Shown here piece after piece: positions 1 to 61,850 of a DNA stretch of 61,850 nucleotides. Both the position numbers and the translations under genes were made by a program. This DNA is from Candidatus Acidiferrum sp. (lineage in GTDB: Bacteria > Methylomirabilota > Methylomirabilia > Rokubacteriales > CSP1-6). The stretch covers positions 1 through 61,850 of the forward strand of contig DASQAL010000133.1 in assembly GCA_035635775.1 (NCBI GenBank), in the 5' to 3' direction. The notes under the pieces were generated by a model that had not been told where the DNA came from, made no database searches, and worked only from the letters and a program-made list of their open reading frames with translations. Positions within the stretch are counted from its first letter, which is position 1, and the number at the start of each line of letters is the position of its first letter.

Positions 1-1259
1 GCCTCCTTCTTGTGGTTGCGGAGCGTGATCTCCCACTCGATCTCGTAGAGGTTGCTGCCGATCCGCTTCCAGTCCTTCTGCACGCGCTCGCCCACCACGT
101 CGAAGGCCTCGCCCATCTTGATCCGCACCCGCTCGTCCTTCGGGGTGTGGTCGATCCAGTCCTCGCCGATGAGCTGCTGGCTCCCCGAGGCGTCCGCCTT
201 GTAGACGCGCACCTTGCCCTTGGGCAGGGGCACGCCGAGGCGGTTCTCCTTGGTGTTCCGGATGTCGAGGTAGACACCCACCTTCTGGTTCGAGATCGGC
301 ACCCCGTACTGGGTGCGGTGGTAGCTGGCGGCCCCGTAGTAGATGAACCGCTTGTCCACCGGGATGTCCGCCGCCGACAGGAGCGTCAGCTGCTTGGTCT
401 GGCTTTCCTTGATGGTGGTGCGCCCGTCGAGGGTATAGAGGTGATACTCGAAGAAGCCCTCCGACTTGAACTCGCGGTCGGCCACCGCGGGGGACGCCGC
501 CTTCGCGGCCATCTCCATCGCCCGCCGCGAGTCGTCCCGGCTCGCGGCCCGGTTGACGTCGCCCGCGACCAGCTTGAGTGCCGCGTCCCGGTAGGTCGCC
601 CCGCTCTGGTTGTTGATGGTGACCCACCCGGTGAGATCGGCACGGGAGTCCGTCGCGTTGATCAGCATCACGTAGTCGGACTTCCAGCTGATACCGCCGG
701 TGAGATAGGAGGCCTCCACGCGCTGGGGCGCCGGACGCGTGTTGCGCAGCAGCCAGGCGAGCGTCGGCTTCGACACCAGGTTCTCGGGCAGCGCGGGCAG
801 CACCACGCTGCCGAAGTGCCCCATGTGGATCTGGCCGTTGATGTCGTAGACCGGGCCCCGCGTGGAGAGCAGGGTGGCCTCCTGGAAGGTGCCGTTGCTC
901 TGGTAGAGCCGCACCTTCCGGCCCACGTACTTCTCCATGAGCTTCTCGCTCGAGAGCAGGTCGTACTCGTAGTTCTGCTCGAGGATCTTGAGTCCGGCCG
1001 GGTCGGTGAGCGAGCGCAGCAGTACGGAGGTGGGGTCGATCTGGGCCGCCACGTCCATGAAGTGGGTCTCGATCAGGCCGGCGTCGAGCCGGACCTCGCG
1101 CACATCTTTCACGAGGCCCAGATTGCCGTTGTAGACCGTGATCATGACGTCGCGCTGCTCGGCGGCGGTGATCTTGACCGGCGCCGCGCCGGCAATCGGG
1201 GCCGCGCCGAGCAGGCCGGCGAGGGTGAATGCGATCAGGCGTTTCGGAAGCGTTCTCAT
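1..1259 (-). CDS. Secreted DUF4139-domain protein (3'-truncated by window edge)
   Basis: Not in the ORF track because it runs off the edge. Translated by hand from ATG 1259 with GGAGG RBS: MRTLPKRLIAFTLAGLLGAAP (signal peptide), TVYNGNLGLVKDVREV, EQNYEYDL, SYLTGGISWKSDY, LTGWVTINNQSG, YHLYTL, PLPKGKVRVY, typical of DUF4139 proteins. Confidence 0.85.
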   Translation of the reverse strand, partial: MRTLPKRLIAFTLAGLLGAAPIAGAAPVKITAAEQRDVMITVYNGNLGLVKDVREVRLDAGLIETHFMDVAAQIDPTSVLLRSLTDPAGLKILEQNYEYDLLSSEKLMEKYVGRKVRLYQSNGTFQEATLLSTRGPVYDINGQIHMGHFGSVVLPALPENLVSKPTLAWLLRNTRPAPQRVEASYLTGGISWKSDYVMLINATDSRADLTGWVTINNQSGATYRDAALKLVAGDVNRAASRDDSRRAMEMAAKAASPAVADREFKSEGFFEYHLYTLDGRTTIKESQTKQLTLLSAADIPVDKRFIYYGAASYHRTQYGVPISNQKVGVYLDIRNTKENRLGVPLPKGKVRVYKADASGSQQLIGEDWIDHTPKDERVRIKMGEAFDVVGERVQKDWKRIGSNLYEIEWEITLRNHKKE

Positions 1260-1297
1260 CGTGGTCCTCCAGGAACCGGATGGTTGTTGCTGTCCGG

Positions 1298-1325
1298 TTA
1301 GACCCGAGGATCGCGGAGAAGTTCC
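1298..1325 (-). promoter_or_regulatory. ECF sigmaE/AlgU-type promoter for the DUF4139 gene
   Basis: Minus strand GGAACTT-N15-GTCTAA (GAACTT-N16-TCTAA), matching the known sigmaE consensus, about 40 nt upstream of the ATG. Confidence 0.75.
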
Positions 1326-1329
1326 GGGG

Positions 1330-2361
1330 CTACTGCAAGCGGAGGATGACGCGGACCTGGGCCGGGAGGTCCGGGCGCTCGGCCTCGACCCGCCAGGGCC
1401 CGATGCGCGCCAGGCTCGCGGAGAACTCCGCGTAGCGCGGCTGCGGAATCACGGCCTCGACCACGGTGGCCTCGTCCTCGTGCCGGCGCTCCGTGACGCT
1501 GCCGCCCACGCGGGCGATGAGCGCGGCGAGCTCGAGCTCCGCGGCGTCGCGATCCTTGACGGCCACCCGGGCCACCACGTCCGCCGGGGGCACGGCCCGC
1601 TTGGCGGCCAGCCTCGCCGACGAGGGGGCCGCGCGCGCCGAGTCCGCGCTGGGCTGGAGCGCCTTCTGGTCCTTCTGGCGGCCCTCGGCCTCGGGGCGGG
1701 CGGCGCCGGCCACGTTCTCGCTCGGCGCGGCCTCCGTCTTGGCCTCGGGCTTGGCTCCGGGCGGAGGCGCCGAGGCGGCCGGTGGCGCGGGGGCACTGGC
1801 GGCGGGTGGGGACGCCGTGATCTGCGGGTTGAGCTCCTGAGATCGGGGCGCATCGGCGCGGGCGCGCTCGTCCGCCGCTCGCGCGGGCGGCTCGGCGGGA
1901 GCCGGGGCGGCCGGGGCCGGCGGCCGTGTGGCGTTGTCCGCGAGCAGCTCCACCGGCTTCTCCTTCACGGGCGCCGCCGGCTCCGGGCGGGGGGCCACCT
2001 CGCGCGCGGCCTGCTGCAGCTCCGGGGTGCGCTCGAACAGATACACCGCGAGCAGCCCGACCATCACGACTGCGGTGGCCTCGAGCGGCAGCTTGATGGA
2101 AAGCGGCAGGAGCACCGCGTCCGCCACGCGCCGGTACCAGGGCCGGGGCCGCGCCGCGGCAACCACCCGGTCCACGAAGCCCACGGGAGCCCGGGCCGGC
2201 TCCACCCGCTGGAGCAACGCGACCGTCCCACGGAGGGCCACGAGCTCGCGCCGACATTCCACGCAGCCCTCCAGGTGGGCGTCGACCAAGCTCCGCTCGT
2301 CCGGGGCGAGCGCCTCGTCGAGATAAGCCGACAGTGATTCGCGCGCGTCTTCGCAGGTCAT
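1330..2361 (-). CDS. Zinc-binding anti-sigma factor (zf-HC2 N-terminus, TM helix, Pro/Ala-rich linker, C-terminal DUF4349/DUF2275-like domain)
   Basis: MTCEDARESLSAYLDEAL...HLEGCVEC (HxxxCxxC); hydrophobic segment ATAVVMVGLLAVYLF; directly downstream of an ECF sigma gene. Confidence 0.85.
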   Translation of the reverse strand: MTCEDARESLSAYLDEALAPDERSLVDAHLEGCVECRRELVALRGTVALLQRVEPARAPVGFVDRVVAAARPRPWYRRVADAVLLPLSIKLPLEATAVVMVGLLAVYLFERTPELQQAAREVAPRPEPAAPVKEKPVELLADNATRPPAPAAPAPAEPPARAADERARADAPRSQELNPQITASPPAASAPAPPAASAPPPGAKPEAKTEAAPSENVAGAARPEAEGRQKDQKALQPSADSARAAPSSARLAAKRAVPPADVVARVAVKDRDAAELELAALIARVGGSVTERRHEDEATVVEAVIPQPRYAEFSASLARIGPWRVEAERPDLPAQVRVILRLQ

Positions 2362-2368
2362 GGGCACG

Positions 2369-2929
2369 TCATGGCAGGAATCGCTCCAGCTTCTCCTTCA
2401 GTTCCGACCGGGCCCGGTGCAGGCGGGATCGAACCGTTCCGAGCTCCAGCTCCAGCACCTGCGCGATCTCCTCGTACGAGAGGCCTTCGATGTCGCGCAG
2501 CACCACCACGATGCGCCGGTCCTCCGGCAGCTCGGCGATGGCCCGCCCGAGCGCCGTCTCGAGCTCGCGGCGCTCCAGCGCCGCGTCCGGGCGCGGGCCC
2601 GCGTCCGACAGCCGCAGCAGCGCGTGCTCACCCTGCCGCGCCATGCGCCGCTCACCGGAGGCGAGCCGGTTCAGGCAGAGGCGCGACGTGATCGCGTAGA
2701 GCCAGGTCGAGAGCTTGGCGTCGCCGCGAAAGGCGCCGAGCGCGCGATGGGCGCGGACGAAGGCCTCCTGCGCCACGTCCTCCGCCTCGGCCCGGTTGCC
2801 CAGCATGCGAAGGGCCACCCCGAACACGCGATGCTGGTACGTCATCACCAGCTCCTCGAAGGCGGGGGCGTCGCCGGCGCGAAGCCGGTCCAGGAAGCGC
2901 GGCGCGTCGCCTGCCTCCGCCTCTCGCAC
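2369..2929 (-). CDS. ECF RNA polymerase sigma-70 factor (RpoE-like); start codon uncertain
   Basis: Region 2 AEDVAQEAFVRA...FRGDAKLSTWLYAIT and region 4 LRDIEGLSYEEIAQVLELELGTVRSRLHRAR. GTG 2929 chosen from the 3' part of ORF 2369..3958. Confidence 0.9.
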   Translation of the reverse strand: MREAEAGDAPRFLDRLRAGDAPAFEELVMTYQHRVFGVALRMLGNRAEAEDVAQEAFVRAHRALGAFRGDAKLSTWLYAITSRLCLNRLASGERRMARQGEHALLRLSDAGPRPDAALERRELETALGRAIAELPEDRRIVVVLRDIEGLSYEEIAQVLELELGTVRSRLHRARSELKEKLERFLP

Positions 2930-2931
2930 GG

Positions 2932-2959
2932 TAAGACCATACCGCGGCCCGGAAGTTCC
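2932..2959 (-). promoter_or_regulatory. Autoregulatory sigmaE-type promoter of the ECF sigma gene
   Basis: Minus strand GGAACTT-N15-GTCTTA, same architecture as the site at 1298-1325. Confidence 0.7.
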
Positions 2960-3026
2960 CGCGCGCAAAAGCGGCAGCCGCCGGCGGAGGCCGGGCCCCG
3001 GCCCGCATGGTAGACTTCGCGACGTC

Positions 3027-4010
3027 ATGGACAAGCGCGAGCGCGTGCTGGCCGCCCTCGGCCGCAAGCCGGTGGATCGCCCGCCGGTCTCGTTCTGGCG
3101 CCACGTCCCCGACGTGGACCACACCGCTCGCGGGCTCGCGGAGGCCATGCTGGCCTTCCAGCGGCGCTGGGACCTCGACTTCGTCAAGGTGATGTCGAGC
3201 GGCGTGTACTGCGTGGAGGACTGGGGGTGCGCGGTCGCGTACCAGGGCTCGCCCAACGGGGCCAAGCAGTGCACGAAGCACGCGGTGCAGAACCGGGGCC
3301 ACTGGGCGCGAATCCGCGCGCTCGACCCGGGGGCGGGGGCCCTCGGCCGCGAGCTCGAGGCGGTACGCCTGATCGCCCGCGGCCGCGCCGACGACGCGCC
3401 GATCCTGCACACGCTCTTCTCGCCGCTCACGGTGGCCCGCAAGCTGGCGGGCGATCGCCTCGTCGAGGATCTGCGGCAGGAGCCCGCGGCGGTCGAGCCC
3501 GCGCTCGACGCCATCACCGACACCATGGCGCGCCACGCGCGCGCCGCGCTCGAGGCCGGCGCGGACGGGCTCTTCTTCGCCACCCAGACCGCCGCGCCGG
3601 ACGTGGTGACGCCCGCGGAGAGCGCGCGCTTCGACCTGCCGCGCATGCGCCGCATGCTGGACGCGGTGGCCGGGCGCTCCGCGTTCACGCTGCTCCACCT
3701 CCACGGCCGCGACATCTTCTTCGACCAGGCGGCCGCGCTGCCGGTGCACGCGGTGAACTGGCACGACCGGCTCACCGCTCCGCGGCTCGGCGACGCCCAC
3801 CGGCGCTTCGCGGGCGCGCTCGTGGGCGGGCTCAGCGAGGGCCGGACGCTCTTGAACGGGCCGGCCGAGGCGGTGGCCGCGGAGGTCCGCGACGCGCTCG
3901 CCCAGACGGGCGGGCTGGGGGTGATGATCGGGCCCGGCTGCGTGCTGCCGCTGGCCACGCCCGACGCCCACCTCGCCGCGGTGGTGGCCGCCGTGAAGGC
4001 CGCGGCTTGA
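3027..4010 (+). CDS. Uroporphyrinogen decarboxylase-like / MtaA-CmuA superfamily protein
   Basis: MDKRERVLAALGRKPVDRPPVSFWRH, TLFSPLTVA, GADGLFFA, LHLHG, NWHD, IGPGCVLP. It lacks the HemE RQAGR motif. ATG 3027 follows a TG-n-TAGACT -10 element. Confidence 0.75.
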   Translation: MDKRERVLAALGRKPVDRPPVSFWRHVPDVDHTARGLAEAMLAFQRRWDLDFVKVMSSGVYCVEDWGCAVAYQGSPNGAKQCTKHAVQNRGHWARIRALDPGAGALGRELEAVRLIARGRADDAPILHTLFSPLTVARKLAGDRLVEDLRQEPAAVEPALDAITDTMARHARAALEAGADGLFFATQTAAPDVVTPAESARFDLPRMRRMLDAVAGRSAFTLLHLHGRDIFFDQAAALPVHAVNWHDRLTAPRLGDAHRRFAGALVGGLSEGRTLLNGPAEAVAAEVRDALAQTGGLGVMIGPGCVLPLATPDAHLAAVVAAVKAAA

Positions 4011-4027
4011 GGAGATTCCTGATCACG

Positions 4028-5527
4028 ATGCGCGCGCTGCTCCGCCTGGGCGCGATCTGCCTGCTGGTCGTGAGCGTGGGGCCAGGTCCGGCTGTCGCCC
4101 AGTCACCAGGCGAGCTCCGCGTGGCCCTGCCGTGGACGCCCGAGAACCTCGACCCGACGATGAACCTCTCGTCCATCCGGGCCAAGGTGGGCGTGAGCAT
4201 CTTCGACTCCCTGGTGGGACGCGACACCGAGAACCGCATCGTGCCGCAGCTGGCCGAGTCGTGGAAGGCGCTCGACGACCTGACGCTCCAGCTCAAGTTG
4301 CGCCGCGGGGTCGTCTTCCACAACGGCGAGCCCTTCAACGCCGACGCGGTCCGCTTCACCTTCGAGCGGGTGCTCGACCCGAACCAGAAGTCGCCCAATC
4401 GCGCGAACGTGGGTGAGGTGGCGCGGGTGGAGGTGGTGGACGACCACACGGTCAATCTGGTGCTGCGGCAGCCCTACGCGCCGCTGCTGAACCGGCTCAT
4501 CGACTTCCCGATGGTGCCGCCGAAGTACACCAGCGAGAAGGGTAACCAGGGCCTGGCCCTCCGCCCGGTAGGCACCGGGCCCTTCAAGTTCGTGGAGCTG
4601 GTCAAGGACGACCACATGATCGTCGAGGCCTTCGACCGGCACTGGCGGGGCGCCCCGAAGATCCGGCGCATCGTCTACAAGCCGATTCCGGAGCCCTTCA
4701 CCCGGGCGGCCGCCCTCCGCAACAACGAGGTGGACCTGATCGAAACGCTGCCGCCCAACCTGGCCGTCGAGCTCGAGCGGGCCGGAGGCATCCGGGTGCA
4801 GCGCGTGCCGAGCACGTGGATCATCTATCTCGGACTCAACGCCTTCAAGAAGCCGCTCTCCGACGTGCGGGTGCGGCAGGCGCTCAACTACGCGACGGAC
4901 GCGGACGCGCTCGTCCGGAGCGTGCTGGATGGCAACGGCCGGCGGATGGACGGGCCGTTCACCCCGCACATGTTCGGCTTCGATGCGTCGGTGAAGGGCT
5001 ACAGCCCCGATCCCGCCCGAGCCCGACGGCTCCTCGCGGAAGCCGGCTACCCCGACGGGCTCGAGATCACGCTGGAGGCGCCCGCGGGCCGCTACCAGGG
5101 CGACAAGGAGATCGCGGAGGCGCTCGGCGGGCAGTGGCAGAGGGCGGGCTTCAAGCCGCGCGTGCAGGTCGCGGAGTGGGGCGGCTACTTCAAGCGCTAT
5201 CTCGGCAAGCAGTTCCAGGACGCCTACCTGCTCGGGCTCGGCGGGCCGATGCAGGACGGCGACGAGCTGTACAACCTGGTCTCGTCGAAGGGCCGCGGCC
5301 TGTACTACAAGAACGAGAAGGTGGACGCGCTCTTCGACGCGGGCCGGTCCACCATGGACCCTGCCAAGCGCAAGAGGATCTACGCCGATCTGGCGCGCGC
5401 GATGGTCGAGGACGCCACGTGGGTTTTTCTCATGCAGCAGGTGGACATCTACGCCACGCGCGACCGCGTGACGTGGACGCCGCGCGGTGACCAGTGGATG
5501 CTGCTCCACGAGGCGACCCTCAAGTAG
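4028..5527 (+). CDS. ABC transporter substrate-binding protein, family 5 (peptide/nickel type)
   Basis: Signal peptide; LDP, FDSLV, PQLAESW, LRRGVVFHNGEPFNADAVRFT, GTGPFKF, DVRVRQALNYA; GAGGAG RBS upstream. Confidence 0.9.
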   Translation: MRALLRLGAICLLVVSVGPGPAVAQSPGELRVALPWTPENLDPTMNLSSIRAKVGVSIFDSLVGRDTENRIVPQLAESWKALDDLTLQLKLRRGVVFHNGEPFNADAVRFTFERVLDPNQKSPNRANVGEVARVEVVDDHTVNLVLRQPYAPLLNRLIDFPMVPPKYTSEKGNQGLALRPVGTGPFKFVELVKDDHMIVEAFDRHWRGAPKIRRIVYKPIPEPFTRAAALRNNEVDLIETLPPNLAVELERAGGIRVQRVPSTWIIYLGLNAFKKPLSDVRVRQALNYATDADALVRSVLDGNGRRMDGPFTPHMFGFDASVKGYSPDPARARRLLAEAGYPDGLEITLEAPAGRYQGDKEIAEALGGQWQRAGFKPRVQVAEWGGYFKRYLGKQFQDAYLLGLGGPMQDGDELYNLVSSKGRGLYYKNEKVDALFDAGRSTMDPAKRKRIYADLARAMVEDATWVFLMQQVDIYATRDRVTWTPRGDQWMLLHEATLK

Positions 5528-5611
5528 GGACCCGGCCGCCGCTGCTCACTGCGGAGGCAGTTCGCTCCTAGTGCGCGAAATCTCGTGACACCCGGTGTCT
5601 GACCCACCGGG

Positions 5612-6004
5612 TTATCCACCACCGACCCACTGAAATTGTGGACTGCTGACGACGGCTGCCTTGGGCTCTCCCTCTCCCCGCACAATTAGGTTGAGCCTGA
5701 CGGTAAAACAATTGCCCAATGTTGGCCTCTCCCCCGTAGCGCCACGCGCAAACTTGCCCCGAGACGTCTTGCTCCTGATGGGCGGCGAGCCGGAGCCCGC
5801 GACGGGGGGCGGGTCAGCCCGCTCATCGAGCGTGCGCTCGCACCAGCACACGTGCTCACCCTGGTGCGCCGGCTCCAGCCGGCAGCGGTGGCGCCGCTTG
5901 TCGAGGACCTGCTCGGCCCCACAGCGCGTTCCGAGCACCAGGGCGTCGGCGGGTACGCGACGGCACCAGTCGGCCTCGAAGATTCGCGCGCGATCCACGC
6001 CCAT
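5612..6004 (-). CDS. Putative small Cys/His-rich (zinc-binding) protein; only the first ~60-75 codons look coding
   Basis: MGVDRARIFEADWC...CGAEQVLDKRRHRCRLEPAHQGEHVCWC; third codon positions are strongly GC-biased in the N-terminal part and not in the tail. Confidence 0.45.
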   Translation of the reverse strand: MGVDRARIFEADWCRRVPADALVLGTRCGAEQVLDKRRHRCRLEPAHQGEHVCWCERTLDERADPPPVAGSGSPPIRSKTSRGKFARGATGERPTLGNCFTVRLNLIVRGEGEPKAAVVSSPQFQWVGGG

Positions 6005-6117
6005 CGGGTGATCGGGCCACATCGCCGCTGAGGGTACCGGCTGGACAGTTACGCGGCGGTTAAGTTGTCCCGTCGATCCGATGATGGCCGCGGCGGCAGG
6101 TGGGCGCGGGAGCGCTG

Positions 6118-6126
6118 TGCTAATAT
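6118..6126 (+). promoter_or_regulatory. Extended -10 element for the rlmN operon
   Basis: TG-c-TAATAT, ending 6 nt before an in-frame GTG (6133) and 12 nt before ATG (6139). Confidence 0.55.
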
Positions 6127-6138
6127 CCGACGGTGCCT

Positions 6139-7176
6139 ATGTCCTCGACGAATCTACTCGATCTGTCACCCGCCGAGATGGAAGCCCTCGCCGAGAGCCT
6201 CGGGGCTCCACCCTACCGGGGCCGCCAGCTCGCGCAGTGGATCTTCGTCAAGGGCGTGACCGATCTGGCCGCCATGTCCGACCTGCCCAAGGACTTCCGC
6301 GCCGCCCTGGCCGCGCGGGTGAGCGTGGAGCTGCCCGAGGTCGAGCGGCGCACCCCGTCGCAGGACGGTAGCCAGAAGCTCGTGCTCCGCTACGGCGACG
6401 GCGCGCGCGTCCAGGCGGTGCTGATGCCGGACGGCGATCGGCTCACGCTCTGCGTCTCCACCCAGGTCGGCTGCGGCTTCGGCTGCGCCTTCTGCTACAC
6501 GGGAACCATGGGGCTCGAGCGCAACCTGAGCGCCGGTGAGATCGTGGCCCAGGTGATGGTGGCCCGCGAGGGGCTGGCCGCGGGCCTCCGAATCACCCAC
6601 ATCGTCTACATGGGCATGGGCGAGCCCCTCGCCAACTACACGGCCACCGTGAAGTCGCTCCGCCTCCTGACCGACCCGCAGGCCTTCGCGTTCGCGCCCC
6701 GCCGCATCACGGTCTCTACGGTGGGGCTGGTGAGCGGCATCGAGCGGCTCGCCAAGGAGAACCTCCGGGTCAACCTGGCCGTTTCGCTCCACGCCACCAG
6801 CAACGAGATCCGCGATCGGATCATGCCGGTCAATCGCGGCTTCGCGATCGAGGAGCTGCTCGCCGCCTGCCGCCGCTTCCCCCTGCCGTTCCGCCAGCGC
6901 ATGACCTTCGAGTACGTGCTGCTCGAGGGCATCAACGACTCGGCCGAGGACGCGCGGCGCCTCGTCAAGCTGCTGAAGGGCATCCGCGGCAAGATCAACC
7001 TGATCCCGTTCAACGACTGGGAGGGCTCGAGCTTCGCGCGGCCGCCGCTGGCGCGGATCCTCGATTTCCAGACCGTGCTGCTCGAGCACGGCATCCGGGC
7101 GACCGTCCGGTGGAGCAAGGGCGAGGATATCGGCGCCGCCTGCGGTCAGCTCCGCGAGGCCGCGGTCCCCGCATGA
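6139..7176 (+). CDS. rlmN: Dual-specificity 23S rRNA/tRNA methyltransferase RlmN (radical SAM)
   Basis: CVSTQVGCGFGCAFC, MGMGEPL, SLHA, YVLLEGINDS, NLIPFN, DIGAACGQL. Alternative start is GTG 6133. Confidence 0.95.
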   Translation: MSSTNLLDLSPAEMEALAESLGAPPYRGRQLAQWIFVKGVTDLAAMSDLPKDFRAALAARVSVELPEVERRTPSQDGSQKLVLRYGDGARVQAVLMPDGDRLTLCVSTQVGCGFGCAFCYTGTMGLERNLSAGEIVAQVMVAREGLAAGLRITHIVYMGMGEPLANYTATVKSLRLLTDPQAFAFAPRRITVSTVGLVSGIERLAKENLRVNLAVSLHATSNEIRDRIMPVNRGFAIEELLAACRRFPLPFRQRMTFEYVLLEGINDSAEDARRLVKLLKGIRGKINLIPFNDWEGSSFARPPLARILDFQTVLLEHGIRATVRWSKGEDIGAACGQLREAAVPA

Positions 7177-8498
7177 GCGCGCCGGTGACGGTGGCGCTGG
7201 CCACCCTCGGCTGCCGCCTCAACCAGGTCGAGTCCCAGGAGATCGGCGCGCTGCTGGAAGGCCGCGGCTTCCGGGTGGTGGACCCCGGGGCCCACGCTCA
7301 GGTGTACGTGATCAACACCTGCACCGTCACCGGCCGCGCGGATTTCTCCGATCGCCAGCTCATCCGCCGCATCGCCCGCGAGAACCCGGAGGCCTATCTG
7401 GTCGTGACCGGCTGCTACGCCCAGACCGACCCGGAGGCGGCCGCCGTGATCGCCGGGGTGGACCTGGTGGTGGGCAATCAGGAGAAGTACCGCCTGCCCG
7501 AGCTGCTCGGCTCGCTGACCAAGCGGGCACGGCCCGCGGTGGCGGTGGGAGATATCGGGGCCGCCCGCGAGGTCCCGATCGCGCCCTTCGCACGGATGGC
7601 GGGCCGCTCGCGCGCCTTCGTGAAGATCCAGGACGGCTGCCAGCACCGCTGCGCCTTCTGCATCGTGCCGGCCGCGCGCGGGCGGAGCCGGAGCCAGGAG
7701 CCCAAGGTCGTGCTCGACCAGGTGCGCGCCCTCGCGGCCGCCGGCCACCTCGACGTCACGCTCACCGGGGTGGACATCGGCCACTACGGCTGGGATCTCT
7801 ACCCGCGCACCACGCTGGCCGCCCTCCTCCGGGAGCTCGCGGAGGTGGAAGGCCTCCGGTGGCTGCGCCTCTCCTCGGTGCTCCCCTCCTACTTCACGCC
7901 CGAGCTGGTCGACGCGGTGACGACGCTGCCGATGATGGCGCCCCATCTTCACCTGCCGCTGCAGAGCGGCAGCGACCGCGTGCTGCGCCTGATGCGGCGG
8001 CCCTACCACACCGGCATGTACCGGGCCCTCGTGGACCGGCTGGCCTCGGCGGTGCCCGGACTGGGCCTCGGCGCCGACGTCATCGTGGGACACCCGGGCG
8101 AGACCGCGGAAGACTTCGACGCGACGATGCGCTTCGTCGAGGCACTCCCGTTCTCGTCGCTCCACGTCTTCTCCTATTCGGACCGGAAGGGGACCGAGGC
8201 GGCACGCCGGCCCGATCACGTGGCGGGGCCGGTAATCCGCGAGCGGAGCCGGCGACTGCGCCGGCTCGGCGCCGAGAAGAGCCTGGCCTTCCGCCGCGGG
8301 CTGGTCGGCCGCCGGCGCGAGGCGGTGGTGCTGGACGCGCGCGATCGGCGGACCGGGCTGCTCGCCGGCCTCACCGACAACTACGTCGAGGTACTCTTCG
8401 ACGGCCCCGACACGCTCGGCCGCCGGGTCGTGCCGCTCACGATCACGGAGGCCCGCGCGGACCGCACCCACGGGCAGCTCGAGGAGATCGGTGCATGA
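7173..8498 (+). CDS. mtaB: tRNA t6A37 methylthiotransferase MtaB
   Basis: TLGCRLNQVES, NTCTVT, TGCYAQ, KIQDGCQHRCAFC, HLPLQSGS, C-terminal TRAM-like region; ATGA overlap with rlmN. Confidence 0.9.
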   Translation: MSAPVTVALATLGCRLNQVESQEIGALLEGRGFRVVDPGAHAQVYVINTCTVTGRADFSDRQLIRRIARENPEAYLVVTGCYAQTDPEAAAVIAGVDLVVGNQEKYRLPELLGSLTKRARPAVAVGDIGAAREVPIAPFARMAGRSRAFVKIQDGCQHRCAFCIVPAARGRSRSQEPKVVLDQVRALAAAGHLDVTLTGVDIGHYGWDLYPRTTLAALLRELAEVEGLRWLRLSSVLPSYFTPELVDAVTTLPMMAPHLHLPLQSGSDRVLRLMRRPYHTGMYRALVDRLASAVPGLGLGADVIVGHPGETAEDFDATMRFVEALPFSSLHVFSYSDRKGTEAARRPDHVAGPVIRERSRRLRRLGAEKSLAFRRGLVGRRREAVVLDARDRRTGLLAGLTDNYVEVLFDGPDTLGRRVVPLTITEARADRTHGQLEEIGA

Positions 8499-9406
8499 GC
8501 GCGGCCAGGGCCAAGGCGGGCGTCGAGCCCGCGCTGGGCATCATCGGAGGCAGCGGGCTCTACGAGATGGAGGGCGTCGAGGATCTGCGCTGGGTGCGCG
8601 TGCGCACGCCGTTCGGCGCGCCTTCGGATGCCTACTGCACGGGCCGGCTCGGCGACCGCCGGGTGATCTTCCTGCCGCGCCACGGCCGCGGCCATCGGGT
8701 CACGCCCACCGAGATCAACTACCGCGCCAATATCTACGGCCTCAAGGCTCTGGGGGCCCGCTGGGTCATCTCGGTGAGCGCGGTGGGCAGCATGAAGGAG
8801 GAGATCCACCCGCTGGATCTCGTGATTCCCGACCAGTTCTACGACCATACCAAGCGGCGGGTCTCGAGCTTCTTCGGCGACGGCATCGTCGGCCACGTCG
8901 GCATGGCCGAGCCGGTCTGCGCGGCGCTGGGCGACCTGCTCGAGACCGGGAGCCGGGAGGCGGGCGCGCGCGTGCACCGCGGCGGCACCTACATCTGCAT
9001 CGAGGGGCCGCAGTTCTCCACCAAGGGCGAGTCGCAGATCTACCGCCGCTGGGGCGTGTCGGTCATCGGGATGACGAACATGCCCGAGGCCAAGCTGGCC
9101 CGCGAGGCCGAGCTCTGCTACGCCACGCTGGCGCTGGCCACGGACTACGACGTGTGGCACGAGAGCCACGCGGCGGTGACGGTGGAGGCGGTCGTGGCCA
9201 ACCTGCGGAAGAACGTGGCCACCGCGAAGGTCGTCCTCCGGCGCGTCATCCCGCGCGTGGGCAAGGCCTGCGCCGGCGGCTGCGGCGATGCGCTGGCCAG
9301 CGCGGTGATCACCGATCCCAAGGCGTTCCCGCCGCGCACCCGCAAGCGGCTCGGCGTGCTGCTCGATCGCTACTTTCCCCCGAAGGGCAAGGGGCGCCGT
9401 GGCTGA
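8495..9406 (+). CDS. mtnP: S-methyl-5'-thioadenosine phosphorylase
   Basis: GIIGGSGLY, FLPRHGRGH, NYRANIY, EGPQFST, VIGMT, ATDYD; ATGA overlap with mtaB. Confidence 0.92.
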   Translation: MSAARAKAGVEPALGIIGGSGLYEMEGVEDLRWVRVRTPFGAPSDAYCTGRLGDRRVIFLPRHGRGHRVTPTEINYRANIYGLKALGARWVISVSAVGSMKEEIHPLDLVIPDQFYDHTKRRVSSFFGDGIVGHVGMAEPVCAALGDLLETGSREAGARVHRGGTYICIEGPQFSTKGESQIYRRWGVSVIGMTNMPEAKLAREAELCYATLALATDYDVWHESHAAVTVEAVVANLRKNVATAKVVLRRVIPRVGKACAGGCGDALASAVITDPKAFPPRTRKRLGVLLDRYFPPKGKGRRG

Positions 9407-10394
9407 TTCCCGCGAGCTCGACGTCGTCGGTATCGGCAATGCGCTGGTGGACGTGCTGACCCACGCCGAGGAGGGGTTCCTCGCCCGCCAGAGCCTGGTG
9501 AAGGGGACCATGCACCTGGTGGACGAGCCACGCGCCCGGGAGCTCTACGATGCGATGGGGCCCGGCGTGGAGATGTCGGGCGGCTCGGCCGCCAACACGG
9601 TGGTCGGCGTGGCCTCCTTCGGCGGGCGGGCGCACTACGTCGGCAAGGTCCGCGACGACCAGCTCGGCGAGGTATTCGGCCACGACCTGCGCGCCACCGG
9701 TGTGGGCTACGACACGCCCCGCGCCACCGAGGGCCCGCCCACCGGGCGCTGCCTCATCCTGGTCACGCCCGATGCCCAGCGCACCATGAGCACGTTCCTG
9801 GGCGCCTCGGTGCGGCTCGGCCCCGGCGACATCGACAAGGGCCTCATCGCCCGCGGCAAGATCCTCTACCTCGAGGGCTACCTCTTCGATCCGCCCGCGG
9901 CCCAGGAGGCCTTCCGGGCGGCCGCGGCCATGGCCCACGGCGCGGGGCGGAAGGTCTCGCTCACCCTGTCGGACCCGTTCTGCGTGGGACGGCATCGGAA
10001 GGCCTTCCTCGACTTGGTCGAGCATCACGTGGACATCCTCTTCGCGAACGAGGCGGAGATCTGCGCGCTGTACGAGGTCGGCGACTTCGACGCCGCCCTG
10101 GCCCGCGTGCGGGGGCACTGCGAGATCGCCGCGCTCACCCGGAGCGCCAAGGGCTCGGTGATCGTGGGCGGCGGGCAGGTGCACACGGTGGCCGCGCATC
10201 CGGTGAACGCGGTGGTGGACACGACGGGCGCGGGCGATCTCTACGCGGCCGGCGTGCTCTATGGCCTCAGCCAGGGCTTCGACCTGCCGACCTGCGGGCG
10301 GCTGGGCTCGCGGGCCGCCGCGGAGGTCATCGCCCACGTGGGCGCCCGGCCGATGGTGCCCCTGGGGCAGCTCACGGGACCCATTCTCGGGTAG
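9399..10394 (+). CDS. Adenosine kinase / PfkB carbohydrate kinase family
   Basis: GIGNALVD, GGSAANT, GKVRDDQLG, PTGRC, RTMSTFLG, FANEAE, DTTGAGD. Confidence 0.9.
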   Translation: MADSRELDVVGIGNALVDVLTHAEEGFLARQSLVKGTMHLVDEPRARELYDAMGPGVEMSGGSAANTVVGVASFGGRAHYVGKVRDDQLGEVFGHDLRATGVGYDTPRATEGPPTGRCLILVTPDAQRTMSTFLGASVRLGPGDIDKGLIARGKILYLEGYLFDPPAAQEAFRAAAAMAHGAGRKVSLTLSDPFCVGRHRKAFLDLVEHHVDILFANEAEICALYEVGDFDAALARVRGHCEIAALTRSAKGSVIVGGGQVHTVAAHPVNAVVDTTGAGDLYAAGVLYGLSQGFDLPTCGRLGSRAAAEVIAHVGARPMVPLGQLTGPILG

Positions 10395-10403
10395 GAGAGC
10401 GCG

Positions 10404-11237
10404 ATGGCGGATCACGAGGTGCTCGACGCCAAATACGACCGGCTGGTGGATCTCATCCGCGGGATGACCCGCGTGATCGTGGCCTTCTCCGGCGGCGTGG
10501 ACTCGACCTTCCTCGCCCGGGCCGCGAAGGACGCGCTCGGCGACGGCGCGACGCTGGTCACCGCCGATTCGGAGACCTACCCGGCCTCCGAGCTCGAGGA
10601 GACGCGGCGGCTGGCCACGCTGCTCGGCATGCGCCAGGAAGTCATCCGCACCCGCGAGCTCGACCGGCCCGAGTACGCGCGCAATGCGCCGGACCGGTGC
10701 TTCCACTGCAAGGAGGAGCTGTTCACGCGGCTCGAGCCGATCGCCCAGGCGGCGGGCAGCGCGCAGGTCATCTATGGCGCCAACATGGACGACCTCGGCG
10801 ATCACCGGCCCGGCATGAAGGCCGCGGAGGGCCGCGGCGTGCGCGCCCCGCTCATCGAAGCCCTGCTGTGGAAGGAGGAGATCCGGGCGCTCTCGAAGGA
10901 GCTCGGGCTGCCCACCTGGGACAAGCCGTCCTTCGCGTGCCTCTCGTCCCGCTTCCAGTACGGCGACCCCATCACCGCCGAGAAGCTCCGACGGATCGAC
11001 GACGCCGAAGCCTTCGTGCGGAGCCTGGGCTTCCGCCAGTTCCGGGTGCGCCATCACGACCGCCTGGCCCGCCTCGAGCTGGTCCCAGAGGAGATGCCGC
11101 GCCTCTGGCAGGAGGACCGGCACGGAGCGATCGTCCGACGCTTCCGCGAGCTGGGCTATCTCTACGTGACGCTCGACCTGCAGGGCTTCCGCAGCGGCAG
11201 CGCCAACGAGGTGCTGAAGTGGATCGGGAAAAAGTAA
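10404..11237 (+). CDS. larE: ATP-dependent sulfur transferase LarE (CxxC-C type)
   Basis: PP-loop AFSGGVDS, RCFHCK, DDLGDHRPG, WDKPSFACLSSRF, RVRHH, GFRSGS. Confidence 0.92.
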   Translation: MADHEVLDAKYDRLVDLIRGMTRVIVAFSGGVDSTFLARAAKDALGDGATLVTADSETYPASELEETRRLATLLGMRQEVIRTRELDRPEYARNAPDRCFHCKEELFTRLEPIAQAAGSAQVIYGANMDDLGDHRPGMKAAEGRGVRAPLIEALLWKEEIRALSKELGLPTWDKPSFACLSSRFQYGDPITAEKLRRIDDAEAFVRSLGFRQFRVRHHDRLARLELVPEEMPRLWQEDRHGAIVRRFRELGYLYVTLDLQGFRSGSANEVLKWIGKK

Positions 11238-11977
11238 GGGCGCTGCTGGAGGCCGTCGCGGCCGGCGCGCTCGCCCCCGAGCAGGCGCTGGCCCGGCTCC
11301 GCGCGCTGCCCGTCGAGGACCTGCGCTTCGCCCGCGTGGATCTGCACCGCTCGCTGCGCCAGGGCGTGCCCGAGGCCGTCTTCTGTCAGGGCAAGACGCC
11401 GGAGCAGGTGGTCGCCATCGTGCGGCGGCTGGCGGAGGGGCACGACAACGTGCTCGCCACGCGCGCCGAGCCGGCGGTGGTGACCGCGCTGCTCGCGAGT
11501 GGGCTGCCGTGCCAGGTGTACGAGGCGGCGCGAGTGGTCGTGGTCAAGCCGGTCGCGAGAGACGGCGTCGGGCTGATCGTCGTCGTCAGCGCGGGCACCT
11601 CCGATCTGCCGGTGGCCGAGGAGGCCGCGGTCACCGCGGAGGCGATGGGCAACCATGTCGAACGCGTGTTCGACTGCGGCGTGGCCGGCCTGCACCGGCT
11701 GGTGCCGCATCTCGACCGCCTCAACGAGGCGAACGCCATCATCGCGGTGGCTGGCATGGAGGGCGCGCTCCCCAGCGTCCTCGGGGGGCTGGTGGACCGC
11801 CCGGTGATCGCGGTGCCGACCAGCGTGGGCTACGGCGCCTCGTTCGGGGGCGTGGCCGCGCTGCTGGCCATGCTGAACTCCTGCGCCCCCGGCGTCTCGG
11901 TGGTCAATATCGACAACGGCTATGGCGCCGCCGCCCAGGCCAACCAGATCAATAAGCTCGCGTCCAAGCTCCGCTAG
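11219..11977 (+). CDS. larB: Nickel-pincer cofactor biosynthesis carboxylase/hydrolase LarB
   Basis: FARVDLHRSLRQGVPEAVFCQGKT, AGTSDLPVAEEA, DCGVAGLHRL, AGMEGALPSV, VPTSVGYG, VVNIDNGYGAA; GTG start overlaps larE end. Confidence 0.93.
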   Translation: MDREKVRALLEAVAAGALAPEQALARLRALPVEDLRFARVDLHRSLRQGVPEAVFCQGKTPEQVVAIVRRLAEGHDNVLATRAEPAVVTALLASGLPCQVYEAARVVVVKPVARDGVGLIVVVSAGTSDLPVAEEAAVTAEAMGNHVERVFDCGVAGLHRLVPHLDRLNEANAIIAVAGMEGALPSVLGGLVDRPVIAVPTSVGYGASFGGVAALLAMLNSCAPGVSVVNIDNGYGAAAQANQINKLASKLR

Positions 11978-11984
11978 CCCGCAT

Positions 11985-13220
11985 ATGAAGGTCGCGTATT
12001 TCGACTGCCCGAGCGGGGCGTCCGGGGACATGATCCTGGGCGCGCTGGTGGACGCGGGGGTGCCCTTCGAGACGCTCGAGCGCGAGCTGGCGGGCCTCGG
12101 CGTCGGGGGCTACCGCCTCGAGCGCCGCGAGGTGATGAAGGCGGGCTTCCGCGCCACCAAGATCGACGTGCACTTGGCCGGCTACGACCGAGACCCCGGT
12201 TACATGGGCCGCGCGGCGGACCCGGGCGCGCCCCGCCACGAGCCGGCCGGGCACCGCGGACTCGGCGAGATCCTCGGCATTCTCGAGCGGAGCCGGCTCG
12301 CGCCCGCGGTACGGGACATGGCCTCCCGCGTCTTCCGGCGGCTGGCCGAGGCCGAGGCGCGGGTGCACGGCACGACCCCCGAGCGGGTGCAATTCCACGA
12401 CGTGGGCGCGGTGGACGCCATCGTGGATGTAACCGGATCGTGCATCGGCCTCCATCTGCTCGGGATCGACGCCGTCCACTTCGGAGCCCTGCCGGTCGGG
12501 GGCGGGTTCATCGACGGTCCGCACGGCCGTATTCCGGTGCCCGGCCCGGCCACCGCCGAGCTGCTCAAGGGGTTCCCGACGCTGGACACCGGCATCCGCC
12601 GGGAGCTGGTAACCCCGACTGGGGCGGCGATCCTCACGACCCTGGCGGCCGGGGCGGGGGCGATGCCGGCGATGCGGGTCACCGCCGTCGGCTACGGCGC
12701 CGGCACCATGGACCTCGAGACCCCGAACGTGCTGCGGCTCTTCGTGGGCGAGGCGGCGGTGACCACGCCCGCCGAGACCATCGTCCAGGTCGAGACCACC
12801 GTGGACGACATGTCGCCCCAGCTTTACGAGCCCTTGCTGGAGCGCCTGCTCGAGGCCGGCGCGCTGGACGCCTGGCTCACCCCCGTCATCATGAAGCGCA
12901 GCCGGCCGGGCGTGGTCCTGACCGCCCTCTGCGAGCCGGGGCGGGTCGCCGACCTCTCGCGGCTGCTCTTCGAGGAGTCCTCCACCATCGGCGTGCGCTG
13001 GACCGCGTACCAGCGCAGCCGCCTCGATCGCGAGATGGTGCGGCTGGACACCGCCTACGGGCCGGTGACGTTCAAGGTCTCCCGGCTCGAGGGCCGGGTG
13101 GTCACGGTCACGCCGGAATTCGAGGAAGTACGCCGCATCGCGCGAGACAAGGGTCTCCCGGTCCGGGAGGTGCTCGAGCAGGCGCGCGTGGAGGGCCGCC
13201 GGCTCCTGACCACCCCTTGA
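11985..13220 (+). CDS. larC: Nickel insertase (cyclometallase) LarC
   Basis: YFDCPSGASGDM, AEARVHG, FHDVGAVDAIVD, HGRIPVPGPAT, ELVTPTGAA, ETTVDD, MKRSRPG, ESSTIGVR, PEFEE; single uninterrupted ORF. Confidence 0.93.
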   Translation: MKVAYFDCPSGASGDMILGALVDAGVPFETLERELAGLGVGGYRLERREVMKAGFRATKIDVHLAGYDRDPGYMGRAADPGAPRHEPAGHRGLGEILGILERSRLAPAVRDMASRVFRRLAEAEARVHGTTPERVQFHDVGAVDAIVDVTGSCIGLHLLGIDAVHFGALPVGGGFIDGPHGRIPVPGPATAELLKGFPTLDTGIRRELVTPTGAAILTTLAAGAGAMPAMRVTAVGYGAGTMDLETPNVLRLFVGEAAVTTPAETIVQVETTVDDMSPQLYEPLLERLLEAGALDAWLTPVIMKRSRPGVVLTALCEPGRVADLSRLLFEESSTIGVRWTAYQRSRLDREMVRLDTAYGPVTFKVSRLEGRVVTVTPEFEEVRRIARDKGLPVREVLEQARVEGRRLLTTP

Positions 13221-13245
13221 CACCGTCCCCGGCCCGGCATACGGT
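13217..13245 (+). promoter_or_regulatory. Sigma70 promoter of the cox-like operon
   Basis: TTGACA-N17-TACGGT; GGAGG RBS follows before GTG 13293. Confidence 0.7.
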
Positions 13246-13292
13246 TGGGGGCGCTTTCCCGGCCTCGGACCCTTCACTCAGGAGGTAGCGCG

Positions 13293-13766
<474 letters not shown>

Positions 13767-13775
13767 GGCGCGACC

Positions 13776-16136
<2,361 letters not shown>

Positions 16137-16150
16137 GGGGAGACGCCGAC

Positions 16151-17014
16151 ATGTACCCAGCTCAGTTCGAGTACCACACGCCGGGGACGGTGAAGGAGGC
16201 GCTGGAGCTGCTCGGGCGCCACAAGGACGACGCCAAGCTGCTGGCGGGCGGCCATAGCCTGCTTCCGGCCATGAAGCTGCGCCTGGCCCAGCCGAAGCAC
16301 CTCGTGGACCTCCGAAAGGTCGCCGGCCTCTCCGGCATCAAGGAAGACGGCGGCACGCTCGTGATCGGGGCGATGACCACCCACTACCAGGTCGAGTCCT
16401 CGGCGGTCGTGAAGTCGAAGTGCCCGATGCTCGCCGCGGTGGCCGCCCAGATCGGGGATCCGATGGTGCGCAACATGGGCACGATCGGCGGCAGTCTGGC
16501 CCACGCGGACCCGGCCGCGGACTACCCGGCCGCGATCATCGCGCTCGGCGCGGAGATGGTGGCCGAGGGCCCCAAGGGTAAACGCACGATCAAGGCCGAT
16601 GACTTCTTCAAGGGCCTGCTCACCACCGCGCTCGCGGAGGACGAGATCCTGACCGAGGTGCGCGTGCCCGCGATGGCGGGCAAGACCGGCGCCGCCTACA
16701 TGAAGTTCCCGCACCCGGCCTCCCGGTTCGCGGTGGTCGGCGTCGCGGCGGTGCTGAGCGTGGACGGCGGCAAGGTCGGCAAGGCCAGCGTCGCGGTCAC
16801 CGGCGCCGGCACCAAGGCGGTGCGCGCCAAGGGCGTGGAGGCCGCGATCACCGGCAAGGCGGCCGACGCGGCGTCCATCCAGGCGGCGGCCGAGAAGGCG
16901 GCCGAGGGCGTGGACGTCCAGGCCGATCTGCAGGGCACGGTGGAGTACAAGAGCCACCTGGTCCGGGTCTTCGCCAAGCGCGCGATGGAGGCGGCCGCCG
17001 CGGCCGTGAAGTAA
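16151..17014 (+). CDS. coxM: FAD-binding medium subunit (CoxM/CutM-like)
   Basis: MYPAQFEYHTP, LAGGHSL, IGAMTT, VRNMGTIGGSLAHADPAAD. Confidence 0.9.
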   Translation: MYPAQFEYHTPGTVKEALELLGRHKDDAKLLAGGHSLLPAMKLRLAQPKHLVDLRKVAGLSGIKEDGGTLVIGAMTTHYQVESSAVVKSKCPMLAAVAAQIGDPMVRNMGTIGGSLAHADPAADYPAAIIALGAEMVAEGPKGKRTIKADDFFKGLLTTALAEDEILTEVRVPAMAGKTGAAYMKFPHPASRFAVVGVAAVLSVDGGKVGKASVAVTGAGTKAVRAKGVEAAITGKAADAASIQAAAEKAAEGVDVQADLQGTVEYKSHLVRVFAKRAMEAAAAAVK

Positions 17015-17042
17015 GCCGCTCGAGTGAGACGTCCAACCGACG

Positions 17043-17078
17043 AGCCCCGCGGGATGGTCTCCGCGGGGCTTCGTTTTT
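17043..17078 (+). terminator. Intrinsic terminator after coxSLM
   Basis: AGCCCCGCGG-loop-CCGCGGGGCT stem followed by TCGTTTTT. Confidence 0.7.
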
Positions 17079-17088
17079 GGGGCCCCGG

Positions 17089-17691
17089 GTGATCGCGGCG
17101 GTCGTGCTCGCCGCCGGCCTCTCGCGCCGGATGGGCCAGGCCAAGCTGCTCATGCCGGTGGGCGGCCGGGCCATCGTCCGGTACGTCGTCGAGAGTGTCC
17201 TGGCGGGCGGCGTGGACTTGGTGTGGGTGGTGACCGGGCCCGACGTGGAGCCGATCGAGGCGGCCCTGGCCGGCCTCGAGGCGCAGATCGCGGTGAATCC
17301 GGCGCCCGAGGAGGGCCAGGCCAGCTCGCTGCGCGCGGGCATCGCCGCGCTGCCCGCGTCGGTGGACGCGGTGCTGATCGCGCTCGGCGACCAGCCGTCG
17401 CTGGCGCCGTCCATCATCCCGGCGCTGCTGGCGGCCCGGCGCACGAGCCCCAAGCTCATCGTGGCGCCGCGCTACCGGGACGGGCAGGGCAACCCGGTGC
17501 TGTTCAAGCGCGAGATCTTTCCCGAGCTGCTGCGCCTGACCGGCGACCAGGGCGCGCGGCCCATCATCCAGAAGGAGCCAGCCCGCGTGGAGTGGGTCGA
17601 CCTCGACCTGCCCATGCCGCCGGACGTGGACACCCTCGACGACTATGAGAAGATCCGGGCGAGCCTCCGGGCAGGCAATCACGCGGTGTAG
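17089..17691 (+). CDS. mocA: Molybdenum cofactor cytidylyltransferase (MocA/MobA-like NTP transferase)
   Basis: VLAAGLSRRMG, KLL, LGDQP, GNPVLF, DVDT; context next to an MCD-dependent hydroxylase. Confidence 0.8.
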   Translation: MIAAVVLAAGLSRRMGQAKLLMPVGGRAIVRYVVESVLAGGVDLVWVVTGPDVEPIEAALAGLEAQIAVNPAPEEGQASSLRAGIAALPASVDAVLIALGDQPSLAPSIIPALLAARRTSPKLIVAPRYRDGQGNPVLFKREIFPELLRLTGDQGARPIIQKEPARVEWVDLDLPMPPDVDTLDDYEKIRASLRAGNHAV

Positions 17692-17703
17692 ACTGAGAGG
17701 GCC

Positions 17704-18594
17704 ATGAGAGCCGAAATCGAGAAGATCCAGCAGATGATGGAGAAGGCGGACTACGTCACGGATCCCGCCATCGCGACATCAGTGCACCTGGCCATGACCC
17801 TCAAGAAGCCGCTCCTCATCGAGGGGCACGCGGGCGTCGGCAAAACCGAGGTCGCCAAGGTGATGGCGCGGATGCTCGATACCAACCTCATTCGCCTCCA
17901 GTGCTACGAGGGGCTCGACGCGGCCCAGGCGCTCTACGAGTGGAACTACCCCAAGCAGCTCCTGCACATCAAGCTCGAGGAGGCGACCACCCACAGCCTC
18001 CGCGAGAAGGAAGCCACGATCTTCTCCGAGCCCTTCCTGATCCGCCGCCCGCTCCTCCAGGCGATCAGCCAGGACGGCAAGCCGCCGGTGCTGCTGATCG
18101 ACGAGGTGGACCGAAGTGACGAGGAGTTCGAAGCATTCCTCCTCGAAGTGCTCGCCGAGTTCCAGGTGACGATCCCCGAGATCGGCACGATCAAGACCAC
18201 GCATCCGCCGTACGTCATTCTCACGTCGAACCGGGTGCGCGAGCTCTCGGATGCGCTTCGCCGACGCTGTCTCTATCTGTGGATCGACTTCCCGGGCTTC
18301 GAGAAGGAAGTGCGGATCGTGACCCGCAAGGTCCCGGGCGTGAACGAGGCGCTCGCCCGCGAGATCTCTCGCTTCATGGAAGGCCTCCGCACCATGCGCC
18401 TCTCCAAGGTGCCGGGGGTCGCGGAGAGCCTCGACTGGGCGCAGGCCCTCGCCTCGCTCCACGCCGATCACCTCGACGAGGACCTGGTGCTGGAAACGCT
18501 CGGCTGCGTGCTCAAGGACGCCGACGACATCAAACGATTCAAGCGGGAGCTGACCGGAAGCGGCCTCAAGCGCTTCGTGGCCGCCGAGGGCTAG
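17704..18594 (+). CDS. coxD: MoxR AAA+ ATPase (CoxD-like)
   Basis: Walker A GHAGVGKT, RLQCYEGLD, YEWNY, Walker B LLIDEVD, TSNRVRELSDALRRRC. Confidence 0.88.
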   Translation: MRAEIEKIQQMMEKADYVTDPAIATSVHLAMTLKKPLLIEGHAGVGKTEVAKVMARMLDTNLIRLQCYEGLDAAQALYEWNYPKQLLHIKLEEATTHSLREKEATIFSEPFLIRRPLLQAISQDGKPPVLLIDEVDRSDEEFEAFLLEVLAEFQVTIPEIGTIKTTHPPYVILTSNRVRELSDALRRRCLYLWIDFPGFEKEVRIVTRKVPGVNEALAREISRFMEGLRTMRLSKVPGVAESLDWAQALASLHADHLDEDLVLETLGCVLKDADDIKRFKRELTGSGLKRFVAAEG

Positions 18595-18595
18595 C

Positions 18596-19750
18596 ATGGC
18601 CGGGCCCCGCGACCTCACCACCGCCGTCCTCCGCTTCGGCCAGATGCTGCGGGCGGCCGGGCTGCCGCTCACCATCACCGAGCTGATGGACGGGGTGCGC
18701 GCGCTGAAGGTCGTGGACCTGCTGGACCGCCAGGACGTCTACCTGGCGCTGCGCACGACCCTGGTCGCCCGGCGCGAGGAGTTCCCCGCCTTCGACCGCT
18801 GCTTCGACGTCTTCTGGCGCTTCCAGGCCGAGGAGGGGCAGGGGCTCGACGGCCTCATGAGCCCGACCGAGGCCGCCATCCCGGAGGAGCACGCCGGCAA
18901 TACCGGGGCGGAGGCGGCCCAGAAGAAGGTCTCGGTGGCCCTGGAAGGCTGGGAGGAGCCGGGCGAGGACGACGGCGAGCCGCTCGAGGTCCCCGGCGTC
19001 AGCGACAGAGAAATCCTCATGGATCAAGACTTTTCGGCCTTTCCAGTTGAGGATCTCGACGAGGTGGCCCGCCTCACGATCCTGATCGCCAAGCGGCTGG
19101 CCCGGCGCATCAGCCGGCGCAAGCGGCCGACCCGGCGGGGCGGCGTCATCGACATGCGGCGCAGCATGCGGGCCAATCTCATGAAGGGCGAGATCATCGA
19201 GCTCCGAAGAAGAGAGCGCCGGCGGCGCAAGATCCGGCTGGTGCTGCTCTGCGACGTGTCGGGCTCGATGGATCTCTACAGCCGTTTCCTGCTCCAGTTC
19301 CTCTACGCGCTCCAGAACGTCTTCGGCCGGGTGGAGACCTTCACCTTCTCCACGCGACTGACGAGGGTGACCGAGCATCTCAAGGGTGCGTCCTACCGCC
19401 AGGCCCTGGCCAAGCTGACCGAGGTGCGGGACTTCTCCGGCGGGACCCGGATCGGGGAATCCTTGCAGGAATTCAATGCCCGGTGGGGGAATCTGGTGAC
19501 CCGGCACACCATCGTCCTCGTGCTCTCGGACGGCTGGGACACCGGCGAGCCCGAGCTCCTGGCCAACGAGATGCTGACGCTGAAGCGCAAGGCGGGTCGG
19601 CTCATCTGGCTCAACCCGCTGCTGGGCAACCCGTCCTACGAGCCCCTGACGCGGGGCATGGCGGCGGCGCTGCCGCTCATCGACCACTTCGCGGCGGCGC
19701 ACAACCTGGCGAGCCTGCGCGACCTGGCCGGCCATCTCAACCTGAGGTAG
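18596..19750 (+). CDS. coxE: VWA-domain protein (CoxE-like)
   Basis: MIDAS DVSGSM, FTFSTRL, GGTRIG, SDGWD, WLNPL. Confidence 0.88.
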   Translation: MAGPRDLTTAVLRFGQMLRAAGLPLTITELMDGVRALKVVDLLDRQDVYLALRTTLVARREEFPAFDRCFDVFWRFQAEEGQGLDGLMSPTEAAIPEEHAGNTGAEAAQKKVSVALEGWEEPGEDDGEPLEVPGVSDREILMDQDFSAFPVEDLDEVARLTILIAKRLARRISRRKRPTRRGGVIDMRRSMRANLMKGEIIELRRRERRRRKIRLVLLCDVSGSMDLYSRFLLQFLYALQNVFGRVETFTFSTRLTRVTEHLKGASYRQALAKLTEVRDFSGGTRIGESLQEFNARWGNLVTRHTIVLVLSDGWDTGEPELLANEMLTLKRKAGRLIWLNPLLGNPSYEPLTRGMAAALPLIDHFAAAHNLASLRDLAGHLNLR

Positions 19751-19755
19751 CAGAC

Positions 19756-20844
19756 ATGACCGAGCTCTACGAGCACCTGAACCAGCTCAAGCGGAACGAG
19801 TCCAAGGTGACGGTGGCCACCCTCGTCAATACGCGCGGCACCACGCCCCGGAAGGAAGGGGCGAAGATGCTGGTGGGCGAGGGCGGGCGTGTGCTCGGCT
19901 CGGTGACCATCGGCGGCTGTGTGGACGCCCAGGTCATCGAGGAGTCCGCCGACGTGCTCGACAAGAACGCCCCGCGGCTTCTCGAGCTGAATCTGGGCGA
20001 CGAGGAGGCCTGGGAGATCGGGCTCACCTGCGGCGGCACCATCGAGGTCTTCCTGGAGCCGGTGACGCTCGACGACGCCGACGACACCACACTGGTCTAC
20101 TACGAGCGGGCCCGCGTCCACGCCGAGCAGGGCGGGCGGGCCGTGATCGTGACCCGCCTCGATGCGCCAAACCATGGCGCCAAGCTCCTGTTCTTCGACC
20201 ACGGCGGGCAGGAGGGGACCCTGGGGGACGCCTTCCTCGACCAGCGCTTCGCGGCGGAGGCCCGTGAGACCATGGCCGCGGGCAAGTCGCGGACGCTGTT
20301 CCTCGAGAACGTGCGCGCCTTCGCGGAGGTCTTCGCGCCGCCCTCCACCCTCGTCGTGGTGGGAGCCAGCCACGTGGCGATGCCGCTCACCACGCTGGCC
20401 AAGACGCTCGGCTTCCGCACCATCGTGGTGGACGGCCGGCCGCGCTTCGCCACCAAGGAGCGCTTCCCGGACGTGGACGATCTCCGGATCGGCGTGCCCT
20501 CCGAGCTGGTGCAGCAGGTCCCGCTCATCGCGACCACTGCGCTGGTGCTGGTGGCCCACGACTACAAGTACGATCTCCCGGTGCTGCGCCACGCGCTGAG
20601 CACGCCGGTGGGCTATATCGGGCTCCTGGGCAGCACCCGGCGCGGGGCGGCAATCCTGAACCTGCTGCGCGAGGACGGGGTGGCCGAGGACGCGCTGCTA
20701 CGCGTGCGGGTGCCGATCGGCCTCGACCTGGGCGCCCAGTCGGCGCCCGAGATCGCGCTGAGCATCCTGGCCGAGGCCCTGGCCGCCCATCGCAACGCCA
20801 CCGGCATGCCGATCTCGGAAAAAGTCCGCCGGGGCCTCAAGTAG
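19756..20844 (+). CDS. xdhC: XdhC/CoxF Moco chaperone
   Basis: GTTPRKEGAKM, IGGCVD, GLTCGGTIEV, VGASHVA, HDYKYD, YIGLLGS, PIGLDLGAQSAPEIALSI. Confidence 0.9.
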   Translation: MTELYEHLNQLKRNESKVTVATLVNTRGTTPRKEGAKMLVGEGGRVLGSVTIGGCVDAQVIEESADVLDKNAPRLLELNLGDEEAWEIGLTCGGTIEVFLEPVTLDDADDTTLVYYERARVHAEQGGRAVIVTRLDAPNHGAKLLFFDHGGQEGTLGDAFLDQRFAAEARETMAAGKSRTLFLENVRAFAEVFAPPSTLVVVGASHVAMPLTTLAKTLGFRTIVVDGRPRFATKERFPDVDDLRIGVPSELVQQVPLIATTALVLVAHDYKYDLPVLRHALSTPVGYIGLLGSTRRGAAILNLLREDGVAEDALLRVRVPIGLDLGAQSAPEIALSILAEALAAHRNATGMPISEKVRRGLK

Positions 20845-20891
20845 GCGCGCCAGAGCATGGATCCCGAGCACAGGCGAATGATGAATGTGGT

Positions 20892-20934
20892 GGGGGGGCT
20901 TGGGGGAGGAGCGGCGCCGCTCCCCCCCAATCAG
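20892..20934. repeat. Intergenic G-run plus GC hairpin element
   Basis: GGGGGGG-CTT-GGGGGAGGAGCG-GCGC-CGCTCCCCCCC-AATCAG; similar layout to 48995-49036. Confidence 0.4.
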
Positions 20935-20942
20935 AACCAAGC

Positions 20943-21989
20943 ATGAAGGCAGTTGCAGTAAGCCGGAATGCGGACGTCACCGCCGACGCCCTCGAGGGGC
21001 GCATCGCGTGCCATGACGTGCGCGATCAGGCCGGGAAGGTGGCCATCGCCAAGGGCCAGACGCTCGACGCGGCGGCGGCAGCGCGGCTGCTGACGCTGCC
21101 GTGGCAGGAGGTGCACCTGCTCGAGCTGGAGCCGGGCGACGTGCACGAGGAGCCGGCCGGCTCGCGCCTGGCCGCCGCGGCCTGCGGCGTCAACGTGGAG
21201 GTCAAGGGCTATACCGGCGGGCAGTGGTCGCTCGCGGCGCAGCGCCGCGGCCTCGTCGGGGTCAATGCCGCCGCGGTGGCGGCGGTGAACGGGCTCGAGG
21301 GCATGTCGGTCTTCACGCTCTACGACCTGCAGCCGGTGGAGTCGGGCGAGCCGGTGGCCCGCGCCAAGATCACCCCGCTGGCCATCCCGGAGCGGCTGGT
21401 GAAGGACGCGGAGACCCGCGCGGCGAGCGCGGGCGGGCTCGTCTCGGTGACACCCTTCCGGCCTCACGTGCTCGCCGCGCTGAGCCGGGAAAGCCTCGCC
21501 CCGCCGCAGCGCCAGCGCTTCGAGTCGTCCCTGACCGAGAAGGTGGACTGGTTCGGCTCGCGGCTCCTGCCGGTGCGCTACGCGGCGGGGGACGCCGCCG
21601 CGGTCGCCGCGGAGATGGAGGACCTGCTGGCCGCCGGCGCCGATATCCTGATCGCGGCGGGCGCGGGCTCGCTCGACCCGCTGGATCCCATGTTCGCGGG
21701 CCTCGAGCGCCTGGGCGGCCGCATGATCCGGCACGGCGCGCCGGCCCATCCGGGCAGCCTGCTGTGGATCGCGGATCTGCGCGGGCACCCGGTGCTCGGC
21801 ATGCCCGCCTGCGGCATGTTCTCGCAGGCCACCACGTTCGACCTGGTGCTGCCGCGCATCCTGGCCGGGCTCCCGACGGGCGCCGGCGAGATCGCCGCGC
21901 TCGGCCACGGCGGCCTGCTCTCGCGTGATAGCGCCTACCGCTTCCCGCCCTACCGCAAGAGCGGGGCGCGCGGCGAGCTGTCGGAGTGA
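20943..21989 (+). CDS. Molybdopterin-binding protein (MoeA/MoCF_biosynth-like)
   Basis: GDVHEE, G-x-x-SLAA, AKITPLAIP, GAGSLDPLDP, GAPAHPGSLLW, LGMPAC, LGHGGLL. Confidence 0.7.
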   Translation: MKAVAVSRNADVTADALEGRIACHDVRDQAGKVAIAKGQTLDAAAAARLLTLPWQEVHLLELEPGDVHEEPAGSRLAAAACGVNVEVKGYTGGQWSLAAQRRGLVGVNAAAVAAVNGLEGMSVFTLYDLQPVESGEPVARAKITPLAIPERLVKDAETRAASAGGLVSVTPFRPHVLAALSRESLAPPQRQRFESSLTEKVDWFGSRLLPVRYAAGDAAAVAAEMEDLLAAGADILIAAGAGSLDPLDPMFAGLERLGGRMIRHGAPAHPGSLLWIADLRGHPVLGMPACGMFSQATTFDLVLPRILAGLPTGAGEIAALGHGGLLSRDSAYRFPPYRKSGARGELSE

Positions 21990-21990
21990 C

Positions 21991-22365
21991 ATGGCCCTCT
22001 ACAGCGACGTGATCCGGGAGCGCTTCCGCCGGCCGCTCTTCCGCGGCGCGATCGAGCGCCCGGACGTGGCCCACGAGGACGTCAACCCGCTCTGCGGCGA
22101 TCGCGTGCGCATCCAGGGCCGGCTCGCCGACGGGCGGCTCACCGAGGCCCGCTGGACCGGCGACTGCTGCGCGATCTGCGCGGCCTCCGCCGATCTGCTC
22201 CTCGAGGCCGCGCTCGGCCAGCCGGTGGGCTTCGCGCAGGCCCAGACGCCCTCGGGCCTGCTCGAGCGGCTCGATTCCGATATCCGGCCGTCACGGATGA
22301 AGTGCGTGACGCTGCCGCTGACCGTCCTGCAGGACGCCCTCAGTGGTCAGGAGGTGACGCGATGA
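21991..22365 (+). CDS. sufU: SufU/IscU-like (NifU N-terminal) protein
   Basis: NPLCGD, GDCCAICAASA, RPSRMKCVTLP; immediately upstream of a SufS gene. Confidence 0.8.
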   Translation: MALYSDVIRERFRRPLFRGAIERPDVAHEDVNPLCGDRVRIQGRLADGRLTEARWTGDCCAICAASADLLLEAALGQPVGFAQAQTPSGLLERLDSDIRPSRMKCVTLPLTVLQDALSGQEVTR

Positions 22366-23579
22366 ACATGGGCGAGAAGACCCGCCGCGACTTCCCCATC
22401 CTCTCCCGCATCGTGAACGGGCATCCGCTCATCTATCTCGACTCCGCCGCCTCCAGCCAGAAGCCGCTCGCGGTGATCGAGGCCGTCTCGCGCTACTACG
22501 AGACGAGCCACGCCAACGTGCATCGCTCCATCCACACCCTGGGCGAGGAGGCCACCGAGCGGTACGAGGCGGCCCGGGACGCGGTGCGCGCCTTCGTGGG
22601 GGCCCGGAGCCGCGAGGAGATCATCTTCACGCGCGGCACCACCGAGGGAATCAACCTGGTGGCCCAGGCGGTAGGGCGGACCCTCAAGCCCGGCGACGAG
22701 ATCATCGTCAGCGAGCTCGAGCACCACTCGAACCTGATCCCGTGGCAGATGGCCTGCCGCGACCGGGGCGCGGTGCTGCGCGCGATCCCGGTGGTCGGGG
22801 AAGGGTATCTCGATCTCGACGCCTTCGACCGCCTGCTCTCGCCGCGCACGCGCGTGGTGGCCGTCGCCCACGTCTCCAACGTGCTCGGCACCATCAACCC
22901 GGTGACCCAGATCGCGGAGCGCGCCCATCGGGTGGGCGCCCTCGTGCTGCTCGACGGCGCCCAGGCGGTGCCGCACCTGCCGCTCGACCTGAACGCGCTC
23001 GGCGCCGATTTCTACGCCTTCTCCGGCCACAAGATGCTCGGGCCCACCGGCATCGGGGTGCTCTACGGGCGCCGCGAGGTGCTCGACAAGCTCGAGCCCG
23101 CCTGGGGCGGCGGCGAGATGATCAAGGAGGTCTGGATCGACCGCGCGCAGTGGAACGACCTGCCGTGGCGCTTCGAGCCGGGCACGCCCCCGATCGCGGA
23201 GGCGGTGGGGCTGCACGCGGCCTGCGAGTATCTCGGCAAGCTCGGCATGAGCGAGGTCCTGGCCCACGAGCAGGGGCTCGTCGCCCAATGCCTGGACGCC
23301 CTCGGGCGCATCGCGGGAGTCACCCTCTACGGCCCGCGCAATCCCGAGATGAAGGGCGCGGTGGTGGCCTTCAACGTGGAGGGGCTCCACCCCCACGACG
23401 GCGCCGCGCTTCTCGACCAGCAGGGCATCGCGGTGCGCGCGGGCTTTCACTGCGCTCAGCCGCTGATGCGGCGCCTCGGCATCGCGGGCACGCTGCGCGC
23501 GAGCTTCTCGGTCCACACGACCTCCGGTGAGGTCGAGCGCCTGGCCGCGGCGGTGGCGACCCTGCGCAGCAAGCTCTAG
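22362..23579 (+). CDS. sufS: Cysteine desulfurase, SufS/class II
   Basis: YLDSAASSQKP, ANVHRS, FTRGTTEGIN, EHHSNL, DGAQ, FSGHKMLGPTG, RAGFHCAQP. Confidence 0.92.
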   Translation: MNMGEKTRRDFPILSRIVNGHPLIYLDSAASSQKPLAVIEAVSRYYETSHANVHRSIHTLGEEATERYEAARDAVRAFVGARSREEIIFTRGTTEGINLVAQAVGRTLKPGDEIIVSELEHHSNLIPWQMACRDRGAVLRAIPVVGEGYLDLDAFDRLLSPRTRVVAVAHVSNVLGTINPVTQIAERAHRVGALVLLDGAQAVPHLPLDLNALGADFYAFSGHKMLGPTGIGVLYGRREVLDKLEPAWGGGEMIKEVWIDRAQWNDLPWRFEPGTPPIAEAVGLHAACEYLGKLGMSEVLAHEQGLVAQCLDALGRIAGVTLYGPRNPEMKGAVVAFNVEGLHPHDGAALLDQQGIAVRAGFHCAQPLMRRLGIAGTLRASFSVHTTSGEVERLAAAVATLRSKL

Positions 23580-23601
23580 CCGCCCAGGTACCACCACTCC
23601 C

Positions 23602-24552
23602 ATGGATCCGTCCCGCGAGCATCCGAAGCCGCGCGACGGCTTCGCGTCTCCCCGCTTCGCGCAGCCGGCCACCTTCATGCGGCTGCCGCACGTGGAGTCG
23701 CCCGCCGGGCTCGACGTCGCCCTCTGCGGCATCCCCTTCGACGGCGGCTGCTCCTACCGCTCGGGCGCGCGCATGGGTCCGCGCCACGTGCGCGAGCAGT
23801 CTTCCCTGATCCGGCCGTGGAACTCGGCCCTCCGCGTGCATCCCTTCGAGCGGCTCCGGGTCGCCGACTGCGGCGACGTGGACGCGGTGCCGGTCTCGAT
23901 CGAGGCGACCTTCGCGGCCATCGAGCGGACCCTGGCGCCAGTGGTGGAGGCGCGCGCGGTCCCGCTCTGCGTGGGCGGCGATCACACCGTGACCCTGGCG
24001 GTGCTGCGCGCGCTCGCGAAGCGCCACGGCCGCCTCGGACTGGTGCACTTCGACGCCCACCCGGACACCTGGGACCGCTACTTCGGCCTGCCCTACTACC
24101 ACGGCAGCACGTTCCGCCGGGCGATCGAGGAGGGGCTCATCGACGGCGCGCGCTCCATCCAGGTGGGCATCCGCGGGCCACTCTACGGCCCCGAGGACTT
24201 CGACTTCCACCGCGAGCACGGCTTCGAGGTCGTCCGCATCGAGGACGTCAAGGAGCGCGGGGTCGCCTCCGTGGTCGAGCGGCTGCGACGCCTGGCCGGC
24301 GGGCCGGTCTACTGCTCCTTCGACGTGGACGCCTGCGATCCCGCCTACGCGCCGGGGACGGGGACGCCCGAGGCGGGCGGGCTCACGTCCTACGAGGCCC
24401 TCGGCCTCGTGCGCGGGCTGCGCGGGCTCGAGCTGGCGGGGGGCGACATCGTCGAGGTCTCGCCGCCCTACGACGGGCCCGGCGCCATCACCGGCGTGCT
24501 CGCGGCGAACCTGCTTTTCGAGCTGCTCTCGGTGGTCGCGCTCGCCCGCTAG
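23602..24552 (+). CDS. speB: Agmatinase / ureohydrolase family
   Basis: GARMGP, GGDH, HFDAHPD, SFDVDACDPAYAPGTG, DIVEVSP. Exact substrate not determinable. Confidence 0.85.
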   Translation: MDPSREHPKPRDGFASPRFAQPATFMRLPHVESPAGLDVALCGIPFDGGCSYRSGARMGPRHVREQSSLIRPWNSALRVHPFERLRVADCGDVDAVPVSIEATFAAIERTLAPVVEARAVPLCVGGDHTVTLAVLRALAKRHGRLGLVHFDAHPDTWDRYFGLPYYHGSTFRRAIEEGLIDGARSIQVGIRGPLYGPEDFDFHREHGFEVVRIEDVKERGVASVVERLRRLAGGPVYCSFDVDACDPAYAPGTGTPEAGGLTSYEALGLVRGLRGLELAGGDIVEVSPPYDGPGAITGVLAANLLFELLSVVALAR

Positions 24553-24594
24553 GGCGCGTCCCCGCGTGCTAAGATGACGGGCGTGAGATCGGCC

Positions 24595-25905
24595 ATGCAC
24601 CGGCCTCTCCTCGTTTCCGTCGCCATCCTGCTGGCCTCCGCGGCGCTGCTCCCCATCGCCGGCCCGGCCTCCGCGGCGACGCCTGTCTCGCTCATCGAGC
24701 TGGACTCCGCCATCACCCCGGTCACGGTGCGCCTGCTCGCGACCGCGATCGAGCGCGCGCAGGCCGAGGGCGCGCAGGCGCTGATCGTGCAGCTCAACAC
24801 CCCGGGCGGGCTCGAGCGGTCGATGCGCTCGATGGTGCAGAGCATCCTGGGCTCGCCGATCCCGGTGATCGTCTACGTGGCGCCCACCGGCGCCCGCGCC
24901 GCCTCCGCCGGGGTCTTCATCACGATGGCCGCCCACGTGGCCGCGATGGCGCCCGCCACCAATATCGGGGCCGCGCATCCGGTGGCGATCGGCGGCGGCG
25001 GGGCGGACAAGGAGATGATGAAGAAGGTCGCGAACGACGCGGCCGCCTTCGCGCGCACCATCGCCACGGAAAAAGGGCGCAACGCGGAGTGGGCCGAGAA
25101 GGCGGTGCGCTCGTCGGTCTCGGCCACCGAGCGGGAGGCGGTCAAGCTCAAGGTCGTGGACCTGGTGGCCGAGAGCGTGCCGGACCTCCTCGCCAAGATC
25201 GACGGCCGCACCGTCAAGACGAGCCGGGGCCAGGTCACGCTCGCCACCAAGGACGCGCCGGTCAAGGTCATCGAGGTGCGCTTCCGCGACCAGTTCCTGG
25301 CCCTCATCTCGGACCCGAACATCGCCTATCTCCTGATGATGGCGGGCATGCTCGGCATCTTCTTCGAGCTGTCCAATCCGGGCGCGATCCTGCCCGGGGT
25401 CATCGGCGGCATCTGCCTGATCCTGGCCTTCTACGCCTTCCAGAGCCTGCCGGTGAACTGGGCCGGCCTCCTGCTGATCCTCTTCGGCGTGGTGCTGCTC
25501 ATCGCCGAGATCAAGGTGGTGAGCCACGGCGTGCTCGCGATCGGCGGCGTGATCGCCATGCTGCTCGGGTCCCTCATGCTCTACGACACGCCCGAGACGA
25601 CCGGCATCCGGCTGTCCTGGTACGTGATGATCCCCACCGTGGGCACGACCGCCGCGCTGGTCTTCTTCGCGGTGTCCATGGGCATCCGCGCGCTCTACCG
25701 GCCCTCCGTGACCGGCGAATCCGCCATGGTGGGGCGCCTCGGGCTGGCCAGGTCGGCGCTGGCGCCCGAGGGGCAGGTGCTGATCGACGGCGAGCTGTGG
25801 CGGGCGGTGAGCCAGGACGGGGCGGTGGCGGCGGGTGAGCCCGTCCGGGTCGCGGCGATCGACGGCCTCACCCTCAAGGTCACCAAGTCGGCGCAGCGCC
25901 CCTAG
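24595..25905 (+). CDS. nfeD: NfeD family membrane protein (ClpP-like protease domain plus TM region plus OB fold)
   Basis: [39 protein letters not shown]-x-V-x-IDGELW; TG-c-TAAGAT -10 upstream. Confidence 0.9.
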
Positions 25906-25925
25906 CACGCTCAGGAGGCCCGCAC

Positions 25926-26747
25926 ATGGAAGGCGTCCAGCTCATCTTCGGCATCATCCCGGTCGCAATCATCCTGCTCTACATCTTCTTCTCCTCCTTC
26001 CGCATATTGCGGGAGTACGAGCGGGGCGTGATCTTCCGGTTCGGCCGGCGGACCAACGCGATCTTCAATCCCGGGGGCGACGGCACCGGCCCGGGTCTGG
26101 TGCTCTTGATCCCGTTCATCGACAAGATGGTGAAGGTGAGCCTCCGCACGATCACCATGGACGTGCCGCCCCAGGACGTGATCACGCGCGACAACGTGTC
26201 GATGAAGGTGAACGCGGTCATCTTCTTCCGCGTGCTGGACGCGGCCAAGGCGGTCATCAGCGTCGAGGACTATCTCTACGCGACCTCCCAGATGGCGCAG
26301 ACGACGCTCCGGAGCGTGCTGGGGCAGCAGCAGATGGACGACCTCCTGGCGAGCCGGGAGAAGATCAACGAGGAGCTGACGCGGATCATCGACCAGCACA
26401 CCAGTCCGTGGGGCGTGAAGGTGGCGGCGGTGGAGGTCAAGAACGTGGACCTGCCGCAGGACATGCAGCGCGCCATGTCCAAGCAGGCCGAGGCCGAGCG
26501 CGAGCGACGCGCCAAGGTGATCAACGCGGAGGGCGAATTCCAGGCCGCGGCCAAGCTCGGCGAGGCCGCCGAGGTCCTCATGCGCTTCCCGATCGCGGTG
26601 CAGCTCCGCTACCTGCAGACGATGCGGGAGGTCGCCTCGGAGCGGAACACCACGACCTTCTTCCCGCTGCCGCTCGACCTCTTCACCCCGCTCCTGCGGG
26701 CCTTCGGAGCGGATTCTCAGCCTCCCCCTCTGCCCCCCAAGAGCTGA
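25926..26747 (+). CDS. SPFH/stomatin-like (slipin) protein
   Basis: [51 protein letters not shown]; classic nfeD partner. Confidence 0.92.
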
Positions 26748-26772
26748 GGCGCGGGCGGGGCTGTCGTCCGGC

Positions 26773-26801
26773 TTGTCGGATGGGGGCCGGCCGAGTACAA
26801 T
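26773..26801 (+). promoter_or_regulatory. Sigma70 promoter of tRNA-Ala
   Basis: TTGTCG-N17-TACAAT. Confidence 0.65.
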
Positions 26802-26814
26802 GGGCCGGTCTGAC

Positions 26815-26890
26815 GGGGGGTTAGCTCAGTTGGGAGAGCGCGGCGTTCGCAACGCCGAGGTCGAGGGTTCGACTCCCTTACCCTCCACCA
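26815..26890 (+). tRNA. tRNA-Ala (anticodon CGC)
   Basis: 76 nt; acceptor stem GGGGGGT/ACCCTCC with G3:U70 Ala identity pair; D-loop AGTTGGGAGA; anticodon stem CGGCG/CGCCG with loop TTCGCAA; GGTTCGACTCC T-arm; encoded CCA. Confidence 0.97.
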
Positions 26891-27108
26891 TATTGAAAGT
26901 CCGCCACTTGCGCGTCACACGCTCGGAGTTGTGGCGCGGAGTGGCGTAACTAGGTCGCGAAAGGCCGGGGGAGCGCACGCCGCTTCGCTCGGCCTTTCGT
27001 GTCTCCAAGGGGGACGCACATGAAGGTCATGGTCGCCGCCTTGAACCCGACGACGTCCCCCTCGCCGGTGTGGTATGACCCGATGCCTCTCTCAGGTGCT
27101 TAGCTGCT

Positions 27109-27987
27109 ATGCCGAGAGACTCGGACTACGAGGTTTTGGGCCTACGGCCCGGCGCCTCGCTCGACGAGGCCAAACAAGCGCACCGCGATCTTGTCAAGGT
27201 CTGGCATCCAGACCGTTTCTCGAACGATCCAAGGCTTCAAGCAAGAGCGCAAGAGAAGCTGCAAGAGATCAATGCGGCCAACGACCGAGTGCGGGTGCTT
27301 CTATCGTCGCCGGGTACGAGATCCCAACCCTCGAGCTCGCCACCTCCTCGACCACCGTCGTCACCGCCTCCCCCGCCTCGACCTGCCGCGCCTCCACCTC
27401 CGCGCCCGCCCCAATCCCCGTCTCAGGCAGGAATTCCGCGTAAGAATGGCGGACTGGTCGTCGTCGGGCTCGCCCTCGTCCTGGTATTGGGCTCGGTGAT
27501 CTGGCGCCATGCCTACCAAGAGGATAGTTCGGACACCCACGAGAGCCCGATCCCCCTCCGGCCGCCCCAGAGCGACACCACCCCCCTCGCTCACCCAGCT
27601 CCGCCGTCGAGCCCACCGACCGGCGGACCGTCAGCCCCATCGACGCCTCGGGTCGAGACGCCATCGGAAAAGGCTTCACCAGGCCAGAGGACACGCTTGG
27701 AAAAGTCGGCCGCTGATGTTGCCGCTGCGACGAAGAACTACCGCGCCGCACTTGAACGGGTCCTGGGCATCTACGAGCGCGAGCTGGCACGACGCGCCGA
27801 GCAAGTGGAGTTGCGGAGGGACCTGTACGAGCGTGGTGTACTGAAGAAGCAGGAGTTCGACGAAGGACTGCGCGCACACGCGGACGCTCGGAAGAATGTC
27901 GAGGACACTCGGCGGGCGATCGAGGACACTGACAGACTACTCCGAGAGACTGAGGAGGCCGAGGCACTCGCAAGGCGCCCGAAGTAG
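27109..27987 (+). CDS. J-domain (DnaJ-like) membrane protein with Pro-rich linkers and C-terminal coiled coil
   Basis: YEVLGL...AHRDLVKVWHPDRF...QEINAA (HPD motif); TM LVVVGLALVLVLGSVIW; codon usage looks less GC-biased than neighbours. Confidence 0.8.
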   Translation: MPRDSDYEVLGLRPGASLDEAKQAHRDLVKVWHPDRFSNDPRLQARAQEKLQEINAANDRVRVLLSSPGTRSQPSSSPPPRPPSSPPPPPRPAAPPPPRPPQSPSQAGIPRKNGGLVVVGLALVLVLGSVIWRHAYQEDSSDTHESPIPLRPPQSDTTPLAHPAPPSSPPTGGPSAPSTPRVETPSEKASPGQRTRLEKSAADVAAATKNYRAALERVLGIYERELARRAEQVELRRDLYERGVLKKQEFDEGLRAHADARKNVEDTRRAIEDTDRLLRETEEAEALARRPK

Positions 27988-28069
27988 CTCCAGCACGGCG
28001 TTCCGCACCGCTATCGAGCAACCACGTGGCGCCGGAATGCCGCATGGCGCGAGGTGCCCAGAGCCGCAA

Positions 28070-29098
28070 TCAGGGCGCCTTGCCGACCAGGTTGAGTACG
28101 CGGCCGGCCCGCAGCACCGTCACCGTGATGGGCACGCCCGGGGTCAGGCGCTGCAGGTGCTCCCGCATCCGGTTGTAGTCGGCGAGGTTCCCGGTGGGGA
28201 TGCCGTCCACCGCGAGCAGGATGTCTCCGCCAACCACCAGCGTCTGGCCGTCGATCGTGGCGGTCCGGTTCCCGCCGCGAATCCCCGCCTCCTCGGCGGG
28301 CGAGCCCTTGGCCACGGTCTTGACCAGGAAGCCCTCGGGCTGGGGCAGGTTGAAGATCGCGGCGAGGTCGCCAGAGAGGGTGTGGCCCTCGAGTCCGCTC
28401 CAGATGGAGCGCCGGGCGAGCAGGAGATCCTTGGCGGTGTTGATCGTCACCACGAAGCCGAGCCCCTCGCTCCCGCCGCCCTTCGAGATGTTGTGGCTCA
28501 CGATCCCGATGACGTCGCCCGCGATGCTGAACAGGGGCCCGCCGGAGTTGCCGGTGTTGATGGTGGCGTCGGTCTGGAAGAACTCGGCCAGGGGGAAGGC
28601 GGGGTACACGCTGTTCGGCGGCCAGCGGGCACTGACGTAGCCGACGCTCAGCGAGTACGCGAGCCCGTACGGCGCGCCCACCACCAGCACCTGGTCGCCC
28701 ACCCGGACCGAGCTCGAGTTGGCGAGGCGGGCGACCTTGACGCCCGCGGGCACGCGCTCGAGCTGGAGCAGCGAGAGGTCGGCGGCGGGCTCGGAGGCGA
28801 CGACGCGCGCCTTCACGGCCTCGCCCCCGATGAACTCCACGGTGATCTCGTCCATCGCGTGAACGACGTGGGCCGCCGTCATCACCTTGCCGTCGGCCGA
28901 GATCAGCACACCGGAGCCGATCTCTCCGAAGCGGACCTGGCCGGACGCGGCCACGTCCCGCCCGCGAGAGCGGATCACGACGACGGAGGGGCTCACCCGG
29001 CGGAAGACGTCACCCACCGCCTGGGCCCCGGCCGACACCGGCTGCCCGAGCGTGACGAGGGTGGCGAGCAGGAGAAGCGCGATGAACCGAACGGTCAT
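28070..29098 (-). CDS. HtrA/DegP-like S1C serine protease with one PDZ domain
   Basis: Signal peptide; GSGVLI, TAAHVV, DLSLL, QTDATINTGNSGGPL, SPAEEAGI (PDZ); GGAGG RBS. Confidence 0.92.
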   Translation of the reverse strand: MTVRFIALLLLATLVTLGQPVSAGAQAVGDVFRRVSPSVVVIRSRGRDVAASGQVRFGEIGSGVLISADGKVMTAAHVVHAMDEITVEFIGGEAVKARVVASEPAADLSLLQLERVPAGVKVARLANSSSVRVGDQVLVVGAPYGLAYSLSVGYVSARWPPNSVYPAFPLAEFFQTDATINTGNSGGPLFSIAGDVIGIVSHNISKGGGSEGLGFVVTINTAKDLLLARRSIWSGLEGHTLSGDLAAIFNLPQPEGFLVKTVAKGSPAEEAGIRGGNRTATIDGQTLVVGGDILLAVDGIPTGNLADYNRMREHLQRLTPGVPITVTVLRAGRVLNLVGKAP

Positions 29099-29220
29099 GC
29101 CGGACCTCCTCGTCGGGACATTCGCGATGATCTTCCCACCCTCGCCCGGTTTCGGCTACCCTGACCAGCGGCGGTGAGACTCGCGCTGATGAAGCGGGTG
29201 CGGAAGGGCGGGGAGGGGAG

Positions 29221-29346
29221 CTAGGCGCGCTTGGCGACGGCGGGGCGGCCGGACTTCGGGCACATCTTGTGGCGCCAGACCGAGCCCAGCTTAATGTGGT
29301 TGCCGTTCTTCCGGATGCGCAGCTTGCACTTGGGACAGGTACCCAT
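29221..29346 (-). CDS. 41-aa basic zinc-finger microprotein (C-x2-C-x18-H-x2-C)
   Basis: MGTCPKCKLRIRKNGNHIKLGSVWRHKMCPKSGRPAVAKRA; GGAGG 8 nt upstream of ATG; TATAAT about 50 nt upstream. Confidence 0.7.
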   Translation of the reverse strand: MGTCPKCKLRIRKNGNHIKLGSVWRHKMCPKSGRPAVAKRA

Positions 29347-29394
29347 ATCGTTGTCCTCCAACGGATTCGCGGACGGGATGGCGTTGCGTCGAGC

Positions 29395-29400
29395 ATTATA
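29395..29400 (-). promoter_or_regulatory. -10 element (TATAAT) for the zinc-finger microprotein
   Basis: Perfect TATAAT hexamer in a 70% GC background, correctly oriented. Confidence 0.6.
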
Positions 29401-29418
29401 CACGAGCCGGGAGGCCCC

Positions 29419-29744
29419 GTGACCCAGAGCTGCGCCTTCTGCCGCATCGCCGCGAAGGAAAGCCCCGCCGAGATCGAGTACGAGGACGATCAGGTCGTGG
29501 CGTTCCGGGACCTGTACCCGAAGGCGCCGATCCACCTGCTGATCGTCCCGAAGCGCCACATCGAGTCACTCGCACGGCTCGAGCCCCGCGACACCGAAGT
29601 GATCGGCCGGTGCATGCAGGTGGCGCGGCTCCTCGGCGAGCGCACCGGGTACGCCGAGCGGGGCTACCGCGTGTCCTGCAACACGGGGCCCGAGGGCGGG
29701 CAGGTGGTCTACCACATCCACTTCCACTTCACCGCCGGCCGCCG

Positions 29745-29748
<4 letters not shown>
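29419..29748 (+). CDS. HIT (histidine triad) family hydrolase, Hint-like
   Basis: CAFCRI, AFRDLYPKAPIHLLIVPKRH, GQVVYHIHFH; GGAGG RBS and GTG start. Confidence 0.92.
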
Positions 29749-30484
<736 letters not shown>

Positions 30485-30488
<4 letters not shown>

Positions 30489-31237
30489 GCCGCGGCAGCC
30501 GCTGGGCGGCCTGGGTGGTCATCCTGGGGGCCATCGCCTGGTCGGCGGTGGAGACGGAAGTCTCGCTGAGCCGCATGATCGAGGGCCTGCCATTCATGTG
30601 GGACTTCTTGCGCCGCATGGTCCCGCCCGATCTCTCGGTCCTGGGGAACGCGCTCCGCGGGGCGATGGAGACCATCCAGATCGCGGTGGTCGGCACGGCG
30701 GTGGCGGCGGTGCTGGCGCTGCCGCTGGGCTTCGCGGCCGCCCGCAACGCGGCGCCGCCCTGGCTCTTCTACTGGGCGCGCAGCCTGCTCAATGCCTTCC
30801 GCGCGGTGGACACGCTCGTCTACGCCCTGTTCTTCGTGGCCGCGGTCGGCCTCGGCCCGTTCCCCGGCGTGCTGGCGGTGATGGTCTACACGGCCACCGT
30901 GCTGGCCAAGCTGTACTCGGAGGCCATCGAGGCCATCGAGCCGGGGCCGGTGGAGGCGGTGCGGGCGACGGGCGCGACGACGCTGCAGGTCCTTCGCTGG
31001 GGCGTGCTGCCGCAGCTCATGCCGCAGTTCCTGTCCTTCACGCTGTACCGCTTCGAGACGAATATCCGAGCGGCGGCGGTCCTGGGCTTCGTGGGGGCGG
31101 GGGGCATCGGCTTCTACATCCAGACGTACCTGCGGCTGCTGAACTATCCCGCGGCGGCGACCGTCCTCCTCGTGCTGATCGGGCTGGTCATGATCGTGGA
31201 CTTCGCGTCGTCCCGGCTCCGGGCCCGCCTCGTCTGA
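30485..31237 (+). CDS. phnE: Phosphonate-type ABC transporter permease
   Basis: GLGPFPGVLA, AKLYSEAIE, EAVRATGA, YRFETNIRAAAVLGFVGAGGIG. Confidence 0.9.
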
Positions 31238-31249
31238 GCGCGGAACCAG

Positions 31250-31285
31250 AAAAAGAAACGGCCCCGGGGGATCGCCCCGGGGCCG
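31250..31285 (-). terminator. Intrinsic terminator of the repeat-protein gene (possibly bidirectional)
   Basis: 11-bp stem CGGCCCCGGGG/CCCCGGGGCCG followed on the minus strand by TTTCTTTTT. Confidence 0.8.
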
Positions 31286-31305
31286 GTCGTCGCGTCGTCG
31301 GACTG

Positions 31306-32073
31306 CTACTTCTTCAGCATCTCCATCGCCGCCTTGGCCTTGTCGGTCGCCAGCGTGGAGTTCCCGGCCTTGCAAGCCGCCTCGGCCTCGCTCACGAGAC
31401 CAGAAGCCTTCTTGAAGTCGGCAGAGCGGGGGGCCTGCACATCCTGGGCGCGCGGGGCCTGGACATCCTGGGCCCGAGGAGTCTGGATGTTCTGACCACG
31501 AGGAGCCTGCACGTCCTGGCCACGAGGAGCCTGCACTTCCTGACCACGCGGCGCCTGAATGTCCTGGCTACGCGGCGCCTGTACGTCCTGGGCGCGAGGA
31601 GCCTGGATGTTCTGACCGCGAGGAGCCTGCACGTCCTGGCTACGAGGAGCCTGAATGTCCTGACCACGCGGGGCCTGAATGTCCTGGCTGCGCGGGGCCT
31701 GCACATCCTGGCTACGCGGAGCCTGGATGTTCTGACCGCGAGGAGCCTGCACATCCTGGCTACGAGGAGCCTGCACATCCTGACCACGCGGGGCCTGGAT
31801 GTCCTGGCTCCGCGGCGCCTGCACGTCCTGTGAACGGGCGCCCGCCAGCGAGCGGGGAGCCTGGACGTCCTGGCTACGCGGGGCCTGCACGTCCTGCGAC
31901 CGAGCACCCGCCAGGGAGCGGGGCGCCTGCACGTCCTGGCTCTTGGCGGTCTGCGTCAGCATCGCCTTCGCCGACGCCACCTCGGGGGGGCAGGAGGTCT
32001 GCGCCATCCCGACCGTGGCCGAGAGGGAGAAGACCGTCACTACACTCATCGTCGCTGCAAGCAACTTTCTCAT
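31306..32073 (-). CDS. Secreted 255-aa protein: signal peptide, two-Cys helical shell, 20 octapeptide repeats [SGA]Q[DNE][VI]Q[AT]PR
   Basis: ATG 32073 with AAAGGA RBS; Sec signal MRKLLAATMSVVTVFSLSATVGMA; QTSCPPEVASAKAML...; repeat array; ...ASGLVSEAEAACKAGNSTLATDKAKAAMEMLKK. Confidence 0.9.
   Translation of the reverse strand: MRKLLAATMSVVTVFSLSATVGMAQTSCPPEVASAKAMLTQTAKSQDVQAPRSLAGARSQDVQAPRSQDVQAPRSLAGARSQDVQAPRSQDIQAPRGQDVQAPRSQDVQAPRGQNIQAPRSQDVQAPRSQDIQAPRGQDIQAPRSQDVQAPRGQNIQAPRAQDVQAPRSQDIQAPRGQEVQAPRGQDVQAPRGQNIQTPRAQDVQAPRAQDVQAPRSADFKKASGLVSEAEAACKAGNSTLATDKAKAAMEMLKK
31426..31941 (-). repeat. Coding tandem repeat: 20 x 24 nt units plus two 18-nt SLAGAR units
   Basis: Counted from the translation; units differ mainly at synonymous positions. 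Confidence 0.95.
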
Positions 32074-32165
32074 CGTTGTTTCCGTCCTTTCTGACTGCGT
32101 TCTCACTGCGTTTTCCACTGGGGTTCTTCTCCTGGCCCCTGGGGCCCCAACTCGCAGCCATAGGA

Positions 32166-32182
32166 TGCACCCGCGATGCCAG
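32166..32182 (-). promoter_or_regulatory. Candidate sigma54 (-24/-12) promoter of the repeat-protein gene
   Basis: CTGGCATCGCGGGTGCA: GG-N10-GC spacing exact, several mismatches to YTGGCACGRNNNTTGCW. Confidence 0.55.
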
Positions 32183-32210
32183 GGGATCTTCAGACTTACC
32201 TAGTCTTTAG

Positions 32211-32223
32211 TTTCAACATGTTA
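32211..32223 (+). promoter_or_regulatory. Candidate IHF-binding site
   Basis: TTTCAACATGTTA versus WATCAANNNNTTR (one mismatch), in an AT-rich patch about 30 nt upstream of the -24 element. Confidence 0.4.
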
Positions 32224-32331
32224 TGGCCCGTACCGCCACCCGGACCCTGGCACGACAAAGGCGTTCTGCCCGGCATGCCCCCGACAGATGACCCGGCAAA
32301 CTGTCTGGGGCTCTGGTACCGTGTAGCGGCA

Positions 32332-33684
32332 ATGAGCCCCTCCATCGGCAGATGCGCCGTAGGCGTCTGCGCGATCGCCTTCCTCCTTTATACGCTCGGT
32401 GGGTGCACGACGGCGCCGCCCGCGCCGGGATCGCGCCAGGGGCTGCCCGCGCCCATCCGGGAAGTGCTTCCCAACGGCATGCGGCTCATCATCCAGGAGC
32501 ACCGCGCCGCGGCCACTGTCGCGATTCATCTGTGGACTGGAGTCGGCGGGCGCGACGAGGCGGTCGGAGAGCGCGGCTTCTCGCACTTCGCGGAGCACAT
32601 GCTCTTCAAGGGCACCGAGACGCGGCCGCGCGGATTCGTCGAGCGCGACGTCGAGGCGGTGGGCGGGCGCACCAACGCGGGCACTTCCAACGACTACACC
32701 TTCTACTACCTGCTACTGCCCGCGACGCGCACCGCACAAGGGATCTCGACGATCGCGGACATGGTGCTGAACTCCGTCTTCGATGCCACCGAGCTGGCGC
32801 GCGAGCGCGACGTGGTCTTCGAGGAGGTGCGGCTCAACGAGGACAATCCGCGCGCGTCCCTGGGGCGCCAGCTCTACCATCTGCTCTACCAGGGCCATCC
32901 CTACGGCCGCCCCGTGCTGGGTGACGCGGCCGACCTGCGCGGCGCCACCCAGGAGACGCTGCGCGGCTTCTACAAGCGCCACTACGTGCCGGAGAACATG
33001 GCGCTGGTCGTGGTCGGTCCCGTCAACCCGGCGGAGGTCCGCGCCGCCGCGCTCGCCGTCTTCGGCGCGCTCCCCCGGGCCGGCTACACGCGGCAGCCGC
33101 TGCCACCCACGGTGGCGCTCGATGGCGTGCGCACGCGGTCGGTGGAGCGCCCCGAGCGACAGACGCAGCTCGGCCTCGCGTGGCTGGCGCCGCCGCTCGG
33201 TCATCCCGACATGCCCGCGGTGGACGTGCTCAGCCACATCCTGGGCGGCCCGCGCAGCTCCCGGCTCAACCAGGCGCTCCGGGAGAAGGCCCGGCTGGTC
33301 TCCGGGATCAGCGGCTGGTACGGCGCGCTCCAGGGCGCGGGCGCGGTCGGCGTCACCGCCCAGCTCGAGAGTGGGGACCATGAGGCGGTGGAGCGCGGCA
33401 TCCTGGCCGAGATCCGACGTATCCAGGCCGATGGGGTGACGCCGGAGGAGCTGGCCCGCGCGATCACCGCCTCCGAGGCCCAGCGCGAGTTCTCGCGCGA
33501 GACGGTGGAAGGCCTGGCCCTGGCGTACGGCCGCGCCGAGATCACCTGGAGCCTGGAGGCCGAGCGCGGCTACGTGGATCGCGTGCGCGCGGTGACGCGC
33601 GGGCAGGTGCAGGAGGCGGCGCGCCGCTACCTCACCGACTCCTACGCGCGGCTGGCCTTCGTGCCGCGGGGCCGCGCGCAGTGA
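32332..33684 (+). CDS. M16 (pitrilysin/insulinase) family zinc peptidase, catalytic subunit, predicted lipoprotein
   Basis: Lipobox LGGC; LPNGMRL; HFAEH (HxxEH); NAGTSNDYT; ERDVVFEE; HPYGRPVLG; YVPENM. TG-g-TACCGT -10 is 9 nt before the ATG. Confidence 0.9.
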   Translation: MSPSIGRCAVGVCAIAFLLYTLGGCTTAPPAPGSRQGLPAPIREVLPNGMRLIIQEHRAAATVAIHLWTGVGGRDEAVGERGFSHFAEHMLFKGTETRPRGFVERDVEAVGGRTNAGTSNDYTFYYLLLPATRTAQGISTIADMVLNSVFDATELARERDVVFEEVRLNEDNPRASLGRQLYHLLYQGHPYGRPVLGDAADLRGATQETLRGFYKRHYVPENMALVVVGPVNPAEVRAAALAVFGALPRAGYTRQPLPPTVALDGVRTRSVERPERQTQLGLAWLAPPLGHPDMPAVDVLSHILGGPRSSRLNQALREKARLVSGISGWYGALQGAGAVGVTAQLESGDHEAVERGILAEIRRIQADGVTPEELARAITASEAQREFSRETVEGLALAYGRAEITWSLEAERGYVDRVRAVTRGQVQEAARRYLTDSYARLAFVPRGRAQ

Positions 33685-34982
33685 GCCGGCGGGACGTGGC
33701 CGCGCTGGCGCTGGCCGTGGCCCTCGGGTGGGCCGGGGCCGGGAGTGCGGCGGCCCAGCCGGCTCGCCAGCAGCTCCCCGGCGGCCTCACCGTGCTGCTG
33801 CGCGAGAACACCGCGACCCCGGTGGCGGCGGCCTCGCTCTTCGTGCGGATGGGCTCGCGCTGGGAGACCGAGGACGACGCGGGCATCAGCCATCTGCTCC
33901 AGCAGGTGCTGGTCAAGGGGACCGAGCGCCGCTCGGCGCTCCAGATCGCGGAGACCGCGGAGAATCTGGGCGGCGGGATCTCCACGTCGGCCGACCTGGA
34001 CTACTCGGAGATCCGCGCCACCGCGCTCGCGCGAAACTGGAAAGCGATGCTCGAGCTGATCGCCGACGTCGCGCTCCGGCCCACGCTGCCCGCCGCCGAG
34101 ATCGACGGCGAGCGCAGCGCCACCCTGACCGCGCTCCGCAGCCGGCAGGACCAGCCGTTCTCCCTGGCCATGGATACGCTCATGAACCGCGTCTACGGGG
34201 ATCACCCGTACGGCCGCCCGATCCTGGGCCGGCCCGGCGCGCTGGAGCGCATCGACCGCGCCCGCCTGGTTGCGCATCACCAGCGCTTCTACCGTGGCCC
34301 GCGCATGATCCTGGCCGTGAGCGGTGACGTCGACGCGCGCCAGGTGATGGCGGAGGCGGCGCGCCTCTTCGCCGACGCCCCCGCGGGCCCCGCGGAGGCC
34401 GAGCCCACGCTCCCCGCGGCGGCGGCGCGCGCGGACCGCACCGTGATCGTGAAGCCGTCGGCCCAGGCGCAGGTCCTGGCCGGCTTCCTCGCCCCGCCCA
34501 CCTCGCACGCCGACTATGCGGCGGTGAAGGTGCTGGCCACCGCGCTGGGCGGGGGCATGGCCGCGCGGCTCTTCACCGAGGTGCGCGACAAGCAGGGCCT
34601 GGCCTACTCGACGGGCGGCGCCTACCCGTCGCGTCTGGGCCCGGGCGTGCTCTTCACCCAGCTCGGCACCGCGCCGGCCAACCAGACCCGGGCGGAAGCC
34701 GCGATGCTGGGGGAGCTCGAGCGCATCCGCCGCGATCCCCTGAGCCCGCCCGAGCTCGCCCGCGCCAAGGGGTACCTGCTCGGGCAGTTCGCGCTGGACC
34801 GGCGCACCAACGCGCGGCTGGCCTGGTACGACGCCTTCTTCGAGGCGCTCGGGGTCGGGCCCGGATTCGCCGAGCGCTACGAGCGCGCGGTGGAGGCGGT
34901 GACGGTCGAGGACGTGCAGCGGGTCGCGCGGACCTACCTGAGCGCGCCCACCGTGGTCACGCTCGGCCCCGCGGCGCCGTAG
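33681..34982 (+). CDS. M16 family peptidase, non-catalytic partner subunit, predicted exported
   Basis: Signal-like N-terminus; HLLQQ in place of HxxEH; HPYGRP; LGGGMAARLFTEVRDKQGLAYS; GTGA overlap with the catalytic subunit. Confidence 0.88.
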   Translation: MSRRDVAALALAVALGWAGAGSAAAQPARQQLPGGLTVLLRENTATPVAAASLFVRMGSRWETEDDAGISHLLQQVLVKGTERRSALQIAETAENLGGGISTSADLDYSEIRATALARNWKAMLELIADVALRPTLPAAEIDGERSATLTALRSRQDQPFSLAMDTLMNRVYGDHPYGRPILGRPGALERIDRARLVAHHQRFYRGPRMILAVSGDVDARQVMAEAARLFADAPAGPAEAEPTLPAAAARADRTVIVKPSAQAQVLAGFLAPPTSHADYAAVKVLATALGGGMAARLFTEVRDKQGLAYSTGGAYPSRLGPGVLFTQLGTAPANQTRAEAAMLGELERIRRDPLSPPELARAKGYLLGQFALDRRTNARLAWYDAFFEALGVGPGFAERYERAVEAVTVEDVQRVARTYLSAPTVVTLGPAAP

Positions 34983-34987
34983 CGACC

Positions 34988-35683
34988 GTGTTCCCGCTCA
35001 AAGACGACAACCCGATCCACAGCACCCCGATCGTCACCATCGGCCTGATCGTGGCCAACGCGCTGGTCTTCTTCTACCAGGTCTCGCTGGAGGTGGGCGG
35101 CGTGCAGGGCGCGCGGGCCGGGCAGGCCTTCATCGAGGAGTTCGGGCTGGTGCCGTGCCGGCTCATCGGCGCCTGCCCCTCGGCGGCGGACCTGCCGTCA
35201 CCGATCCTCACGATCTTCTCCTCGATGTTCATGCACGGCGGTCTGTTCCATATCGCCGGCAACATGCTCTACCTCTGGATCTTCGGCAACAACGTCGAGG
35301 ACGTCCTGGGCCACGGCCGCTACCTGATCTTCTATCTCGCCTCCGGCGTGGCGGCCGCCCTGGCCCAGACCGCCATCGGCCCCGGCTCCCCGGTGCCCAT
35401 GGTGGGCGCGAGCGGCGCCGTGTCCGGCGTGCTCGGTGCCTATCTGCTGCTCTTCCCGCACGCCCACGTGACCACGCTGATCATCCTGGGCTTCTTCTTC
35501 CGCCTCGTGAAGATCCCCGCCGTGTTCGTGCTGGGCTTCTGGATCGTGGTCCAGGTGCTCAACGGGCTCGGCAGCTTCGGGGCGAGCGGCGGGGTGGCCT
35601 TTTTCGCCCATATCGGGGGCTTCGTGGCGGGCATGGGGCTCCTCTTCGTGCTGAGACCCCGGGCCGGCCGGCGCGCCGCCTGA
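34988..35683 (+). CDS. Rhomboid intramembrane serine protease
   Basis: MFPLKDDNP, FMHGGLFHIAGNMLYLWIFGNNVED, GASGAVSG, AHIGG. Confidence 0.93.
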   Translation: MFPLKDDNPIHSTPIVTIGLIVANALVFFYQVSLEVGGVQGARAGQAFIEEFGLVPCRLIGACPSAADLPSPILTIFSSMFMHGGLFHIAGNMLYLWIFGNNVEDVLGHGRYLIFYLASGVAAALAQTAIGPGSPVPMVGASGAVSGVLGAYLLLFPHAHVTTLIILGFFFRLVKIPAVFVLGFWIVVQVLNGLGSFGASGGVAFFAHIGGFVAGMGLLFVLRPRAGRRAA

Positions 35684-35709
35684 ATTCGTTCCGGGAGGGG
35701 GTTCGGCTA

Positions 35710-35715
35710 TATAAT
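35710..35715 (+). promoter_or_regulatory. -10 element for the tlyA-nadK unit
   Basis: Perfect TATAAT. Confidence 0.6.
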
Positions 35716-35762
35716 CGTGACCGTTGGAATTTTGGTACGGTCTCAGGGGCTTAGGAGCCCGC

Positions 35763-35879
35763 ATGAACGCGGTCGAGCCGTTCCCTCACCGGCAGCGCTC
35801 CACCGTCTTTCTCCGCGATCGTCCGCCCCGCCATCTCCTGGCCGAAGGCGCGGACGGCTCAAGAAAGGAGCCGGCGTGA
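35763..35879 (+). CDS. Putative 38-aa upstream ORF coupled to tlyA
   Basis: AGGAG RBS, ATG, MNAVEPFPHRQRSTVFLRDRPPRHLLAEGADGSRKEPA; stop overlaps the tlyA GTG (GTGA). Confidence 0.3.
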   Translation: MNAVEPFPHRQRSTVFLRDRPPRHLLAEGADGSRKEPA

Positions 35880-36793
35880 AGAGGTCCCCAACGAAGCGCG
35901 GCCTGTCGAAGCCCGCCCAGCCACGGAAGACAGCGGCGAGTGTCCGCGGAAAGACGGCTGCCGTAACCGAACGAGCCCGCGGCGAGACTCGCGCAAAAAC
36001 AAAAGTTCGTCTGGACATCGCGCTGGTGGAGCGCGGGCTCCTCGAATCGCGCGAGAAGGCGGCGCGGGTGATCCTGGCCGGTGACGTGATGGTGGACGGG
36101 CAGCGGATGGACAAGGCGGGCGCGCTGGTGGCGCCCTCCGCGCGCATCGAGCTGGCGGCGCGCCCGCGCTTCGTGAGCCGGGGCGGGGACAAGCTGGCGC
36201 ACGCGCTCGCCACCTTCACCATCGAGCCCAAGGGGCGCGTGGCCATCGACGTGGGCGCTTCCACCGGCGGGTTCACCCATTGCCTGCTGGAGCGGGGCGC
36301 GGTGAAGGTCTACGCGGTGGACGTGGGGCATGGCCAGCTCGACGCGAAGCTGCGCGCCGACGGGCGGGTGGTGGTGATGGAGAAGACCAACGCGCGCAAT
36401 TTGCCGATCGACTCCTTCCCCGAGTCGCCCGATCTGGCCACCGTGGACGTCTCGTTCATCTCGCTCGAGAAGGTGCTTCCGTCGGTGTTCAACGTGCTCA
36501 CCTTGAAGGGCGAGGCGGTGGTGCTGGTGAAGCCGCAGTTCGAGGTCGGCAAGGGGCAGGTGGGCAAGGGCGGCGTGGTCCGGGACGGCTCCCATCACCG
36601 GGCGGTGCTCGCGCGGGTGGCCCGCTTCGGGGTGCTGCACGGCTGGCACGTGCGCGGCGTCACCGCGTCGCCGCTGAAGGGCCCGAAGGGCAACCGCGAG
36701 TTCTTCCTCCTCCTGACCAAGACCGGCCGCACGCTCACCGAGCTGGACGCGCTGATCACCCAGGTCACCGCGGAGGAGGTGCCGGTGCCGTGA
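35876..36793 (+). CDS. tlyA: TlyA family rRNA methyltransferase with basic N-terminal extension
   Basis: RLDIALVERGL..SREKA, FVSRGGDKL, DVGASTGGFT, DVGHGQL, DVSFISL, LVKPQFE, GPKGNREF; AAAGGAG RBS before GTG. Confidence 0.93.
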   Translation: MKRSPTKRGLSKPAQPRKTAASVRGKTAAVTERARGETRAKTKVRLDIALVERGLLESREKAARVILAGDVMVDGQRMDKAGALVAPSARIELAARPRFVSRGGDKLAHALATFTIEPKGRVAIDVGASTGGFTHCLLERGAVKVYAVDVGHGQLDAKLRADGRVVVMEKTNARNLPIDSFPESPDLATVDVSFISLEKVLPSVFNVLTLKGEAVVLVKPQFEVGKGQVGKGGVVRDGSHHRAVLARVARFGVLHGWHVRGVTASPLKGPKGNREFFLLLTKTGRTLTELDALITQVTAEEVPVP

Positions 36794-37647
36794 AGCGGCT
36801 GGGGATCGTCGCCAAGACCGACCGGGAGGAGGCCCGCACGGTGGTGCCGCAGCTCCTCGAGTGGTGCGCGGGCCACGGGATCCAGCCGGTGCTGGAGAAG
36901 GAAACGGCCGGGCTCTGCCCCGAGGCGACGGTGCCGACGGCGGGACGGCCGGAGCTGCCCGCCCAGTCCGATCTCCTGCTCGTCCTGGGCGGTGACGGCA
37001 CCCTGCTCAGCATGGCGCGCCTGGTGGGCGACCTCGGCGTGCCGATCCTGGGCGTCAACCTGGGCGGCCTCGGCTTCCTCACCGCGCTCACGCTGGACGA
37101 GCTGTTCCCGGCGCTCGAGGCCTACCTGCGCGGGGAGCTGGTCATCGAGGAGCGCATGCTGCTCGAGGCCCGCGTCTACCGGCTGGGCGAGCGGCTCGGC
37201 GAATACGCCGCGCTCAACGACGTGGTCATCACCAAGTCGGCCATGAGCCGCATCATCCGGCTCGAGGTGGCGGTGGACGGCGACTTCGCGACCGGCTACC
37301 GGGCGGACGGGCTCATCCTCTCCACCCCCACCGGCTCGACCGCCTACTGCCTGTCGGCGGGCGGCCCCATCGTGTTCCCGACCATGGACGCGGTGGTGCT
37401 CACCCCGATCTGCTCGCACACCCTCACCAACCGGCCGATCGTGCTGCCCGCCACCCAGCGCATCTCGATCACCCTGCTCACCGACCAGGACGTCATGCTG
37501 ACCCTGGACGGCCAGGTGGGCTTCGCGCTCAAGGGCCACGACATCGTCGAGGTGCGCCGGGCCACCGCCCGGACCCGGCTCCTCCGCGTTCCCCAGAAGA
37601 ACTTCTTCTCGGTGCTCCGCACGAAGCTCAAGTGGGGCGAGCGATAG
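36790..37647 (+). CDS. nadK: NAD(+) kinase
   Basis: LGGDGTLL, GVNLGGLGFL, ALNDVV, ADGLILSTPTGSTAY, SAGGPI, DGQ. Confidence 0.95.
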   Translation: MKRLGIVAKTDREEARTVVPQLLEWCAGHGIQPVLEKETAGLCPEATVPTAGRPELPAQSDLLLVLGGDGTLLSMARLVGDLGVPILGVNLGGLGFLTALTLDELFPALEAYLRGELVIEERMLLEARVYRLGERLGEYAALNDVVITKSAMSRIIRLEVAVDGDFATGYRADGLILSTPTGSTAYCLSAGGPIVFPTMDAVVLTPICSHTLTNRPIVLPATQRISITLLTDQDVMLTLDGQVGFALKGHDIVEVRRATARTRLLRVPQKNFFSVLRTKLKWGER

Positions 37648-37682
37648 GATACAGTTGAGCGCCCCGCGGCATTGGCCGTAGC

Positions 37683-39410
37683 ATGGCCGGGACGATGCTG
37701 CGCGAGCTGTCGATTCGCAATCTCGCGGTGGTGGAGGAGGCGGTGGTGCCGTTCGCCGCCGGCCTCAACGTGCTCACCGGCGAGACGGGCGCCGGCAAGT
37801 CCATCGTGGTGGACGCGCTCCTGCTCCTCACCGGCGCCCGCGCCCAGCCCGACTGGATCCGCACCGGGGCCGACACCGCGGTGGTCTCCGCGGTGTTCGA
37901 GATCGACCCGGCCGGCCCGGTGGCCGCATTGCTCGACGAGGCCGGGCATCGCGTGGCCGACGGGGAGCTCGTCATCAAGCGCGAGCTGGCGCGCTCGGGC
38001 CGGCACCGCGCCTTCGTGAACGACGCGGCCGCCACCGTGGGCCTGCTCGAGCGCCTGGGCGAGCTCCTGGTGGAGCTCCACGGCCAGCACGAGCACCAGC
38101 GCCTGATGGAGCCGGCGCGGCAGCTCCTGCTGCTGGACCGCTTCGCGGGGGCGGACGAGCGCCGCGAGCGGCTGGGCGCGCTGGTGCGGCGGTGGGAGGA
38201 AGCGCGCGCGGCGTTGCTGCGCCTGCGCGAAGAAATGCGCGAGGGCGCCCGCCAGGAAGACCTCTACCGCTTCCAGCTCTCCGAGATCGACGGCCTCCAG
38301 CTCAAGGACGGGGAGGAGGACGAGCTCCGGGCCGAGCGCGGTCGGCTGCAGCACGCCGAGCGGATCGCGGCCGGGCTGCAGGAGGCGCTCGGCCTGCTCT
38401 ACGAGGATCCGCAGTCGGCGGCGGCCCGGCTCGCGCGCGCGGCCGCGCTGCTGCGCGACGTCTCGCGCCACGAGCCGGAGGCCGCCGCGCCCATCGAGGC
38501 GATCGAGGGCGCCCAGGCCTATGTCGAGGACGTGGTCGGCCGGGCCCGCGTCCTCCGGGACCGCGCGGTCCTCGACCCCGAGCGGCTCGAGCAGATCGAC
38601 GCGCGGCTCGACGCCATCGTGAAGCTCAAGCGCAAGTACGGCGACTCGGTGGCCGCGATCCTCGCGCACCGGCACGAGGTCGCGGCGGCGCTGGATCGGA
38701 TCACGCGCCACGACGCGATCGCGGAGGACATGGATCGCGCGGTGGCCGAGGCGGCGGCGGCGGCGGGCGCCCAGGCGGCGGCCCTCTCGGAGGCCCGCAC
38801 GCGCGGGGCGGAGCGGCTCGAGCGCCTCATCCAGAAGGAGATCCGCGGGCTCGGCATGGAGCACGGGCGCTTTCGGGTGGCCCTGCGGCGCGAGGCGGCC
38901 GCCCCGGGCGAGCTCGGATCGGGCGAGGGAGGCTGGCGGGTGGGGCCGCGCGGGGCCGAGACCGCCGAGCTGCTGCTCTCGGCCAACCCGGGCGAGGACC
39001 TGCGGCCCCTCGCCAAGGTCGTCTCGGGCGGCGAGCTCTCGCGCGTGATGCTGGCGGCCAAGACCGTCCTGGCCGCGGCCGACGACGTGCCGGTGCTCGT
39101 CTTCGACGAGGTGGACGCGGGAATCGGCGGCCGTGTCGCCGACGTGGTGGGCCAGAAGCTCCGCGCCTCGGCCGTGGGCCGCCAGGTGCTCTGCGTGACC
39201 CACCTGGCCCCGATCGCCGCCTACGCGGGGCATCATCTGCTGGTCGAGAAGCGGGTGACCCGCGGCGCCACGCGCACGTCCGTGACCCCGCTGCGGGAGG
39301 CCGCCCGCGTGGACGAGGTCGCGCGCATGCTGGGCGGGGAGCGGGTCACCGAAACCTCGCGCCGCCACGCCCGGGAGCTCCTGCGGGGCTCGGCGGGTGG
39401 TGTAAGATGA
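37683..39410 (+). CDS. recN: DNA repair protein RecN (alternative start 37695)
   Basis: LTGETGAGKS, HGQHEHQ, SANPGE, SGGELSR, FDEVDAGIGG, VTHL. Confidence 0.95.
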   Translation: MAGTMLRELSIRNLAVVEEAVVPFAAGLNVLTGETGAGKSIVVDALLLLTGARAQPDWIRTGADTAVVSAVFEIDPAGPVAALLDEAGHRVADGELVIKRELARSGRHRAFVNDAAATVGLLERLGELLVELHGQHEHQRLMEPARQLLLLDRFAGADERRERLGALVRRWEEARAALLRLREEMREGARQEDLYRFQLSEIDGLQLKDGEEDELRAERGRLQHAERIAAGLQEALGLLYEDPQSAAARLARAAALLRDVSRHEPEAAAPIEAIEGAQAYVEDVVGRARVLRDRAVLDPERLEQIDARLDAIVKLKRKYGDSVAAILAHRHEVAAALDRITRHDAIAEDMDRAVAEAAAAAGAQAAALSEARTRGAERLERLIQKEIRGLGMEHGRFRVALRREAAAPGELGSGEGGWRVGPRGAETAELLLSANPGEDLRPLAKVVSGGELSRVMLAAKTVLAAADDVPVLVFDEVDAGIGGRVADVVGQKLRASAVGRQVLCVTHLAPIAAYAGHHLLVEKRVTRGATRTSVTPLREAARVDEVARMLGGERVTETSRRHARELLRGSAGGVR

Positions 39411-39419
39411 GGCCCGGAC

Positions 39420-42278
<2,859 letters not shown>

Positions 42279-42326
42279 GCCCCTCGATCCCTCGGCCCAT
42301 ATCTAGTGCCGCAGCGCGTCCCCGCC

Positions 42327-42346
42327 CCCCACTAGTGGGGTTTTTT
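42327..42346 (+). terminator. Intrinsic terminator after secA
   Basis: CCCCACTAGTGGGG hairpin followed by TTTTTT. Confidence 0.65.
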
Positions 42347-42405
42347 CTTGGTTGATCCGCCGACCGCATGTTATTACTGAACCACGCCCCCTGGGCATGA
42401 ATGGC

Positions 42406-45400
42406 ATGCGACTCGAATCGATCCTGATCCACGGTTTCAAGTCGTTCGCGGAGAAGACGGACGTCAAGGTCTTCCCCGGCGTCACCTGTATCGTCGGCCC
42501 CAACGGCTGCGGCAAGTCCAACGTGGCCGACGCGATCCGCTGGGCCCTCGGCGAGCAGAGCCCCAAGACCCTCCGCGGCACCAAGATGGAAGACATCATC
42601 TTCCACGGCTCGTCTTCCCGGAAGATGATCGGGATGGCCGAGGTCAGCCTCGTGTTCAACAACGACGGCGGCCTCAACGTGCCGTGGAGCGAGGTGGCGG
42701 TGGCCCGCCGCCTCTACCGCACCGGCGAGAGCGAGTACCTGCTCAACACCAACGCGTGCCGGCTGCGCGACATCCAGGACCTCTTCGCGGGCACCGGGGT
42801 GAATCCGAAGGCCTACGCCCTCATGGATCAGGACCGGCTCAACCACGTGCTGACCGCCAAGCCGTGGGAGCGCCGGGTGTTCATCGAGGAGGCGGCGGGC
42901 ATCGCGCGCTACAAGCAGCAGCGCTCCGAGACCCAGGGCAAGCTCGACGCGACCCGGCTCAACCTGCAGCGGCTGCGCGACGTGATGGAGGAGGTGCGCC
43001 GCCAGCTCTCCTCGATCGAGCGCCAGGCGCGGAAGGCGCAGCAGTACAAGGCGCTCCAGTCCGAGCGGCAGGGGCTCGATCTGGCCCTCGTCGCGGCGGA
43101 CTACGCGGCGCGGGCGGCCCAGCACGAGGCGGTCACGCGCGAGATGGAGTCGCTGCGCGTGACCGAGGAGCAGCAGCGCGCCCGGATCGCCACCCTGACC
43201 GGCCGCCAGGCCCTGCAGGCCGCCGCCATGCAGGACACCGAGTACCGGCTGGGCGACCTGCGCCAGTCCGTGCAGAAGATCCAGGGCGAGGCGGAGCGCC
43301 TCCTGGAGCGGCGCGAGCAGATGGGCCTCCAGATCCGGGACCTGGTCGCCGAGGAGACGCGCCTCGAGGAGGAGATCCGCGCGCTCGGCGAGCGGCGGGT
43401 GGCCCTCGCGGCCGAGCGCGAGGACAAGGACCGCGGCCTCGAGGAGGCCCGGCGGCGGCACGCGGAGCAGGACGGCGAGGTGCAGCGCGTGGAGGCGCGG
43501 ATCGAGGCCTGCCGGAGGGCGCTCAGTGAGCGCCGGGAGCGCTTCGAGGCCTTCCGGCTGGAGCAGATCCGGGTCGCGGGCGCCCGCGCCGAGCTCACGC
43601 GCTCGGGGGGCGAGCTCCGCGAGCGCCGCGCCCAGGTGGATCGCCGCGCCGAGCGCCTCGCCGCCGAGCTGGCGGGCGCCCGCGCGGAGGCCGACGCGCT
43701 CGCGGGCACGCGGCTGCGCCTGGAGGCGGCGCGCCAGCGGGCCGGCGCCCAGCTCTCGCTGCTGAGCACGGAGCTGCACGAGATCGAGGCGGCGCGGCGG
43801 GATCGGGAGACCGCGCGGGCCGAGGCGCAGGAGGCGCTCGCCGGCCTGCGCGTGAAGCTGGCCGCACGGCAGTCGGCGCTCGAAGCGCTCGAGCGCCTGG
43901 AGCGGGAGCGCGAGGGCTACGGCGCCGGCGTGCGGGCGATGTTCGCGCGCCCCGGCGCCGGCGACCTGGGCGGCGTGGTGGGCACGGTGGCCGACCTCCT
44001 GGAAGTCCCGAACGGTCTCGAGAGGGCGGTGGAGGCGGTCCTCGGCGATCGACTCCAGTGGGTGGTGGTGGAGCGCTTCGAGCACGCACGGGCCGCGCTG
44101 GGATATCTGGAGCGTGAGGGCGCGGGCGCGGCCACCCTGCTGCCGCTCGAGACGCTGCCACCCGCAGCGGCCCTCCCCGAGGACTCGGGAGAGGTGAGCT
44201 GGGCGGCCCGCCTGGTGGGCGGCCCGCGCCCGGCCCTGCTGCACTACCTCCTCGGTCGGGTGGGCATCGTCTCCCATCTCGACCAGGCCGAGACGCTCTG
44301 GCGTCGGAACGGCGTGGTCGCCACCTACGTCACGCGCTCGGGCGAGGTGCTGTCACCGAGCGGGCGCCTCACCGGCGGCCATCGCGACAGCGAGCGGCAG
44401 AGCAATGATCACTCGCTGCTCGGACGCAAGCGGGCCATCCGCCAGCTCGGCGAGGAGATCGCCGACCTCGAGCGTGACGTGGCCGCGGCGGCGGCGCGGG
44501 CGGGGGCGATCGAGGGCGAGGCCACCGGCCTGCGGACCCGGCTCGAGGGGCTGCAGTCCAATTACCAGGCGCAGGAAACCGCGCGGCTGTCCGGCGAGAA
44601 GGACCTCGAGTCGGTGCTGCGCGAGGCGGACCGGGTCACGCGCCACCTCGAGACGCTGGCCGCCGAGAGCGAGCAGCTCGCGGGCGAGGGCGAGGAGACC
44701 GCGGCCCAACTCATCGAGCTGGAGCGCGCGCTGGTGACCGCCTCGGAGCTGGAGAGCCGGCTGGGTGGCGACCTGACCGCGCTCCAGGCCCTCCTCGAGA
44801 GCGGGCAGGGCGACGAGACCGGGCTCACCGAGCGCCTCACGGTCTGCCGCGTCGAGCTGGCCACGGTGGCGGAGCGGGTGGAGGCCCTGGGCCGCGATAT
44901 CGAGCGCATCATGGGGCTCGAGGAGGACTTCGGCCTCCAGCAGCAGCAGTCGGTGGGGCGCCGAACGCAAACCGCCGAACGGCGCGGGGACCTGACCGCC
45001 GAGCGCGAGCGAACGGACGCGCAGGCCCGGGACGCGGTGGCCGAGCGCGACCGGCTCGAGGCCGAGGTGGCGGTCATCGCGGAAGAGCACCAGCGCCAGC
45101 TCGACGAGCGGCAGGCGCTCGAGACCGAGCTGCGCGAGGTGCAGCACCAGTTGACCGCGCTCGTGGGCCGCCTCCACCAGCTCGATCTGACCGAGACGGA
45201 AGGCCGCGTGCGCCGCGAGGAGCTGGTGCAGGAAGCGCGGCGCCGCCACGCCATCGAGAGCCCGGAGGCGCTGCTGGCCGCCCACGATGCCGCGCGGGAC
45301 CTCGAGGAGGTCCGGCAGCGGCACGAGGAGCTGTCGACCAAGCTCGAGGCCATGGGCCCGGTCAACCTGGTGGCGGACGAGGAGTTCCGCGAGCTGACCG

Positions 45401-45963
45401 AGCGCCTGGACTTCCTCCGCACCCAGCACGACGACGTGGTCGGGTCGATCAAGGACCTGGAGAAGGCCCTGCGCGGGATGACCCGCACCGCTCAGGACCG
45501 GTTCCAGGAGGCCTTCGACGACATCAACCGGCACTTCGGCAACATCTTCGCGCGGCTCTTCGAGGGCGGGCGCGCCGAGCTGCGCATGGTGCCGCCCGAG
45601 GAGGGCGAGGAGGATCCGCTGGAGCTGGGCGTGGAGCTCATGGCCCAGCCAAGGGGCAAGCGCCTCCAGGCCGTCACCTTGATGTCGGGGGGCGAGAAGG
45701 CCCTCACCGGGCTCGCCCTGCTCTTCGCGATCTTCTACCACCGCCCGAGCCCGTTCTGCGTGCTCGACGAGGTGGATGCGCCGCTCGACGACGCGAACAT
45801 CCACCGGTTCCTCCGGGTGCTGCGCGAGCTCTGCACCCAGACCCAGTTCGTGGTGATCACGCACAACCGCAAGACGATGGAGGCCGCCGACGTGCTCTAT
45901 GGCGTGACCATGGAGGAGCCGGGCCTCTCCCGCCTCGTCTCAGTAAAGCTGACCGACGCGTAA
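42406..45963 (+). CDS. smc: Chromosome segregation protein SMC
   Basis: GFKSF, VGPNGCGKSN, long coiled coils, hinge GTVADLLEV, GPVN, MSGGEK, LDEVDAPLD, ITHN. Confidence 0.97.
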   Translation: MRLESILIHGFKSFAEKTDVKVFPGVTCIVGPNGCGKSNVADAIRWALGEQSPKTLRGTKMEDIIFHGSSSRKMIGMAEVSLVFNNDGGLNVPWSEVAVARRLYRTGESEYLLNTNACRLRDIQDLFAGTGVNPKAYALMDQDRLNHVLTAKPWERRVFIEEAAGIARYKQQRSETQGKLDATRLNLQRLRDVMEEVRRQLSSIERQARKAQQYKALQSERQGLDLALVAADYAARAAQHEAVTREMESLRVTEEQQRARIATLTGRQALQAAAMQDTEYRLGDLRQSVQKIQGEAERLLERREQMGLQIRDLVAEETRLEEEIRALGERRVALAAEREDKDRGLEEARRRHAEQDGEVQRVEARIEACRRALSERRERFEAFRLEQIRVAGARAELTRSGGELRERRAQVDRRAERLAAELAGARAEADALAGTRLRLEAARQRAGAQLSLLSTELHEIEAARRDRETARAEAQEALAGLRVKLAARQSALEALERLEREREGYGAGVRAMFARPGAGDLGGVVGTVADLLEVPNGLERAVEAVLGDRLQWVVVERFEHARAALGYLEREGAGAATLLPLETLPPAAALPEDSGEVSWAARLVGGPRPALLHYLLGRVGIVSHLDQAETLWRRNGVVATYVTRSGEVLSPSGRLTGGHRDSERQSNDHSLLGRKRAIRQLGEEIADLERDVAAAAARAGAIEGEATGLRTRLEGLQSNYQAQETARLSGEKDLESVLREADRVTRHLETLAAESEQLAGEGEETAAQLIELERALVTASELESRLGGDLTALQALLESGQGDETGLTERLTVCRVELATVAERVEALGRDIERIMGLEEDFGLQQQQSVGRRTQTAERRGDLTAERERTDAQARDAVAERDRLEAEVAVIAEEHQRQLDERQALETELREVQHQLTALVGRLHQLDLTETEGRVRREELVQEARRRHAIESPEALLAAHDAARDLEEVRQRHEELSTKLEAMGPVNLVADEEFRELTERLDFLRTQHDDVVGSIKDLEKALRGMTRTAQDRFQEAFDDINRHFGNIFARLFEGGRAELRMVPPEEGEEDPLELGVELMAQPRGKRLQAVTLMSGGEKALTGLALLFAIFYHRPSPFCVLDEVDAPLDDANIHRFLRVLRELCTQTQFVVITHNRKTMEAADVLYGVTMEEPGLSRLVSVKLTDA

Positions 45964-45983
45964 CCCGCGCTACACTACTGGGC

Positions 45984-46862
45984 ATGACGCCCGCTGAGAC
46001 CCCGGCGACCTCGCTCGGAGGATATCTCTGCGCGCTCCGCGAGGCGAAGGGCAGCTCGCTGGAGGACATGGCGCGATCCACCCGCGTGGGGATCCGCCAT
46101 CTCGAAGCCCTCGAGGAAGAGCGCCTGGCTGACCTGCCGTCGCCGGTCTTCGTGCGCGGCTTCATCCGGGCCTATTGCGGGTTCCTGCGCGAGGCCCCGG
46201 AGGAGGCGCTCGGCCACTACGAGGCCCTGGCGGGCGAGCGCGCGGCCGCCCAGGCGGCGAACGCCCCACCGCGCCCCCGCACCACGTGGGCCAACAGCTC
46301 CGTGCTGGTGGGGCTGGCCCTCCTGGTGATCCTCGGCATCGCGCTGATCGTGATCAACCTGACCGTGAAGCGAACGGGTGGAACTTCAGTCGCCGCACCG
46401 AAAATGGAAGTCTCGGTCCCGGTGCCACGCTCCATCCAGGCTCCACCGGCGGCCGGGCCGGTGACCCCGCCCGGGGAGGCCCCGCGACCGGTCGCGGCAC
46501 CCGCTCCGACCCTGGCAGTGGCCCAGCCACCGGCTACGCCGGCTAGCAACCCGGCCGCCACCCCGGCTCCGACTCCGGCGCCCGCCGTGGTCAAGAGCAG
46601 CCCCGGACCACAGCGTCTCCTGATCAAGGCGGTCGAGCCGACCTGGATCCGGGTCCAGCCCGATGAGGGCCGCGCCACCGAGGAGCTGCTGCCGGCCGGC
46701 GCCAGCCGGGAGTGGTCGGCCGAGCGCCGCTTCCTCGTGACCATCGGCAATGCCGGTGGCGTCGAGCTCGCCCTGAACGGCAAGGTCCTCCCGCCGCTTG
46801 GGCCGAAGGGCACGGTGATCCAGCGGCTCGAGCTCCCCCAGGCGCCGGCCTCCGGATCGTGA
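45984..46862 (+). CDS. rodZ: RodZ-like protein (HTH, TM, Pro/Ala linker, DUF4115)
   Basis: LGGYLCALREAKG, LEALEE, VFVRGFIRAY; TM segment; WIRV..D, IGNAGGV.L.LNGK. Confidence 0.8.
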   Translation: MTPAETPATSLGGYLCALREAKGSSLEDMARSTRVGIRHLEALEEERLADLPSPVFVRGFIRAYCGFLREAPEEALGHYEALAGERAAAQAANAPPRPRTTWANSSVLVGLALLVILGIALIVINLTVKRTGGTSVAAPKMEVSVPVPRSIQAPPAAGPVTPPGEAPRPVAAPAPTLAVAQPPATPASNPAATPAPTPAPAVVKSSPGPQRLLIKAVEPTWIRVQPDEGRATEELLPAGASREWSAERRFLVTIGNAGGVELALNGKVLPPLGPKGTVIQRLELPQAPASGS

Positions 46863-47797
46863 GCCTGTTCCGCTCCCTCGGGGAGCGCGTCCGGCAGGGA
46901 CTGCGGCGCACCCGCGAGCTGATGGACGAGGGCCTGGGGGCCGTCCTCGCCATCGCCCGTCCGGTGGACGAGGCGATGCTGGAGGAGCTCGAGGAGACCC
47001 TGATCGCGGCGGATCTGGGAGCGGCCGCGGCGGGCGCCTTCGTCAAGCGCGTTCGGGACGAGATCAAGCGGGGCCGCGCCGTCACCACCCAGGACGTGCG
47101 CGCCTCCCTGCATCGCTTCCTCGAGGACTCCCTCGCGGGCGCGGCCGCGCCGCTCGTCCTCGACGCCCATCCCTCCGTCATCCTCATGCTGGGCGTCAAC
47201 GGGGCGGGCAAGACCACCAGCACCGCGAAGATGGCGGCTAGGCTCAAGGCCGACGGTAAGCGGGTGCTGATCGCCGCCGCCGACACCTTTCGCGCGGCGG
47301 CTATCGAGCAGCTCCAGGAGTGGGGCCGCCGGATCGAGGTGGACGTCATCCACCAGGTCGCGGGCGCCGACCCGGCCGCGGTGGTCTTCGACGCGGTGAA
47401 GGCAGCCACGTCGCGTGATGTGGACGTGCTGCTGGTGGACACGGCGGGGCGCCTGCACACCAAGTCCAACCTCATGGACGAGCTGGCCAAGCTCAAGCGC
47501 GTGCTGGCCCGCCAGATGCCCGGCGCCCCCCACGAATCCCTCATGGTGCTGGAAGCGCCCACGGGCCAGAACGGGCTCCAGCAGGCGCGCATGTTCCACG
47601 AGGCGATCGGGCTCACCGGCCTCGTGCTGACCAAGCTCGACGGCACCGCCAAGGGCGGCATCGCGATCCGGATCCACCAGGAGCTGGGGGTACCGATCAA
47701 GCTGGTCGGGGTCGGCGAGCAGATCGACGACCTCCAGGTCTTCGACCCGAAGACCTTCGTGGACGCCCTGCTCGGGGAGCAGCCGGAGCCGGAGTAA
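46859..47797 (+). CDS. ftsY: SRP receptor FtsY (short form without long acidic A domain)
   Basis: GVNGAGKTT, DTFRAAA, DTAGR, TGQNG, TKLDGTAKGG, GVGEQIDDL. Confidence 0.96.
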   Translation: MSLFRSLGERVRQGLRRTRELMDEGLGAVLAIARPVDEAMLEELEETLIAADLGAAAAGAFVKRVRDEIKRGRAVTTQDVRASLHRFLEDSLAGAAAPLVLDAHPSVILMLGVNGAGKTTSTAKMAARLKADGKRVLIAAADTFRAAAIEQLQEWGRRIEVDVIHQVAGADPAAVVFDAVKAATSRDVDVLLVDTAGRLHTKSNLMDELAKLKRVLARQMPGAPHESLMVLEAPTGQNGLQQARMFHEAIGLTGLVLTKLDGTAKGGIAIRIHQELGVPIKLVGVGEQIDDLQVFDPKTFVDALLGEQPEPE

Positions 47798-47846
47798 GCG
47801 CGGTAAAATGCCTGCCCGGGGGGGCGGCCGGCCCCCGTACGACGAC

Positions 47847-48944
47847 ATGACCGATCTTCAGTGGATGGCGCGGGCCCTCACCCTCGCGGCGCGGGGGCGC
47901 GGCCTCACGTCACCCAACCCCATGGTAGGCGCGATCCTCGTGCGGGACGGCGCCATGCTCGCCGAGCGCTTTCACGAGCGGGCGGGCGGCGCCCACGCGG
48001 AGGCGGCCGCGCTCGCCGAGGCGGGCGAGCGGGCGCGCGGCGCCATCCTCTACGTGACGCTCGAGCCGTGCAACCACGTGGGGCGCACGCCGCCCTGCGT
48101 GGACGCGATCATCCGCGCCGGGGTCCGCCGGGTCGTGTCGGCCACGCGGGATCCCAATCCGCGGGTGAAGGGCGGCGGGACCGCCGCCCTCGCCACCGCG
48201 GGCGTCGAAGTCACCACGCCCTGCCTGGAGCGGGAAGCCCGCGACCTCAACCGCGCCTTCTTCACCGCGGTCGAGCGGCAACGGCCCCACGTCACCGTCA
48301 AGTGGGCCATGACCCTCGATGGCAAGATCGCGAGCTTCGACCGCCGGTCGCAGTGGATCACCGGCGAGGCGGCGCGACAGGAAGGGCACCGGCTCCGCAG
48401 CCAGAGCGACGCCATCGTGACCGGCATCGGGACCGTGCTCGCCGACGATCCGGCCCTGACGGTGCGCCTCGCGCAGCCCTGGCCGCGGGAGCCCTATCGC
48501 GTGGTGGTGGACAGCCGCGCCCGCCTGCCGCTCGACGCCAAGCTGCTCCAGACCGGGAGTCGGTCCCGCGTCCTGGTGGCGGTCGGGGAGGCGGCGGCGC
48601 CGCAGCGGCTGGCGGCGCTCGAGTCGGCGGGCGTGACGGTCCTGGCGTGCAAGTCGCGGGAGGGCCGGGTGGACGTGGCCGATCTCGGCGCGCGCCTGCT
48701 GGCGCTCGACGTGACCGCGGTGCTGCTGGAAGCGGGCAGCGAGCTGACCGGCGCCTTCGTGCAGGCGGGCCTGGTGGATCGCGTCGCCGCGTTCGTGGCC
48801 CCCACGCTACTGGGCGGCGCCGACGCCCCGACCTCGGTCGGCGGCCCTGGCCTCGCGCTCGCGAACGCGCTGCGCCTGACCAACATGACTGTGCGCCCCA
48901 TAGGCACGGACTGGCTGATCGAAGCCGACGTCATCCATGAATGA
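47847..48944 (+). CDS. ribD: Riboflavin biosynthesis deaminase/reductase RibD
   Basis: PNPMVGA, HAE, TLEPCNH.GRTPPC, MTLDGKIA, SQWITG, GIGTVLADDP, EAGSEL. Confidence 0.95.
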   Translation: MTDLQWMARALTLAARGRGLTSPNPMVGAILVRDGAMLAERFHERAGGAHAEAAALAEAGERARGAILYVTLEPCNHVGRTPPCVDAIIRAGVRRVVSATRDPNPRVKGGGTAALATAGVEVTTPCLEREARDLNRAFFTAVERQRPHVTVKWAMTLDGKIASFDRRSQWITGEAARQEGHRLRSQSDAIVTGIGTVLADDPALTVRLAQPWPREPYRVVVDSRARLPLDAKLLQTGSRSRVLVAVGEAAAPQRLAALESAGVTVLACKSREGRVDVADLGARLLALDVTAVLLEAGSELTGAFVQAGLVDRVAAFVAPTLLGGADAPTSVGGPGLALANALRLTNMTVRPIGTDWLIEADVIHE

Positions 48945-48955
48945 CTCTCGCGAGT

Positions 48956-49036
48956 GTCCGCGGCTTCGACCAGCTCGCCGGTTGTCCGCGGACTGGGGGA
49001 GTGCGGGGGCCATTTCTGGGCCCCCGCATAAGACAG
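48956..49036. repeat. Intergenic double-hairpin element between ribD and ribE
   Basis: GTCCGCGG...CCGCGGAC stem, then GGGGG-AGT, then GCGGGGGCC-ATTTCTG-GGCCCCCGC stem. Confidence 0.5.
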
Positions 49037-49073
49037 AGCTTGAAGACTTAAACGGCTGACCACACCACACAGC

Positions 49074-49667
49074 ATGTTCACAGGCCTGGTCGAAGAAGTC
49101 GGCAAGGTGCTCGAGCGCGACGGCGCGCGTCTCGTGGTGAGCGCCGACCGCGTGCTGGAAGACAGCGATCTGGGCGCCAGCGTGGCGGTCAACGGGGCCT
49201 GCCTCACGGTGGTGGAGCGGGGCCCGGGGCGCCTGCAGTTCGACGTCGGCCCGGAGACCCTCGCGCGCACCGCGCTCGGCGGTCTCGCGGCCGGGGACGC
49301 GGTCAACCTCGAGCGCCCCATGCGCCTGGGCGGCATGGTGGGCGGCCACCTGGTCCAGGGGCACGTGGACGGCGTGGGCATCGTGGCGGCCCTCACCCGC
49401 CAGGCAGAGACCGCCCGGCTCACGATAGAATGGCGGGACCAGGCGCTGGCCCCGCTGCTGATTCCGCAGGGATCGGTGGCGGTGGACGGGGTGAGCCTGA
49501 CGGTGGCGCGGCTCAACGCGGGGGATTTCGAGATCATGGTCATCCCGCACACGCTGGCCGCGACCACGCTGGGGGGCCTCAGGAAGGGGCAGCGCGTGAA
49601 CCTCGAGATGGATATGATCGGCAAGTACGTGCAGAGAATACTGCAGGTCAGGGGAGACGCTCCGTGA
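49074..49667 (+). CDS. ribE: Riboflavin synthase (alpha chain)
   Basis: [53 protein letters not shown]. Confidence 0.96.
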
Positions 49668-50881
49668 GCCAGGCAGAGTTCGTGTCCATCGAAGAGGGCA
49701 TCGAGGAGGTCCGGGCCGGCCGCATGCTCATCGTGGTCGACGACGAGGACCGCGAGAACGAGGGCGATCTGCTCATGGCCGCCGAGAAGGCGACCCCCGA
49801 GGCGGTCAACTTCATGGCGAAGTACGGCCGGGGGCTCATCTGCATGCCCATGCTGGGGGAGCGGCTCGACGAGCTGCAGATCTCGATGATGGTCTCGGAC
49901 AATACCGCACCGCTCGGCACCGCCTTCACGGTGAGCGTGGACGCCCGCCGCGGCGTGACCACCGGCACCTCCGCCTACGACCGCGCGGTGACCATCCGGA
50001 CGCTGGTCGACCCGGCCACGCGCGCGGAGGACCTCACGCGCCCCGGCCACATCTTCCCGCTCCGCGCCATGCCGGGCGGGGTGCTGCGCCGCGCCGGCCA
50101 CACCGAGGCCGCGGTCGACCTGGCCCGCCTGGCCGGCTTCGCGCCCGCCGGGGTGATCTGCGAGGTGCTGGACGAGGAAGGCGGCATGGCGCGGCTGCCC
50201 GAGCTGACGGCGCTCGGCCGCGAGTACAACCTCAAGTCCGTCACGATTAAGGCGCTGATCGAGTACCGGATCCACAAGGAGAAGCTGGTGAAGCGGGCCG
50301 CGATGACCCGCATGCCCACCGAGCACGGCGACTACCAGGTCATCGCCTACGAGACCACGGTGGACGACCGCCTGCCGCTGGCCCTGGTCCTGGGCGACGT
50401 CAAGACCGACGAGCCGGTGCTGGTCCGCGTGCACTCCGAGTGCCTCACCGGCGACGTCTTCGGCTCCCACCGCTGCGACTGCGGGTCCCAGCTCCACAAG
50501 GCGCTGACCATCATCCAGCACGCGGGGCGAGGCGTCCTCGTCTACATGCGACAGGAAGGGCGGGGGATCGGCCTGCTCAACAAGCTCAAGGCCTACGAGC
50601 TGCAGGACCAGGGCAAGGACACGGTGGAGGCCAATCACGCCCTCGGCTTCCGGGCCGACCTGCGCCACTACGGCATCGGGGCCCAGATCCTGGTGGATCT
50701 CGGCGTGAAGAACCTCAAGATCCTCACCAACAACCCGAAGAAGATCGTGGGCATCGAGGGCTACGGCCTCAAGGTGGTGGAGCGGCTGCCGCTCGAGGTG
50801 CCCGCGACCGACGCCAACCGGAGCTACCTCCGCACGAAGCGCGAGAAGCTCGGGCACCTCTTCTCCTCCTTTCCCGACTAG
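49664..50881 (+). CDS. ribBA: Bifunctional DHBP synthase / GTP cyclohydrolase II
   Basis: [55 protein letters not shown]. Confidence 0.96.
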
Positions 50882-50884
50882 TCC

Positions 50885-51379
50885 ATGGCCGGTATCACTC
50901 CCAAGCGTCGAGTCGCCCCTGCCGCCCGCGGCCAGCGGTTCGGGGTCGTGGTGGCCCGCTTCAACGAGCCCATCTCCAAGAAGCTGCTCGACGGCGCCCT
51001 CGCCGCGCTGGCCGGCCACGCGGTCAGCGGCGACGCGGTGGAGGTCCACTGGGTGCCGGGCTCCTTCGAGCTGCCGCAGGCCGCGCAGGCGCTCGCGCGG
51101 ACCGGCCGCTTCGCGGGCATCGTGTGCGTGGGCGCGGTGATCAAGGGCGCGACCCCGCACTTCGACTACGTGTGCGGCGTGGCCGCGCACGGTATCAGCC
51201 GCGTCGGGCTCGACACCGGCGTGCCGGTGACCTTCGGCGTGATCACCGCGCTCACCGAGGAGCAGGCGTGGGAGCGGGCGGGCGGCGTCGTGGGCAACCG
51301 CGGGGAGGAAGCGGCGCTGGCCGCGCTCGAGATGGCCGGCTGGCTGCGCTCGGTCCGGGGCCCGAAGGGCAAGCGCTGA
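50885..51379 (+). CDS. ribH: 6,7-dimethyl-8-ribityllumazine synthase
   Basis: VVARFN, VPGSFELP, GAVIKGATPHFDYV, FGVIT, QAWERAG. Confidence 0.95.
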   Translation: MAGITPKRRVAPAARGQRFGVVVARFNEPISKKLLDGALAALAGHAVSGDAVEVHWVPGSFELPQAAQALARTGRFAGIVCVGAVIKGATPHFDYVCGVAAHGISRVGLDTGVPVTFGVITALTEEQAWERAGGVVGNRGEEAALAALEMAGWLRSVRGPKGKR

Positions 51380-51795
51380 TGGGTCGCCGCCGCAAGGCGC
51401 GGGAGCTCTCGCTCCAGCTCCTCTATCAGATGGACGTCCAGGGCGAGGGGCATCCCGAGCCGCACTTCGACGATTTCTGGCTGCGGCATCCGGTGGACCC
51501 CGAGGCGCGGGAGTTCGCGGAGGCGCTCGTGCGCGGGACCAAGAGCCACGAGGCCGAGATCGACGAGCTGATCGGGCGCTACGCGGAGAACTGGGAGCTC
51601 GAGCGCATGGCGGTGGTGGACCGCAACATCCTCCGCCAGGCGATCTTCGAGCTGCGGTGGGCGACCGGCGTGCCCCCCAAAGTCGCCATCAACGAGGCCC
51701 TCGAGGTCGCGAAGAAGTTCAGCACGCAGGAGTCGAGCCGGTTCATCAACGGGATCCTCGACCGCATCCACAAAGAGCAGGCTCCCGCTTCCTGA
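51379..51795 (+). CDS. nusB: Transcription antitermination factor NusB
   Basis: RRKARELSLQLLYQ, WELERMAVVDRNILR, INEALEVAKKFS, FINGILD. Confidence 0.95.
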   Translation: MGRRRKARELSLQLLYQMDVQGEGHPEPHFDDFWLRHPVDPEAREFAEALVRGTKSHEAEIDELIGRYAENWELERMAVVDRNILRQAIFELRWATGVPPKVAINEALEVAKKFSTQESSRFINGILDRIHKEQAPAS

Positions 51796-51807
51796 CGGCA
51801 CGCCGCC

Positions 51808-52548
51808 ATCCGCTACGCGGTCATCTCGGACGTCCACGCCAATCTCGAAGCCCTCACCGCCGTGCTGGCAGACGCCGCCGGGGTAGGGGCGCTCGAAGTA
51901 CTCTGCCTGGGCGATCTGGTCGGCTACGGGGCCGACCCGGTGGCGTGCGTGGAGCGGGTGGGCGAGCGGGCGAGCGCGATGGTAGCGGGCAATCACGAGC
52001 ACGGCGCTCTCGGGCTGCTGGACCTGCGCTGGTTCAACCCGTGGGCGCGGGCGGCCGCGCGGTGGACGGGCGAGCAGCTCGACGACGGCCATCGCGACTA
52101 CCTGACCGGCCTGCCGTTGATCCGGACCGTGGAGGACGCCACCCTCGTGCACGCGAGCCCGCGCAGCCCGGAGGAGTGGGACTATCTCGTCTCCGCCGAG
52201 GACGGCCTGGAGGTGTTCGGCGACTTCGACACGCGGCTCTGCTTCGTCGGCCACTCGCATCTGCCCGGCGTCTGGTCGGTCGGCAGCGGGGGGCCGGATC
52301 ACTGCGGGCGGCTCGACCGGCCGGAGGCCCGGGTGCACCTCGACGACGGCCGCCGGTACCTCATCAACGTGGGCAGCGTCGGCCAGCCGCGCGACCGCGA
52401 CCCGCGCGCCTGCTACGCGATCTGGGACCGCGAGGCCCGCTCGGTGACGATCCGGCGCGTCCCCTACGATCACGCGGCGGCGGCCGCGAAGATCCTCGCC
52501 GCGGGACTGCCGCGCGCCCTGGCCGATCGACTCGCGCATGGGAGCTGA
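51808..52548 (+). CDS. Calcineurin-like metallophosphoesterase; no canonical start before motif I
   Basis: (I)RYAVISDVHAN, LGDLVGYG, GNHE, VHASP, GHSH, INVGSVGQPRD. The first codon position is ATC (51808), in frame with the nusB stop. Confidence 0.8.
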   Translation: MRYAVISDVHANLEALTAVLADAAGVGALEVLCLGDLVGYGADPVACVERVGERASAMVAGNHEHGALGLLDLRWFNPWARAAARWTGEQLDDGHRDYLTGLPLIRTVEDATLVHASPRSPEEWDYLVSAEDGLEVFGDFDTRLCFVGHSHLPGVWSVGSGGPDHCGRLDRPEARVHLDDGRRYLINVGSVGQPRDRDPRACYAIWDREARSVTIRRVPYDHAAAAAKILAAGLPRALADRLAHGS

Positions 52549-54082
52549 GCCGGGCGGGAGCCGGGGCGACACCGCCGCTCGCGTCCTCGTCTTAGCATCC
52601 GCCGGCGTCCTGGGCGCGCTCGCCTTCCCCAAGACGAGCTGGGCGCCGCTGGCGTGGATCTGGCTCGTCCCCGCGCTGGTCTCGGGCGCGACGCGCCCGC
52701 GCCGCGCCGCCCTGCGGGACGGCTGGCTGGCCGGTACCGTCTTCTACGTGGTGCTCCTACGCTGGCTCGACCACACCTTCCTCCACTACAGCGCGATCCC
52801 CTGGCCACTGACCTGGCTGCCCATCGTCGCGCTGGCCGCGTATTGCGGCCTCTACCTGGGCGTGGTCGCGTGCGCGGTGGCCTGGCTCCGGGGCCGGCTC
52901 GGCCCGGGCCCGGCCCTGGCGCTCGCGCCTCCGCTCTGGGTGGTGGGGGAGTGGCTGCGCGGCTGGCTCATGGGCGGCTTCCCCTGGGGTCTGCTCGGCT
53001 ACTCGCAGCACGCCCAGCTTCCAGTGATCCAGATCGCCGAGCTGGGGGGCGTCTACGCGGTGTCTTTCCTGATCGTGGCGGTGAACGCGGCGCTCGCCGG
53101 GCTGCTCGCGCTCGGCCCGCGGCGGGCCTGGCCGGGCGCGGCGGCGGCGATGGTCCTGCTCGTGGCCGGGCTCGCGTTCGGCCTCCACGCCATCGCGCGG
53201 GCGAGCGCGGACAGCGCCGGCTCGGTGGAGGTCGCGGTGATCCAGCCGTCGATCGAGCAGACGATCAAGTGGGATCCGGCGCGCCACGCGCAGATCCTCG
53301 ACATCTACGAGCAGCTCACCCGCGCGGCCGCGGGCGCCCGGCCCGCCGTCGTGCTCTGGCCGGAGACCGCGACGACCATCTTCCTGCGCGGCGATCCGGT
53401 GCTGCTCGAACGTCTCAGCCGGCTGTCCGAGGAGGTCGGGACGCCGATCCTGGTGGGCTCGATCGACCGCCGGGACCGGCCCCTCGGCCAGTTCCTGAAC
53501 AGCGCATTTCTGCTGACCGGACAAGGGATTACGGCCAAGTATGATAAGATTCACCTGGTTCCGTTCGGGGAGTACGTCCCGCTCGCGGGTCTGCTCGGCT
53601 GGGTCAAGGGCTGGGCGGAGTTCATCTCGGAATTCGGCACCGGTGACACCGAGACCGTCTTTCCGCTGCCGGGCGCGCCCTTCGGAACCGTGATCTGCTA
53701 CGAGGTCATCTTCCCCGAGCTGTTCCGGGGATTCGTGGTCCGCGGAGCGGCGTTCATGGCCAATATCACCAACGACGCGTGGTTCGGGGAGACGAGCGGC
53801 CCCTGGCAGCACCTGGGGATGCTACCGCTCCGCGCCGTCGAGCACCGCGTGGCCATCGCGCGCGCCGCCAATACCGGCGTCTCGGCCTTCGTGGAGCCCA
53901 CCGGGCGGATCGGCCCGATGCTGCCGCTGCTCGAGCGCGGCGTCCTCCACCGCCGTATCCCGCTGCGCGATCGCACCACGCTCTACACGCGACTCGGCGA
54001 CTGGCTCGTCTATACCTGCGCCGGGCTGGGGGCGGCGGGAGTCGCCCTCGCCCTCTTCCGGAGGTCACCCGCGTCATGCTAG
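52538..54082 (+). CDS. lnt: Apolipoprotein N-acyltransferase
   Basis: Multiple TM helices; GFPWGLLGYSQ, WPE, YDKIHLVPFGEYVP, ICYE, TNDAWFG, ANTGVSA. Confidence 0.95.
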   Translation: MGAEPGGSRGDTAARVLVLASAGVLGALAFPKTSWAPLAWIWLVPALVSGATRPRRAALRDGWLAGTVFYVVLLRWLDHTFLHYSAIPWPLTWLPIVALAAYCGLYLGVVACAVAWLRGRLGPGPALALAPPLWVVGEWLRGWLMGGFPWGLLGYSQHAQLPVIQIAELGGVYAVSFLIVAVNAALAGLLALGPRRAWPGAAAAMVLLVAGLAFGLHAIARASADSAGSVEVAVIQPSIEQTIKWDPARHAQILDIYEQLTRAAAGARPAVVLWPETATTIFLRGDPVLLERLSRLSEEVGTPILVGSIDRRDRPLGQFLNSAFLLTGQGITAKYDKIHLVPFGEYVPLAGLLGWVKGWAEFISEFGTGDTETVFPLPGAPFGTVICYEVIFPELFRGFVVRGAAFMANITNDAWFGETSGPWQHLGMLPLRAVEHRVAIARAANTGVSAFVEPTGRIGPMLPLLERGVLHRRIPLRDRTTLYTRLGDWLVYTCAGLGAAGVALALFRRSPASC

Positions 54083-55183
54083 GGGAGCTCAAGCGTGACG
54101 TGGCCGAGCTGGACAAGCGGCTCGACGACCTCCGAGGGCATCTTTGACCTCCCCGCCAAGGAGACCCGCCTCGGCCTGATCGACGCCGAGATGTCCTCGC
54201 CCAGCTTCTGGGAGGACACCCGCAAGGCGCAGGCCCTCGTGCAAGAGCGCGCCGAGATGGCGCGCACCGTCACGACCTTCAAGGACCTGGCCGGCCGCGC
54301 GGAGGAGACGCGCCTGCTCTGGGAGATGGCCACCGAGGCCGGCGACGAGAGCGTCACCGCGGAGATCCAGGAAAGTCTCAAGCAGCTCGAGGCCGAGGTG
54401 GAAGCCTTCGAGCTGAAGATCATCCTCTCGCGGCCTCAGGACAAGAAGAACGCCATCCTGTCCATTCACCCGGGGGCGGGCGGGACCGAGTCGCAGGACT
54501 GGGCCCAGATGCTCATGCGCATGTACCTGCGCTGGGCGGAGCGCGCCGGCTTCAAGGCCGAGGTCGTGGACCTGCTCGCGGGCGAGGAGGCGGGCATCAA
54601 GTCGGCCACCATCGAGATGAGCGGGGAGTACGCCTACGGGCACCTGAAGGGCGAGACGGGCGTGCACCGCCTGATCCGCATCTCGCCCTTCGACGCCTCC
54701 CGGCGCCGGCACACCTCCTTCGCCTCGGTGGCGGTCATCCCGGAGGTCGAGGACGTCGAGGTGGTCGTCCGCGACGAGGATCTCCGGGTCGACGTCTACC
54801 GGTCCTCGGGGCCGGGCGGCCAGGGGGTGAACACGGCGGACTCCGCGGTGCGCATCACTCATCTGCCGAGCGGTCTCGTGGTGGCCTGCCAGAACGAGCG
54901 CTCCCAGCTCCGCAACCGCGACACCGCCATGCGCATCCTCAAGTCGCGCCTCTTCCAGATCTACGAGCAGAAGCAGAAGCAGGAGCTGGCCGACCTGACC
55001 GGGGAGAAGAAGGACATCGCCTTCGGCAGCCAGATCCGCACCTATACCTTCGCGCCCTACCAGATCATCAAGGACCACCGGACCGGGATCGAGGTGGGCA
55101 ACGTGGAGGCGGTGATGGACGGCGGGCTCGACCCCTTCATCCGCGCCTACCTGACCATGGCCCGGCCCGCGCCCTCGGCGTGA
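54076..55183 (+). CDS. prfB: Peptide chain release factor 2 with programmed +1 frameshift
   Basis: 23 codons MLGELKRDVAELDKRLDDLRGHL, then CTT-TGA-C; +1 frame continues DLPAKE..., GAGGTESQDW, SPF motif, GPGGQGVN, FGSQIR. Confidence 0.95.
54135..54148 (+). promoter_or_regulatory. prfB +1 frameshift site
   Basis: Internal SD-like AGGG followed by CAT-CTT-TGA-C, the conserved RF2 autoregulatory signal. Confidence 0.92.
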
Positions 55184-55193
55184 TCGCGCACGC

Positions 55194-56758
<1,565 letters not shown>

Positions 56759-56759
<1 letters not shown>

Positions 56760-57997
56760 TGCTCCGGCGCATGCCCTTCGAGGTGTTCCTCGGGCTCCGC
56801 TACCTGCGGGCGCGCGGCCACCGGACCAACCTGTCGCTCTTCGTCTGGATCGGCATCGGGGGCGTCTTCCTCGGGGTGAGCGCGCTCATCGTGGTGCTCG
56901 CGGTGATGACCGGCTTCCAGGACGGCATCCGGGACAAGATCATCTCGGCCAACCCGCACGTGCTGATCATGGAAGCGGGCGGGCGCGGAGTGGCCGACGG
57001 GGGCGCCCTCGCCGAGCGGGTGGCCCCGGTCCCCGGCGTCGTCTCCGCCACGCCCTTCGTGCTCCAGCAGGCGCTGTTCACGTCGCCGAATGGAGGCGCC
57101 ACCGGCGGGCTCCTGCGCGGGGTCGACCTCGCCACCCCGGCGGTGCGCGACGCGATCGCCTCACAGGTCCGCTTCGGCAGCATCGAGCCCGTGCTCAAGG
57201 GGTCGGAGCCCGCCCTCCTCCTGGGCCGCGAGCTGGCGCGGAGCCTCGGGGTCGCGCCGGGCGACCACGTCACGGTGATCTCCCCGCAGGGGGCCATGAC
57301 CGCGGTAGGGCTCGTGCCCAAGATGCGGCGCTTCCTGGTGGCCGGCTGGGTCGAGGTCGGCATGTACGAGTACGACGCCTCGCTCGCCTACACGTCATTG
57401 GCCTCGGCCCAGGAGTTCGCCGGCCTGGGGGACCGCGTGACGGGCGTGGAGGTGAAGCTCGCCAATCCCTTCGACGCCAAGGACGTGGGGCGGACCATCG
57501 CGGCCCGCCTCAAGGGCGCCTACTGGATCCGCGACTGGATGGACATGAACCGCAACCTCTTCGCGGCGCTCCAGCTCGAGAAGCTGGCGCTGTTCGTCAT
57601 CGTCACCATCATCGTGCTGGTGGCGGCCTTCGCCATCATCGGCCACCTGGTCCTGCTGGTGGCCGAGAAGCGGAAGGAGATCGGGATCCTCAAGGCGATG
57701 GGGGCCGGGGCGGGGAGCATCGGGGCCGTGTTCCTGGTGGCCGGGATGCTGATCGGGGTGGGGGGCACCGTGGCGGGCAGCGCCTTCGGGCTGCTGCTGA
57801 TCTGGGTGCAGAACACCTACAAGATCATCCGGCTGGCCGGCGATGTGTACCAGATCAGCCACCTGCCGATGAAGCTGACCGGCTCGGATTTTATGATGAT
57901 TGTCGGCTCTACTCTCGTCATCTCCTTCCTCGCGACCCTGTCGCCGGCCCGCCGGGCCGCGCGCATGGATCCGATCGAAGTGCTCCGCTATGAGTGA
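56759..57997 (+). CDS. Lipoprotein-releasing ABC permease, LolC/E family
   Basis: [66 protein letters not shown]. Confidence 0.9.
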
Positions 57998-58673
57998 GCC
58001 GCTGGTCGTCGCGGAGGAGCTGGAGCGCGAGTACCGCATGGGCCCGGAGCCGGTCCGGGTCTTGCGCGGGGTGAGCCTGACCGTCAACGCGGGCGAGAGC
58101 GTCGCCATCATCGGCGCCTCCGGGGTGGGCAAGTCCACCCTGCTCCACCTGCTGGGCACCCTCGACCGGCCGACCAGCGGGCGCGTCCTCTTCGACGGCG
58201 AGGACGTGTGTACTCGTACGGACGCCGCCCTGGCGCGGCTGCGCCGCACCGAGGTGGGCTTCATCTTCCAGTTCTACAACCTGCTCGGCGAGATGACCGC
58301 GCTGGAGAACGCCATGCTGCCGGCCCTGCTGCAGCGGGCCAGCGTGCCGGAAGCCCGCGAGCGGGCCGCGGCGGCGCTGCACGAGGTCGGGCTCGGCGAT
58401 CGGCGGGGGCACCGGCCCGGGGAGCTGTCGGGGGGCGAGCAGCAGCGCGTGGCGATCGCCCGCGCGCTCGTCGGCCGCCCACGGCTGATCCTGGCCGACG
58501 AGCCTACCGGCAACCTGGATCCGAAGACGAGCGAGGTCATCTGGGATCTGTTCCTCCGGCTCCAGGCGGAGCGCCACCTGGCGTTCGTGATCGCCACGCA
58601 CAATCACGAGCTGGCTCGGAAGGCGGACCGGGGCTACCGGCTGGTGGACGGGCGGGCGGTGCCCTGGCCGTGA
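57990..58673 (+). CDS. lolD: Lipoprotein-releasing ABC ATPase LolD
   Basis: [49 protein letters not shown]. Confidence 0.88.
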
Positions 58674-58752
58674 GCCCACGAGTTTCAAGGGGTTACGGGG
58701 AGATGAGAGAAGGCGTCACAAGAAAGGGCTAGGCCTGCGGCGCCGGAAGGCA

Positions 58753-58758
58753 TATACT
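58753..58758 (+). promoter_or_regulatory. -10 element upstream of clpC
   Basis: TATACT about 90 nt upstream of the GTG; no clear -35. Confidence 0.4.
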
Positions 58759-58844
58759 CATCGCAGGTTTAGGGAGCATCGGGGTGAAGTAAGGGCCCCC
58801 GGCGAGCCGTAACCCGAATTCAGAAAGGCGCGAGGTCACCCACA

Positions 58845-61292
<2,448 letters not shown>

Positions 61293-61319
61293 ACCCACGC
61301 GAACGAACCCACGCCCTTC

Positions 61320-61850
61320 ATGACCGCTCGGGGGAGATGCGCTCTCCTCATTTTTTTTGCACTCCTTCTAGGACCGTTCTCGGCCCTGGCGCAGGCTCCC
61401 ACCCCCACTGACCGGCAGATCCTCGTCAAGGAGATCGCGGTCCAGGGCAACCGCCGGGTGCAGGAGGCGGTGATCCTCGGCCGGGTCGGCGCCAAGATCG
61501 GCAGTCCCTTCGCCGCCAACCGCACCGCCGAGGATATCCGGGCCATCTTCAGTCTCGGCTTCTTCGACGACGTGCAGGTGAAAGTCGAGGACTTCGAAGG
61601 GGGCGTCAAGCTGACCTACATGGTGGTGGAGCGGCCGTTCGTCCGCGACATCGTCTTCGCCGGGAACAAGAAGGAGGACTCGGCCACCCTGCAGGAGAAG
61701 ATCGAGCTCAAGCTGGGAAGCGTCTACAACCCGGTGGAGGTCAACAAGGGCGCCGACAAGCTCAAGGAGTACTACGAGCAGGAAGGCTACTTCGAGGTCG
61801 GCATCACCCCCGAGATCGAGAAGCTCCCCGACGGGGACGTCACCGTGACC
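61320..61850 (+). CDS. bamA: Outer membrane protein assembly factor BamA (partial; signal peptide and first POTRA domains)
   Basis: Hand translation MTARGRCALLIFFALLLGPFSALA-QAP..., IAVQGNRRV, DIRAIFSLGFFDDVQV, VVERPFVRDIVFAGNKK, YYEQEGYF; runs off the window. Confidence 0.9.
   Translation, partial: MTARGRCALLIFFALLLGPFSALAQAPTPTDRQILVKEIAVQGNRRVQEAVILGRVGAKIGSPFAANRTAEDIRAIFSLGFFDDVQVKVEDFEGGVKLTYMVVERPFVRDIVFAGNKKEDSATLQEKIELKLGSVYNPVEVNKGADKLKEYYEQEGYFEVGITPEIEKLPDGDVTVT

What the first reader, a model, noticed from the sequence alone, without database searches (positions are those of the whole stretch)
29221..29400. 41-aa stand-alone zinc-finger microprotein with its own promoter and RBS
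Seen: MGTCPKCKLRIRKNGNHIKLGSVWRHKMCPKSGRPAVAKRA, strongly basic with no acidic residues, a GGAGG RBS and a perfect TATAAT. Known: C-x2-C-x18-H-x2-C fits the spacing of the first finger of LIM domains (treble-clef type). Inference: a nucleic-acid- or ribosome-associated microprotein that gene callers would likely miss; no family recognised.
Basis: partly seen in the sequence, partly recalled or inferred. Interest (0 to 1): 0.62.

Follow-up and report, generated by a model that had tools for sequence, protein, structure and literature searches.

The report
Conserved zinc-finger microprotein of Rokubacteria
This is a real, transcribed 41-residue zinc-finger protein, kept in one copy by nearly every genome of one family of uncultured soil Rokubacteria, always head-to-head with a HinT-like HIT gene; its function is untested but is probably nucleic-acid binding.

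Summary
Window 29221-29346 (minus strand) encodes MGTCPKCKLRIRKNGNHIKLGSVWRHKMCPKSGRPAVAKRA, with GGAGGA 7 nt before the ATG and TATAAT at 29395-29400.

It is a real gene:
- pN/pS is 0.16 with near-saturated synonymous change.
- C4, C7, H26 and C29 are invariant in 80 of 80 species.
- It is present once in 61 of 67 high-quality genomes of its own GTDB family, and in about 0 of 37 elsewhere in the phylum.
- Six metatranscriptomes from several studies carry short contigs over this gene but not over the neighbouring HIT gene.

No Pfam, NCBIfam, PHROG, PADLOC or PDB family matches. AlphaFold gives a confident single finger. Its nearest folds are first fingers of LIM domains, but the matches are not significant. 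It does not replace a ribosomal protein. Distant relatives sit in phage DNA-metabolism modules.

A HinT-like HIT gene lies divergently upstream in 79 of 80 species. The TATAAT box sits a fixed 16-20 nt from the HIT start, while its distance to the microprotein ATG varies from 22 to 54 nt. This suggests one shared bidirectional -10 element.

Function is inferred, not shown: an abundant, basic, zinc-stabilised nucleic-acid binder. It is an undescribed family of a known kind, of moderate interest.

The parts
29221..29346 (-). Coding sequence of the 41-aa CCHC zinc-finger microprotein (the stop TAG at 29223..29221 is included)
   Evidence: translation; pN/pS 0.16; C4, C7, H26, C29, W24, the N14-G15-N16-H17 stretch and K19-L20-G21 invariant in 80/80; AlphaFold pLDDT about 85 over residues 1-30
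29354..29359 (-). Shine-Dalgarno GGAGGA, 7 nt upstream of the ATG
   Evidence: GGAG or GAGG lies within 18 nt of the ATG in 73/74 distinct orthologous upstream regions
29347..29388 (-). Predicted 5' leader of about 42 nt. The transcription start is inferred, not mapped
   Evidence: Inferred from the -10 box position. Metatranscriptome contigs reach 29357-29370
29395..29400 (.). -10 box. It reads TATAAT on the minus strand for the microprotein. The overlapping CATTAT (29394-29399) on the plus strand is a candidate -10 for the HIT gene. Proposed shared bidirectional promoter core
   Evidence: The box lies 16-20 nt from HIT codon 1 in 63/78 loci but 22-54 nt from the microprotein ATG. The reverse-strand hexamer has A2 and T6 in 78/78 loci and matches at least 4 of 6 positions in 66/78
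29099..29220 (-). 3' untranslated region between the microprotein stop and the htrA start. It is covered by the same RNA contigs as the ORF. No terminator and no significant structure was found
   Evidence: contigs end at 29102-29145; no terminator; fold z = -0.49; no Rfam family; conserved only within the genus
29419..29748 (+). Divergent HinT-like HIT gene (109 aa, GTG start; SD GGGAGG at 29409-29414). It is the conserved neighbour
   Evidence: PF01230 HIT, 1.6e-23; DcpS_C; NF007965 purine nucleoside phosphoramidase, 92.9 bits, below the equivalog cut-off; divergent and adjacent in 21/21 and 79/80 loci

Best explanation
Window 29221-29346 (minus strand) is a real, expressed, monocistronic gene. 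It encodes a 4.6-kDa protein made of one zinc finger (ligands C4, C7, H26, C29) followed by a short, disordered, basic Ala/Pro/Lys/Arg tail.

It is a single-copy core gene of one GTDB family of Rokubacteria (phylum Methylomirabilota). It is also found in at least one sister family of the same order.

The most likely function is an abundant nucleic-acid-binding protein. Zinc would hold a small beta-hairpin that displays seven conserved basic residues and an invariant Trp, and the basic tail would add non-specific affinity.

The gene is locked head-to-head to a HinT-like HIT gene because the two appear to share a single AT-rich -10 element that can be read on both strands. Predicted start sites are about 18 bp apart. 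TATAAT is the strong direction, towards the microprotein. CATTAT or TATTAT is the weaker direction, towards HIT.

Shown here: the gene is real, it is under selection, it is transcribed, its taxonomic distribution, its synteny, and the promoter geometry.

Inferred: zinc binding, nucleic-acid binding, bidirectional firing, and which nucleic acid is bound.
For: Real and selected:
- pN/pS 0.16 with pS 0.48.
- The 30-aa core is 88% identical on average, against 72% for the adjacent HIT protein. It is the more conserved of the two in 78/79 loci.

Core and single copy:
- One copy in its own genome.
- Present in 61/67 high-quality genomes of the family, always once.
- Present in 61/104 high-quality genomes of the phylum sample, all of them in the family.
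- 108 confirmed loci among 185,579 species, all of them Rokubacteria or Methylomirabilota MAGs, some filed under other names in their NCBI record titles.

Expression signals: a TATAAT or TATACT box in 72/74 upstream regions and an SD in 73/74.

Transcription:
- True metatranscriptomes X29, X36, X37, X51, X55 and X56 each give contigs of 190-300 nt over the ORF plus its 3'UTR.
- These runs give essentially nothing over HIT.
- Runs that look like DNA, such as X26, cover the whole stretch evenly.

Fold:
- AlphaFold pLDDT is about 85 for residues 1-30, with a hairpin at 17-20 and 23-26 and a disordered tail.
- A phage relative gives the same finger.
- The nearest PDB folds are zinc-binding first fingers of LIM domains.

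Nucleic-acid inference:
- Charge about +11.6 with no acidic residue.
- The basic positions K6, K8, R10, R12, K13, K19 and K27 are conserved.
- Some homologues carry long tails rich in Ala, Lys and Pro, for example P0122.
- Phage relatives lie among RecA, 5'-3' exonuclease, Hc1, HU, PD-(D/E)XK and ThyX genes.

Shared promoter:
- HIT is divergent in 79/80 and 21/21 loci, with a median 66-bp gap.
- The box-to-HIT distance is 16-20 nt in 63/78 loci, while the box-to-ATG distance varies from 22 to 54 nt.
- The downstream neighbour is not conserved: 47 clusters among 68 loci.
- Bidirectional promoters with start sites about 18 bp apart are an established bacterial class (PMC12825309).
Against: - No experiment or homology links the protein to any function.
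- LIM-type fingers usually bind proteins, not nucleic acids.
- The Foldseek matches are not significant: E about 0.7 against the PDB and at least 0.5 against BFVD, the viral structure library.
- Model coordinates could not be inspected, so the zinc-site geometry was not checked.
- RNA evidence comes from assembled contigs, with no strand information and no quantification. X49 shows a contig running from htrA into the ORF, so read-through or DNA carry-over cannot be excluded.
- No -35 element was found.
- The start sites are not mapped, so bidirectional firing is purely geometric inference.
- Synteny within a single family or order could partly reflect limited divergence.
Confidence: 0.55

Rival explanations
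1. It is a dedicated transcription factor. The microprotein binds the short intergenic region and regulates the divergent HIT gene (plus phnCE where present) and itself, as in classic conserved divergent regulator-target pairs.
For: The divergent pairing with HIT is conserved in 79/80 species and also in a sister family. Conserved bidirectionally transcribed pairs often include a regulator (general knowledge, Korbel et al. 2004). There is a precedent in small zinc-finger regulators such as Brz of Halobacterium (PMC2253796, listed). The protein is basic.
Against: A consensus -10 box, a strong SD and RNA contigs that exceed those of its neighbours point to an abundant protein, which is not typical of a local regulator. 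No conserved operator-like palindrome was seen in the intergenic alignments. Phage relatives have no HIT neighbour. A single 30-residue finger gives little sequence specificity.
Confidence: 0.15
2. It is a protein-binding adaptor or partner of the HIT enzyme. One version is a split, aprataxin-like HIT plus zinc-finger pair that acts on adenylated nucleic-acid or protein substrates. Another is a LIM-like module for protein interaction.
For: The linkage to HIT is near-universal. The fold is closest to LIM fingers, which bind proteins. Aprataxin combines a HIT domain with a zinc finger (general knowledge).
Against: The genes are divergent, not co-transcribed, and the RNA contig evidence is very unequal between them. 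No HIT-finger fusion exists among the hits from a library of 1.84 billion representative proteins; all longer hits are over-extended starts. The ligand pattern C2HC with an 18-residue spacer differs from the C2H2 finger of aprataxin. The promoter geometry already explains the linkage.
Confidence: 0.12
3. It is a lineage-specific protein associated with the ribosome or with RNA polymerase. It would be an extra small subunit, in the way bS22, bL37 or RbpA are lineage-specific in Actinobacteria.
For: Its sequence conservation is very high (88% core identity), it is single-copy and core in its family, it has strong expression signals, and it is very basic.
Against: It does not lie in a ribosomal or RNA polymerase operon. 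No Pfam family reached its cut-off, ribosomal ones included. All the usual small and zinc-binding ribosomal proteins are present, so nothing is being replaced. Phage relatives sit in DNA-metabolism modules.
Confidence: 0.1
4. It is a chance open frame in GC-rich DNA, or an untranslated leader or antisense feature of the HIT or htrA genes.
For: High-GC genomes are full of spurious ORFs. A 112-aa frame runs through the same place.
Against: pN/pS is 0.16, with synonymous changes at nearly every codon. The Cys and His residues are invariant in 80/80 species. The SD and -10 box are conserved. The longer frames are antisense-of-HIT artefacts.
Confidence: 0.01

Closest known systems
First zinc finger of eukaryotic LIM domains (PF00412; for example PDB 1wyh, 1x4k, 2xjy)
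   Same: The ligand pattern is C-x2-C-x16-23-H-x2-C, with an aromatic residue two positions before the His (W-x-H-K-x-C here, against W/F-H-x-x-C in LIM). The predicted structure superposes on LIM first fingers at about 1.0-1.2 A over 28 residues, and these are the top PDB hits.
   Different: There is only one finger, whereas LIM has two interlocked fingers in about 55 aa. The LIM HMM does not match the window protein, and it matches only 1 of 19 relatives, at E = 0.096. This protein is bacterial and phage-borne, stand-alone and strongly basic. Convergence on a small metal-knuckle fold is the likeliest relation.
One-domain zinc-finger micro-proteins of Archaea (Haloferax C(P)XCG proteins such as HVO_2753 and HVO_0758; Brz of Halobacterium)
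   Same: These are stand-alone proteins of under 70 aa that consist of a single zinc-binding domain. Some regulate neighbouring genes or stress responses (PMC6562870, PMC10716476, PMC11241148, PMC2253796).
   Different: There is no sequence relation. Those proteins carry two C(P)XCG knuckles (Cys4). This one has CPKC plus H-K-x-C-P (Cys3His), a different spacing, a basic tail, and a bacterial and phage distribution.
N-terminal zinc ribbon of HMPTM / GDGT-MAS radical-SAM enzymes (Pfam PF23545)
   Same: It is the only Pfam model that repeatedly aligns over the whole finger. It matches 13 of 19 family members, with a best E of 2.9e-5 at 24 bits. This also explains a stray JGI 'radical SAM' label on one homologue (P0096).
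   Different: Every score is below the 27-bit cut-off, and the window protein scores only 10.3 bits. That domain is the N-terminal domain of a large archaeal enzyme (UniProt HMPTM_METJA, PMC9433317), not a free basic microprotein.
Bidirectional bacterial promoters with a pseudo-symmetrical -10 element (Warman, Grainger and colleagues)
   Same: One AT-rich hexamer can be read on both strands. The predicted divergent start sites are about 18 bp apart, which is the commonest spacing reported (PMC12825309). Two mRNAs are produced.
   Different: Here the arrangement is inferred from conserved geometry only. No start sites are mapped.

Membership tests
LIM domain (PF00412) | Two tandem zinc fingers (CCHC, then CCCC, CCCH or CCCD) in about 55 residues | tested here: not met
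   The protein has 41 aa with only C4, C7, C29 and H17, H26. There is a single finger, and the tail has no further Cys or His.
LIM domain (PF00412) | First-finger spacing C-x2-C-x16-23-H-x2-C | tested here: met
   C4-x2-C7-x18-H26-x2-C29. The four ligands are invariant in 80/80 species-level loci, and the spacing is the same in the aligned homologues.
LIM domain (PF00412) | Match to the family HMM above its gathering score (22.9 bits) | tested here: not met
   No LIM hit for the window protein at E <= 1. One phage relative scores 13.4 bits, E = 0.096.
LIM domain (PF00412) | LIM-finger fold | tested here: inconclusive
   The top Foldseek PDB hits are LIM domains: TM normalised to the query about 0.6, rmsd 1.0-1.2 A over 28 columns. 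But E is 0.7-8, which is not significant for so small a model.
Zn_ribbon_HMPTM (PF23545) | HMM score of at least 27 bits | tested here: not met
   The window protein scores 10.3 bits. The best relative scores 24.0 bits. 13 of 19 members match below threshold.
Bacterial small or zinc-binding ribosomal proteins (bL36, bL33, bL32, bL31, bL28, bL34, uS14, bS18) | Sequence membership, or replacement of a missing orthologue | tested here: not met
   No Pfam or NCBIfam family, ribosomal ones included, reached its cut-off. bL36, bL31, bL32, bL35, bS21, bL28, bS18 and uS14 were found in this genome. bL33 is in 19/31 and bL34 in 20/21 genomes of the family, including genomes that carry the microprotein.
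Haloarchaeal C(P)XCG zinc-finger micro-proteins | Two C(P)XCG motifs | tested here: not met
   The motifs here are CPKCK and HKMCP. There is no CxxCG motif.
Aprataxin-type HIT plus C2H2 zinc finger | A C2H2 finger fused C-terminally to the HIT domain | tested here: not met
   The genes are separate and divergent. The ligands are C2HC with an 18-residue spacer. No fusion was found among the hits from 1.84 billion representatives.
Bidirectional sigma-70 promoter | A -10-like hexamer with A2 and T6 on both strands, overlapping | tested here: met
   TATAAT on the minus strand and CATTAT on the plus strand in the window. The reverse-strand hexamer has A2 and T6 in 78/78 orthologous loci and matches at least 4 of 6 positions in 66/78.
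Bidirectional sigma-70 promoter | Divergent transcription start sites about 10, 18 or 23 bp apart, mapped experimentally | not testable with these tools
   Only assembled RNA contigs without strand or 5'-end information were available. The 18-bp separation is a prediction.

The most novel reading that the evidence does not exclude
The microprotein could be a lineage-defining protein of Rokubacteriales, shared with or exchanged with phages and conserved nearly as strongly as a ribosomal protein. It would act as a global nucleic-acid-associated factor, either nucleoid-associated or associated with RNA polymerase or the ribosome. Its expression would be mechanically coupled to HinT by RNA polymerase competing for the two orientations of a single shared -10 element. 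Under this reading it would be a new class of bacterial chromatin or transcription accessory protein, built from a single LIM-like finger.
Probability: 0.15. Interest if true: 0.65.

Novelty: new member of a known kind. Interest (0 to 1): 0.42.

Why it matters
Rokubacteria are abundant, uncultured soil and groundwater bacteria, and almost nothing is known about their lineage-specific core genes. This microprotein is more conserved than its enzyme neighbour and shows strong expression signals. It is missing from every curated family library and is often annotated with the wrong start. It is therefore a concrete, synthesisable target (4.6 kDa) for work on small proteins. The conserved 16-20 nt spacing between its TATAAT box and the divergent HIT start is also a natural, evolutionarily conserved test case for bidirectional -10 elements outside Enterobacteria. 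The biology is still of a familiar kind, a small basic zinc finger, and nothing here points to a new mechanism.

Tried and rejected
- Curated family libraries. Pfam, NCBIfam, PHROGs, PADLOC and a PDB sequence profile gave no significant hit.
- tblastn against 50,697 GenBank phage records gave only noise, E >= 4.
- IMG/VR scan. The mixed alignment confirmed nothing. The alignment of phage-type relatives alone found one 81.6-kb viral contig.
- Ribosomal-protein replacement was rejected.
- A conserved 3'UTR element or small RNA. A 42-nt stretch (29129-29170) looked perfectly conserved in RNA contigs. However, it is conserved only within the genus, it has no significant fold (z = -0.49), and it has no Rfam match. 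It was dropped.
- No intrinsic terminator and no full -35/-10 promoter was found by the consensus scan.
- A conserved downstream partner gene. htrA follows in only 5/74 loci, and downstream genes fall into 47 clusters among 68 loci. Rejected.
- Fusion to HIT or to other domains. The longer database entries are start-codon over-extensions that read antisense to HIT.
- Runs labelled 'GENOMIC RNA-Seq' (X25, X26, X28) behave like DNA, with even coverage. They were not used as expression evidence.
- The genome-contig scan with the mixed alignment A2 failed for lack of a conserved block, so A1 was used instead.

Full report
**1. Observation**

- GGAGGA lies at 29359..29354, 7 nt before the ATG. TATAAT lies at 29400..29395.
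- The protein is 4.6 kDa, pI 11.5, charge about +11.6, with no Asp or Glu.
- The consensus scan finds no -35 partner and no terminator.
- The ORF list shows a 112-aa frame through the same codons. That frame, like the 46-112-aa versions in public protein sets, is an over-extension upstream of the true ATG that reads antisense to the neighbouring HIT gene.

**2. It is a real gene**

- A word-indexed search of 5.8 billion proteins returned 123 homologues. All are unnamed or 'hypothetical', and those with names come from Rokubacteria or Methylomirabilota MAGs.
- Their alignment starts at the same MGTCPKC and keeps the C/C/H/C positions.
- Across 21 orthologous loci the first 30 codons show pS = 0.48 and pN = 0.075, so pN/pS = 0.16. 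Synonymous variants occur at almost every codon with degeneracy, while Cys, His, Trp, Asn-Gly-Asn-His and Lys-Leu-Gly stay fixed.
- In 80 species-level loci, C4, C7, H26 and C29 are invariant. The core is 88% identical on average, against 72% for the adjacent HIT protein, and it is the more conserved of the two in 78 of 79 loci.

**3. Distribution**

- The window's own genome has one copy.
- In its GTDB family, 61 of 67 high-quality genomes have exactly one copy. For comparison, in the samples of family genomes searched, the universal bL33 is detectable in 16 of 28 high-quality genomes and bL34 in 18 of 19. The microprotein therefore behaves as a core gene.
- In a phylum-wide sample, 61 of 104 high-quality genomes are positive, all inside the family. 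That leaves roughly 37 high-quality genomes from other families with none.
- There are two exceptions. One genome of a sister family in the same order has MGTCRKCKQKIRRNGNHVKIGQTWVHKICP, again with a TATAAT box, an SD and a divergent HIT gene. One more distant genome has a weak, longer relative without HIT.
- An exact-pattern scan of 185,579 species genomes found 108 confirmed loci. The 80 loci returned are Rokubacteria or Methylomirabilota MAGs, though some SMAG records carry other names in their NCBI titles. At least one such record is the same contig as a genome that GTDB places in this genus.
- An exhaustive HMMER search of 1.84 billion representative proteins found only 39 clusters at E < 1e-3.

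**4. Phage relatives**

The weakest hits of that search share the pattern M-x-x-C-P-x-C-K-x-R-I ... N ... W-x-H-K-x-C-P. They come from AT-richer contigs. Their contexts are phage-like:
- Runs of tiny overlapping ORFs.
- An 82-kb contig with RecA, a 5'-3' exonuclease, Hc1, SbcCD-like genes and a PD-(D/E)XK-like gene (faint Pfam hit).
- Two overlapping contigs of about 8.5 and 10.6 kb, from different assemblies, carrying ThyX.
- An 81.6-kb IMG/VR viral contig where the 36-aa relative sits among ORFs that look, by eye, like a Cas4/RecB-type nuclease, an NlpC/P60 hydrolase, an HU-like protein and a NUDIX hydrolase. These labels are my reading of the translations and were not checked against any family library.

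In the wider family the invariant positions are C4, C7, K8, H26, K27, C29 and P30. I11, N16 and W24 are nearly invariant, while H17 is not conserved. This fixes the ligand set as C4, C7, H26 and C29. No PHROG or PADLOC family matches.

**5. Structure**

- AlphaFold2 with the family alignment gives pLDDT of about 85 for residues 1-30, with a beta-hairpin at 17-20 and 23-26 and a disordered tail.
- A phage relative gives the same finger followed by a C-terminal helix instead of the basic tail.
- Foldseek against the PDB ranks LIM domains first (1wyh, 3ixe, 1x4k, LMO2 and others), at rmsd 1.0-1.6 A over 25-28 columns. PHD and RING fingers follow. All have E >= 0.7. Viral models give similar, non-significant RING- or LIM-like small phage proteins.
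- The PDB sequence profile search is empty.
- The only recurrent Pfam signal is sub-threshold: PF23545, the N-terminal zinc ribbon of HMPTM/GDGT-MAS. It matches 13 of 19 members, best 24 bits against a cut-off of 27.
The protein fails LIM membership because it has one finger and no HMM match.

**6. Genomic context and promoter**

- Downstream on the same strand lies an HtrA-type protease (28070-29098). Upstream and divergent lies a 109-aa HIT protein (29419-29748), HinT-like, followed by a phnC/phnE-like ABC transporter.
- HIT is divergent and adjacent in 21/21 loci from the phylum search and in 79/80 species loci, with a median gap of 66 bp.
- htrA follows in only 5/74 loci, phnC follows HIT in 29/74, and downstream genes fall into 47 clusters among 68 loci.
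- A TATAAT (59) or TATACT (13) box is present in 72 of 74 distinct upstream regions, and an SD in 73 of 74, in DNA of 67.6% GC.
- The box is 22-54 nt from the microprotein ATG, but 16-20 nt from HIT codon 1 in 63 of 78 loci (30 at 18 nt, 19 at 19 nt). Its reverse complement reads TATTAT (36 loci), CATTAT (18), GATTAT (6) or nAGTAT, always with A2 and T6.
- In the window this predicts a minus-strand start near 29388 and a plus-strand start near 29406. These are 18 bp apart, and the plus-strand start lies just upstream of the HIT SD (29409-29414).
- An 18-bp separation is the commonest geometry of bacterial bidirectional promoters (PMC12825309).
- I therefore read the invariant pairing as, at least in part, a consequence of one shared -10 element. 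This is inference; no start site is mapped.

**7. Transcription**

- Runs labelled RNA but with a 'GENOMIC' source cover the whole 1.2 kb evenly and were treated as DNA.
- True metatranscriptomes behave differently:
  - X29 (soil) has one 228-nt contig over 29102-29329 with one mismatch.
  - X36 and X37 (ice) have 247-nt and 229-nt contigs over 29129-29346 and 29145-29370, at word depth 16-20, with about 0-5 on the unique flanks.
  - X51, X55 and X56 (soil, other studies) have contigs of 190-303 nt from close relatives over the coding core and the 3'UTR.
  - None of these runs has a contig over the 5' two-thirds of HIT.
  - X49 has a 552-nt contig running from htrA into the ORF.
- This supports a discrete, comparatively abundant short transcript. 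Contigs carry no strand information and are poor measures of abundance.

**8. Function**

Homology gives no function. The inference of nucleic-acid binding rests on four points:
- the extreme and conserved positive charge (seven conserved basic positions within 30 residues);
- the invariant Trp;
- the Ala/Pro/Lys/Arg tails, which reach 50 residues in some homologues (P0122);
- the DNA-metabolism neighbourhood of the phage relatives.

Alternatives are a local regulator of HIT, a protein partner of HIT (a split aprataxin-like arrangement), or a ribosome- or RNA-polymerase-associated subunit. Replacement of a standard ribosomal protein is excluded. No HIT-finger fusion exists among the hits from 1.84 billion representatives.

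**9. Verdict**

This is an undescribed family of a familiar kind, the one-domain zinc-finger microprotein. It is lineage-restricted, core in its family, transcribed and under strong selection, with phage relatives and a neat, testable shared-promoter arrangement with hinT. Interest is moderate.

Noticed in passing
window 29394-29421 and orthologous loci L028-L107: The -10 box is held 16-20 nt from the HIT start codon in 63/78 species, while its distance to the microprotein ATG floats between 22 and 54 nt. This fits a shared bidirectional -10 element, with HIT mRNA carrying a leader of only about 13 nt.
   Followed up: partly
protein P0138 (214 aa, from the representative library): This is a secreted-looking protein built from about six tandem copies of a 13-14-residue unit, NGNH-x-KLGTT-x-YH. 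The unit resembles the hairpin core of the microprotein (NGNHIKLGSVWRH) but has no Cys ligands. It is unclear whether this is common ancestry or chance.
   Followed up: no
window 29745-29748: The HIT stop codon overlaps the GTG start of the phnC-like ABC ATPase (GTGA), which suggests translational coupling. phnC follows HIT in only 29/74 related loci.
   Followed up: partly
window 26815-26890 (+): A tRNA-Ala(CGC) gene lies between the SPFH/HflK-like gene (25926-26747) and a DnaJ-domain, proline-rich protein (27109-27987). In 9 related loci the SPFH gene lies directly downstream of the microprotein, convergent to it. The htrA/DnaJ block therefore looks like an insertion specific to this genus.
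   Followed up: no
window 29129-29170 (minus-strand 3'UTR, upstream of htrA): A 42-nt stretch is identical in RNA contigs of several relatives even where the microprotein tail has indels. It is conserved only within the genus, has no significant fold and no Rfam match. It could be an htrA promoter or leader element.
   Followed up: partly
NCBI record titles of loci L028, L038, L051, L061, L072: Several SMAG MAG records that carry this Rokubacteria-specific locus are titled as Limnocylindria, Deferrimicrobiaceae, Acidoferrum, Dormiibacterota or even Nitrosocosmicus. Judged by this marker, by the HIT neighbour and, for L038, by GTDB placement in this genus, these names look like mislabels.
   Followed up: no

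Follow-up and report, generated by a model that had tools for sequence, protein, structure and literature searches.

The stress-induced periplasmic proteins ZraP, Spy and CpxP of Enterobacteria are small, Sec-exported, alpha-helical and strongly inducible, and zraP depends on sigma-54 and ZraR, with a sigma-54 promoter and upstream activator sites in a divergent intergenic region. These likenesses were found again at a locus of a Rokubacteriales genome, which we analysed in a window of 61,850 nucleotides (contig DASQAL010000133.1, assembly GCA_035635775.1, deposited as Candidatus Acidiferrum sp.). However, the window protein has no sequence or fold match to the enterobacterial proteins and lacks the LTxxQ motif, whereas ZraP, Spy and CpxP themselves carry neither a tandem-repeat loop nor a conserved Cys pair, and in contrast to zraP the window gene has no adjacent activator gene.

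Other described systems resemble the repeat part of the protein. KEX2-processed repeat proteins, yeast alpha-factor and prohormones also combine a signal peptide with tandem, near-identical short units that have basic ends, but they are cut at dibasic KR/RR sites by a kexin of the secretory pathway, whereas the window units end in a single Arg, mostly after Pro, in a protein of the bacterial periplasm with no kexin-like gene linked, where processing is hypothetical. As an idea, the layout would also fit proinsulin, in which a disulfide-held shell surrounds an excisable segment. Multi-core RiPP precursors such as those of cyanobactins, thiovarsolins and microviridins likewise hold repeated short units in one precursor-like ORF, yet they are cytoplasmic, possess a leader peptide and lie next to modifying enzymes, while the window protein carries a Sec signal and has no modifying enzymes beside it. 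Hydrophilins, LEA-type proteins and other disordered protective or spacer proteins, for instance the Pro-rich spacer of TonB, share with it hydrophilic, Pro-containing low-complexity repeats, predicted disorder, variation in length and strong expression in soil, sediment and ice. Homology to these is absent, the residue conservation of the window repeat is much stricter than is usual among them, and the window repeat is modelled as a closed loop between packed helices, in place of a linear tether. The HMW glutenins, plant proteins of storage and elasticity, are alike in their signal peptide, Cys-bearing N- and C-terminal domains and long Gln/Pro-rich core of short repeats; this analogy is one of layout only: kingdom and repeat sequences differ, and polymerisation or storage would be hypothetical here.

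The gene and the parts of its product are as follows.

31306 to 32073, minus strand: coding sequence, with an ATG start, 255 codons and a TAG stop
32002 to 32073, minus strand: Sec-type signal peptide, aa 1-24, predicted cleavage at G-M-A/Q, read from the sequence
31942 to 32001, minus strand: N-terminal shell helix, aa 25-44, with invariant Cys28 (C-P-[PA]-E-[VL]..AK.ML), from the AF2 model
31426 to 31941, minus strand: repeat array, aa 45-216, predicted disordered (regex, Tandem Repeats Finder, AF2 coil)
31309 to 31425, minus strand: C-terminal helical hairpin, aa 217-255, with invariant Cys234-Lys235 (LV.EAEAACK.G[DN]), from the AF2 model

The window ORF is a real gene for a protein of 255 aa that comprises a signal peptide, an N-helix, the repeat array and a C-terminal hairpin. 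A longer start is available (GTG at 32118), while the evidence of homologues and of the ribosome-binding site points to the ATG at 32073. A Sec signal had been claimed in an earlier, sequence-only reading of the locus, and the N-terminus is consistent with it: MRK is followed by an 18-residue hydrophobic stretch and then by G-M-A/Q. This arrangement is kept in homologues, where A-x-A-type sites are conserved 2-5 residues ahead of the invariant Cys. A Braun-type lipoprotein was considered and rejected, because no lipobox ([LVI][ASTVI][GAS]C) is present at the signal-peptide cleavage site; in the homologues, S, T, P, K, Q or N stands immediately before the conserved Cys.

The sequence-only reading had recognised no named family, and the searches bear this out. 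Pfam and NCBIfam, queried with the full protein, the shell alone and minimal members, returned only cornifin, kisspeptin, Gp5_trimer_C and thiovarsolin matches that were sub-threshold (thiovarsolin NF033878, 20.9 bits against a cut-off of 35) or driven by periodicity; Rfam gave nothing near gathering scores for the gene region and its UTRs, and the papers searched contained nothing relevant on a repeat or periplasmic protein of Rokubacteria, on strongly expressed hypothetical proteins or on disordered octapeptide repeats of the periplasm, nor did they contain the unit peptides. The unnamed family comprises 305 representatives at 50% identity, whose named sources are nearly all Rokubacteria/Methylomirabilota MAGs, often with several paralogs per genome. 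Judged from these sequences, the family is undescribed and almost confined to the Rokubacteria, abundant uncultured bacteria of soil and subsurface from which almost no gene product has been studied. The number of units in homologues ranges from 0 to 34, and the existence of shell-only and one-unit members implies that the shell functions without the array.

The array itself is exactly as the sequence-only reading had described it. A regex count gives 20 units of [SGA]Q[DNE][VI]Q[AT]PR precisely within aa 45-216, two SLAGAR units lie at aa 53 and aa 75, and the 22 unit-final Arg residues are its sole basic residues, with no Lys. Tandem Repeats Finder reports for 31430-31941 a 24-nt period (16.6 copies, score 355) and a higher-order period of 120 nt (3.9 copies, score 605), a periodicity far beyond chance. 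The 172 residues include 22 R and 20 P, and their 17 acids comprise 16 D and 1 E. In 17 of the 20 octapeptides a single acid accompanies the Arg, the acid-free units being three GQNIQ[AT]PR and the two SLAGAR. With 22 R against 17 acids there is a small net positive charge, so the array is not strictly neutral. Divergence between units (pS 0.58, pN 0.12, synonymous sites near saturation) corresponds to a dN/dS of 0.11, and the units are under purifying selection.

Conservation of the terminal Arg in homologues, on which the sequence-only reading had made its proposal depend, was confirmed: Arg follows Q[AST]P in 2136 of 2172 cases from 166 proteins and is retained in 98% of units, also in divergent arrays, whose unit types GENPQAAR, GQDAQTAR, SGGESAAPR and GSVEAPR are all Arg-terminated and mostly contain one acid each. 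In the main clade, Q2 is conserved to 97%, Q5 to 99.5%, P7 to 99% and R8 to 99.7%. The residue after the unit-final Arg is small (G, S or A) throughout the family, the spacer behind the Arg has 0 to 2 residues, unit lengths are 7, 8 and 9, and unit positions 3-4 are homogenised inside one protein but differ between proteins.

These features bear on the possibility that the protein is a multi-core precursor, which we rank second and regard as rather unlikely. A periplasmic endopeptidase would cut after ..AP-R and free some 20 octapeptides, nearly identical and perhaps shortened to pyroGlu forms, while the N-helix and the C-hairpin would stay joined by a disulfide. That Arg is better conserved than any other residue in the family, stands before a small residue and is the only basic residue of the window array agrees with such processing, as do positions 3-4, which would form a specificity-bearing core between fixed sites, whereas the variable spacer behind the Arg and the existence of members with no unit or a single one do not. 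Cleavage at Arg is moreover a proposal to which the sequence results lend no direct support.

AF2 predicts the shell as a confident three-helix bundle, formed by helix 30-48 (pLDDT ~92) and helices 216-235 and 239-254 (pLDDT 93-96), and the array as coil (pLDDT <50). A two-Cys helical shell around a repeat loop, which had been proposed earlier for the exported protein, is what the model shows, with pLDDT >90 in the helices, and Cys28 and Cys234 are indeed the only cysteines. Cys28 is invariant in three family alignments (A1, A2, A3), each terminal element, N-helix and C-hairpin, contributes one invariant Cys, and from this invariance and the helix geometry a Cys28-Cys234 disulfide probably clamps one end of the bundle. 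For the precursor reading, such a clasp would be most useful if the loop were excised. The shell profile matched the helix pair of the Atg38 MIT domain among PDB sequences (E 8e-6), which indicates a generic TPR/MIT-like hairpin only, and SmbP weakly (E 0.31), while a Foldseek comparison of both AF2 models with the PDB gave nothing below E 0.5.

As AF2 cannot separate intramolecular from intermolecular packing, the model would also accommodate a disulfide-linked or domain-swapped polymer, with the N-helix of each molecule packed on the C-hairpin of its neighbour. The result would be an elastic network, rich in Gln and Pro, in the periplasm or outside the cell, with Cys-bearing end domains around a repetitive core in parallel to HMW glutenin. 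A single invariant Cys at either terminus, a long flexible linker that allows swapping and very high expression would suit it. Nevertheless, a natural 95-aa member with one unit is predicted with the same three helices, and the retention of this bundle in minimal members with linkers of 10-20 residues favours intramolecular packing; we consider this hypothetical network very unlikely. Still less credible, and hardly worth entertaining, is a regular octapeptide beta-helix of the kind known from ice-nucleation proteins and the C-terminal domain of T4 gp5. Its basis is the borderline Gp5_trimer_C match (32.3 bits, slightly over the cut-off of 30.9), which a few homologues also carry in their precomputed annotations and which is driven by the 8-residue periodicity; the array shows no VxGxxxxx pattern, has Pro in every unit, loses register through units of 7, 8 and 9 residues and the SLAGAR interruptions, is low-confidence coil in the model and finds no match in either fold search.

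Expression of the gene appears to be governed by the following elements.

32295 to 32305, minus strand: distal upstream activator-type site GACAGTTTGCC, differing from GGCA-N3-TGCC at one position and placed at about -149 relative to the predicted TSS
32260 to 32270, minus strand: proximal upstream activator-type site GGCAGAACGCC, placed at about -114 relative to the predicted TSS
32209 to 32221, minus strand: IHF-like site TAACATGTTGAAA, conserved in alignment A4, at the sequence level only
32165 to 32181, minus strand: sigma-54 promoter TGGCAT-CGCGG-GTGCAT, with the -24 GG at 32180/32179 and the -12 GC at 32168/32167
32074 to 32157, minus strand: 5' UTR from RNA contig ends, TSS predicted near 32156, Shine-Dalgarno AAGGA at 32089-32085
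31249 to 31285, minus strand: intrinsic terminator hairpin of 11 G-C pairs with a 5-nt loop, then TTTCTTTTTC; RNA contigs end near 31266

The -24/-12 spacing agrees with TGGCAC-N5-TTGCW (TGGCAT-N5-GTGCA in the window), and the pattern has this single match on both strands of the whole window. Of 62 loci, 48 have it 77-168 nt ahead of the start codon (background 0.011 per 300 nt), with the columns T-G-G..A and T-G-C invariant in 12 orthologues, and RtcB-linked paralogs have perfect sigma-54 promoters too, while a sigma-70 consensus scan found no promoter. In 45 of 47 loci, paired 11-mers (GGCA-N3-YGYC), 35 bp apart at about -100/-111 and -133/-146, stand at a constant distance from the -24/-12 element, and both sites are present in 28 of the 47 (background 0.054 per 220 nt). 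Between these sites and the promoter lies an IHF-like YAANNNNTTGAWW site in an AT-rich patch of this 70% GC genome; the IHF consensus is YAANNNNTTGATW, and a perfect TAACATATTGATA site is found in the orthologous loci L014 and L017. RNA contigs end at 32157 (X26), 32139 (X25) and 32134 (X27), with depth collapsing past 32152; as ends of contigs rather than mapped 5' ends, they agree approximately with transcription starting some 12 nt beyond the -12 GC. Equivalent hairpins stand behind the stop codon in 17 of 17 orthologues, and the layout of paired sites, IHF-like site, -24/-12 element and own terminator is, by sequence comparison, conserved across the family. No GAFTGA or ESGTGKE motif occurs in the window or within 10 kb on either side of any locus, so the enhancer-binding activator of this promoter is presumably encoded elsewhere.

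In four small metatranscriptomes, k-mer depth reaches 200-770 on the unique ends of the gene against 0-29 on its flanks and 0-6 on the HtrA gene. The mRNA is monocistronic and about 100-fold deeper than that of adjoining genes, and transcript levels are very high in sediments, soils and ice, placing this orphan family among the most strongly transcribed Rokubacteria genes in several environments. The family now has a readable regulatory architecture and a simple, expressible protein, through which the signal sensed by the sigma-54 activator, the notion of a prohormone-style polyprotein in a bacterial periplasm and the working of a closed, length-variable disordered loop in the envelope all become testable; the conserved promoter with its paired upstream sites further provides a handle for finding a Rokubacterial regulon from metagenomes.

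The explanation that we rank first, above the multi-peptide precursor, and hold to be plausible though far from assured, is that of an intact, inducible and envelope-protective disordered protein. The gene is monocistronic, with a sigma-54 promoter that depends on an activator presumably encoded elsewhere, and the product, predicted to be exported by Sec, would fold into a small three-helix bundle, with the N-terminal helix packed on the C-terminal hairpin and the probable Cys28-Cys234 disulfide at one bundle end. Both ends of the 172-residue array are predicted to leave from the opposite end of the bundle, so that it would form a closed, disordered loop, kinked by its prolines and with its charges almost in balance, most units having one acid and one Arg. 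The abundant protein may then act, uncut, as an inducible protectant or space filler of the envelope that resembles a hydrophilin or Spy/ZraP in function without homology; its effective size would be tuned by gain and loss of units, and the conserved ..AP-R would serve in recognition or solubility instead of marking a point of cleavage. In its favour we count the confidently modelled shell around a coil array, the same helices in the one-unit member, the array's composition, the wide range of unit numbers with shell-only relatives, the conserved promoter layout, the high transcript depth, the stress-type genes near paralogs and the lack of a co-inherited maturation enzyme, transporter or receptor. 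Searches of Pfam, NCBIfam, PDB profiles and Foldseek revealed no homology to Spy/CpxP/ZraP, LEA proteins or any chaperone family, the array has its small net positive charge, and the residue-level conservation of the units is stronger than a composition-only spacer needs, all of which speaks against the intact protectant. Nitrogen storage was also weighed, as Gln and Arg are rich in nitrogen and sigma-54 often controls nitrogen genes, and judged unlikely because sigma-54/NtrC-type induction normally accompanies nitrogen limitation.

Two protease loci flank the gene.

32176 to 34982, plus strand: M16 peptidase pair, conserved divergent neighbours (Pfam)
28070 to 29098, minus strand: HtrA/Do-family serine protease with a PDZ domain (Pfam and NCBIfam)

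The first M16 protein combines an HFAEH motif with a lipobox-like LGGC; in the second, which has a signal peptide, the motif is degenerate (HLLQQ). The pair adjoins the gene in 58 of 86 loci. In about 30 loci the HtrA gene follows immediately downstream in the same orientation; an operon with it was ruled out, because in every orthologue examined a terminator and then a TAGAAT-type -10 box separate the two genes. Besides the M16 pair and HtrA, the main locus includes rhomboid, HIT and PhnCE genes, and the housekeeping genes for FtsJ/TlyA, NAD kinase, RecN and SecA also adjoin the main ortholog.

For the precursor reading, the presence of the periplasmic M16 pair and HtrA beside the main ortholog in most loci and the great abundance of the mRNA are favourable, the more so since an active HFAEH subunit next to an inactive one recalls the mitochondrial processing peptidase, an enzyme that recognises Arg close to the bond it cuts. 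These proteases are, however, separately transcribed and about 100-fold less expressed; the window HtrA has the canonical QTDAxINxGNSGGP motif and is not of the Asp189 trypsin type, HtrA family members not being Arg-specific, and paralogs have no protease, exporter or receptor neighbour. Taken further, a Sec-exported, sigma-54-induced polyprotein could be cut by a periplasmic Arg-directed endopeptidase into dozens of lineage-specific octapeptides, with conserved ..QAPR ends and variable positions 3-4. These would act as diffusible signals or effectors, and a shell of two chains joined by the disulfide would stay behind, a version that we deem unlikely. If true, the diffusible octapeptides would constitute a prohormone-like multi-copy peptide system in diderm bacteria; to the best of our knowledge, neither this nor a Sec-exported multi-core precursor has a precedent there.

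The same synteny, conserved in the main orthologue group, could instead reflect a multivalent scaffold, in which each Q[DE][VIL]Q[AS]PR is a short linear motif that a partner binds or modifies, be it a periplasmic protease, a PDZ domain or a polymer of the envelope, and the protein serves as a high-avidity adaptor, decoy or regulator, comparable to CpxP with DegP. Motif-level purifying selection together with a spacer of variable length fits a repeated linear motif, which a disordered array would expose, and the syntenic HtrA has a PDZ domain. Yet the synteny may reflect no more than a conserved housekeeping block and the paralogs are unlinked to HtrA and M16 genes, and we consider such a scaffold distinctly unlikely.

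Around the paralogs, the surroundings are unrelated and heterogeneous and M16 and HtrA are absent, which rules out a dedicated paralog neighbour. No protease, transporter or receptor adjoins the paralog loci, and no maturation enzyme, transporter or receptor was found to be co-inherited with the gene. As an anecdotal association, the paralog contexts include stress-type genes, namely GroES/EL, Usp, CBS, a DksA-type zinc finger and RtcB.

The repeat gene is an ORF of 255 aa at 31306..32073 on the minus strand. Its translation probably starts at ATG 32073, since an AAGGA lies before this codon and the starts of homologues agree with it; GTG 32118 is an unlikely alternative. The GC content is ~70% across the entire window, and the repeat also generates, as by-products, long ORFs in other frames across the array.

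Features predicted at the repeat-gene locus
32176-34982, plus strand: M16 peptidase pair, from motifs read in the translations
32305-32295, minus strand: distal upstream 11-mer of GGCA-N3-YGYC form, with one mismatch
32270-32260, minus strand: proximal upstream 11-mer of GGCA-N3-YGYC form
32221-32209, minus strand: IHF-like site upstream of the -24/-12 element, from the upstream-region alignment
32181-32165, minus strand: sigma-54 -24/-12 promoter TGGCAT-CGCGG-GTGCAT
32089-32085, minus strand: AAGGA at the Shine-Dalgarno position before ATG 32073
31285-31259, minus strand: terminator, an 11-bp G-C hairpin with T-run 3' of the stop codon

A regular-expression count agreed with the sequence-only reading, which had described 20 octapeptides and two SLAGAR units, all ending in Arg and free of other basic residues: residues 45-216 hold exactly 20 [SGA]Q[DNE][VI]Q[AT]PR units plus two SLAGAR units, and no basic residue occurs there other than the 22 unit-final Arg. 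Tandem Repeats Finder returned a 24-nt period (score 355) and a higher-order period of 120 nt, or five units (score 605). Among the 20 units, synonymous sites are near saturation (pS 0.58) with pN at 0.12 and dN/dS at ~0.11, and the array is selected at the peptide level.

The family is real, conserved, and almost wholly confined to one phylum. A search of 5.8 billion proteins gave 1356 matches, and the best 120 of these share a single layout, namely a signal peptide, 2-5 residues, C-P-[PA]-E-[VL]..AK.ML, n units, and ..L[VI].EAEAACK.G[DN]...KA..A...LK; all 120 are named 'hypothetical protein' at source and come from Rokubacteria/Methylomirabilota MAGs. A one-genome-per-species scan found 171 relatives, of which the best 80 are nearly all Rokubacteria, and a profile of the shell alone, derived from naturally minimal members, retrieved 305 representatives at 50% identity from 1.84 billion proteins. 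Several genomes carry 2-5 paralogs, with tandem pairs at two loci. Some family loci (L numbers denote loci of homologues in other genomes) sit in bins of unrelated phyla including archaea (L016 and L038, Nitrosocosmicus / Nitrosotalea; L018 and L019, Verrucomicrobiia; L011; L013; L010/L063/L071/L079/L081, a Deferrimicrobiaceae bin; L084); these are most likely mis-binned contigs of the soil MAG catalogue, as some of them (L013, L018) have Rokubacterial gene order.

Pfam, NCBIfam, PDB sequence, and fold searches with the repeat protein gave no real match, which bears out the earlier impression that it belongs to no named family, and a literature search found no mention of the unit peptides; no named family, structure, or paper covers the protein. 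To our knowledge, no described protein joins an expandable closed loop of Arg-terminated units to a mini-bundle with a presumed disulfide clasp under a conserved paired-site sigma-54 promoter. The protein is classed with a known kind, the inducible, secreted, tandem-repeat disordered proteins.

The initial proposal that Arg-specific cleavage frees ~20 peptides depends on a terminal Arg kept among homologues, and this is what the family displays. Across 166 distinct family proteins the 8-mer profile reads G/S/A, Q (97%), D/E (93%), V/I/L (88%), Q (99.5%), A/S (98%), P (99%), and R; of 2172 Q[AST]P occurrences, 2136 precede R. What sets 7- and 9-residue units apart is solely the number (0-2) of small residues after Arg. 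Positions 3-4 are uniform within a protein and vary between proteins (QELQAPR, QDTQAPR, QDAQAPR, QEQQAPR). Even the divergent types GENPQAAR, GQDAQTAR, SGGESAAPR/SREANAPR, GSVEAPR, and VSGTGDVQAPR keep the terminal Arg, and most keep one acidic residue. The near-invariant ..AP-R followed by a small residue favours a multi-peptide precursor, whereas the existence of array-less members speaks against it. Members with no unit or one unit retain the shell together with a conserved linker, P-[RK]-S-L-[AS]-G-A-[RK], so the array is an expansion of this linker motif. Individual unit counts are uncertain and very short arrays may be collapsed, because the array frequently breaks or collapses short-read assemblies, with many contigs ending inside it (L010, L020, L024, L046, L055, L058, L065, L067, L073, L074, L078). 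In the long-read MFD-series MAGs (L015, L026, L036, L039, L042, L051; ~10000-11300 in each) the gene lies in two overlapping frames split within the array, probably through sequencing frameshifts in the repeat rather than as pseudogenes.

The two-Cys helical shell perceived from the sequence was recovered by modelling. Cys28 and Cys234 are the only cysteines, and AF2 with the family alignment placed helices at 30-48, 216-235, and 239-254 (pLDDT 92-96) and the array in coil (pLDDT <50); the same three helices were predicted for a natural 95-aa one-unit member. The protein is exported; its three-helix shell is modelled with confidence, and its array is disordered and under selection. Cys28 lies just ahead of helix 1 and Cys234 at the end of helix 2, beside the turn. 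In an antiparallel arrangement of helices 1 and 2, the Cys pair would come together at one bundle end, with both array ends leaving from the opposite one. From this model we infer an intramolecular Cys28-Cys234 disulfide that would close the array into a loop. The invariant Cys pair would also suit a peptide precursor. A VKOR-family (disulfide-forming) gene lies at 8814-9467 in L021, just 5' of a tandem family-gene pair (10001-13898), which may be chance, although the family has the invariant Cys pair.

The repeat-gene mRNA is monocistronic and very abundant. Contigs that match the unique 5' and 3' gene ends at 99-100% identity occur, with k-mer depths of 200-770, in four metatranscriptomes of small size (156-382 Mb), which come from freshwater sediment, sediment, and ice. 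The contigs end at ~32157 and ~31266, in agreement with the predicted TSS and terminator, whose hairpin has an equivalent in 17/17 orthologues examined. Depth drops to 0-29 in the flanks and to 0-6 over the HtrA gene ~2 kb off, except for cross-matching at its conserved catalytic motif; contig depth is a crude measure of expression, yet all four runs, each taken from a different study, show a gap of roughly 100-fold to the neighbours. The locus was found in dozens of soil metagenomes.

Upstream of the gene, a TGG.A...TGC block is invariant in the alignment of 12 orthologues. The sigma-54 pattern occurs 77-168 nt 5' of the start codon in 48/62 loci (expected 0.011 per 300 nt), the element before the repeat gene is its single match across both strands of the window, and ~2/3 of its matches across the collected loci lie upstream of family genes. 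The IHF-like site is perfect in L014 and L017. Further upstream, two GGCA-N3-YGYC 11-mers, 35 bp apart, recur at fixed distances (~-100/-111 and ~-133/-146) in 45/47 loci (background 0.054 per 220 nt). Judged by its motifs, this predicted layout is classic for an enhancer-binding-protein-dependent promoter; no enhancer-binding activator gene was found near family loci. Paralogs directly 3' of archease-RtcB (L002/L003 at 7944, L038 at 9947, L071 at 9315, L083 at 9943) have a perfect TGGCAC-N5-TTGCA 54-58 nt before the ATG and lack GGCA-N3-TGCC upstream sites, and a third paralog group carries a sigma-70-like TTGACC...TATACT in place of the sigma-54 element. A second sigma-54-type element (TGGCATCCACGTTGCT) in L005 (11623, minus strand) lies 76 nt 5' of a function-unassigned 208-aa gene, a few genes past the HtrA and HIT genes, and recurs in L044 (13604, minus strand); the 208-aa gene may be a member of this sigma-54 regulon or of a different one.

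ORF clustering of 86 loci defined a main orthologue group of ~58-60 loci with the order FtsJ/TlyA, rhomboid, M16, M16, a divergent 100-300 bp gap, the repeat gene, 55-106 bp, HtrA-like protease, and HIT, into which a PhnC/PhnE pair is inserted in the window and ~18 other loci. The first M16 protein carries the zinc motif HFAEH and an LGGC that resembles a lipobox; in the second, which has a signal peptide, the motif is degenerate (HLLQQ). The pair therefore looks like a periplasmic heterodimer with an active and an inactive subunit, a layout likened to that of mitochondrial processing peptidase. The annotated M16 ATG (32176) probably lies too far 5', as it would overlap the sigma-54 promoter, and MSPSIGRC.. 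at ~32332 is the likelier start. Flanking periplasmic peptidases would fit precursor processing, but their transcription is separate from that of the repeat gene and much weaker, the HtrA gene having its own TAGAAT-type -10 box beyond the repeat-gene terminator. Moreover, the adjacent serine protease is of HtrA type, with the canonical QTDAxINxGNSGGP motif, and hence not a trypsin-type Arg-specific enzyme. NAD kinase, RecN, and SecA also lie within the conserved block, so the synteny may be the inherited gene order of a core region. Another ORF of the window (27109-27987, plus strand) resembles a J domain at its N terminus (..YEVLGL..HPDRF..) and also has a long stretch rich in Pro and Ser, a hydrophobic segment, and, at the C terminus, a charged helix.

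Comparison of main and paralog loci revealed no protease, exporter, or receptor co-travelling with the family, and paralogs without linked maturation or transport genes weigh against a precursor, for which we also know of no precedent in diderm bacteria. We tentatively rank first an envelope protein that stays intact, is inducible and abundant, and has a tunable disordered loop. The main difficulty for this model is the strict conservation of residues, which it explains poorly and which leaves the cleavage and binding-motif readings in play. The multi-peptide precursor takes second place and is unlikely; were this polyprotein reading true, which is improbable, it would be categorically new for bacteria. 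A multivalent motif scaffold, third, is more doubtful still, and polymer, beta-helix, and storage readings fall below it.

Paralog neighbours are heterogeneous, unrelated genes. They include RtcB/archease with DUF2267, CBS, DksA-type zinc finger, cytochrome c, Usp, and PFK genes, a set after the RtcB paralogs that looks like a stress or dormancy cluster, as well as GroES/EL, and elsewhere cupin/NmrA, aminotransferase, DUF2071, VKOR, acyl-CoA dehydrogenase, FecR, isochorismatase, and AMP-ligase genes. In L004, from an organism with a family paralog, a 195-aa protein (13352-13939) matches both collagen-repeat (PF01391) and OmpA (PF00691) and may bind peptidoglycan, with a collagen-like segment as spacer.

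Follow-up and report, generated by a model that had tools for sequence, protein, structure and literature searches.

A predicted envelope-directed M16B zinc peptidase pair beside a strongly transcribed secreted repeat protein in a soil Rokubacterium

RESULTS

Gene layout of the locus

The window, the whole stretch of DNA that was analyzed, comprises 61,850 nt of contig DASQAL010000133.1 from assembly GCA_035635775.1 (Candidatus Acidiferrum sp.; GTDB Methylomirabilota; Rokubacteriales; CSP1-6). It encodes a pair of M16 peptidase subunits, M16a and M16b, which are divergent from the gene for a secreted repeat protein, REP, and are followed by a rhomboid protease gene. The features are as follows.

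31259 to 31285, minus strand: intrinsic REP terminator, 11 G-C pairs and then TTTCTTTTT (sequence)
31306 to 32073, minus strand: REP, secreted repeat protein, 255 aa (sequence, AlphaFold)
32074 to 32331, no strand: divergent intergenic region between REP and M16a (conserved blocks, 24-locus alignment)
32166 to 32181, minus strand: sigma-54-type REP promoter, TGGCATCGCGGGTGCA (motif and conservation)
About 32258 to 32305, intergenic: imperfect inverted repeat, GTTCTGCCCGG...CCGGCAAAC (conserved, 24-locus alignment)
32332 to 33684, plus strand: M16a, catalytic partner in a predicted M16B heterodimer, lipoprotein, 450 aa (Pfam, PDB match)
32395 to 32406, plus strand: M16a lipobox, L22-G-G-C25 (sequence motif)
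32584 to 32598, plus strand: M16a zinc-binding/catalytic motif, H85-F-A-E-H89 (sequence motif)
32824 to 32826, plus strand: M16a distal zinc ligand, E165, 76 residues past H89
33681 to 34982, plus strand: M16b, noncatalytic partner with an SPase-I signal peptide, 433 aa (Pfam, PDB match)
33891 to 33905, plus strand: M16b degenerate motif, H71-L-L-Q-Q75, at the HxxEH place (sequence motif)
34566 to 34607, plus strand: M16b R/Y substrate-binding region, RLFTEVRDKQGLAY, with R302 and Y309 (conserved in orthologs)
34988 to 35683, plus strand: rhomboid intramembrane serine protease (Pfam Rhomboid, E 4.1e-32)

The M16a start is the ATG at 32332, which aligns across related loci; a longer ORF from 32176 does not (intergenic alignment). 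This start lies 258 nt from that of REP on the minus strand. M16a and M16b overlap in the letters GTGA (stop TGA at 33682 to 33684, start GTG at 33681 to 33683), and the two genes adjoin in all 28 related loci that have both. By Pfam and the ORF list, the neighbors of the pair are HIT, ABC transporter, HtrA, rhomboid, tlyA, nadK, and recN genes, with HtrA at 28070 to 29098. Searching the 61.85-kb window yielded no second REP or M16 gene.

Active and inactive subunits

Both proteins matched the Pfam domains Peptidase_M16 (E 5.7e-28 for M16a and 4.2e-23 for M16b) and Peptidase_M16_C (E 1.1e-37 and 4.9e-34, respectively), with scores well over the gathering scores. The top PDB match of M16a was 3AMJ_C, "zinc peptidase active subunit" (E 3.3e-53), and M16b matched 3AMJ_B, "zinc peptidase inactive subunit" (E 1.2e-35). 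As judged from sequence, these E values and the conservation of the pair are far beyond chance.

The zinc site (HxxEH, with a Glu at +76) is confined to M16a, and the R/Y pair is confined to M16b. HFAEH and ExxVVFEE were conserved in all M16a orthologs compared; at the place of the M16b R/Y pair, M16a has RLVS and the Tyr is missing (PDB match and ortholog alignment). The great majority of M16b orthologs have [H/N/Y]LLQQ at the HxxEH place, with HLLQH in L015 and NFLQR in L027, and the distal glutamates are missing from M16b and its orthologs, which retain the signal peptide and RLFxE[VL]RDKxGLAY. In M16b itself the signal peptide is MSRRDVAALALAVALGWAGAGSAAA, followed by QP, and a lipobox-type Cys was found in 26 of 27 complete M16a ortholog N-termini.

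HxxEH and LGGC in the first subunit, HLLQQ and a signal-like N-terminus in the second, and the GTGA overlap had all been named in the original prediction and were confirmed; its reading of the genes as an active/inactive M16B pair agrees with the Pfam domains, the split motifs, and the 3AMJ subunit matches. HxxEH/R-Y complementarity has been described for pairs of the Sph2681/2682 type (PMC8960859). Because this complementarity defines such heterodimers (PMC8960859, PMC12731061), M16a and M16b are, by their sequences, a predicted M16B heterodimer of the Sphingomonas Sph2681/Sph2682 type. The kind of enzyme is known, and the pair itself is ordinary.

Narrower family assignments were rejected. 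M16a scored 87.9 bits against the PqqF model (TIGR02110; cutoff, 320), and pqqA-E were not among its neighbors. YfmF/YfmH, which are associated with the 5-aminopentanol modification of EF-P, gave 70 to 97 bits (NF047422/NF047421; cutoffs, 250 to 285), and the pair here is also exported. The score for a pitrilysin equivalog was far under the cutoff.

The repeat protein

REP combines a signal peptide and an N-terminal helix with 20 octapeptide units of the form xQ[DNE][VI]Q[AT]PR, two SLAGAR units, and two C-terminal helices. In an AlphaFold monomer model, the helices (residues 30 to 47, 215 to 235, and 239 to 254) had pLDDT values of 87 to 95 and the repeats had values below 50; the protein is thus predicted to be a confident three-helix element flanking a disordered repeat stretch. 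The helical N/C-terminal element is the best-conserved part of REP and includes two invariant Cys, C28 and C234, an indication that REP works as a whole protein and is more than a precursor. Within the repeats, Q2, Q5, P7, and R8 are invariant in 20/20 units even though A6, P7, and R8 are encoded by differing synonymous codons, and each unit is therefore under purifying selection. The unit shifts in concert between clades (SQDVQAPR, TQDVNAPR, SQDIQSPR), always keeping Q..PR.

We rejected REP as a thiovarsolin RiPP (20.9 bits; NCBIfam cutoff, 35) and as a T4 gp5-type beta-helix. Pfam Gp5_trimer_C gave 32 bits (cutoff, 30.9) with no individual stretch passing, probably because an 8-residue period is shared; the AlphaFold model has no strands, a trimeric beta-helix being outside the reach of a monomer model. 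We found no mention of the repeat units in the literature searched. An HtrA-type protease gene lies directly downstream of REP in L152, and such genes possibly flank it in L099, L131, and L142 (weak matches of 29 to 33%).

Promoters and transcripts

The box at 32166 to 32181 is the sole sigma-54-type match in the 61.85-kb window, and TGGCA[CT]-N5-[CG]TGCA was present 95 to 155 nt upstream of the REP ATG in 23 of 24 orthologous loci. High-depth RNA contigs end at 32142 and 32157, near the predicted REP transcript start (about 32155), and the high-depth RNA contig on the other side ends at 31266, at the REP terminator. Metatranscriptome depth was 207 to 1258 for REP and 3 to 7 for M16a, a ratio of about 50 to 100. 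REP is therefore a separate monocistronic transcript with a sigma-54 promoter and its own terminator. The conserved inverted repeat may be the site of an enhancer-binding protein; GAFTGA and ESELFG, the motifs used to look for a sigma-54 activator, were not found in the window, and the literature searched yielded no paper on Rokubacteria and sigma-54.

On the M16a side, a scan of 31150 to 35800 found no sigma-70 consensus promoter, and a conserved TACCGT/TAGGCT box lies 12 nt upstream of the ATG (24-locus alignment). We do not claim a leaderless M16a mRNA, because low-depth RNA contigs reach further upstream, to 32171 to 32241. The conserved intergenic blocks could reflect shared regulation of REP and the M16 pair.

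Conservation of the REP and rhomboid neighborhoods

The synteny of REP with the M16 pair, which the original prediction had proposed to check, proved to be conserved: among the loci that allowed the comparison, REP and M16a were adjacent in 22 of 25 anchored on M16 (genomes) and in 53 of 55 anchored on REP (metagenomes), and adjacency held at M16a identities as low as about 52%. Adjacency was kept where PhnCE is missing (L002, L021, L073, L074, L079, L099, and L131) and where an insertion separates rhomboid from tlyA (L013 to L022). Such survival of neighbor loss hints at selection keeping REP and M16a together. A rough tree points to a single gain and a single loss of the REP linkage, and the whole REP-M16 block is collinear across related loci. 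REP was probably placed beside the M16 pair once, in the ancestor of this Rokubacteria lineage.

REP also occurs elsewhere. Of seven more distant paralogs examined that share the repeat unit, six have no M16 gene nearby and adjoin GroESL, RtcB, Usp, OsmC, BON, or FBPase genes, and two close REP genes (L137 and L141) are likewise not linked to M16. Conversely, M16 pairs lacking REP (L015, L024, and L025) have all catalytic motifs intact; no repeat-protein gene was found beside these or beside the distant pairs L029 to L064.

The rhomboid gene begins 5 nt after M16b, follows it directly in 24 of the 26 related loci long enough to show this, and is probably in one operon with M16a and M16b. Its product carries the catalytic motifs GASG and AHIGG and is apparently active. 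Neither L025 nor the distant pairs L029 to L064 have a rhomboid neighbor (the L024 sequence ends about 0.75 kb past M16b), and the M16-rhomboid link is therefore lineage specific, like the REP link. No report of an M16-rhomboid operon was found in the literature searched.

DISCUSSION

We consider it probable that the M16 pair is a periplasm-facing M16B clamshell zinc peptidase, probably clearing envelope peptides, and that REP is an independent, highly transcribed neighbor. The host is a soil Rokubacterium, and by sequence the pair is a zinc peptidase of an ordinary kind, made of two subunits with signals for export to the cell envelope. M16a would be lipid anchored via C25 and would supply the zinc site (H85, H89, and E165) and the catalytic E88. 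M16b, which carries an ordinary signal peptide for export, has lost the zinc site and would hold the substrate backbone with R302 and Y309, and neither subunit is expected to be active alone. The GTGA overlap would couple their translation, and the two genes come first in a run of closely packed genes on the same strand, followed by rhomboid protease and then tlyA, nadK, and recN. The role would be that of a constitutive envelope peptidase clearing short or unfolded peptides; "general peptide clearance" is the default reading of such a pair. The analysis establishes the family, the complementary motifs, the export signals, the coupling of the genes, the synteny, and the separate REP transcript; that the subunits form a heterodimer and are active, which substrates they accept, and how far the operon extends are inferences.

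An alternative hypothesis, which we regard as possible but doubtful, is that REP is the main M16 substrate, either cut beside each Arg into many octapeptides or turned over as an abundant stress-induced protein. M16a, M16b, and REP all carry export signals, so that the periplasm would be common to all three, in keeping with the shared compartment suggested in the original prediction. The repeat region, being predicted to be disordered, would be accessible to a protease and is a plausible M16 substrate, and its units are under purifying selection, with Q..PR kept through the concerted clade changes. Mitochondrial processing peptidase and nardilysin, moreover, read Arg near the cut site. Against this, a best-conserved helical end-piece with two invariant Cys is unexpected in a disposable precursor, the flanking HtrA-type proteases are equally plausible as REP proteases, and the promoters of REP and M16a are separate and of different classes. 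Given that REP is separately and far more strongly transcribed, a processing link is possible but unproven. The linkage itself, despite its breadth, is weak evidence for processing, because the block is collinear anyway (one gain and one loss), most distant paralogs are unlinked, REP-less pairs are intact, and the REP transcript is separate. The original interpretation is partly supported: the active/inactive pair, the shared export, the linkage, and the predicted disorder favor it, and these four observations, the conserved REP end-piece, and the lack of nearby RiPP-modifying enzymes speak against processing of REP.

It is less likely that the M16 pair and the rhomboid form a module in which membrane-anchored proteins are cleaved by the rhomboid and their fragments are then trimmed or degraded by the M16B enzyme, or in which the M16B enzyme takes the first step. 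The 5-nt gap, the apparently active rhomboid, and the gene order kept in related loci are consistent with such a module, and the sequential cleavages by MPP and then PARL/Pcp1 in mitochondria offer a possible parallel. The lineage-specific nature of the link argues against it, as does the lack of any such operon in the literature searched.

We give a still smaller chance to the hypothesis that REP is a sigma-54-induced, abundant periplasmic polyprotein that the M16B pair, possibly with the rhomboid or HtrA, cuts at every junction between APR and the S that follows. If so, each REP molecule would yield between 12 and about 60 copies of a single octapeptide, which would be a signal, an antimicrobial, or an osmoprotectant, and REP would be a bacterial counterpart of eukaryotic multicopy peptide precursors, without a modifying enzyme.

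It is very improbable that the pair matures a RiPP, as PqqF/G, AlbE/F, and the lanthipeptide peptidases PttP1/P2 do, with its precursor here or elsewhere. Lanthipeptides and subtilosin are indeed matured by M16B heterodimers with the HxxEH/R-Y split (PMC8960859, PMC12731061), and weak NCBIfam matches exist (PqqF for M16a and thiovarsolin for REP), but both matches fall far under their cutoffs, the flanking 4 kb or so in each direction contain no modifying enzyme, and both subunits are predicted to be exported. The parallel with PqqF/PqqG-type processing drawn originally is not supported.

Returning to the reading of an envelope peptidase beside an independent REP, we note that few substrates have been solved for bacterial M16B heterodimers (in lanthipeptide and subtilosin maturation) and that those enzymes proved specific. 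If such an enzyme were consistently paired with a secreted repeat protein that is abundant and disordered, an uncultivated soil phylum would offer a concrete and inexpensive hypothesis about the substrate. REP is more unusual than the M16 pair, with its sigma-54 promoter, very high in situ transcription, and paralogs beside stress genes, and it merits its own study whether or not it is cut by the pair.

Like Sph2681/Sph2682 of Sphingomonas sp. A1 (PDB 3AMJ), M16a and M16b are two-domain subunits of about 430 to 450 aa encoded by adjacent genes; here, in contrast, the active subunit is a predicted lipoprotein whose partner carries a signal peptide, and the two overlapping genes are followed by a rhomboid gene. 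Sph2681/2682 cleaves endorphin, insulin, dynorphin, and bradykinin in vitro (PMC12731061). The M16B fold and zinc-site spacing of M16a are shared with TTHA1264/TTHA1265 of Thermus thermophilus and BHP of Bacillus halodurans (3EOQ, 7V4Y, and 3HDI), the +76 spacing from HxxEH to Glu being tabulated for BHP, Sph2681, and TTHA1264 (PMC12731061). TTHA1264/1265 is, as here, a heterodimer from neighboring genes, whereas BHP is a homodimer with HxxEH and R/Y in one chain. We know of no description of export for either.

Mitochondrial processing peptidase is likewise built from one active subunit, of the beta type, and an inactive alpha-type partner and cuts extended substrates at positions set by Arg, and M16a matched MPP-beta at E values of about 1e-28 to 1e-35 in the PDB search, at low identity. 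MPP-alpha has a long glycine-rich loop; in M16b the R/Y region is preceded by just a short LGGGMAARLF, and Sph-type pairs are described as lacking the long loop (PMC12731061). PqqL and FusC are periplasmic M16B-type enzymes of diderms (PMC12731061) to which M16a is weakly matched (6OFS and 6B05), but each of them is one chain of about 920 aa and is linked to the TonB-dependent uptake of iron or ferredoxin, genes for which are missing from the locus.

PqqF/PqqG, AlbE/AlbF, PttP1/PttP2, and Bcn-gP1/gP2 share the M16 family with the pair described here, and the heterodimers among them show the same motif split. To our knowledge, the characterized RiPP M16B pairs have no export signals and act in the cytoplasm, unlike the two predicted exported subunits here. 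In comparison with RiPP-maturing M16 loci, modifying enzymes are missing, and REP, at 255 aa, is a secreted protein whose end-piece is conserved and predicted to be folded. M16B pairs can be specific for a single precursor, even when encoded apart from it (PMC8960859, PMC12731061).

Linkage of the repeat gene to the M16 pair

The gene for a secreted octapeptide-repeat protein (REP) and the M16 peptidase genes divergent from it (M16a and M16b) lie in a window with a G+C content of ~71%, and close relatives of the window's proteins carry the taxon labels Candidatus Rokuibacteriota or Methylomirabilota.

Features around REP and the M16 pair
28070-29098, HtrA/trypsin-like exported protease, near REP
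29610-31237, PhnC/PhnE-like ABC ATPase and permease, adjoining REP, without an adjacent binding-protein gene
31306-32073, minus strand, REP: signal peptide, N-terminal segment, repeats, C-terminal segment
32181-32166, minus (REP) strand, sigma-54-type promoter TGGCATCGCGGGTGCA, fitting TGGCAC-N5-TTGCA
32332-33684, plus strand, M16a: 450 aa, Peptidase_M16 and Peptidase_M16_C far above Pfam thresholds
33681-34982, plus strand, M16b: 433 aa, both domains likewise far above Pfam thresholds
34988-35683, rhomboid protease, 5 nt past M16b: Pfam E 4e-32, GASG and AHIGG intact

Past REP lie the PhnE/PhnC-like pair, a HIT gene, and the HtrA-type protease; tlyA, nadK, and recN, a widespread housekeeping cluster found, for example, in mycobacteria, follow the rhomboid gene with short gaps or overlaps. 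An M16a-anchored search yielded 28 Methylomirabilota loci from species-representative genomes (loci of relatives carry L-numbers), 25 of them with enough upstream sequence. REP was divergent from M16a in 22 of these 25, down to ~52% M16a identity; the upstream neighbor was a GGDEF/GAF gene in L015 and unrelated metabolic genes in L024 and L025. Among the best 80 metagenome loci of a REP-anchored search, 55 were testable and 53 had M16a upstream of REP, which otherwise adjoined a molybdo-enzyme operon (L141) or an amidohydrolase-like gene (L137). The original prediction had proposed the pair as candidate processing or degrading enzymes for its neighbor REP, and this linkage proves to be conserved.

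We nevertheless consider the linkage weak evidence for a functional tie, because the order HIT-PhnCE-REP-M16a-M16b-rhomboid is collinear as a whole block in most of these loci, the adjacency reflects one gain and one loss of REP, six of seven more distant REP family members looked up have no M16 gene nearby, REP-less M16 pairs keep every catalytic motif, and no repeat-protein gene was found next to distant M16 pairs of Myxococcales, Bacteroidia, and Opitutales. The single gain and loss are deduced from a rough neighbor-joining tree of M16a, in which L027, with REP, is basal and the three loci without REP group in a single nested clade. The same observations speak against REP as the main substrate of the pair, by processing or turnover, which we regard as rather unlikely, although REP and M16a were kept together despite several ABC-gene losses and an insertion between rhomboid and tlyA.

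The PhnC/PhnE-like pair is lost in L002, L021, L073, L074, L079, L099, and L131, where REP and the M16 genes are still together. Contigs in which the gene order found here, specific to Rokubacteria, comes with 58-87% identity in M16a (L002, L003, L006, L009, L011, L016, L017, and L022) have been assigned to unrelated taxa (Limnocylindria, Deferrimicrobiaceae, Nitrosotalea, Dormiibacterota, Verrucomicrobiia, Eisenbacteria, and Nitrosocosmicus), probably through binning contamination in MAGs. The REP frame is broken inside the repeats in L001 (4545-5728), L020 (4202-5625), and L028 (4486-5913), the last with a broken M16a frame as well; the probable cause is faulty assembly or sequencing of repetitive, high-GC DNA rather than pseudogenization.

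REP as a separate transcription unit

REP is a monocistronic, strongly expressed, and separately regulated gene, as judged from its sigma-54-type promoter, its terminator, and the depth step and ends of its RNA. The promoter match, the sole one in the whole window, lies in the 258-nt region between REP and M16a, and of 24 aligned orthologous loci, 23 have TGGCA[CT]-N5-[CG]TGCA at 95-155 nt ahead of the REP ATG. Two paralogues not linked to M16 genes have the promoter as well: a textbook copy, TGGCATTTGGCTTGCA, stands ahead of the RtcB-linked one (L146, 9944-9959), and another ahead of the one in L137 (upstream of 1048). The window encodes no sigma-54 activator of the GAFTGA type. Conserved blocks closer to M16a, among them an imperfect inverted repeat (~32258-32305), might form an activator site. 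Just past the REP stop, a strong intrinsic terminator (31285-31259) combines a hairpin of 11 G-C pairs with a T-run.

Expression as contig word depth, a crude measure, in freshwater-sediment metatranscriptomes
REP unique 5' part, 207-1258
REP 3' part, 210-375
M16a, 3-7
PhnE, 0-2

DNA carry-over does not explain a 50- to 100-fold depth step between adjacent genes. High-depth RNA contigs have their ends on one side at 32142 and 32157, next to the sigma-54 start predicted near 32155, and on the other side at 31266, inside the terminator.

REP and its paralogues

Between conserved segments that follow the signal peptide (QTSCPPEVA.AKAML) and the repeats (..EAEAACKAGN...KAKAAMEMLKK), REP has 20 octapeptide units, xQ[DNE][VI]Q[AT]PR, and two SLAGAR units; we found no mention of these units in the literature searched. 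Q2, Q5, P7, and R8 are invariant in 20/20 units despite synonymous variation in the A6, P7, and R8 codons, so selection acts on the units at the protein level. Copy number ranges from ~12 to ~60, and from clade to clade the unit varies in concert.

AlphaFold (42 sequences) predicted helices at 30-47, 215-235, and 239-254 (pLDDT 87-95) and disorder across the repeats (~170 aa, pLDDT <50); C28 and C234 are invariant in the 42 homologues. REP can reasonably be pictured as a long disordered loop closed by a small helical end-piece, the latter possibly locked by a disulfide. Such a loop would be accessible to proteases, which is a further point in favor of REP as a substrate. With an HtrA-like protease on one side and the M16 pair on the other, exported proteases flank REP. 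HtrA enzymes favor cleavage sites with Val or Ile, and every REP repeat unit contains one or the other. In L152, an HtrA-like protease gene (6841-8172) lies directly downstream of REP on the same strand; L099, L131, and L142 have weak partial matches after REP (29-33% identity).

The REP family is large (1356 database matches), and its more distant members have the architecture of REP and the same QD[IV]Q[AS]PR unit.

REP paralogues with the octapeptide unit
L145/L146, 10001-10582
L147, 8001-8630
L148, 8001-8486
L149, 6001-6483
L150, 6001-6510
L153, 3134-3916

One paralogue sits between archease-RtcB and DUF2267-CBS-DksA/TraR-cytochrome c-Usp; two overlap an FBPase gene at its start, with BON, OsmC, Usp, and CBS genes alongside; one is divergent from GroES-GroEL; one adjoins a peptidoglycan-binding protein gene, with trehalose-phosphatase fragments ~2 kb off; and one comes after an AI-2E-family transporter. 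Only a close orthologue (P0158) among the seven looked up was M16 linked, and an HtrA-like gene directly follows its REP. The stress-type or envelope/transport neighbors of the paralogues suggest a family of stress-related periplasmic proteins. Given the conserved folded part and these contexts, an intact protein of this kind fits REP better than a disposable peptide precursor.

Role and type of the M16 pair

By its sequence, the pair would be an ordinary M16B heterodimer that is exported and shares an operon with the rhomboid gene, and its most likely role, which we think probable, is that of an envelope peptide-clearing enzyme. The M16b-rhomboid order is retained in 24 of 26 related loci and the rhomboid is apparently catalytically active from its motifs; we found no report of an M16B-rhomboid operon in the literature searched, and that the pair and the rhomboid form a working module seems improbable. 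Regular octapeptide release from REP, a narrower form of the substrate reading, is less probable still, and we give almost no credence to a RiPP role.

The M16a start is ATG 32332, which aligns across related loci; a longer ORF from 32176 crosses conserved noncoding elements. PqqF, YfmF/H, and pitrilysin were considered as identities, and their NCBIfam equivalogs were all missed by a wide margin. The predicted active/inactive division holds: M16a has H85FAEH89, with E165 (in ERDVVFEE) exactly 76 residues past the second His, and a lipobox, L22GGC25, whereas M16b has H71LLQQ75 in place of HFAEH, lacks the distal glutamates, and begins with an AxA-type signal peptide. The M16a stop and M16b start overlap in GTGA. 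Across the 28 related genome loci, M16a keeps HFAEH (with HFVEH, HFQEH, and HYLEH as variants in the four loci that diverge most) and ExxV[VI]xEE, with a lipobox-type Cys in 26 of 27 complete N termini; in M16b, all loci retain the signal peptide and R/Y region, and nearly all retain [H/N/Y]LLQQ.

In a comparison with all PDB sequences, M16a best matched 3AMJ_C (E 3.3e-53), the "active subunit" in the Sph2681/Sph2682 heterodimer from Sphingomonas sp. A1, and M16b was closest to the Bacillus halodurans peptidase BHP (3HDI) and the "inactive subunit" 3AMJ_B (E 1.2e-35). What defines this type of pair is a division of functions, with HxxEH in one subunit and a substrate-binding R/Y pair within the other's C-terminal domain (PMC8960859; review, PMC12731061). 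The R/Y region of M16b is RLFTEVRDKQGLAY (R302, Y309), and its M16a equivalent is RLVS, without Tyr. From these matches, the divided motifs, and their conservation, we infer that M16a and M16b are an exported, membrane-anchored M16B heterodimer of known type, predicted to dimerize and to be active, in which HxxEH and R/Y are split between subunits as in Sph-type heterodimers.
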